Shown: positions 1 through 24,361 of the stretch, piece by piece
Position numbering within the stretch: position 1 is the stretch's first letter
How the letters are laid out: each line of letters starts with the position of its first letter
Assembly (NCBI GenBank): GCA_026014845.1
Contig: JAOZHM010000069.1
Coordinates: forward strand, 1 to 24,361
Length of the DNA stretch: 24,361 nt
Source: Candidatus Bathyarchaeota archaeon
Lineage (GTDB): Archaea > Thermoproteota > Bathyarchaeia > Bathyarchaeales > Bathycorpusculaceae
Direction: 5' to 3'
Notes under the pieces: generated by a model
Databases searched by the model: none
Seen by the model: the letters and a program-made list of their open reading frames with translations, nothing else
Told to the model about the DNA's origin: nothing
Position numbers and translations under genes: made by a program

Positions 1-2
1 CT

Positions 3-317
3 CAACCTGATGAGAAGAGTCGTCTCGAAATATTCAAGATTTACACGAAAAACATGCGATTAACGGAGGACGTAGACTTAGCGCATTTAGCGACTGTAAC
101 GAAGAACTATTCTGGCGCAGACATACAAGCCCTTTGCAGAGAAGCCGCCATGCAAGCCCTAAGAAGAGACGTAAACGCTAAAGAAGTCACAATGACAGAT
201 TTTCAAGAGGCAATGAAAAGGATGGGCCCATCAATCACGCCAGACATGGAGAAATGGTATAAGCGATTTATGCAACAGATTCGGCAAGTTCAAAAACCAG
301 CAACACCAGTTGCTTAG
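3..317 (+). CDS. cdc48: CDC48/VCP-family AAA+ ATPase, C-terminal part (5'-truncated by window edge)
   Basis: The frame is open from base 3 (QPDEKSRLEIFKIYTKNMRLTEDVDLAHLATVTKNYSGADIQALCREAAMQALR). This matches the D2 AAA lid motifs (PD..R.EI, YSGADI.ALCREA). The ORF-track start at 54 is an internal Met. Confidence 0.93.
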   Translation, partial: QPDEKSRLEIFKIYTKNMRLTEDVDLAHLATVTKNYSGADIQALCREAAMQALRRDVNAKEVTMTDFQEAMKRMGPSITPDMEKWYKRFMQQIRQVQKPATPVA

Positions 318-329
318 GAGCCCTAATCT

Positions 330-560
330 ATGGTTGTTAAAACATGGAAAACACGTCCAGCTCACTACTTTCTGTTGGAAACCTTGGAAAAAAAGAAAGG
401 TGCTATGACAGACGTGGCTCTTTTCGACGCTTTAAAGGACGAATTCAAGGACCTAGGGTTCAAAGACTTTAATGAATTGTTAATGCGGTTGGAAATTGGT
501 GGGAAAATTCGCACAATGTCCATGGCACGTGGCAAAAGACGAATTGAACTTGTAACCTAA
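330..560 (+). CDS. Small conserved archaeal protein, probable winged-helix fold
   Basis: 76 aa. GGAG SD overlaps the cdc48 stop. Helix-helix-helix-beta-hairpin pattern (FNELLMRLEIGGKI...GKRRIELV). Confidence 0.7.
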   Translation: MVVKTWKTRPAHYFLLETLEKKKGAMTDVALFDALKDEFKDLGFKDFNELLMRLEIGGKIRTMSMARGKRRIELVT

Positions 561-596
561 AATAGGCCTTTTTGTTGAAAACGTTAAAGGTTTATC

Positions 597-1829
597 GTGC
601 CGATGCATGAATTCTTTTCAGACGCAATTGTTGTTGGAGGTGGGCCATGCGGCTCCTTCGCTGCTTTGAACCTTGCAAAGCTTGGCGTTGACGTAAACGT
701 TTTTGAGGAACACGCTAGAATAGGCGTTCCATGCCATTGCGCTGGTCACTTAAGCATTAAAGGTCTGGAACTTTTGGGATTATATCCGTTGCCGTCAGAT
801 ATCGTTGAAAACAGTTTTCATGGAGCGATTTTTCACTCTCCAAACGGTAGAAGTTTTCATGTTCGTTTTTCTTCGCCAGTAACATGCGCTGTCAATCGAG
901 TTCTTTTCGACAAGTACATTGCGAGGATGGCGGAAAAGGCTGGGGCGCACTACTTCCTGAATTCAATGGTTGAATCTCTAATAATTGAAAACAGTTTTGT
1001 AAAAGCTGTCATTGTTAAACGTGGAAAAGTTGAGGAAAAGTTTTCAGCTAAAGTGGTAGTGGATGCTGAGGGAATATCATCAAAGATTTTAAGGCAAGCA
1101 AGCTTGGTTGCTTTTAATCGCCATATGCTTGTAAAAGCTGTGGAAGCGGAAGTTGAAAACGTCCAAGATTTGGAAACAGACATGGTTGAAGTTTTCCTCG
1201 GCAGAGATTATGCACCGGGATTTTATGCATGGCTAATGCCTAAGGGAGATGGAAAAGCAAAAGTTGGACTGGCTGCAAAAACCGGAAACCCTAGAGAACT
1301 TCTGAAGAGACTTATGTTCAGATATCCAACAGCATCAAAGAAGCTGCGTAACGCAAAAATCTTGCAAACTTCCTTTCATTCTATGACGCTTGGAGGACCA
1401 ATTCCTAAAACCTTCTCGAACGGGTTTTTAGTCGTGGGGGATGCAGCCTCGCATGTGAAGCCCACTACGGGGGGTGGTGTGATTTTTGGGATGACTTGTG
1501 CAAAGATCGCTGCTGAAGTTGCTTACGAAGCCTTGTCTAAAAATGATCTGTCATCAGATTTTCTGTGCACGTATCAGAGCCGATGCAACAAAACTTTGGG
1601 GTCCGACGTTAAGTTTATGCTTAGAATAAAGAAAATGCTTGACGCTTTACCAGACGACAAGATAGATGACGCAATTAACTTCTGTGCAAGAATCGGCTTA
1701 GACAAAGCTCTTCAAAAGTTTGAAGACATAGATTTTCAACAACGTTCCTTTTTACGCCTGTTACGGAATCCTCGCATGCCAATAGCTCTTTCCTATTTTC
1801 TTCTCTCATGGTTGTTTGCGAATCGTTAA
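597..1829 (+). CDS. Geranylgeranyl reductase family FAD oxidoreductase (digeranylgeranylglycerophospholipid reductase-like)
   Basis: GGGPCG dinucleotide-binding motif, PGFYAWLMP (PxxYxWxFP-like), VGDAA and PTTGGG motifs. Start is GTG 597 or ATG 603. Confidence 0.88.
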   Translation: MPMHEFFSDAIVVGGGPCGSFAALNLAKLGVDVNVFEEHARIGVPCHCAGHLSIKGLELLGLYPLPSDIVENSFHGAIFHSPNGRSFHVRFSSPVTCAVNRVLFDKYIARMAEKAGAHYFLNSMVESLIIENSFVKAVIVKRGKVEEKFSAKVVVDAEGISSKILRQASLVAFNRHMLVKAVEAEVENVQDLETDMVEVFLGRDYAPGFYAWLMPKGDGKAKVGLAAKTGNPRELLKRLMFRYPTASKKLRNAKILQTSFHSMTLGGPIPKTFSNGFLVVGDAASHVKPTTGGGVIFGMTCAKIAAEVAYEALSKNDLSSDFLCTYQSRCNKTLGSDVKFMLRIKKMLDALPDDKIDDAINFCARIGLDKALQKFEDIDFQQRSFLRLLRNPRMPIALSYFLLSWLFANR

Positions 1830-1872
1830 AATTTGTGGAAGGCGATTGATAAAGAAGGATGGTTCAAAGGAT

Positions 1873-2235
1873 ATGTTCGAATTTGATTACAAACAGGTTA
1901 TCGCTTTCCGTTCTGACTTGAAGATGAGTAAGGGAAAAATCGCAGCGCAAGCCGGACATGCTGCAGTTTCAGCGACGGAAGAAGCGCGCAAACACTTTAA
2001 AGAATGGTGGAAAGCTTGGCTACGGGAAGGACAGTGCAAAATAGCTGTTAAAGTAGAAAGCGAAAAAGAACTCCTGGAACTAGAAAAACAATCAAAAGAG
2101 TTGGCGATACCTTGCGCATTAATCATCGACAGGGGTCTTACAGAAATTCCTCCCGGGACAATAACATGTTTGGGAATTGGTCCAGCGCCTGCTGAAAAGA
2201 TAGACAAAATAACAAGCATGCTTCCCCTCCTCTAG
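1873..2235 (+). CDS. pth2: Peptidyl-tRNA hydrolase, archaeal/eukaryotic type
   Basis: KQVIAFRSDLKMSKGKIAAQAGHA, KIAVKV, DRGLTEIPPGTITCLGIGP. Likely start is ATG 1873, because the ORF-track start 1816 overlaps the upstream gene. Confidence 0.96.
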   Translation: MFEFDYKQVIAFRSDLKMSKGKIAAQAGHAAVSATEEARKHFKEWWKAWLREGQCKIAVKVESEKELLELEKQSKELAIPCALIIDRGLTEIPPGTITCLGIGPAPAEKIDKITSMLPLL

Positions 2236-2247
2236 AAGGCGTAAGTT

Positions 2248-3633
2248 TTGCTTGTTCCGAGATTGGAGAAGTTCATAGGCATTGAAGTTTATGCTACGAG
2301 TTCTTTGGGTGTTGGCGGGGTTATTCGGCAGCGCGTTGAAGATTTTGTTGTCAGAGAAGTTTTGGTAGATGGTTCCAAAGCGCGAATAAACCTGTCAGAA
2401 AAAAATGTTGAGCAACGGGCGCTAGGCTCTTCAAGTGTTAAAAATCGCTATCTGCTGTGCGTTTTAGTTAAGCGGAACTGGGACACTTTTTTGGCTCTGA
2501 AGGCAGTCGCTAGGCAGTTGGGCATAAGCACAAGACGTGTTCAATTTGCTGGCATAAAGGATGCGAAGGCTGTAACCGCTCAGCACGTCACAGTTGAAGA
2601 TGTGTCAGCTGAAGAAATTCAAAAAGTTCAAGCTAAAGACATAGAAATTTATCCAATAGGATATTTTCGCAGCAAACTTTCATCATACTATCTGTTAGGA
2701 AACCATTTTCACATAACAATCAGAGCCATAAGCCACTCAAAACCCAAGATTAAAGAACGGATAACAAAAACTATTGAAGAACTTGCGGCGATTGGTGGCG
2801 CTCCAAACTTTTTCGGTCATCAAAGGTTCGGAACAACACGCCCAATAACGCATCTGGTTGGGAAAGCCATAATTCAACAAAATTTTGAGAAAGCTGCAAT
2901 GCTTTATTTAGCTAAGCCAAGCCCACATGAGCATCCGGAATCCCGATGGGCACGAAAACAACTGCAGAAAACACAAGACTTTAAGCAAGCCCTAAAAAAC
3001 TTTCCCAAAAAACTACATTATGAACGTCTAATGCTTAACCATTTAGCCAAAAAACCAGACGATTTCATAACTGCCTTTGGGAAACTGCCACCAAAGCTCA
3101 GAAGGCTCTTTCCACAAGCCTACCAGGCTTACTTGTTCAACAAGTTCCTAAGCAAAAGAATCGAGAAGAGACTTCCGTTGAACAGGGCTAAAGTTGGAGA
3201 CTATGCGGTAAATGTGAAGCGTTCTGGACTACCAATGCTGACAATGCGTAGGATAGCGAGTACAAAAACACTTGCACAAATAAATAAGGCAATCCAAGCT
3301 GGAAAAATGCAGTTGGCAATACCATTAATCGGCTTCAAACAGCATCCTTCTAAAGGCGTTCAAGGAGAAATCGAAAAACAAATCCTACAAGAAGAAGACA
3401 TTGCTATGGAAAACTTCAGAATTGAAGCAGTGCCAGAAATAAGCCTAAGAGGAGGACTGCGGGCAGCTACAGTTCCACTAAATAATTTCTTGCTAGGGGA
3501 AATCTCAGAAGATTATGCCAATCCATCAAAACATAAAGCAAAAATAAGCTTTACGTTGTATCGGGGTTCGTACGCAACAATAGTCTTGAGAGAACTCATG
3601 AAACCACGCAACCCGATAAAAGCAGGATTTTAG
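2248..3633 (+). CDS. truD: tRNA pseudouridine(13) synthase
   Basis: EDFVVRE, AGIKDAKAVTAQ (catalytic Asp), GNHFHITIR, PNFFGHQRFG, SFTLYRGSYATIVLRELMK. TTG start. Confidence 0.96.
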   Translation: MLVPRLEKFIGIEVYATSSLGVGGVIRQRVEDFVVREVLVDGSKARINLSEKNVEQRALGSSSVKNRYLLCVLVKRNWDTFLALKAVARQLGISTRRVQFAGIKDAKAVTAQHVTVEDVSAEEIQKVQAKDIEIYPIGYFRSKLSSYYLLGNHFHITIRAISHSKPKIKERITKTIEELAAIGGAPNFFGHQRFGTTRPITHLVGKAIIQQNFEKAAMLYLAKPSPHEHPESRWARKQLQKTQDFKQALKNFPKKLHYERLMLNHLAKKPDDFITAFGKLPPKLRRLFPQAYQAYLFNKFLSKRIEKRLPLNRAKVGDYAVNVKRSGLPMLTMRRIASTKTLAQINKAIQAGKMQLAIPLIGFKQHPSKGVQGEIEKQILQEEDIAMENFRIEAVPEISLRGGLRAATVPLNNFLLGEISEDYANPSKHKAKISFTLYRGSYATIVLRELMKPRNPIKAGF

Positions 3634-3685
3634 CTGAATTTTTCGGTCTTTGTTAACTACTTGCGCTTTGAAGAACATCAAACTA

Positions 3686-4465
3686 TCACCATATTATTGA
3701 TAAACACGTCAGAGCGCCTTCTCCTTTGCGAAACTCAGACATTTCCAATTCTTTAACGAAAAATCCTTCTCTTTCTACGAGTTTCTTCGTCTTAGGATAG
3801 CCTTTCGCCATCAAGACCGTTCCATTTATGGCAAGGCAATCTGCAGTGTATTCCTCTCCTCTTGGAACCACAATTGTCTTATAGTCTCGCAGAATGTCTA
3901 TGTCAAAATGTCCCTTTGAAAGTATAACACAGTTGTTTCCAAGATAAGTGCATGCAGACTTCAGATGAAGTACATTTTGAACAGTCACAGGAACTATCTC
4001 AAAGTTAGTGTTTTCCAGAATTTTTCTAAGCTGACCTATAGCGTGGAGATTAGTTCTTGCTGAGAGTCCTACCGAAACTTTGTCTTCGATTTTAAGAACG
4101 TCTCCGCCATCAATAGTGGCTGGCGGTTTAATGTAATATGTCTCTTTTAGTTTTTCCAACACCTTGGCAACTTCAACTGCTTCCTTGGCTCGCGATTTTA
4201 TTTTCATGTTGCAGATTATTGCCTTCTCCCCTAATATTGCGGCTGTGTCCTCTACAAAGCAGCTATCTGGGAGAGTGTTGTCACCTTCTATCCAGATGAG
4301 TTCCAGTCCGAGCTTCTGTAAAGCCTTGCAATATTCTGTATGTTGACTCTTAGCAAGGGCAACGTCTATTTTTTCAGTGTTTGTCCTTACACAATGATCG
4401 TAGGAATCGGGTACAGGTCGAACAACAGCGTATTTGACTGTAACCCTGTTCATAAATTCGATCAC
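3686..4465 (-). CDS. Dimethylarginine dimethylaminohydrolase / amidinotransferase (pentein) family protein
   Basis: PDSCFVEDTA, IDGGDVL, LHLKSAC, EFRKGEGALTCLS (catalytic Cys). Start is GTG 4465 or ATG 4453. Confidence 0.9.
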   Translation of the reverse strand: MIEFMNRVTVKYAVVRPVPDSYDHCVRTNTEKIDVALAKSQHTEYCKALQKLGLELIWIEGDNTLPDSCFVEDTAAILGEKAIICNMKIKSRAKEAVEVAKVLEKLKETYYIKPPATIDGGDVLKIEDKVSVGLSARTNLHAIGQLRKILENTNFEIVPVTVQNVLHLKSACTYLGNNCVILSKGHFDIDILRDYKTIVVPRGEEYTADCLAINGTVLMAKGYPKTKKLVEREGFFVKELEMSEFRKGEGALTCLSIIW

Positions 4466-5379
4466 TCCACCTTGACGCTCTGCCTCAACACACTGATTTG
4501 AGCAAACGCATACCTCGCGCGCGCTACGCCCATGCCAGCATACATGCTTCCAGCGTCAAACCATTGAATGTGTCTTGTTTCCTTGAGCCTTTCACGGTAA
4601 AGCCTTCCCAAAAGCCTTCGGTTAGCCTCCTTACGTCGAATTTCCAAAGCGTTAACCCTGTCTTTTGCGTCTTTGCTTAACCCTTCAAGACAAGCGTTTA
4701 TTCCGATTTCAGGTCCACCTTCATAATAACCGACTGCCCCTAAAATCTGAAGCTTCGAAAACAAGGAATGAAGCCGGATTTTGAACTTTGTTATTTCAAA
4801 ATTTTTGCTCTTCTGTTGGACTATTCCGTTCTTTAGGGCTTGCTCTAAGATCATCTTGTTTATTCCTTGAAACCCTTGTGGGATTTCGCAGCTTCCAACA
4901 AGAGCTAGATGACTTAAGTCTTGATTGGTGTTGTTCAGGGCTTTTGCAAATAGGTAACAGCATGTTGCTCCTGAAAAATCTGTTTCGCCCTTGAAGCCGA
5001 AATGTTCAAGGTTTAAATCTAAAACCTTCGGGTCTTTAGACGGTTTAGGGTCGTGGTGATCCAAAATTATGGTTAGGTTTCTTCCTTTATTACATTCGGA
5101 TATTAGATCTGCGTGTGGAGAGCCCATGTCAACGTAAAAAATTGTTTGTCCAGCCTTTGAATGTATGTCTTCGATTACGTCGGTGTAGATTTTTTCTAAG
5201 CAGAACGTTTTGACTTTTATTTCTTCACGTTCTAAAGCCCTCTTTGTAATAGCGGCTGAGCATAAGCCGTCTGCATCGTCATGGTGACTTATCATTGCTT
5301 CCTTCGGCTTTGCTGCTTTTAACTCTTCGATTACTTCGTTTGCTTTCTGATTAAACTCTTCAATTTGCATGTACAGCAC
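4462..5379 (-). CDS. DHH-family phosphoesterase, possibly C-terminally truncated
   Basis: HHDDADG, YVDMG, ILDHHD and SGA motifs. No recognisable DHHA1 domain. The last 20 residues look non-homologous. Confidence 0.8.
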   Translation of the reverse strand: MLYMQIEEFNQKANEVIEELKAAKPKEAMISHHDDADGLCSAAITKRALEREEIKVKTFCLEKIYTDVIEDIHSKAGQTIFYVDMGSPHADLISECNKGRNLTIILDHHDPKPSKDPKVLDLNLEHFGFKGETDFSGATCCYLFAKALNNTNQDLSHLALVGSCEIPQGFQGINKMILEQALKNGIVQQKSKNFEITKFKIRLHSLFSKLQILGAVGYYEGGPEIGINACLEGLSKDAKDRVNALEIRRKEANRRLLGRLYRERLKETRHIQWFDAGSMYAGMGVARARYAFAQISVLRQSVKVE

Positions 5380-5383
5380 CCTT

Positions 5384-5926
5384 TTAACCTATTGTTTTTA
5401 GAAGGTCTGACCGTGTTATTATTCCAACGATTTCTCTGTTCCTTGCAACCAACACGGCTTGTTGTCTTTCAAGCAACGGACGGATCACGTCTATGGTTGT
5501 TTCCTCTGAGACCATGGGTAAGGGTGGACCCATGATGTTTTTAACTTTCTCGTTTGCTATTTTTGAACTTAGGTTTCTGATTATGCTTTCTTCCATTATT
5601 GTTCCAACCACCCTGTTCCCGGACAATACGGGCATCTGAGAAATGGCGTGTCTCATCATAACTTCGCTTACTTTCAGAATGGTGTCGTTTGGCTTTACGA
5701 AAAGTACGCGCTCAACCATTACGTCCTTACACTTCCTCTTTTTCCCTTCTGTTAGAACTTCTAGTATTCTATTGATTGTCGATAGCCTCGGATCCACCTT
5801 CCCAAGTTCTATTTTTGCTATGTGCGCTTGTGAAACACCGGCAAGTTCAGCCAGTTTTTTCTGCGTTAATCTCGCTTTTCTTCTCAACTTTTTCAGCATA
5901 GTGCTCGTGATTACCAAAATAACCAC
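5384..5926 (-). CDS. XRE-type HTH transcriptional regulator with tandem CBS domains (COG3620-like)
   Basis: LRRKARLTQKKLAELAGVSQAHIAKIELGKVDPRLST (XRE HTH), followed by ISQMPVL...VVGTI and IVGIITRSDLL (CBS pair). Alternative TTG start at 5917. Confidence 0.9.
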   Translation of the reverse strand: MVILVITSTMLKKLRRKARLTQKKLAELAGVSQAHIAKIELGKVDPRLSTINRILEVLTEGKKRKCKDVMVERVLFVKPNDTILKVSEVMMRHAISQMPVLSGNRVVGTIMEESIIRNLSSKIANEKVKNIMGPPLPMVSEETTIDVIRPLLERQQAVLVARNREIVGIITRSDLLKTIG

Positions 5927-5953
5927 CAGTTATTTTTGCCATAGATTAATGCA

Positions 5954-5973
5954 GTAAAGTATATATTTGTTAT
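5954..5973. promoter_or_regulatory. Candidate bidirectional BRE/TATA element between the HTH-CBS gene and mat
   Basis: TATATAT at 5960-5966 has purine-rich sequence upstream on each strand and lies at a plausible distance from both divergent starts. Confidence 0.45.
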
Positions 5974-6008
5974 CAGTACAACTAGAACTTCACGAAGGAT
6001 GACTAATC

Positions 6009-7217
6009 ATGCGAAACATAATTGTAGAAGACTTGAAGCAGACGCCGCTTGAGAAGCAACGTATAGAAATCGTTGAAAGAAAAGGCCTTGGGCATCCAGA
6101 CTACATATGTGACGCGGTAATGGACAGAATTTCTATACGTTTAAGCAGGATATACTTGGAGAAAGCTGGTGCAATACTGCATCATAATGTTGACAAGTCT
6201 TTGCTTGTGGCAGGAGAAACTGAACCTAGATTCGGCGGGGGCATAGTGAAACAACCAATGCTTTTTGTGTTCGGCGATAGGGCAACCTCAGAAATTAACG
6301 GCGAAAAAATAAACGTCAGCGAAATAGCCATAAGCGTTGCCAAAGAATGGTTTAGAAAGAACATGCGTTTCGTAGACCCGGAAAAACATGTGAAATATCA
6401 AGTTGAACTAAAACCAGGCTCAGTTGGCCTCGTCGACATATTCAAGCGAAAAGGAAAAGTCTTAGGGGCAAATGACACTTCGGCAGCTGTTGGCTATGCA
6501 CCTATGACTAGAACAGAGAGAATAGTTCGGAAAACTGAAGACTTTCTAAACTCAAGAAAGTTTAAGCAACGCTTTCCAGAATCAGGTGAAGACATTAAAG
6601 TCATGGGTTACAGAAACAACAATCACCTACACTTAACAGTTTCAATGGCGTTCGTCGACCGTTACATAAGCAGTGAAGAAGACTACTTCGACAAAAAAGC
6701 GAAAATTCTGAAAGAAACTGAAAAATTCGTCAACGCCAACACTGATTTTGATGACATTGATGTGCAATTAAACACTTTGGACGTGCGCGGAAGAGGTTTA
6801 GGTGGTACATACTTAACGGTATTGGGCACAAGTGCAGACAGCGGTGACTCCGGGGAGGTGGGCAGGGGAAATCGTGTGAACGGCTTAATATCTTTGAACA
6901 GGCCTTTCTGTTCAGAGGCTGCGGCTGGCAAGAACCCAGTAAGCCATGTGGGCAAAATTTACAATGCTTTAACGTACAAAATAGCGCGAGACGTTTATGA
7001 GCAAGTGCCTGACGTTGAAGAAGTCTACATTTGGCTGTTAAGCAAAATTGGAACTTCCATAGATCATCCTGCAATTGCGGCAGCTCAAGTCATAATGAAA
7101 GGAAACATCTCACTGGAAACAGTCAGACGCGAAATAAAAGAAGTATTAGATTACGAACTGGAAAACATAGACAAATTCTGCACGGAACTAGCCCAAGGAA
7201 AAATCCCAATCTGTTAA
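6009..7217 (+). CDS. mat: S-adenosylmethionine synthetase, archaeal type
   Basis: EIVERKGLGHPDYICD, HHNVDK, ANDTSAAVGYAP, GEDIKVMG, GDSGEVGRGNRVNGLI, EAAAGKNPVSHVGKIYN. Confidence 0.97.
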   Translation: MRNIIVEDLKQTPLEKQRIEIVERKGLGHPDYICDAVMDRISIRLSRIYLEKAGAILHHNVDKSLLVAGETEPRFGGGIVKQPMLFVFGDRATSEINGEKINVSEIAISVAKEWFRKNMRFVDPEKHVKYQVELKPGSVGLVDIFKRKGKVLGANDTSAAVGYAPMTRTERIVRKTEDFLNSRKFKQRFPESGEDIKVMGYRNNNHLHLTVSMAFVDRYISSEEDYFDKKAKILKETEKFVNANTDFDDIDVQLNTLDVRGRGLGGTYLTVLGTSADSGDSGEVGRGNRVNGLISLNRPFCSEAAAGKNPVSHVGKIYNALTYKIARDVYEQVPDVEEVYIWLLSKIGTSIDHPAIAAAQVIMKGNISLETVRREIKEVLDYELENIDKFCTELAQGKIPIC

Positions 7218-7454
7218 ATTTCAGGTCTTTCCGCATGTTTTTACTTTTATCCTGTCTGACACTATTTTCCTCAGGATGTTTAGGAGGCATCTTGAATTGT
7301 TAATAAATATTTTCACTAAACTGCTCAAAGCAAGTTTTTAGGTCATCAAAGTTATCGCGTCTAACAAAACATGTAAGGATTTGTTTTTGGAACACAGCAA
7401 ACTTACTCTGAGTCCTTACAAATTTATTAGTATGGTAGCATATTTTTATTCTCA

Positions 7455-7682
7455 GTGAAGTTTATGACTAAAGTGGTTTACCTTGATGAGGACGACCGAA
7501 AACTTATACTAGAAACTAGGAAAAAGCTTGAAGAAATCACAAAGCTTATGGAGGAGCTTCTGGAAACAGTCGAAATTTTAAGTGACCCAGACATTATGGA
7601 AGACATACGCAAAGGTCTGGAGGATATCAAGGCTGGAAGAGTGACACCGCTTCGAAAACTTCTCAGGGAAGAAGCCCGTTGA
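7455..7682 (+). CDS. Type II antitoxin (archaeal RelB / YefM C-terminal-like)
   Basis: Acidic helical protein with ETVEILSDPDIMEDIRKGLEDIKAGRV. Its stop overlaps the toxin start (TTGA). Start is GTG 7455 or ATG 7464. Confidence 0.8.
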   Translation: MKFMTKVVYLDEDDRKLILETRKKLEEITKLMEELLETVEILSDPDIMEDIRKGLEDIKAGRVTPLRKLLREEAR

Positions 7683-7933
7683 GCTATAGAGTTTTTCTAT
7701 CAAATCAAGCTGAAAAATTCTACAAAAAGTTGCAGAAAAAAGTTAGAGCTAGAGTTAGAGAGGCATTAGTCGTTTTGGAGAAGTCACCCCAAGCTGCCAA
7801 ACGGCTTCATGGGGAACTAAGAGGAAACTATAGCCTGCGGATTGGTAAACTTAGAATAATATATTATGTTTCAGAAAAGGAAAAAACCGTGTATGTGATA
7901 GCTATAGGTCCAAGAAAAACAATTTACAAATAG
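7679..7933 (+). CDS. relE: RelE/ParE-family type II toxin
   Basis: MSYRVFLSNQAEKFYKKL, YSLRIGKLRIIY, IAIGPRKTIY. Basic 84-aa protein coupled to the upstream antitoxin. Confidence 0.9.
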   Translation: MSYRVFLSNQAEKFYKKLQKKVRARVREALVVLEKSPQAAKRLHGELRGNYSLRIGKLRIIYYVSEKEKTVYVIAIGPRKTIYK

Positions 7934-8188
7934 CCTTCTACATCGGGAACACCAACTAGAAACAGAACATACCGCGCACAAGCGTCTTGGCTATGATGGA
8001 GGTTGGATTGGTGATTCGCAGAATTATAAATCTGGCATCCGCTAATCTTCATATCAAAAGCTAACTACACAAGCTACGTCATGCTTCTCGGAGTTGTATC
8101 TCATTTCTGATCCGCTTTGCATTACATCTAAAATGAACAGGCAAAAAAGGAAACGACTTCAAGTAGAGAAAGTTAATTTTGAAGTTTT

Positions 8189-8779
8189 CTAACTTATCCT
8201 AACCTTTACGTCGTCTATGTTGTAGGTCATTTCAGTTTCCCATCCCACCGTAATTCCAACAGCAACCCACACTTCATTGCTAGAACCAGTGAGCAAAATT
8301 GTTGTATATGTGTACCTTTTCCATCCCGCAACCTCGTTGGCAGAACCAAGAACGACAAAGTCATCCTCAACCTCTGGGTTCGAGACTCCAGCATACGCGC
8401 ACACTTTCGCTATAACATTGAAACTCTCTTGTTCACTGTAGAACTCAAAAGAAACCTCAACTTGGATTTCCGAGTTGTTTCTTACTGATATTTTCTTCTC
8501 AATCCAAACTGTGCCATCGTCCTGTTTTCCATCAATGTACAACTGCATTGAATTTTTCCCAGAATAGGCTAAAGGCGCTACTCTAGTAACGTTCCAATTA
8601 ACAGGATGACCTGGATTGTTTGGGTCCAAAGGAACGTCAGCATCCGCCATCCACCCGCCAAAATCTTTTTCAAAGCTTTCATCGTACACAACGGGCGTAG
8701 GATAAAAGTACCATGCAGCGACGGCGATAATAACGATTAGTATCCCAATAACGAAAAATACTTTACCACTTAGCTTCAT
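8189..8779 (-). CDS. Membrane-anchored extracellular protein with a beta-sandwich (CBM/galactose-binding-like) domain
   Basis: N-terminal hydrophobic anchor (VFFVIGILIVIIAVAAWYF), ESFEKDFGGW start, Trp-rich beta pattern, ends YNIDDVKV as many jelly-roll modules do. The fold call is pattern inference. Confidence 0.6.
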   Translation of the reverse strand: MKLSGKVFFVIGILIVIIAVAAWYFYPTPVVYDESFEKDFGGWMADADVPLDPNNPGHPVNWNVTRVAPLAYSGKNSMQLYIDGKQDDGTVWIEKKISVRNNSEIQVEVSFEFYSEQESFNVIAKVCAYAGVSNPEVEDDFVVLGSANEVAGWKRYTYTTILLTGSSNEVWVAVGITVGWETEMTYNIDDVKVRIS

Positions 8780-8970
8780 TTAAACAATCTCCTCATAAAA
8801 CAATGTCTTTTTGTGATAAATATTTCTACATTCTAGAACGCTTAGGAAACAGGAGGAAAAGCTTTCTCAAAAGTTGTGGCGTTCAAGTCTTTCTTTCCAA
8901 AGCAAAACAACTAGTGTTCTAAAACTTTATCATTCAGCAGTTCCTAAAGATTACTTCGTGAGATGATTTC

Positions 8971-9981
8971 ATGAATGCTTGGGAAGCCGCGAAAAACGCG
9001 TTAGAATGTGTTCTAGAAGCAAAAAGAGATGAAAGCATAGTCATTTTTTGTGACTATGAAAAGATGAGTATTGGTAAAGCCTTTGCAAATGGTGCCCTAA
9101 AGCTTGGTCTTCAAACGCGCTTAGTACAGTTGAAAACTGATGAAAATGTCCTGCGAAAGGAAGTTCCGCCGCAGATTATGAAAATTCTAACAAAGCAAAC
9201 GCCAGACATCTACATCAATCTTCTTCGTGGAACTCGTGAGGAAACGCAATTCAGGATAAAGCTCATAAAAATGGAGACTAAAGACCTTAAGGCACGTTTG
9301 GGACATTGTCCGGGCGTTACATTGGACATGTTGACTGAAGGAGCTTTAGCATTAACCACTGAAGAACATAAGCAGATGCAAGCCTTCGCGGACAAACTGA
9401 TTGAAAAGTTGAGCAAAGCAGTTAGAGTTGAAGTTATGAATTCTGCTGGAACAAACGTTTCATTAAGTGTGGAAGGAAGGTCCTTCTTTACAGACACGAA
9501 GATAGATTGGAAGACAATGAAGTGGATGAACCTTCCAACAGGCGAAGTGATAGTTGCTCCAGTAGAAAGTTCCCTTGAAGGCAGATTAGTGTGCGACATG
9601 GCTATAGGCGGAATAGGGCCTATAAAAACTCCAGTGGAAATAGCAGTCAAAAACGGTAAAGTTCAAGACGTTTCTTCTGCAGACACAGAAGTCTTGAGGA
9701 GGGCTAAAGGTTCGTTAAACACTGACGAGTGGTCAAATGTTGTGGGTGAATTTGCTTTTGGAATAAACTCTAAAGCAAGATTTGTTGAAGGGTTCATAGA
9801 AGCCGAAAAAATGCTGAATACAATCCATATAGCCTTTGGCAACAATTCAGACATGCCTGGCGGAAAAAACCCTTCTAAGAATCACATGGACTTTCTAGTA
9901 TCAAAACCTACTGTTAAGGTCTTTAACAAAGATGGCTCAAGCATTAACGTGATCACGAAAGGAGTTTTCCAGCATTTGTAG
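8971..9981 (+). CDS. M29-like (AmpS/aminopeptidase T-type) metallopeptidase
   Basis: NLPTGEV, GEFAFGIN, EAEK...TIHIAFG and NHMDF metal-ligand motifs. Confidence 0.85.
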   Translation: MNAWEAAKNALECVLEAKRDESIVIFCDYEKMSIGKAFANGALKLGLQTRLVQLKTDENVLRKEVPPQIMKILTKQTPDIYINLLRGTREETQFRIKLIKMETKDLKARLGHCPGVTLDMLTEGALALTTEEHKQMQAFADKLIEKLSKAVRVEVMNSAGTNVSLSVEGRSFFTDTKIDWKTMKWMNLPTGEVIVAPVESSLEGRLVCDMAIGGIGPIKTPVEIAVKNGKVQDVSSADTEVLRRAKGSLNTDEWSNVVGEFAFGINSKARFVEGFIEAEKMLNTIHIAFGNNSDMPGGKNPSKNHMDFLVSKPTVKVFNKDGSSINVITKGVFQHL

Positions 9982-10041
9982 ATAGAAATGATTAAAAACG
10001 CTTAAAATGGTAGATTCCTAATTTTATGAGGAGACTGAAAG

Positions 10042-10305
10042 ATGACTGAAGAGACAAGCGAAAAATTGCCCATATCTGACTTCTACAAAGTCATAGATTA
10101 CATTACAATTTTCAAGAGTGAGAAATGGTGGGAGGCAATAGTTGTTTTTGAATCCTTAGGCAAGCGGTCAATTGGCTTGTATCTTTGGCATAACCGAGAC
10201 GGCACATGGAAGAGAAAACACAAGTTTAACATCAGAAATCTTGATGAATGGAACAAGCTTAAGAACGCAATCGAACGGCTTACTCCAAAACTTGTTTCAA
10301 AATAG
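10042..10305 (+). CDS. Hypothetical protein, probable PC4/Sub1-like nucleic-acid-binding fold
   Basis: GAGGAG SD. Aromatic-rich beta strands followed by an amphipathic helix (DEWNKLKNAIERL). Confidence 0.7.
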   Translation: MTEETSEKLPISDFYKVIDYITIFKSEKWWEAIVVFESLGKRSIGLYLWHNRDGTWKRKHKFNIRNLDEWNKLKNAIERLTPKLVSK

Positions 10306-10404
10306 TCCGTTTTTCTGATTGTAGACTCTTATTCAGAATAAGAATCCAGAATTGAATAGTTTTATTAATTCACTCCAACAACAAAAACAAAAAGGGCGAA
10401 CACT

Positions 10405-10839
10405 ATGGAAGACGAACAGGAGACGCAAGAAGATATTCAAGTTCGGGAAGAAACATACATAGTTGAAGATGAGATAGAAGTACCTGAAGAGCAGAGGGTA
10501 GAACAAAAAGAGGAATATGTGGTTGCAGAGGAACCAACAGAGCAAAAGCAAGAACTTGAGAAAAAGGGCTTACTGCAGAACTTAATATCAATTAATCAAA
10601 GCGAAGACAAAAGCAGTTTCGTACATGGGCTTTCTGTGGGTCTTGGACTCGGTTGCATTGCAACCTTCATCATAATGTGGATTGTAGTATTCTTCTCTCC
10701 ACAACTGCCATCAACAGTCACGTACGAGGCCATGCTTTCAGTATTCATTTATCCTCTCATCTACCTGCTGGCAGTAGGTTTAATAGCGCTAACAGCTGGT
10801 ATAGTAAAAGAATACTACATTAGAAAAAGCAGCTTCTAA
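10405..10839 (+). CDS. Membrane protein with an acidic low-complexity N-terminus and two TM helices
   Basis: Glu-rich first ~50 aa, two long hydrophobic segments and a basic C-terminal tail. Confidence 0.75.
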   Translation: MEDEQETQEDIQVREETYIVEDEIEVPEEQRVEQKEEYVVAEEPTEQKQELEKKGLLQNLISINQSEDKSSFVHGLSVGLGLGCIATFIIMWIVVFFSPQLPSTVTYEAMLSVFIYPLIYLLAVGLIALTAGIVKEYYIRKSSF

Positions 10840-10906
10840 GCCAACCTTCAAAATCATGCGTGTCTCTTTGCTGACAAACAATTATAATAACCTATTAGCC
10901 TAACTT

Positions 10907-11554
10907 ATGATCGTGAAACTCATGCCTCACGGGTTCAAACAAATTTTAGAGAAAGTCGCGGGTGAAAAGGCTCCAGGTCCATCTCCAACATTCTCCGTAT
11001 TCCATATGTTACGTGCCATAGAACTCATAGCCAAGAAGGCAATCGGTCGTAGCAAACTCGCCGAAGAACTAGCAGTCGGAGAAGGCGCAATGCGCACGAT
11101 GATCAACCGATTAAAAGATGCCGGGTTAATCACAACCTCGAAATTAGGCTGCAGCCTCACAAGTAAGGGCCTGAAGCTTTGGAATGAGTACAAAACGGTT
11201 TTTGGGAGGAAAGTTGGGATTGGAAAGAGCGAGCTCACGCTTGCAGACTACAATTTTGCAATTCTGGTCAAGAACCGTGGGCATAAAGTTAAATCAGGTA
11301 TGGAGCAACGTGACGCAGCCATAATGGTTGGCGCAAAGGGTGCCACAACAATAATGTTCAGGGCGGAACGCTTAATCATTCCATCTGTAAGCGATAATAT
11401 TGCCAAGGATTTTCCAAAAGCGGCGAACCAGATGGTTAGGCTTCTTCAGCCTGAAGAGAACGACGTAATGGTTGTTGGAGGTGCCGATAGTCTAATAAAA
11501 GCGGAATACGGTGCATTGGCAGCCGCTTGGACCCTTGTTAACGATTGCGGTTAA
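10907..11554 (+). CDS. Winged-helix protein with DUF4443-like C-terminal domain
   Basis: IGRSKLAEELAVGEGAMRTMINRLKDAGLI wHTH, then GMEQRDAAIMVGAKGATT. TATA-like ATTATAATA lies about 20 nt upstream. Confidence 0.75.
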   Translation: MIVKLMPHGFKQILEKVAGEKAPGPSPTFSVFHMLRAIELIAKKAIGRSKLAEELAVGEGAMRTMINRLKDAGLITTSKLGCSLTSKGLKLWNEYKTVFGRKVGIGKSELTLADYNFAILVKNRGHKVKSGMEQRDAAIMVGAKGATTIMFRAERLIIPSVSDNIAKDFPKAANQMVRLLQPEENDVMVVGGADSLIKAEYGALAAAWTLVNDCG

Positions 11555-12312
11555 TACGTGTATTTTTCTCCTCCAGCCAAAACCCGTTCCAAAGCCGTGT
11601 TGAAATTTATTATTCCCTCGTTTGTTTTAGCCGACACTGGAACGAGCAAAAACCTTAAACCAAGCTGGTAAATTGCCCGCATCATGTTTCTGCTGAGCAG
11701 ACGCCTTGTTCCTGTAAGTTTCTGGTCAATTGAATTTTCCAAAGCCCGTGGACTAGCTGACCAGTCCACAACTTTGTTGACGTCCTCTTTTGGAAGCAAA
11801 TCGGATTTCGACAAGAGGTGCACTTGGGGGACAAGGAAACGATTCTGGACAGCTGCTGAAAGGAAAAGGTTTGAAACATAATTGAGCGGGTTAAATGAAA
11901 AAGCGGCATCAAACAAATAGACTATAGCCTTGGGTTCCTTCGTGAGTTCCTTGGCGATGTATGGTCCGCTTGATCTGAAAGCGAATAACTCCATCTGCCC
12001 AGAGGTGTCCACCAAAACGATGTCAGATTTTAAGTCTTCAATTTCCTTTGAAATTTCATCAATTTCGTCTGCAATTAAATCTGCAGCCATTATCGCAGCA
12101 CCATTTGGTCCTAAACCATATTTCTCCATCAAATCTCCCACATTTACGTAGTTTCGAACGTCCACATCAGGCGAATATGGAAGTTTTAAGGCTCCTGGAT
12201 CCAGATTCACAACCGTAACATTCTGTTTTGACATTTTTAGCCATTCACTGAAGGATGCTGTGAGTAGAGACTTTCCAGATCCCGCTGTTCCTATAATGAA
12301 GACAATAAACAT
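11551..12312 (-). CDS. GPN-loop GTPase (archaeal ATP/GTP-binding protein)
   Basis: GTAGSGKS P-loop, NLDPG, LGPNG signature, DTSGQ (G3), SKSD (G4), VSA (G5). Confidence 0.93.
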   Translation of the reverse strand: MFIVFIIGTAGSGKSLLTASFSEWLKMSKQNVTVVNLDPGALKLPYSPDVDVRNYVNVGDLMEKYGLGPNGAAIMAADLIADEIDEISKEIEDLKSDIVLVDTSGQMELFAFRSSGPYIAKELTKEPKAIVYLFDAAFSFNPLNYVSNLFLSAAVQNRFLVPQVHLLSKSDLLPKEDVNKVVDWSASPRALENSIDQKLTGTRRLLSRNMMRAIYQLGLRFLLVPVSAKTNEGIINFNTALERVLAGGEKYTY

Positions 12313-12384
12313 TTTATCATTCCCTACTTAACAAGACAATGTTTGTTTAGTCTCAAACTCGTTCTTGCGTAAAAGCCTTTTCGC

Positions 12385-13521
12385 TTATAAAGGAATTTCT
12401 GGAGGCTGCGGCTCTTGCACTTCTTGTTGGCTTCGTCTTGACATTAAAAACACAACTGTGCCCACGCAGACCAAAACCATAGTAATAGCCAACAGAAAAA
12501 TGAAGAATGTAGATAAAACCATCACGCTTTGAATTTGGCTGTCACCACCAGTGTAATCGTTATCTCCAGACCAGCTTGCACGGATATAACACACACCGGC
12601 AACTTCTGCATTCCAGGCATATGCAAATCGTCCATTAGAATCCGTTGTAACTGTATCTAAAACGGTCCAAGCTAAATTGTTTGTTTTAGTGTAAACAGTG
12701 ACCGTTTTGTTTTGTAAGGATGGTGAGAGTTGTCCCGAAAGTGTGATAGTGCTTCCTTGAATAACATTTGTGGATGAAATTGTTAACCATATTTCCGACG
12801 ACTCCAAAGTTTCATAGCTTGCGCAAACCTGCCCTGAAACTTCTTGTTCACAGTTTTCAAGGGTTATCACCTCTGGAAAGGCACGCTTTAAATCATTTGG
12901 ACATTCACCAATTCTCCAACCATTTTTCCAGTTATCTCCCGTACATTCAGCAACATAATACTGAATGTCATTGCACGTAACATAGTAGGCTTGACCTCTA
13001 ACATCATCCGGTGTATATGAAAGATGGACACCGACGTTCATGTGAGCTTCGCTTTCGTAGTATAGAAGCACAACATCAAGCCCACCAGCTTTCATGATTG
13101 AACATGCGATGTAGGAAAAGAGGTCGCAGTCGCCCTTGTTTTCCACGATTGTTTCTACAGGATATTTCACAGGCAAAGTCGCATCGTAGGGTATTTGATG
13201 CACGATCATCAGAACCCCGTTTGCGAAATTCTCATCGTTTGTGTAAATTTCCCATAAGCTATCGGCAATGGGTTTCAAAGCGTAGGGAGTAACGAACTTG
13301 GCAAAATCATGGTTTGAACCAAGCGTGTGACTTTTTTCATGGTGATATTCAAAAAGCGACTGTGAAACCACTACATTTAGCCTGTAATACATTGAACCGT
13401 TTGGACTGTCCAAAAGCTGGTAGGACTCGCTGTGGTTTTCTGATAGGCAATGTGGAAACAGATAAGAAAACGTGATCAAAACCGTTACTATCACGAGTGT
13501 TTCTGAAAGCTTAAGATGCAT
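12385..13521 (-). CDS. Secreted, C-terminally anchored protein with a transglutaminase-like Cys-protease domain and an Ig-like domain
   Basis: Signal peptide, GDCDLFS (Cys), AHMNVGV (His), YYVAECT (Glu), Ig-like TITLSGQLSP...VTTDSNGRFAYAW...ASWSGD and a C-terminal TM helix. Confidence 0.75.
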   Translation of the reverse strand: MHLKLSETLVIVTVLITFSYLFPHCLSENHSESYQLLDSPNGSMYYRLNVVVSQSLFEYHHEKSHTLGSNHDFAKFVTPYALKPIADSLWEIYTNDENFANGVLMIVHQIPYDATLPVKYPVETIVENKGDCDLFSYIACSIMKAGGLDVVLLYYESEAHMNVGVHLSYTPDDVRGQAYYVTCNDIQYYVAECTGDNWKNGWRIGECPNDLKRAFPEVITLENCEQEVSGQVCASYETLESSEIWLTISSTNVIQGSTITLSGQLSPSLQNKTVTVYTKTNNLAWTVLDTVTTDSNGRFAYAWNAEVAGVCYIRASWSGDNDYTGGDSQIQSVMVLSTFFIFLLAITMVLVCVGTVVFLMSRRSQQEVQEPQPPEIPL

Positions 13522-13844
13522 GACAGATCTGAAAAAATTATTGTAAGCATGATTTATTTCCCTTATGAACCATCACGCAATTTTCACGTTTATTATTCTG
13601 GATAAGGATTATCGGTAGTGTATGGACTGGAACGGAGCAGTTGAGTTGAAAATTGGCTCGGCGCAAGGGCTGAATATGAATAAACAAAGGGTAGCTACAA
13701 GAGAAACATCCGAATTTCACAAGTTTCATAAGAAAAGATGGGACACAGATATTTTCAACCGTCTCACCTCAGTGTCCAGCCTGACCCTGATCGTAACCAA
13801 ATGAACCTGATACTTTGGCAAACAAAACTTTTTGGCAAAACGAA

Positions 13845-14666
13845 CTACTTTTTCTTTTTAGGTTTGATTTTTCCGTCGTCCTTTTGCACGAGTTCTGATA
13901 ACTGAATTATCGCCTTTCCTAAACGATTTTTAGCGGTTTTAGAGCTTTCAGCTGTTGTTGAAAAGTGAATTTCTATGTGCGGTTTTCTCTCCTCACCCTT
14001 TGGATGAGACTTTATGTAAACATGTGGGTTGTCATGCATTGTCTTGTCAATTAAAGGAGCTAGAGCCGATTCCATGATGCCGTCTGCATATATACTTGTT
14101 TCAAAAAACGTAAATCCACCAGTCTCCTTCTTAATCAAATGTGCAACAGACCCTTCAAAAATGGCTTCCATTTCCGCAGGGACACCTGGCAGGGCTATCA
14201 AAAAAGTTCCTCCCACATTTATTATCACGCCGGGAGCCGTGCCAACAGAGTTAGGCAGTGGTTCTGCTTTTTCTGGGAGTCTTGCCATCTTTATTCTTGC
14301 CGGTGTTAACTCAACCCTTTCCATTTTTCCCTCTCGATAATAAGTCTCATATTTCTCTCTGACCATTTTCAAAGCTTTTTCATCAACTTCCAATTTACGG
14401 TTCAGAGCTTTAGCTATTCCCTCCAAAGTTTTGTCGTCAAAGGTTGGACCTAATCCTCCAGTTGTTATTATGAACTTTGGTTTCCTCTTCAGAGCTTCAC
14501 ACACAACGCTTGCAATTTCGCTAACATCGTCGCCTACAACTGTTATTCGTTTCACCATTATTCCGAACGTGGTGGCACGTTTGGCTAGCCAATGGGCGTT
14601 TGTGTTCAATGTTTTGCCAATTAACAGTTCGTTGCCTATGCCGATTATTTCCATTTGTTGATTCAT
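13845..14666 (-). CDS. CinA N-terminal-like molybdopterin-binding-domain protein (COG1058), no PncC domain
   Basis: IGNELLIGKTLNTNAHWLA, VVGDD, TTGGLGPTFDDKT, GTAPG, LPGVPAEM. GGTGA SD. Confidence 0.9.
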   Translation of the reverse strand: MNQQMEIIGIGNELLIGKTLNTNAHWLAKRATTFGIMVKRITVVGDDVSEIASVVCEALKRKPKFIITTGGLGPTFDDKTLEGIAKALNRKLEVDEKALKMVREKYETYYREGKMERVELTPARIKMARLPEKAEPLPNSVGTAPGVIINVGGTFLIALPGVPAEMEAIFEGSVAHLIKKETGGFTFFETSIYADGIMESALAPLIDKTMHDNPHVYIKSHPKGEERKPHIEIHFSTTAESSKTAKNRLGKAIIQLSELVQKDDGKIKPKKKK

Positions 14667-14761
14667 TTTTTCACCTTTAAGGTTAAAACATTACAAGATA
14701 AACCAGTTTTGCCCTTTTTATGCTGTTTGCTAACTTACTGCTTAAAACGCTAAGTGCATTG

Positions 14762-14968
14762 TTATTTTTTCTTGCTAAGCCACCATTTTAGGTAATCTTT
14801 TCTCCGTTGTTTCCGCTGATCTTCGCCGCTTTCAAATACAGGTCTTAATTTACGTCTCAGTTCCATCAGTTCTTGACGTGTAACAGATAGTCCGCAGCTT
14901 TTGCACACGTAGCGTTTAGTCGCTAACATATATTGCATTTCGCCACCACATTCTGGGCAATAGGGCAT
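14762..14968 (-). CDS. Small zinc-ribbon protein with a basic C-terminal helix
   Basis: CPECG...CKSCG and a K/R-rich tail ending YLKWWLSKKK. Confidence 0.8.
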   Translation of the reverse strand: MPYCPECGGEMQYMLATKRYVCKSCGLSVTRQELMELRRKLRPVFESGEDQRKQRRKDYLKWWLSKKK

Positions 14969-15052
14969 TTTAAATCACTATTTCTATTTCTAGAAGTGAA
15001 CGTGCCCTGAGAAATAGCTTTCGCTTATTTGCCTATTTTATTACTATGCATT

Positions 15053-16144
15053 TCAGGTTATGAAATTTGTTAGATTCGCTTCTCTAGCCAGTTGAATAGC
15101 TATTTTCTTTTCGTCTCTTGTCAGTCTTCTGCGTATTTCTGGAATTTCATACGCTTTCCACTCTGGTCTGTACTGAAACATTACGTTTACTCTTGTGTCT
15201 GTGCCCAGATTTCTAGCCATCCAATTTATGATAGATTTTGCGCAGCATTCCAAATGGCTTGGCAAAACAAGTATGCGTATTATTAGTTCACCGTACTTTT
15301 TGGCTTCTAAATGGTTTCGTGTGCATGCTCCCCAATAGTTTGGGGCGTTTGAAATTTTTTCGGCACACCCATCTGGTCCATACTTGAAGTCTAATAGGTA
15401 AACGTCAACGAATCCTGCTAAGAGCCGTCCTGTTTCCGGACTATAGTAGCTGTTAGAGTTCCAAACAACTGGAATGTTTTTGTTGACGTGGTTGAATGTT
15501 TCAAGCCACTGTTCCAGCCACGGCGTCGGCTCCCCTCCTACAAGATTTGCGTTTCTGCACCCGTTCATGCGTAACTGTTCAACTTCTCTTGCTAGTTCTT
15601 CCGGCTTGTAAACTTCACCCTTCTCTACCCATTGGGATATCGTCCAGTTTTGGCAGTGGCGGCAACGCATTGTACAGCCTATTGTGAAAATAGTGCCGGA
15701 AGGAACTAGTTCAGGTTCTTCGCCCATGTGTTCAAAAATGCTTGAAACCGTTATTTCAGTTCCGCACCTACAGTAGCCCAATTCACCTTTAGATCTGTTA
15801 ATCTCACATCTTCGAGTGCAGAAATGACAATTCGTGAGAATTCTTGTTGCAATCTCAATTTTCAAATCTAAATAGGATTTTTCCGGATTTGGCATGTTCT
15901 GCAGACTTTCTTGACGAGTATCAATTTCTCTCTCAATTCTGTAAAATTTCTGTGTAAGTCTTCCGTGTTCTTGCCAAAGCTCTCCTATAGAATCGTATTC
16001 ATCGAATTGTGCTGGAAGCTTTTTGGCTATCCTAAACTTCGCTGGTTTTTCATCCTGCATGACGGAGAAGTATCTTGCTAGGCTTTTTCTTGCCATTTTA
16101 TCGTTCAGCACTCTCACTGCATCTCGGCGTAAGATTCTCCACAT
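15053..16144 (-). CDS. Radical SAM protein, PflX/COG1313-like (activase-like)
   Basis: CTMRCRHC (CxxxCxxC), N-terminal CHFCTRRC...GYC cluster, GEEPELVPSGTIF, VGGEPTP, DVYLLDFKYG. Confidence 0.88.
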   Translation of the reverse strand: MWRILRRDAVRVLNDKMARKSLARYFSVMQDEKPAKFRIAKKLPAQFDEYDSIGELWQEHGRLTQKFYRIEREIDTRQESLQNMPNPEKSYLDLKIEIATRILTNCHFCTRRCEINRSKGELGYCRCGTEITVSSIFEHMGEEPELVPSGTIFTIGCTMRCRHCQNWTISQWVEKGEVYKPEELAREVEQLRMNGCRNANLVGGEPTPWLEQWLETFNHVNKNIPVVWNSNSYYSPETGRLLAGFVDVYLLDFKYGPDGCAEKISNAPNYWGACTRNHLEAKKYGELIIRILVLPSHLECCAKSIINWMARNLGTDTRVNVMFQYRPEWKAYEIPEIRRRLTRDEKKIAIQLAREANLTNFIT

Positions 16145-16176
16145 ACCAGTTCAATCTAATCTGGGCTAAGGAATTA

Positions 16177-17232
16177 TTAAAACAAGGCGTATGGGTAAGC
16201 GTATCCGCTTGTATGCAATTTGCCTTTAATTGGGATTTCTTGTCCGCATGCTGGGCAACGCATGTCCTTTGTTAAATTCCATTTTGCGATTTCAAAGCTG
16301 AAACGTTTAATCAGTAATTCGTTGCAGTTTGGACAGTACGTGTTTTCATATGGGTGTTCAGGCACGTTCCCCATATAAACGTAGTTTAATCCCGCTTCCT
16401 TCACGGCGGCATACGCTTTTTCTAAAGTTTTGACTGGCGTGGACGGAATGGTTGTCAATTGGTAGTCTGGATGGAAACGCAACAAGTGAAAAGGCGTGTC
16501 TTTTCCAAGTGCATTCTTTGTCCAAGCTGCAAGCTCCTTTATCCTCTCAATGGAATTTCCTTTCTTAGGCACAACTAAATTTGTGATTTCTATGTGAATG
16601 TCGTTTTTTTTCATTTCCTTTAAAGACTCATAGATTGGCTCAACTGATGGAACCGCTGAAAAATTTTTGTAGAAGTCTGGCGCTCCTCCACCTTTAAAGT
16701 CTACCGTTGCCGCGTCCAAATAAGGTGCTATTGTTTTTACTGCTTCCGGAGTCATATAACCATTTGTTACAAAGGTGTTGAAGAATCCTAATTGGTGGGC
16801 AAGCTTGGCAGTGTCGTAGGCGTACTCGAAGAATATGGTTGGCTCTGTGTAAGTGTAGCTTATTCCTTGACAGCCGTTATCTTTTGTAGCTTTGACAACT
16901 TCTTCTGGTGGGAAATATCTACCCGCTATCTTCTTCTCTTGGCTTATCATCCAATTGTCACAGAATTTACAGCGGAAGTTGCAGCCAATAGTGGCAATAG
17001 ACATGACCAAAGCTCCCGGATTGAAGTGCGAAAGCGGCTTCTTCCCTATTGGGTCTGCGCAGGCGGATATCGCCTTTGCATAAACAAGCGAAAAAAGTGT
17101 TCCCCCTTCATTTTTCCTAACGAGACAGAAACCTAATGCGCCGTCTTTTATCAAGCATCTTCTAGCACACAGATTGCATCTAACCTTCCTGTCTTCCAAT
17201 TTTTCGTAAAGCATAGCTTCATGCAACGACAT
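16177..17232 (-). CDS. AmmeMemoRadiSam-system radical SAM enzyme
   Basis: CNLCARRC...GFC, DPIGKKPLSHFNPG, GCNFRCKFCDNW, SYTYTEPT, FHLLRFHPDY, C-terminal CPNC and CPAC. Confidence 0.9.
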   Translation of the reverse strand: MSLHEAMLYEKLEDRKVRCNLCARRCLIKDGALGFCLVRKNEGGTLFSLVYAKAISACADPIGKKPLSHFNPGALVMSIATIGCNFRCKFCDNWMISQEKKIAGRYFPPEEVVKATKDNGCQGISYTYTEPTIFFEYAYDTAKLAHQLGFFNTFVTNGYMTPEAVKTIAPYLDAATVDFKGGGAPDFYKNFSAVPSVEPIYESLKEMKKNDIHIEITNLVVPKKGNSIERIKELAAWTKNALGKDTPFHLLRFHPDYQLTTIPSTPVKTLEKAYAAVKEAGLNYVYMGNVPEHPYENTYCPNCNELLIKRFSFEIAKWNLTKDMRCPACGQEIPIKGKLHTSGYAYPYALF

Positions 17233-17280
17233 TTAAATCTCTTCCATTCTGTGTATGTTTTTGTCTTCGAGGTATATGAT

Positions 17281-17874
17281 TCATTCGCTTGCTGCTAAAT
17301 CCGCATTTTCCTTAATCTCGAAAACAAATGGTGAAGTAGAGGTTTTTATATCCAGTTCTGTGTCGAGTAAGCCTTCTAAAAAGCCAGCCCAAATTTCGGA
17401 GTGACTGATAAACGGGGCTTTTACAAGAATATACTTGTCTCTTAAGTAAAAGTCTCCAAAACCCTGCACTCTTAATCGTTTAAAAACTTCTTGCCATTTT
17501 TCTCGATTTGCTGTTTGAATGCCAAGTGTTGCTTCCATAGAAATTCTTGCGGCTTCACCCATTTTCCTTCCGATTTCACGCCATTTTTCCTCTGGGATGT
17601 GCTGAATGAGAATGTTGATTAACTCTACATTTACGAATGCTATGCGGCTTATACCACAATAATATTCTCCGGGGAAACGCCAATCATAAATCATCATGCT
17701 TCTGTAAATGTCAAGCATCTTAGAAATTAGGGGCTTAATGCCTGGTTCTTTGCCCTCTCGAATTAGAGAGTCGATAAATTCTCGTTCCTCTTCCTCCAGA
17801 ATTATAGTCGTTCTTTTGACTGACTTCTTTTTCTTCTTTAACAGTTGTTCGATTTTCTTATCGTTTTCTTGCAT
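17281..17874 (-). CDS. Probable ribbon-helix-helix protein with a V4R/TRAPP-like ligand-binding domain
   Basis: KRTTIILEEEEREFID (RHH-like strand and helix). WREIGRKMGE and QGFGDF recall V4R/HNOB-type folds. The fold call is inference. Confidence 0.55.
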   Translation of the reverse strand: MQENDKKIEQLLKKKKKSVKRTTIILEEEEREFIDSLIREGKEPGIKPLISKMLDIYRSMMIYDWRFPGEYYCGISRIAFVNVELINILIQHIPEEKWREIGRKMGEAARISMEATLGIQTANREKWQEVFKRLRVQGFGDFYLRDKYILVKAPFISHSEIWAGFLEGLLDTELDIKTSTSPFVFEIKENADLAASE

Positions 17875-18160
17875 AGCTGTTATTTCCCCTAATATATCTT
17901 ATATGCTTTACTCTCTCCCAAGCGTGCACATCTCTATACATGAAAGAGGTTGTATTTGGGCGGCCTTTATTATCGTGCTGTGTAAGAAAAACTCGCGTGT
18001 TTTCAAATCAGATGCCAGACCAGTTAGGCCAGGCCAGCCCAGTTCAAATACCACCTCCTTATTTGTGTGGCTGCAGAAGTTTCCCTACGTCGATTCTGAT
18101 CTTATCTAGATCATACATAATTTTCTGCCAAAGACCCATTTCTATTTGAGACGTAGACTG

Positions 18161-18415
18161 TTAAGAAATAATTTTTTTCCTAATCAGATACCATATAAGC
18201 ACTAAACCAGCTACCAAAAGAACAATTCCAGAAGCTATTGAAACAAAATAGTCAATTTTCAGTATGTTTCTAAACAAATAAACCATGTAGGTTGGTCCAG
18301 CAAACGTTAAGAAAGCCGCTAACACTGTTAGTAATGTTTTCCAGAATTTTGAACTCAAATCTAATCTAGCGGATGTTTCTGCTTTTTTCTTAGCCATGCT
18401 TTCACGTTCCGGCAC
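18161..18415 (-). CDS. Small membrane protein with two TM helices
   Basis: Two hydrophobic helices with basic termini. Start is GTG 18415 or ATG 18397. Confidence 0.75.
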   Translation of the reverse strand: MPERESMAKKKAETSARLDLSSKFWKTLLTVLAAFLTFAGPTYMVYLFRNILKIDYFVSIASGIVLLVAGLVLIWYLIRKKIIS

Positions 18416-18449
18416 TTTTTGATAACGCTTTTAAAGTTAGAGTTTTCTC

Positions 18450-19094
18450 TTATAACCCTTCCTTCACTTCGTTACCTAAAGCCTTCATTAAAAACTTGAA
18501 AACTGAAAAGCCTGCTCCACGGTCTGCACTGAAACCACTTGTTGTTCCTAACAGACACAAGCCTTCTAGACCGCGTTCCTTTGCAAGTCCAAGCATTAAG
18601 CCGGTGGCTCCCAAAATTCGACCCTTACTGTAGATTACGGCTCCTTTTTCCATAAATTCTGCGGCAAGTCTAGGCGAAGTGGCAGCTACATAGACTTGAG
18701 CTTTGTCTTCTGACATGGGAACGCCACCTATTGTGATAATAAAATTGCAATCATATTTTTGCAAAAAGTCTAGTATTTCACTGCACAGCTCATAGTGGGC
18801 AACAACATCGTCAAAAGAGGGCTGCGTGTCGCCGGTCATTATCACAAAATCATTTTTCTCCATGGGTGCAGCGTAAAACTCGTACCTTGGTAAGCGGCAA
18901 ATCCCTTTGGAATTAACTGAAAGATAATCTGGAAAAGAGGGTGAATACAACTCCGCGAAAGGTTTTGCACTACAAAACTTTATCAAAAGATAGGCTGCGA
19001 TCTTTCCAACGTTGCCAAAGCTTGGAAGACCCTGTACAAAAATCGGATTTTCAAGAACGGGATTGAATATTTGACGGAAATATGGTTTATCCAT
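18450..19094 (-). CDS. PAC2-family proteasome assembly chaperone-like protein
   Basis: QGLPSFGNVGKIAA, LYSPSFP, GDTQP, ITIGG, ILGATGLMLG, CLLGTTSG...DRGA. Confidence 0.88.
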   Translation of the reverse strand: MDKPYFRQIFNPVLENPIFVQGLPSFGNVGKIAAYLLIKFCSAKPFAELYSPSFPDYLSVNSKGICRLPRYEFYAAPMEKNDFVIMTGDTQPSFDDVVAHYELCSEILDFLQKYDCNFIITIGGVPMSEDKAQVYVAATSPRLAAEFMEKGAVIYSKGRILGATGLMLGLAKERGLEGLCLLGTTSGFSADRGAGFSVFKFLMKALGNEVKEGL

Positions 19095-19177
19095 CTAATC
19101 AGCACCGAAGTCGATAAGTAATGCGTAATACTAAAATGTTTCACTTAAAACTAATATATAGGCTGAGCAGTGTTCAT

Positions 19178-19190
19178 AAGAGATTTAAGA
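19178..19190 (+). promoter_or_regulatory. BRE/TATA-like promoter of tRNA-iMet
   Basis: Purine-rich AAGAGA followed by TTTAAG, about 25-30 nt upstream of the mature tRNA 5' end. Confidence 0.5.
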
Positions 19191-19213
19191 AGGCTTGCGT
19201 TTTAGCATAGAAT

Positions 19214-19292
19214 AGCGGGGTGGGGTAGCCAGGATTAACCCGCTGGGCTCATAACCCAGAAATCAGTAGTTCAAATCTACTCCCCGCTACCA
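19214..19292 (+). tRNA. Initiator tRNA-Met (CAT), intronless, CCA encoded
   Basis: Full cloverleaf: acceptor AGCGGGG/CCCCGCT with A1-U72, D stem GGGT/ACCC (G11-C24), anticodon stem CTGGG/CCCAG with three consecutive G-C pairs, loop CTCATAA, T arm AGTAG-TTCAAAT-CTACT. These are archaeal initiator hallmarks. Confidence 0.97.
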
Positions 19293-19471
19293 CAGTATTT
19301 TAAAAAGGTTTGAAAGATTTCTCTTACATGAAATGTTCTCATTTTTTAGTGAAGAATATGCGTAATTGCTTATCATGAGTGAGGCGGAATCTTGTATTTA
19401 CTCCAAGAACGTTTCGCAAGTGTTCAAGAGGGTGAAGAAAATGGAGTTCATCCGTGTTTCCAAATTGCTTC

Positions 19472-19687
19472 TTAGAGTTTAAGACCGTGTAACGGCTGAT
19501 TAGATTTGTACACAACATCCCCGTTGATTGTCACGCTTTCAGCTTCAAGTAATGATTGCCACAGTTTCGCTTCTACAGTTTTTTGTCGAAGTTTTTCTCT
19601 AACTTCTTTAATTAACTGAATTCTTTCGTGGTTGGATATTTCTAGCAGATTAAGCCTTTTCAACTTCTTCTTATTTCGTGCACCCAT
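19472..19687 (-). CDS. Hypothetical small basic protein
   Basis: ATG with a GAGGG SD and TTTATTAA about 40 nt upstream. No family recognised. Confidence 0.55.
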   Translation of the reverse strand: MGARNKKKLKRLNLLEISNHERIQLIKEVREKLRQKTVEAKLWQSLLEAESVTINGDVVYKSNQPLHGLKL

Positions 19688-20016
19688 TGTTTATGTCCCT
19701 CTAGAGATACATTGTCGCATATCTTAATAAATCAGTTCTTTCAATGCCTGATACATGTCAAAAAACGATGCATAAACGCAGATCAGTTTACTTGGACAGA
19801 AAAATTATAATAATTAATACTTGGACATGCATATTAATAAAAGTGATCTGAACATGCAAATCGACACTATCGAGAATGCTTTGTTCTCAGTAACCGTCAA
19901 CCCCTTACTCAAATTCTTAATAAGCCGTTTCAACAAGGAATGCCCAAGAGATGGCAGTTTACTTCTCATGCATCTACAACAAACCTTTATGGAAAAAATA
20001 GTGAAATGAGGTAGTT

Positions 20017-20304
20017 TTGTTGAAGCTTCTACTTGATGAAATGTACGCAGGCTTGAAAGAGTATTTTGAAATTCTTGGATGGGATGTGTTGACTGCCCAA
20101 GGTGTAGGGTTGCAAGGGGCGAAAGACAAGGGCATCGTGGAATATGCAAAGAATAACAACTTGTTGCTAGTGACTCAAGATCAGAAATCAGCGGACTTGG
20201 CTGATCTCCTAGGAGTCAAACATGTGCTAATCTCCAATGCGATGATTGCTAAAATAGCTGATGTCAAGATAAGAGAAAAATATCCAAACATAAAACAGAA
20301 ATGA
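20017..20304 (+). CDS. DUF5615 / Mut7-C-like PIN-domain protein (putative RNase)
   Basis: KLLLDE, GWDV, AKD..IVEYA and LLVTQD place the acidic PIN residues. GAGGT SD and TTG start. Confidence 0.85.
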   Translation: MLKLLLDEMYAGLKEYFEILGWDVLTAQGVGLQGAKDKGIVEYAKNNNLLLVTQDQKSADLADLLGVKHVLISNAMIAKIADVKIREKYPNIKQK

Positions 20305-20307
20305 CCC

Positions 20308-20332
20308 ACTGCACTAAAATAGTGCTGTTTGA
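20308..20332 (+). terminator. Hairpin followed by a T-run just after the PIN gene
   Basis: ACTGCACTA-AAA-TAGTGCTGT (9-bp stem with one mismatch) followed by TTT. Terminator function is inferred. Confidence 0.4.
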
Positions 20333-20423
20333 ATTGTCCTACTTGCCCAAATTTCAGCAAATTCGTTGATCATGGGCAAAGTTTAATGCTTCTTTCTGTT
20401 CTCTCACGCCTAGTTTAGACGTG

Positions 20424-20621
20424 TTATGCTTTACCTTTTTCTTCTTTGCCGAAATACGTTGTCCATTTAAGTTTACGAGCATCCCTCCTGAGTTTTAGAG
20501 AGCTCTTTCTGCATTTACTTGAACAAAACCATAAAATTGAGCCATCATTTTTAACGTACATCATCCCAGTGCCCAGTGGAAACATGTTGCCGCAAAAAGA
20601 ACATTTCCTAGGCTTCGGCAA
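20424..20621 (-). CDS. rpl24e: 50S ribosomal protein L24e
   Basis: CSFCG...GTGMMYVKNDG...FCSSKC...KLKWT. The GGAGG SD places the start at TTG 20621 rather than 20636. Confidence 0.96.
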   Translation of the reverse strand: MPKPRKCSFCGNMFPLGTGMMYVKNDGSILWFCSSKCRKSSLKLRRDARKLKWTTYFGKEEKGKA

Positions 20622-20654
20622 AGACAATTCCTCCAAACACTCTGGGATTCCATA

Positions 20655-20885
20655 TCATCTTCTAGAGATTTTCTTTGCTTCCCTTTCAGTCTCCCTCAGC
20701 ATTAAAACGTCTTCAACCCGCACTGGCCCTTTCACGTTACGAGTTATGATACGTCCCCTATCCTTTCCTTCTAGGATGCGCACCCTGACCTGTGTAATCT
20801 CGCCAGTCACGCTTGTACGTCCAATGATTTGGATGACCTCTGCTGTTGTGAGCTCTGCTACAACTTTTTTTTCTTCTCTGCTCAT
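20655..20885 (-). CDS. rps28e: 30S ribosomal protein S28e
   Basis: [51 protein letters not shown]. Confidence 0.97.
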
Positions 20886-21265
20886 TAACTAGCTCCTCTT
20901 TTCAGCCCTTCAACTCTTGCAATTATCTCCTTAACTAGTCCTTTAGCCTCGCCTTCTTTAACTATGCTAGCTGCGGCTGCAGGGACATCGATGCCTATAG
21001 CGTCGCCTATTTTTTGCTTACTCGGAACAAATATGTATGGAATTTTTCTCTCTTCACACAGCAGTGGCAAATGAGCTACAACTTCAGGTGGGTCAACATC
21101 TTCAGCTATTACCACAAGTTTTGCTTGAGCTCTTTCAATAGCCTTTGTCGTTTCATTTGTGCCTTTCCTAACCACACCTGTTTTTGCGGCTATTTGCAGG
21201 GCTTCATGGGCCGCATCTGCAACTTCTTTCGGAACCTCAAATTTTACGTAAAACGGTTTGGACAT
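20885..21265 (-). CDS. rpl7ae: 50S ribosomal protein L7Ae (K-turn binding)
   Basis: [37 protein letters not shown] 21265 follows the GGTGAGG SD. Confidence 0.97.
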
Positions 21266-21422
21266 AAGCCTCACCCTTCAAATGCAGAGTCTTATCAACA
21301 TTTCTTATTTATGAAGCTTTCGACTAAAACCGAAGGAAAAGCTTCTGTCACAAATATCCTTGTAGAAAGGTTTAAATAAAATGTTTTGTTTAACCGTTTG
21401 CTTTTGAGGGGAATCTGAAATT

Positions 21423-21671
21423 TTGCAGAGACTAGGCCGAGTCCTCCACGTGAGTCAAAGTCGGAACATAATAATAACAATTGAGAACCTGCCAAAAATT
21501 GGCGATACGGTTGTGAATGAGAACCTAAAACCCATTGGGAAGATCCTTGATATATTTGGTCCAGTCTCTTCGCCCTACACATCGATAAAACCCAGGATTC
21601 AAGAAATCGACAAATTGACGGATAAAATGTTGTATGTACTTCCCTCAAAGAGCAGAAAGGGGAAAATATGA
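21423..21671 (+). CDS. gar1: H/ACA RNP component Gar1/Naf1 family
   Basis: LGRVLH...PKIGDTVV...IGKILDIFGPVSSPY. Directly upstream of tfb, as is commonly seen in archaea. Confidence 0.88.
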   Translation: MQRLGRVLHVSQSRNIIITIENLPKIGDTVVNENLKPIGKILDIFGPVSSPYTSIKPRIQEIDKLTDKMLYVLPSKSRKGKI

Positions 21672-22640
21672 ATGGGCGACGAGAAAAAAGATGAGAATTC
21701 TGACCCTTTGTTAAGCTCTCAATTGGAACCTGAGAAGATTCAACGCTGTCCAGAATGTGGCAGTACAAGATTTATGCGTGATTATGAGTGTGCCGAAGTG
21801 GTTTGTATGGACTGCGGCTTCGTGATAACCGCAAAAATAGCTGACAGGGGGCCAGAATGGAGAGCTTTTACCAATGAGCAGAGGGCGAAACGGACAAGGG
21901 TTGGTGCTCCATTAACTTATACAATTCACGATAAAGGCTTATCCACAATGATTGATTGGCATGACCGCGATGTTTATGGAAAAAGTCTGTCGCCTGGGCA
22001 GAAGGCGCAAGTCTACCGTCTCAGGAAGTGGCAACGCCGCATAAGGGTTTCAGATGCCACGGAACGCAACCTCGCCTTTGCATTATCTGAAATCACAAAA
22101 ATCGCCAACAACCTAAACCTTCCTAAGAATATCCTCGAGACAGCTTCGGTTATCTATCGAAAAGCCGTTAAGGAACGGTTGATACGTGGGAGATCAATTC
22201 AGGGCGTAACCGCCGCAGCAGTCTATTTGGCTTGTAGGCAATGCAAGCTAGCCAGAACTTTGGAAGAAATTGCCCAAGCGTCGAATGTAAACAAAAAAGA
22301 GGTTGGTCGCAGCTATCGTTTCTTAGTCAAAGAACTTGACTATTTCGTTCCACCTGTAAAGCCAAGCCAGTACATAACAAAATTTTCAAATCAGTTAACA
22401 ATGCAGGGGAAAGTTGAGGAAATAGCGCATAAAATTTTGGCAACCGCAAAAGAGTTAAAGCTAACTTCGGGTCGTGGTCCCACAGGTATAGCGGCAGCTG
22501 CGAGCTATATAGCTTCTGTGTTGACTGGTGAGAGGAAAACGCAAAGAGAGATAGCTGAAATAGCACAGGTAACTGAAGTTACTATCCGAAACCGTTACAA
22601 GGAACTCGTAGAACGTCTGATGTTCCAGATAAGCCTCTAA
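21672..22640 (+). CDS. tfb: Transcription initiation factor IIB
   Basis: Zn ribbon CPECG...CMDCG, B-reader GPEWRAF, two cyclin repeats ([15 protein letters not shown]), C-terminal [16 protein letters not shown]. Confidence 0.98.
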
Positions 22641-22689
22641 AATCCCCAATTTTTCTGGATTTTTCGTTTTTTCACTTTGGCAAGCGGTT

Positions 22690-22983
22690 TTAAAGAAGAC
22701 CTTCATCCTCGTAACTAGAGCGTTCTTCGACCGGCTTATTTTCTTCGTTCAATCGTGCTGATGTGACGTCTCCAAGTTGTTGAAGAAATTCTTGCGGAAT
22801 TCTATCCTTTAAGGCTTTAATGTCATCTCTCAATTTATTAACTTCGCCTTCTAGCTCCTTTGCTCTTTCGGTTAATTCTACAACATCTTCAAGCTTCTTC
22901 TTCTCCTCCAAAAGCGTGCTTTTCTCCTTTTCTAAAGTGTTTATTTTTTCCTCGAGTTTGGTTTTCATCTCGACAACTTGCAC
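22690..22983 (-). CDS. Small coiled-coil protein with an acidic tail
   Basis: AGGTGA SD before GTG 22983. Heptad pattern LEEKINTLEKEKSTLLEE...LEGEVNKLRDDIKALKD. Confidence 0.75.
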   Translation of the reverse strand: MQVVEMKTKLEEKINTLEKEKSTLLEEKKKLEDVVELTERAKELEGEVNKLRDDIKALKDRIPQEFLQQLGDVTSARLNEENKPVEERSSYEDEGLL

Positions 22984-23100
22984 AACTCTTCACCTGCACT
23001 AATTTCTGTTATACTCACAATTAATAATTTGCCCTTGAACCGTAGGCGTTGCAAAACACATTTTAGACTCTATGGTGATAATTATAGAAGGGGCTATAAT

Positions 23101-23532
23101 TTGGTTGAATGTCCAAAGTGTGGAACAGAAGTAATTACCCCAGTTAAGACATGGTCTATTCCTTCTCGAAGAGCGGCGAGAAGAGGCGAAGAAAGCAAAC
23201 TTGTTATGGGAATATTTGAATGTCCGAATTGCCAAGCTAGGTTTAGAGCAGCTGTGACAGCCGAAACCAAAGCTGAGGAAACAGTAAGTGTTAAAAATAT
23301 GGTTAAGAGAATTAAAGGTATAAAGGGGGAACTTATGCAGACTCTCAAGAATCTTCGTGGAAAAATAAAAACCTTGGAGACAGAACGTGCAAATTTGATG
23401 ATTGAAATTGAAAAATTGAAGAAAATGGCAGAATCAAAGGTTAGCGCGCTTGAAGGTGAAGTAAGCATGTTGCGGGAGGAAGTGACATCCTTAAGGGACC
23501 TTCTAGGTTACACAGAAGAAGCAGAAAAATAA
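23101..23532 (+). CDS. Cren7-like (Zn-ribbon variant) domain fused to a C-terminal coiled coil
   Basis: VECPKCG...PVKTWSIP...MGIFECPNCQARFRA resembles Cren7 (PEKVWALAP...KIGLFKDP...YFRH). About 65 aa of heptads follow. Start is taken as TTG 23101, because the ORF-track start 22978 overlaps the divergent gene. Confidence 0.7.
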   Translation: MVECPKCGTEVITPVKTWSIPSRRAARRGEESKLVMGIFECPNCQARFRAAVTAETKAEETVSVKNMVKRIKGIKGELMQTLKNLRGKIKTLETERANLMIEIEKLKKMAESKVSALEGEVSMLREEVTSLRDLLGYTEEAEK

Positions 23533-23571
23533 ATAGCAGTTAACCTACTATGCCTATTTCAGACCTAAAAT

Positions 23572-23976
23572 TTAGTCTTTCAAGTATTTCTTGTAATACT
23601 CTTGAGCCTTGGCTACCGCTTTTTTCGGGTTTTTCAAAATATGATACTTTGTCTCTGGTGAAATTTTCTCACTTTTGCTAAAGTATTCTATAACCTTTTT
23701 TGCATCTCCTTCGTAAATCGCTAAGCCTCCGGCTATTTCATACCACATCCTTGCCCTTACAAGATCCTTGGCTTTTTCACGTTTTTTTGCCTCTTTAGCA
23801 GCAGTACCTATTGAAACATCGATTTTTGTAGGGTCAAGAAACATCGTGTTAGACAACGCTTCATAGGTTTCTTGGTCTCGTCCGCAAATTTGTTCAAGTT
23901 CTGTCAGCGATTTTTCTGATTCAACTTGTATTTTTTGTTCTTTCTCTTTTCTTTTAAATCTGTCAAGTAAACCCAA
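23572..23976 (-). CDS. Hypothetical all-helical protein
   Basis: 134 aa, TTG start with a GAGGGG SD. No family recognised. Confidence 0.7.
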   Translation of the reverse strand: MGLLDRFKRKEKEQKIQVESEKSLTELEQICGRDQETYEALSNTMFLDPTKIDVSIGTAAKEAKKREKAKDLVRARMWYEIAGGLAIYEGDAKKVIEYFSKSEKISPETKYHILKNPKKAVAKAQEYYKKYLKD

Positions 23977-24056
23977 ACTGAAGCCCCTCTTAAGTTTTGA
24001 TGCGTCTTAATATTGCAATAGTTAATTTTAAAGGTTTGTTTTGTTTATTAGTAGTT

Positions 24057-24361
24057 ATGCCATATAAATTCACCTTTGACCTTTCAAAGATTCCGCGTTT
24101 CTTCTTTAAAGAAATTGCCAAAGCTAGTTATCAAAAAGGTATGCATAAAAAAGTCAGTAGAACTGTTCATGAAGTTATAAGAAGGTTTAAGATCCAAGAG
24201 GCGACGGGCCTCAACTTTTCCGACGCCGTTCTTCTTCTTGAAGATTTTGTGGAAATACAGGCTAGAAATCTTTTAGAAAGGGATAGGTTTGTGCAGACAA
24301 GAAAGAGAGCGCTTTTTCTGCCGCATTGTTCTAGGAAATACATGGATAGTCGTTGCAAGGC
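24057..24361 (+). CDS. DUF116-family protein, N-terminal part (3'-truncated; absent from the ORF track)
   Basis: Manual translation from ATG 24057 is open to the window edge: MPYKFTFDLSKIPR...RKRALFLPHCSRKYMDSRCK. The LPHC.R...C motif is typical of DUF116. Confidence 0.8.
   Translation, partial: MPYKFTFDLSKIPRFFFKEIAKASYQKGMHKKVSRTVHEVIRRFKIQEATGLNFSDAVLLLEDFVEIQARNLLERDRFVQTRKRALFLPHCSRKYMDSRCK

Follow-up and report, generated by a model that had tools for sequence, protein, structure and literature searches.

A headless relative of the stalk of a Cren7-like zinc-ribbon protein, encoded beside it in Bathyarchaeia, as a possible modulator of archaeal chromatin proteins

The nearest functional analogue of the gene pair described here is found in enterobacteria, where the nucleoid protein H-NS is accompanied by H-NST, a small paralogue that keeps the oligomerising part only, and by StpA/Hha-type modulators. 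Id-type inhibitors are dominant-negative HLH/leucine-zipper proteins without the basic DNA-binding region. It has been proposed that truncated H-NS derivatives such as H-NST associate with H-NS into heteromers and inhibit the function or bridging of H-NS (PMC5647153). On the archaeal side, passages of the work of Kaur, Iyer, Subramanian and Aravind (2018; PMC5906684) derive Cren7 from a zinc ribbon, and report Cys-bearing Cren7 proteins and Cren7 fusions with coiled-coil or cell-division domains, the former in Bathyarchaeota and the fusions in Bathyarchaeota and Crenarchaeota. In the fusions described in those passages a CdvA-like coil or FtsZ lies N-terminal to Cren7, and term searches of the paper returned no mention of a headless coil paralogue.

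Here we analysed one contig of a Bathyarchaeia metagenome-assembled genome (1.31 Mb in 275 contigs, 81% complete; GCA_026014845.1, JAOZHM010000069.1), and the whole stretch of 24,361 nucleotides is referred to as the window. Gene A (23101..23532, plus strand; 143 aa) encodes a Cren7-like zinc ribbon followed by a coiled-coil stalk, and gene B (22690..22983, minus strand; 97 aa) encodes a headless coiled-coil protein with an acidic tail. The two genes are head to head with a divergent spacer of 117 bp (22984..23100) that holds both promoters. Next to B lies tfb, the gene for transcription factor B (21672..22640, plus strand; Pfam TFIIB 2e-48, Zn_Ribbon_TF 1.6e-14), which is 85-92% identical across all syntenic loci; tfb and B are convergent, and the end of tfb is 49 bp from the stop of B. 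On the other side, a conserved 134-aa gene, X134 (23572..23976, minus strand), is convergent with A, is present in nearly all syntenic loci, and gave no Pfam or NCBIfam match. This anatomy agrees with a first-pass annotation of the window, which had placed A and B head to head, 117 bp apart and adjoining tfb, and had raised the idea of a chromatin protein paired with its antagonist. The start codon of B is GTG at the position where homologues have ATG and begin MQVVEMK, and that of A is TTG, its homologues beginning M/L-V-K-C-P-K-C-G.

Searches with A gave 637 relatives at E≤0.001, and the 120 listed are 70-98% identical to it. Residues 1-55 (23101..23265, plus strand) form the four-Cys zinc-ribbon head (CPKCG...CPNC), in which C4, C7, C41, C44, K16 and W18 are invariant across the relatives. 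Residues 56-136 (23266..23508, plus strand) form a highly conserved helical stalk with dN/dS values of 0.02-0.11, and most of its columns are invariant or almost so among the relatives of 70-98% identity. The head does not reach the Pfam gathering cut-off for PF11520 (Cren7; 25 bits), and this family was absent both from the matches of A shown at E≤1 (the best 25 of 76 listed) and from the 25 most widely matched families for 28 A2 members; some database homologues of A carry a precomputed PF11520 match. When the profile of the A head was compared with the PDB, Cren7 appeared with E values of 0.35-0.93 over 37 positions, and the CxxC knuckles of unrelated zinc fingers scored higher. The same genome contains a free-standing 58-aa paralogue (L004:797-973, contig C117), which is 38% identical to the A head and scored 18.2 bits against PF11520 (E 0.0024, cut-off 25). 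The AF2 model of this paralogue (pLDDT 88.6) has a small β fold that is superposable on solved Cren7, and its top PDB matches were Cren7 chains (6a2i, 5k07 and 3kxt) with TM values of 0.58-0.62, 31-38% identity over 51-52 columns and probabilities of 0.87-0.99, the Foldseek E values being only 0.27 and above. This result agrees with Kaur et al. (2018, PMC5906684). The Cren7 assignment given to the head in the first-pass annotation can thus be retained as Cren7-like by way of the modelled fold of the paralogue, A itself staying under the Pfam cut-off, and we suggest that the head belongs by fold to the published Cys-bearing Cren7 group. In this four-Cys form, the A head and the free-standing paralogues of 56-58 aa appear to share the fold of Cren7 (Sso6901; PF11520; PDB 3KXT, 3LWH and 6A2I). 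It is plausible that such a Cren7-type head on an oligomerising stalk serves as a DNA bridger. The genome also encodes a histone and three Alba proteins.

The free-standing four-Cys Cren7-like gene (56 aa; 58 aa in the copy of this genome) is widespread across the class. On contig C117 (L004), a probable signal peptidase and a TBP-like ORF lie 0.3-1 kb downstream of it.

The coils of A and B were then compared. Residues 85-133 of A (23353-23499, plus strand) align with residues 10-60 of B (22804-22956, minus strand) in both BLASTP and hhalign. The first-pass annotation had counted about 20 identities over about 50 positions by manual alignment, with an exact LEGEV, and had cautioned that coiled-coil composition can inflate apparent similarity. 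BLASTP reproduced the count, with 21 identities in 51 positions (41%), LEGEV included, and an E value of 2e-8 for this single comparison. The Smith-Waterman score of A and B was 96, against 36.8±6.4 for plain coil shuffles and 46.2±7.1 for shuffles in which the heptad register was preserved (z=7.0; none of 5000 reached 96). When profiles built from 26 relatives of B and 28 relatives of A were aligned by hhalign, the probability was 97% and the E value 9e-11 over 52 columns; as an unrelated coiled-coil control, the best match of the A profile among all PDB chains was keratin with an E value of 0.02. When the B profile was run against 1.84 billion representatives, unrelated giant coiled-coil proteins reached 10-20 bits in their best single stretch, whereas proteins of the module family, either zinc-ribbon+coil or coil-only, reached 35-58 bits, and every protein with one stretch of at least 35 bits was a small zinc-ribbon+coil or coil-only protein. 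Within its own genome, the best non-self matches of B are A and A-like coils. It might be argued that the resemblance reflects generic coiled-coil composition between unrelated neighbours, since A and B both give many sub-threshold matches to bZIP, filament and SMC-like models. The shuffles that preserve heptads, the hhalign E value, the gap in bits between unrelated coils and family members, and the ranking within the genome all speak against this explanation, to which we attach hardly any credence. The similarity is better than that to unrelated coiled coils, and the first-pass observation holds. Judged from their sequences, the coils of A and B are homologous.

The bZIP_1 family (PF00170) matched A with 22.4 bits and B with 21.2 bits, below its cut-off of 27.6, and only the zipper part was aligned, so that neither protein belongs to the bZIP family. 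The Gly of LEGEV shared by A and B was considered as a sign of co-evolution or gene conversion and rejected: by eye, the flanking codons differ at synonymous sites, and the residue is not common to other A/B pairs that apparently lie on one contig.

The AF2 model of B, calculated with 31 relatives, shows a continuous helix at residues 2-61 (22801..22980, minus strand; pLDDT 92-98), followed by a kink at Ile62-Pro63, a short helix and a disordered tail. The long helix is the coiled-coil module and presumably pairs into a coiled coil. Residues 62-77 (22753..22800, minus strand) carry the conserved segment (R/K)IPQEFLQ(Q/E)LG, which reads IPQEFLQQLG in the window; I62, P63, L67 and L70 are nearly invariant, and the helix at residues 64-81 was modelled at lower confidence. 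Residues 78-97 (22693..22752, minus strand; pLDDT below 50) form the acidic tail NEENKPVEERSSYEDEGLL. No family in Pfam or NCBIfam matched B above its cut-off, the best being bZIP_1 (21 bits versus 27.6), and a look-up in the ESM Atlas yielded nothing beyond coiled-coil clusters that are unnamed or generic, with scores of 0.88. The earlier description of B as a 97-aa protein without a DNA-binding domain and with an acidic end was borne out by these results. Weak NCBIfam matches (ASRP with 26 bits, its cut-off being 300; Sul12a, E 0.11) were set aside as generic coil or CxxC resemblance. Among 61 full-length tails of the B family, 24 end in EECxxCEEEE(L/F)L, that is, with a single CxxC amid acidic residues, and the CxxC tail is the majority form among the B representatives at 50% identity. 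The lineage of the window has lost the CxxC (EERSSYEDEGLL). With a single CxxC in each tail, the two chains of a dimer could build a zinc site between them, similar to a zinc hook.

To describe the distribution of the two genes, we used a sample of 301 genomes of the class and a second sample of 38 loci from species-representative genomes, the B-bearing loci of both amounting to 48, some of which overlap. Full-length A was found in about 45 of the 301 genomes, in four families of the order. Full-length B was found in 10 of the 301, all in the family of the window, and B is confined to one subgroup of this one Bathyarchaeia family. The gene order DUF116-X134-A<->B<-tfb<-Gar1 was present in 10 of 10 B-bearing genomes and in 38 of 38 species-representative loci, and B was never found apart from A in the 48 loci. 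The linkage of A and B in these relatives is strict. The whole Gar1-tfb-A-X134-DUF116 neighbourhood, however, is syntenic at this phylogenetic depth anyway, and the adjacency of A and B is therefore weak evidence of function. A 2.1-kb contig labelled Candidatus Baldrarchaeota (L086; JAEOSG010000324.1) also carries a typical Bathyarchaeia A-B-tfb-Gar1 block, which is probably due to an error in binning or labelling.

The short distance between B and tfb, always 15-50 bp from the tfb end in syntenic loci, leads to the question of whether B works with the transcription machinery rather than with A, for example as an acidic-tailed adaptor, and the hydrophobic residues at the end of the acidic tail would suit such a role. 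Against it, tfb and B are convergent and thus not co-transcribed, tfb and A adjoin each other in genomes without B too, and the Pfam and NCBIfam searches gave no resemblance of B to a known TFB or TBP partner. We consider a role as transcription adaptor very improbable.

The arrangement in genomes without B bears on how the pair arose. In eight such relatives, A comes straight after tfb and has the same orientation, the ORF coordinates giving a spacer of roughly 90-190 bp, and the A-B spacer of the 10 B-bearing genomes measures 99-131 bp and contains two conserved blocks. One is the 17-mer TGCAAAACACATTTTAG (23050..23066, plus strand), which lies about 35 nt upstream of the start of A, is near-invariant in 10 of 10 B-bearing loci and unique in the window, and is probably the BRE/TATA of A; a GGGG ribosome-binding site lies 8-11 nt before the TTG of A. 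An exact copy of the 17-mer is also present in three B-less genomes (G072, G298 and G145). Since the promoter element of A occurs in both B-bearing and B-less loci, B was probably added between tfb and the older promoter of A. This order of events is tentative because the TFB tree, on which the presence of B requires four changes of which well-supported branches force only one, cannot tell a single gain of B from several events. The conservation of the 17-mer goes beyond the needs of a bare TATA box, and it may therefore also be a regulator site. The genome of the window has no clear second copy of it; as a regulon signal the 17-mer was rejected, the genome giving only matches with two mismatches at about control level.

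The other conserved block of the spacer, the AT-rich CAATTAATAATTT (23018..23030, minus strand), lies 35-47 nt upstream of the start of B, is kept in 9 of 10 aligned spacers and is unique in the window, and it is probably the TATA element of B; AGGTGA is found 6 nt before the GTG. Close relatives of B number 38, to which about 30 clusters at 50% identity are added. Its dN/dS values across eight genera are 0.03-0.14 in the pairs where dS could be estimated, dS being large, and saturated in most other pairs, and 13 columns are invariant among sequences down to 39% identity to B. Three orthologues are broken. In one genome (G296; L015:1498-1815) a TAA nonsense codon replaces the Leu codon TTA of relatives; in a second (G008; L020:1443-1509) a 51-bp segment flanked by the 8-bp inverted repeats GCGGAATT and AATTCCGC is present in inverted orientation, and the frame is broken by it; and at a third locus (L097:2474-2785) the gene is split into two ORFs. 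The inversion could be real or an assembly artefact. From these copies it follows that B is dispensable in some lineages. Together with the restricted distribution and a variable tail whose CxxC was lost in the window lineage, they could suggest that B is an ORF without function, either young and nearly neutral or in decay. This explanation has very little to commend it in view of the low dN/dS values across genera with saturated dS, the 13 invariant columns, the conservation of translation and promoter signals, and the number of clusters at 50% identity. By these sequence comparisons, B is a genuine gene under purifying selection. With regard to RNA, contigs of one hydrothermal-vent metatranscriptome match tfb, a part of A from a relative (23175-23399, with 13 mismatches over 225 positions) and the DNA immediately downstream of A, and none of them covers B; as the matches are contigs in an RNA library, neither expression nor silence follows from them.

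The module common to A and B consists of two blocks, LExE(K/R)xxL and LExEVxxL(R/K), in one long helix, and both blocks are present in B. It occurs in three contexts: fused to a Cren7-like head as in A, alone in proteins of 60-105 aa, and N-terminally in proteins of 415-585 aa behind a zinc ribbon. The spacing of the two blocks is 25 in 137 of 137 A-family sequences and in the coil-only proteins of the same register, 27 in 46 of 47 B-family sequences, and 30 in a third group. Because of this difference between 27 and 25, the two coil halves of B and A cannot both pair in register at once, and a continuous in-register A-B heterodimer over both halves would be geometrically mismatched.

Headless proteins closer to the stalk of A than B were found at other loci of the same genome. 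An 81-aa ORF on contig C94 (L002:177-422) is 73% identical to the A stalk, has the 25-residue register and forms the sister group of A in the coil tree. At the DNA level it aligns clearly with the A stalk; upstream, there is little similarity to the head region, and the weak residual head match carries stop codons (three or one, depending on the search). From this comparison, the C94 ORF is a recent headless copy of the A stalk and, strictly, a closer truncated-paralogue analogue than B. A second headless ORF of the same register (63 aa, contig C20), downstream of a ParB-like gene, is 48% identical to the A stalk, compared with 41% for B. In a family sample of one genome per genus, the majority of the genomes with A have a short headless paralogue elsewhere as well, and the coil-only paralogues other than B are scattered among loci. 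The maximum-likelihood tree of the module places B beside a zinc-ribbon+coil protein from a different family (support 92/87), away from the A stalks, although this tree is weak, with 60 columns and long branches. As far as the sequences tell, B does not resemble a recent duplicate of the adjoining A.

Several other occurrences of the module were recorded. The ParB-like protein on contig C20 (L003:35-1256; ParB_N + HTH_ParB, 325 aa) has at its C-terminus half of the coil module, the first block only, followed by CPHC. The gene was also found at G008:C66:30742-31944 and at G332:C232, and a coil-only gene of 63-74 aa directly follows it in the genome of the window and in G008, the match in G332 being cut by a contig end. 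Close orthologues of the ParB-like gene are present in only 3 of 61 family genomes, and it may therefore sit on a mobile element. In genus g54 of family f19, proteins of 415-585 aa (L024:358-1905, L037:1246-2760 and L028) have at their N-terminus a zinc ribbon and coil similar to those of A, which cover profile positions 1-131; the L024 and L037 proteins matched no Pfam family at all, their remaining 300-450 residues included. Finally, a same-register coil-only gene (ORFs of 66-100 aa) adjoins a gene similar to homocitrate/isopropylmalate synthases (HMGL-like, 1.9e-61) in six of six loci (L029-L033 and L039). The pair is divergent in at least five of the six. Genus g4, which yielded no full-length A, is represented among these loci.

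Based on these observations, we propose that B is a lineage-restricted headless member of a Bathyarchaeia coiled-coil module family, the stalk of A being the same module under a Cren7-like head, and that B would act as an accessory that modulates Cren7-type chromatin proteins. By a first route, one half of the B coil would hetero-pair with the A stalk and cap or dilute A oligomers, as suggested for H-NST. By a second route, the tethered acidic tail of B would compete with DNA for the basic heads. We put the probability that B modulates A or Cren7-type heads, by half-coil capping or by masking of the basic head with its tail, at roughly 0.4, whereas the descriptive part of the proposal is almost certain; what we infer is oligomerisation, any contact between A and B, and any effect of B on DNA binding or bridging. 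In a heptad register assigned by hand, A and B have in common the hydrophobic core positions, a polar a-position (R96 in A, K21 in B) and, in their C-terminal half, the pattern of g-e' salt bridges (E...R), and pairing within one half is therefore chemically permitted. A prediction of the complex between the A stalk (residues 56-143) and B gave a best ipSAE of 0.08 against a mark of 0.32; it was run without controls, and we do not weigh it on either side of the binding question. The columns of A and B covaried no more strongly than those of TFB and B (mean normalised MI 0.135 versus 0.126; 95th percentile 0.296 versus 0.288), a comparison that is underpowered with 37 non-identical pairs.

A serious competitor, which we also hold to be somewhat short of even odds, is that B is an insulated paralogue that pairs only with itself. 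Its own function would then reside in the IPQEFLQEL segment and in the tail, whether acidic or with CxxC, and its position beside A would be historical. The fixed shift of two residues in register would keep B from mixing with A, and the headless partners of A, if any, would be the same-register coil-only paralogues elsewhere in the genome. The spacings of 25, 27 and 30 that are fixed by subfamily fit well with such insulation, as do the position of B outside the A stalks in the tree and the same-register headless paralogues in most A-bearing genera, two of them in this genome. Furthermore, the A stalk looks much alike in B-bearing and B-less genomes when the printed sequences are compared by eye, with no co-adaptation, and the neighbourhood would be syntenic in any case. 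It is less easy to explain in this way why B was never found apart from A in the 48 partly overlapping loci while other coil-only paralogues are scattered, and why core and e/g positions of the hand-assigned register are common to A and B. Returning to modulation, the first-pass annotation had taken B as encoding only the matching coiled coil of A. What stands of this is that the coils are homologous, that B is headless and that the linkage is strict; the match itself is qualified by the spacing of 27 against 25, by closer same-register paralogues elsewhere, and by the placement of B outside the A stalks. The most far-reaching version, in which headless stalk paralogues of Bathyarchaeia tune Cren7-type DNA-bridging proteins and B is a dedicated, co-regulated antagonist that caps A oligomers by half-coil pairing and masks the basic heads with its acidic, ancestrally zinc-linked tail, appears unlikely to us, though worth stating.

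Compared with the known systems, B is similar to H-NST in that it keeps a module homologous to the stalk of A (hhalign and shuffles) and has no DNA-binding domain, consisting of a helix and a disordered tail without a zinc ribbon. The likeness is a proposed functional analogy and not homology. Unlike H-NS, with which there is no sequence or fold relation, A has as its putative DNA-binding part an N-terminal Cren7-like zinc ribbon, and no H-NS family was among the matches shown in the Pfam, NCBIfam or PDB searches. Unlike H-NST, B has its own conserved C-terminal segment and acidic tail and a fixed register difference of two residues from A, and it is chromosomal and strictly adjoins A rather than being island-borne. 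B also recalls the Id-type inhibitors, in which a dimerisation module without a head could sequester a partner that binds DNA, and both A and B give the sub-threshold coil matches to bZIP_1; it differs from them in that there is no basic region or bZIP membership, and the putative DNA-binding head of A is a separate zinc-ribbon domain far from the coil. With respect to the published Cren7 fusions, the order in A is reversed, with the head N-terminal and the stalk C-terminal. Cys-bearing Cren7 in Bathyarchaeota was already published, as the passages of PMC5906684 cited above indicate; new here are the placement of a stalk C-terminal to the head, the family of headless paralogues of this stalk, the block spacings fixed by subfamily, and the tail of B.

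Little is known about archaeal chromatin beyond the histone and Sulfolobus models, and the Bathyarchaeia are abundant and uncultured. The fixed spacings of 25, 27 and 30 provide a small natural test case for coiled-coil paralogues that are kept from, or allowed, cross-pairing. If B merely self-associates, it would be an ordinary lineage-specific paralogue. If the antagonist reading is true, the pair would be the first archaeal counterpart of chromatin control of the H-NS/H-NST type. The natural headless copies of the stalk, B as well as the closer ones of the same register, would be ready tools for asking whether archaea regulate bridging proteins by subunit poisoning, as in the case of enterobacterial H-NS.

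Follow-up and report, generated by a model that had tools for sequence, protein, structure and literature searches.

The 143-aa protein encoded towards the end of the window (the whole stretch of DNA analyzed here, 24,361 nucleotides from a Bathyarchaeota archaeon, contig JAOZHM010000069.1) is probably, to judge from its sequence, a two-headed DNA-binding protein. On the combined evidence of sequence analysis and structure models, we lean slightly towards a bivalent architectural protein, a 'Cren7 zipper', in which a zinc-ribbon form of the chromatin protein Cren7 is joined by a flexible linker to a putative leucine zipper. The gene comprises the following features:

23101..23532, plus strand: whole gene, Zn-type Cren7 domain plus coiled coil (143 aa, TTG start, TAA stop)
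23101..23265, plus strand: Zn-ribbon-type Cren7 domain, residues 1-55 (assigned with hhalign, Foldseek and VIA)
23110..23121, plus strand: first predicted Zn knuckle, C4-P-K-C7, in the predicted beta1/beta2 turn
23146..23199, plus strand: strand beta3 (K16, W18, I20) and the enlarged beta3-beta4 loop SRRAARRGEESK, residues 16-33 (placed with hhalign)
23221..23232, plus strand: second predicted Zn knuckle, C41-P-N-C44, in the predicted beta4/beta5 turn
23266..23289, plus strand: acidic variable linker, residues 56-63 (mean pairwise identity 50%, pLDDT <60)
23290..23343, plus strand: basic, Gly-containing helical neck, the first heptad segment, residues 64-81 (core positions 64, 67, 71, 74 and 78)
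23344..23505, plus strand: predicted leucine zipper, residues 82-135 (Leu at d; Ile, Val, Arg96 or Ala110 at a)
23506..23529, plus strand: acidic G-Y-x-E-E tail, residues 136-143 (G136 in 35/41 and Y137 in 27/41 members of a diverse set)

As read from the window, the frame opens with TTG at 23101 and ends with a stop codon at 23530-23532; a GGGG run lies 8-11 nt 5' of the start, and the orthologues start at the same position, with M or L. The motifs quoted for this frame in the earlier note are all present, namely, CPKC (4-7), KTWSIP (16-21), the loop SRRAARRGEESK (22-33), LVMGIFECPNC (34-44) and RFRA (47-50). A protein homology search yielded 637 homologues at E<=0.001, with a length of about 143 aa, and at least 124 species-level genome loci were confirmed, nearly all labelled Bathyarchaeota or Bathyarchaeia. 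Given these numbers, the four cysteines that are invariant in 81/81 orthologues and the column entropy that follows the heptad repeat, this is not a chance ORF. An antisense ORF (23094-23468, minus strand) has no support and was disregarded.

The database labels attached to the homologues are automatic and range from 'EnvC' to 'SbcCD'. Searches of the whole protein against Pfam and NCBIfam produced sub-threshold Zn-ribbon and generic coiled-coil matches only. The bZIP_1, ASRP and Sul12a (E 0.11) families were rejected as assignments, all being below threshold, and PF27636 (CCPG1_N), a 'faint' precomputed match on some homologues, was set aside as coiled-coil noise.

The N-terminal domain (residues 1-55) is, on profile comparison and predicted fold, a Cren7 domain in which the four cysteines of the ancestral zinc site are retained. 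When its profile was run against a library of 1.8 billion proteins, Zn-type Cren7 proteins were matched at E 1e-12 to 1e-8, and proteins of this kind score 40-58 bits on the Cren7 family PF11520, for which the gathering cut-off is 25 bits. In profile-profile comparisons with hhalign, the domain aligned with short, 47-aa Zn-type Cren7 proteins at 99.65% (E 3.6e-25; 47% identity in the alignment) and with canonical Cren7 at 92.5% (E 4.8e-7), and the short Zn-type proteins in turn aligned with canonical Cren7 at 98.95%. Close homologues of the 143-aa protein reach 14.8-18.1 bits on PF11520, which is under the cut-off, and for the protein itself PF11520 is absent from the 25 best of the 78 families found in the Pfam search at E<=1. 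Because of these scores, we file the protein as a divergent paralogue within the Cren7/Zn-ribbon lineage rather than as a Pfam-defined Cren7. In a search of PDB sequences with the domain profile (hmmsearch), no Cren7 appeared, the best match being LysW (5k2m_E, E 0.006), over the CPxCG knuckles only. A sequence-to-profile search was too weak for the Cren7 link, at which profile-profile and fold searches succeeded.

The AF2 model of the domain, built from an alignment without canonical Cren7, has a pLDDT of 76 and adopts a five-stranded, SH3-like/type-2 Zn-ribbon beta fold. Among 350,542 PDB chains, the 11 best Foldseek matches to this model are all Cren7 (TM 0.53-0.61), and VIA aligned it with nine Cren7 entries over 51 residues at Z 5.0-5.2 and an rmsd of 2.5-2.6 A. 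The Zn ribbons of NrdR match at Z 4.4-4.7, a tie within 1 Z of Cren7 that comes as no surprise, Cren7 itself being descended from a Zn ribbon (PMC5906684). To the extent that the earlier note proposed a Zn-type Cren7 domain with a longer basic loop, it is therefore borne out by hhalign, Foldseek and VIA; the outcome that it had named as contrary, an unrelated Zn ribbon, is not what the searches returned, Cren7 structures being the best matches with NrdR within 1 Z. A tree of the domain (58 columns) is mostly unresolved. It contains an extended-loop group (99/93) that unites this protein with stand-alone bathyarchaeal forms, and a supported main fusion group (88/93). Because four other fusion proteins are placed elsewhere, the tree does not show that the fusion arose only once.

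C4, C7, C41 and C44, the predicted zinc ligands, occupy the beta1/beta2 and beta4/beta5 turns, where the cysteines of Zn-type Cren7 are located (PMC5906684). In the hhalign alignment, K24, W26, L28, K31 and R51 of Cren7 correspond to K16, W18, I20, R23 and R49, and G39, F41 and F50 correspond to G37, F39 and F48. In Cren7-DNA structures, K24, W26, K31 and R51 are minor-groove DNA contacts. Their counterparts are kept in nearly all orthologues (K16 and W18 in 80/81 each, R or K at position 23 in 77/81, R49 in 80/81), as is F48 (80-81/81). Position 20, the counterpart of the DNA-intercalating Leu28 (PMC5042384), is hydrophobic in 81/81. The positions that the earlier note matched to Cren7, the Trp, the intercalating hydrophobic residue, G.F and FR, all align as it supposed, except that the intercalating residue is Ile20 rather than a Leu. 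The beta3-beta4 loop is six residues longer than that of Cren7, is modelled at low pLDDT, varies among orthologues and carries a conserved acidic GEE patch. Strong non-specific DNA binding is not assured, because this patch lies in the loop and the head has a net charge of only +3.

Compared with Cren7 (Sso6901; PF11520; PDB 3LWH, 3KXT, 6A2I, 2JTM), then, the fold of residues 1-57 is alike, with homology at the profile level. Canonical Cren7 is a stand-alone, monomeric, strongly basic protein of ~60 aa without cysteines (PMC3592393). The present protein differs in its four predicted Zn-ligand cysteines, the enlarged loop, the low charge of the head, the sub-threshold PF11520 score and an 88-residue C-terminal extension.

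Most of this extension is predicted to be helical. The AF2 model shows an uninterrupted helix spanning residues 58-135, with pLDDT 93-97 at 71-120, and the hydrophobic core runs from 64 to 135 at a spacing of 3-4 residues, with 4-residue stutters at 78-82 and 110-114 that divide the helix into three segments. The d positions are Leu at 85, 92, 99, 106, 117, 124 and 131, the a positions are I, V, R or A, and the one a-position Arg (Arg96) is invariant. Column entropy tracks the heptad, with 0.11 at a/d, 0.34 at e/g and 0.71 at b/c/f, and the coiled coil (about 64-136) shows 85% identity among orthologues versus 61% for the N-terminal domain. The heptads noticed earlier are thus real, extending somewhat past the 'about 65 aa' then estimated, and the earlier view that the domain is fused to a genuine coiled coil that should oligomerize is supported.

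The g-e' charges point to how the helices would pair. Five pairs, K88-E93, E102-K107, K113-E118, E120-R125 and E127-R132, are attractive in a parallel in-register dimer in 80-81/81 orthologues and in 35-42/42 diverse members, whereas the best antiparallel register combines three repulsive with two attractive pairs. Val or Ile at a, Leu at d and a buried Arg at a constitute the classical signature of a two-stranded parallel coil. Together, heptad composition and these charge rules, which are imperfect predictors, favour a parallel, in-register, two-stranded leucine zipper for residues 82-135. A sixth pair, R70-K75, is repulsive in 77/81 orthologues, so that the neck (64-81) may splay apart. Modelling of two copies of residues 56-143 as a homodimer gave a score of 0.02 (mark, 0.42), a result that counts neither way.

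A parallel in-register dimer would place both heads at one end, and so would not build a polymer of the H-NS kind. The earlier note had read the architecture as H-NS-like, and we consider it unlikely that the protein is a bridger of the H-NS or Sso10a type, with an antiparallel or a head-to-head/tail-to-tail coiled coil and opposed heads that bridge distant DNA into filaments or loops. Such a bridger would, like this protein, combine a DNA-binding with an oligomerization domain, and Sso10a provides an archaeal example, in which a DNA-binding domain carried by an antiparallel coiled coil can bridge DNA (PMC4941522). The two stutters with the three helix segments and the unusual conservation of the coiled coil are also consistent with it, and so are the hydrophobic residues conserved outside a and d, at positions of the e, f, g and c type (M79, M100, I101, V109, M123 and L134), which could mean that the helix joins a higher-order bundle or binds a partner. 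Against it stand the five attractive g-e' pairs and the textbook parallel signature at a and d, and the b/c/f faces vary across the diverse set to the same extent as the N-terminal domain, giving no hint of a second interface. Nor is a second oligomerization site of the H-NS kind apparent in the sequence, only one continuous zipper; it is this zipper, with the heads at the same end, that the sequence favours over the H-NS-like reading.

Sso10a/Sul10a (PDB 1R7J, 4WH0) is likewise a small archaeal chromatin protein consisting of a DNA-binding domain and a dimerizing coiled coil, and Sso10a1 bridges DNA in vitro (PMC4941522). It differs in having a winged helix and an antiparallel coiled coil with the heads at opposite ends, where a parallel zipper is favoured here, and there is no sequence relationship between the two. 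H-NS and Lsr2 follow the same general plan, in which a flexible linker connects a small DNA-binding domain to a helical oligomerization domain, but are not homologous to the present protein and have the reverse domain order, the DNA-binding domain being N-terminal here. H-NS polymerizes via two separate dimerization sites, and its counterpart lacking the DNA-binding domain is H-NST/Hha; the coiled-coil-only paralogues described below provide a parallel.

Proteins of the bZIP class (GCN4 type) are alike in the Leu at d, the beta-branched or polar residues at a, the g-e' salt bridges and the basic helical segment N-terminal to the zipper. They differ in the reader, which here is likely the Zn-ribbon beta-domain, acting in the minor groove, and in bZIP proteins is the basic helix, acting in the major groove. 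The bZIP_1 matches (E 3e-5 to 1e-4; 19-24 bits versus a 27.6-bit cut-off) cover the zipper part only. Being below the cut-off and without a match to a contiguous basic DNA-binding helix, they do not make the protein a bZIP member, and we use the comparison as an analogy only.

The genes surrounding the fusion gene in the window are as follows:

21672..22640, plus strand: TFB (transcription factor B; Pfam TFIIB, 2e-48, and Zn_Ribbon_TF)
22690..22983, minus strand: divergent 97-aa acidic protein, paralogous to the coiled coil only (BLASTP)
22984..23100, no strand: divergent intergenic region of 117 bp, A/T-rich with TATA-like stretches
23572..23976, minus strand: convergent 134-aa neighbour, conserved, of no known family

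The intergenic region presumably holds the promoters of both divergent genes. The 134-aa neighbour, present in 68/76 related loci, has no significant match in Pfam or NCBIfam. The 97-aa neighbour, located divergently upstream in 36/75 related loci, aligns with residues 85-133 of the fusion protein (BLASTP, 41% identity over 51 residues, E 2e-8, with a 2-residue indel) and carries a net charge of -8 as opposed to +5 for the coiled coil of the fusion. Because the indel shifts the register between the two halves, a full-length heterodimer with this neighbour is weakened as a proposal. It is one of the coiled-coil-only paralogues of this genome; such paralogues also include proteins of 65-95 aa that share the g/e charge pattern. 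Among the chromatin proteins encoded elsewhere in the genome are one histone, three Alba proteins and one stand-alone Zn-Cren7 of 58 aa and charge +13; no canonical Cren7 was found above the cut-off in this assembly, which is 81% complete. The 58-aa Zn-Cren7 fits the role of an abundant monomeric chromatin protein better than the 143-aa protein does.

Some of these observations suit a DNA anchor for a division or segregation machine, a reading that we likewise hold to be unlikely, with the Cren7 head as the tether to the chromosome and the coiled coil, together with the G-Y-x-E-E tail, as the docking site for a partner. Fusions of Cren7 with modules of cell division are reported from both Crenarchaeota and Bathyarchaeota, and an anchor role was proposed by Kaur et al. 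for CdvA-like-coiled-coil-Cren7 and FtsZ-Cren7 fusions (PMC5906684). In the genome analyzed here, a ParB-HTH protein adjoining one of the coiled-coil-only paralogues has a related coiled-coil segment. Long coiled-coil proteins that end in a Cren7-type domain exist as well, and the coiled coil of the fusion protein is more conserved than its DNA-binding head. The conserved neighbourhood (Gar1, TFB, DUF116, L40e and succinyl-CoA ligase) argues against this role in that it contains no division or segregation gene, the partner is only hypothetical, and the tail that would have to recruit it is merely moderately conserved (55%).

The position of the gene could also suggest a sequence-specific dimeric transcription regulator, a Zn-ribbon DNA reader on a zipper that is functionally tied to TFB. 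We regard this as quite improbable. TFB immediately precedes the gene, in the same orientation, in 74/75 close loci and 17/19 more distant ones, the zipper has the weak bZIP_1 matches discussed above, the low charge of the head suits specific over bulk binding, and the variable loop could read sequence. The residues that are kept are those of the non-specific minor-groove contacts of Cren7 together with its intercalating wedge; a gene order followed no deeper than a single taxonomic order may be no more than a trace of common descent, and the two full-length homologues outside the order do not adjoin TFB. Least of all do we expect that the ribbon binds RNA or protein instead of DNA, the protein being a structural or adaptor coiled coil: Zn ribbons are versatile, those of RNase P Rpp21, RNA polymerase subunits and NrdR match the model at Z 3-4.7, and RNA and ribosome genes abound nearby (L7Ae, Gar1, S28e, L40e), but the nearest relatives in sequence and fold are Cren7, and the DNA-contacting residues of Cren7 are conserved.

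In the Cren7 zipper that we favour, residues 82-135 would pair as a parallel zipper, preceded by the basic neck (64-81), with the flexible linker (56-63) joining each head, so that two Cren7 heads would sit side by side at one end of a rod of ~8 nm. Affinity would come from avidity, given that each head carries +3 as compared with +13 for the stand-alone 58-aa Zn-Cren7. Two adjacent minor-groove sites on the same duplex could be kinked by the dimer, or it could act as a local clamp on two duplexes. Those coiled-coil-only paralogues in which the charge pattern is the same might pair with the fusion protein, and such heterodimers, having a single head, would tune valency.

More tentatively, and with rather low confidence, we extend this scheme to a valency-tuned chromatin in one order of Bathyarchaeia. 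There, Cren7-zipper dimers with two weak heads would clamp or bridge DNA, the coiled-coil-only paralogues (the acidic neighbour and the 65-95-aa proteins) would give rise to one-headed or headless species, and the whole system may be coupled to TFB expression. The logic of such a system would resemble that of Id/bHLH or H-NST/H-NS antagonism.

The earlier suggestion of an uncharacterized type of nucleoid protein is not supported. Zn-bearing Cren7 was described by Kaur, Iyer, Subramanian and Aravind in 2018, together with proteins in which Cren7 is joined to a coiled coil, to FtsZ or to a nuclease module (PMC5906684), and Sso10a is an established case of a DNA-binding domain joined to a coiled coil (PMC4941522). 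Like the Zn-ribbon Cren7 of 2018 (PMC5906684), the present protein has its cysteines at the same turns, occurs in Bathyarchaeota and belongs to a set of domains combined with other modules, coiled coil included. The same study describes 'Cren7Znr', a family of Crenarchaeota whose C-terminal motif is extended and not helical (PMC5906684). An N-terminal Cren7 with a C-terminal leucine zipper, in a protein of ~143 aa, does not appear in its main text (PMC5906684). Since Zn-type Cren7 and other Cren7 fusions have been published (PMC5906684), we consider the 143-aa protein to be a variant of a known protein kind and not a new kind.

The family is widespread, strongly conserved and unnamed in the databases, so that a plain label, 'Zn-ribbon Cren7 domain plus leucine zipper', would improve many records. 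Cren7 is known from textbooks as the monomeric protein that bends DNA in Crenarchaeota, and a zipper-dimerized, zinc-binding Cren7, if the proposed model is correct, would show a route from a simple bender to a clamp or bridger with two binding sites. A regulatory layer on top of it is suggested by the paralogues that consist of the coiled coil only. Bathyarchaeia, a sediment lineage that is very abundant and for the most part uncultured, have a histone, Alba and Cren7-type proteins side by side in their genomes, and the Cren7 zipper, if real, would offer a tractable experimental view of their chromatin.

The fusion gene is a real gene, with the frame and the motifs listed below, and a GGGG run lies 8–11 nt 5' of its TTG start.

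Window 23101–23532, + strand: fusion gene, 143 codons, TTG start
Fusion protein residues 4–7: CPKC
Fusion protein residues 16–21: KTWSIP
Fusion protein residues 22–33: loop SRRAARRGEESK, basic first, then acidic
Fusion protein residues 34–44: LVMGIFECPNC
Fusion protein residues 47–50: RFRA

The fusion protein has 637 homologues of nearly equal length, none of which carries a meaningful name, and when one genome per species was scanned, 124 loci of the gene were confirmed; among the 80 loci listed, nearly all are labelled Candidatus Bathyarchaeota or Bathyarchaeia. The observation in the earlier note that a Cren7-like domain is fused to a coiled coil is correct. Full-length fusions are found in four families (f1, f4, f5 and f6) of one Bathyarchaeia order, with single occurrences elsewhere in the class (genomes G385 and G323) and outside it (G111). 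Two contigs labelled 'Baldrarchaeota archaeon' (JAEOSG010000324.1, locus L112) and 'Acidiferrales bacterium' (DASPPK010000019.1, L152) carry the fusion gene, typically a bathyarchaeal one, at 70–73% identity, with TFB upstream, and are probably mis-binned.

No Cren7 match appeared among the best Pfam matches listed for the fusion protein, and its close homologues scored only 15–18 bits against PF11520, compared with the 25-bit cut-off, so that stronger tests were needed. PF11520, run against 301 genomes of the phylum, recovered canonical, cysteine-free Cren7 proteins and also short Zn-type proteins of 47–60 aa, with the pattern MAKCPKCGTEV..P.KTW.LAPKGRK.VTIGLFKCP.CGAYFRA, that scored above the cut-off (40–58 bits). 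In profile-profile comparisons, the N-terminal domain of the fusion protein matched the short Zn-type Cren7 (99.65%, E 3.6e-25, 47% identity over 51 columns), the short Zn-type matched canonical Cren7 (98.95%, E 1e-17), and the direct comparison of the N-terminal domain with canonical Cren7 gave 92.5% (E 4.8e-7). Run against 1.8 billion representatives, the profile of this domain also picked up the Zn-type Cren7 group, with E-values of 1e-12 to 1e-8. An AlphaFold2 model of residues 1–60 (pLDDT 76), whose input alignment contained no canonical Cren7, was searched with Foldseek, a fold search against Cren7 being one of the checks proposed in the earlier note, and all 11 of the best PDB matches were Cren7 (probability 0.95–1.0, TM 0.53–0.61). 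With VIA-align, nine Cren7 entries aligned at Z 5.0–5.2 (rmsd 2.5–2.6 Å, 51 of ~57 residues), followed by NrdR Zn ribbons (Z 4.4–4.7), a near-tie that is expected because Cren7 descended from a Zn ribbon (Kaur et al., PMC5906684).

In the direct alignment with canonical Cren7, K16, W18, I20, R23, G37, I38, F39, F48 and R49 correspond to K24, W26, L28, K31, G39, L40, F41, F50 and R51 of Cren7, and the beta3-beta4 loop contains a 6-residue insertion. The four cysteines are invariant among 81 orthologues, K16, W18, F48 and R49 are kept in 80–81 of them, and position 20 is hydrophobic in every one; the side chain of the aligned Cren7 Leu28 intercalates from the minor-groove side, which kinks the DNA by ~50 degrees (PMC5042384). 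The assignment to Cren7 made at the outset is well supported by the profile and fold comparisons, with a predicted zinc site retained. Zn-Cren7 domains form 293 clusters at 50% identity in many architectures, including stand-alone, C-terminal after long coiled coils, with a GIY-YIG domain and with long acidic repeats. Long Zn-Cren7 proteins (P0189, P0204 and P0260, 496–517 aa; P0194, P0244, P0246 and P0249, 358–427 aa) show two layouts: an N-terminal domain, a coiled coil and hundreds of acidic Pro/Glu/Val-rich repeat residues, or an N-terminal coiled coil, a long low-complexity spacer and a C-terminal Zn-Cren7 domain.

The C-terminal part is a genuine, strongly constrained coiled coil. Orthologues share 85% identity over the coiled coil, but no more than 61% over the Cren7 domain and 43% over the loop of that domain. 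AlphaFold2 predicts a single long helix over residues 58–135 (mean pLDDT 81.7; 93–97 over 71–120). Hydrophobic positions in residues 64–135 follow a 3-4 spacing, with stutters at 78–82 and 110–114. The heptad register (a = 82, 89, 96, 103, 110, 114, 121, 128, 135; d = 85, 92, 99, 106, 117, 124, 131) is confirmed by column entropy, which rises from 0.11 at a/d through 0.34 at e/g to 0.71 at b/c/f. Leu fills every d position; position a is occupied by Ile, Val or Ala, and at residue 96 by an invariant Arg. The g-e' pairs K88-E93, E102-K107, K113-E118, E120-R125 and E127-R132 are oppositely charged in 80–81 of 81 orthologues and in 35–42 of 42 diverse family members; the best antiparallel register yields three repulsive pairs. 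By the usual coiled-coil rules, such a core and g-e' pattern are the hallmark of a two-stranded leucine zipper that is parallel and in register, the pairing predicted here. Residues 64–81, ahead of the zipper, may splay apart, being basic, with conserved glycines and a repulsive R70-K75 pair.

In the dimer that we propose, flexible linkers of ~10 residues would join two Zn-Cren7 heads, side by side, to the same end of an ~8-nm zipper. Each head has a net charge of only +3, compared with +13 for the 58-aa Zn-Cren7 that the genome encodes as a separate, stand-alone protein, so that DNA binding would rely on avidity; the two heads of the dimer could kink a single duplex at adjacent minor-groove sites, or clamp two duplexes together locally. 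The H-NS-like bridging put forward in the earlier note is not supported, though it stays a less likely alternative: H-NS requires heads that face apart and chain-forming interfaces, whereas the charge pairs favour a parallel zipper, which would place the heads at one end, and no second, chain-forming interface was seen in the coiled coil.

The fusion gene lies in a conserved block with two flanking small genes.

Window, + strand: conserved block in the order Gar1, TFB, fusion gene, DUF116
Window 22690–22983, − strand: divergent small gene, 97 aa
Window 23572–23976, − strand: 134-aa gene between the fusion gene and DUF116, convergent with the fusion gene

TFB directly precedes the fusion gene in 74 of 75 close loci and in 17 of 19 more distant ones from the same taxonomic order; a small divergent gene intervenes in 36 of the 75, the window included. 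The basic, conserved 134-aa protein recurs in 68 of the 76 related loci and has no significant Pfam or NCBIfam match. Two adjacent radical-SAM genes (window 15053–17232, − strand) are unconnected with the fusion gene; in related contigs, too, a radical-SAM/SPASM gene borders this block.

The 97-aa protein is paralogous to just the zipper (41% identity, E 2e-8, a 2-residue indel) and is acidic, with a net charge of -8 compared with +5 for the coiled coil of the fusion. More coiled-coil-only paralogues (65–95 aa), which are free of indels and keep the g/e charges of the fusion, are encoded elsewhere in this and related genomes, and could form single-headed heterodimers with the fusion protein. 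The genome has the fusion gene in a further copy (G000:C94:33-419, L055; 56% identical over residues 18–143), in which three in-frame stops (2 TGA, 1 TAA) destroy the Cren7 part and a 94-aa coiled-coil frame is left intact; this copy represents either a paralogue in decay or a route by which coiled-coil-only genes arise. A ParB HTH gene (G000:C20:38-899, − strand, L056; 24.9 bits, cut-off 22.6), found also in genome G013 (C66, L063), encodes a segment, IKRLRDKIGTLENERTSLL, that resembles the zipper start, and a C-terminal CxxC..C Zn motif; a 64-aa coiled-coil-only paralogue follows it directly. This segment and the adjoining paralogue hint that the zipper is a module common to several DNA-associated proteins. 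The stand-alone four-Cys paralogue (G000:C117:797-973, + strand, L001; very basic), which shares the enlarged loop, probably serves the organism as its ordinary chromatin protein of the Cren7 type; similar 56-aa genes are present in most related genomes. The genome also codes for one histone-fold protein and three Alba proteins.

Zn-bearing Cren7 of Crenarchaeota and Bathyarchaeota, and proteins that combine Cren7 with nucleases, FtsZ or a CdvA-like coiled coil, were published in 2018 (PMC5906684), so that the 'uncharacterised type' of the earlier note is not supported. The arrangement of an N-terminal Cren7 with a C-terminal zipper is absent from the main text of that paper, and our literature search found no paper combining Cren7 with Bathyarchaeia. 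Sso10a likewise carries an archaeal DNA-binding domain on a coiled coil (PMC4941522), but there the domain is a winged helix and the coil is antiparallel, in contrast to the Cren7 domain and the zipper read as parallel here. Given these precedents, the Cren7-zipper fusion of Bathyarchaeia appears to be a variant of the already described Zn-Cren7 and Cren7-fusion proteins, with a predicted function.
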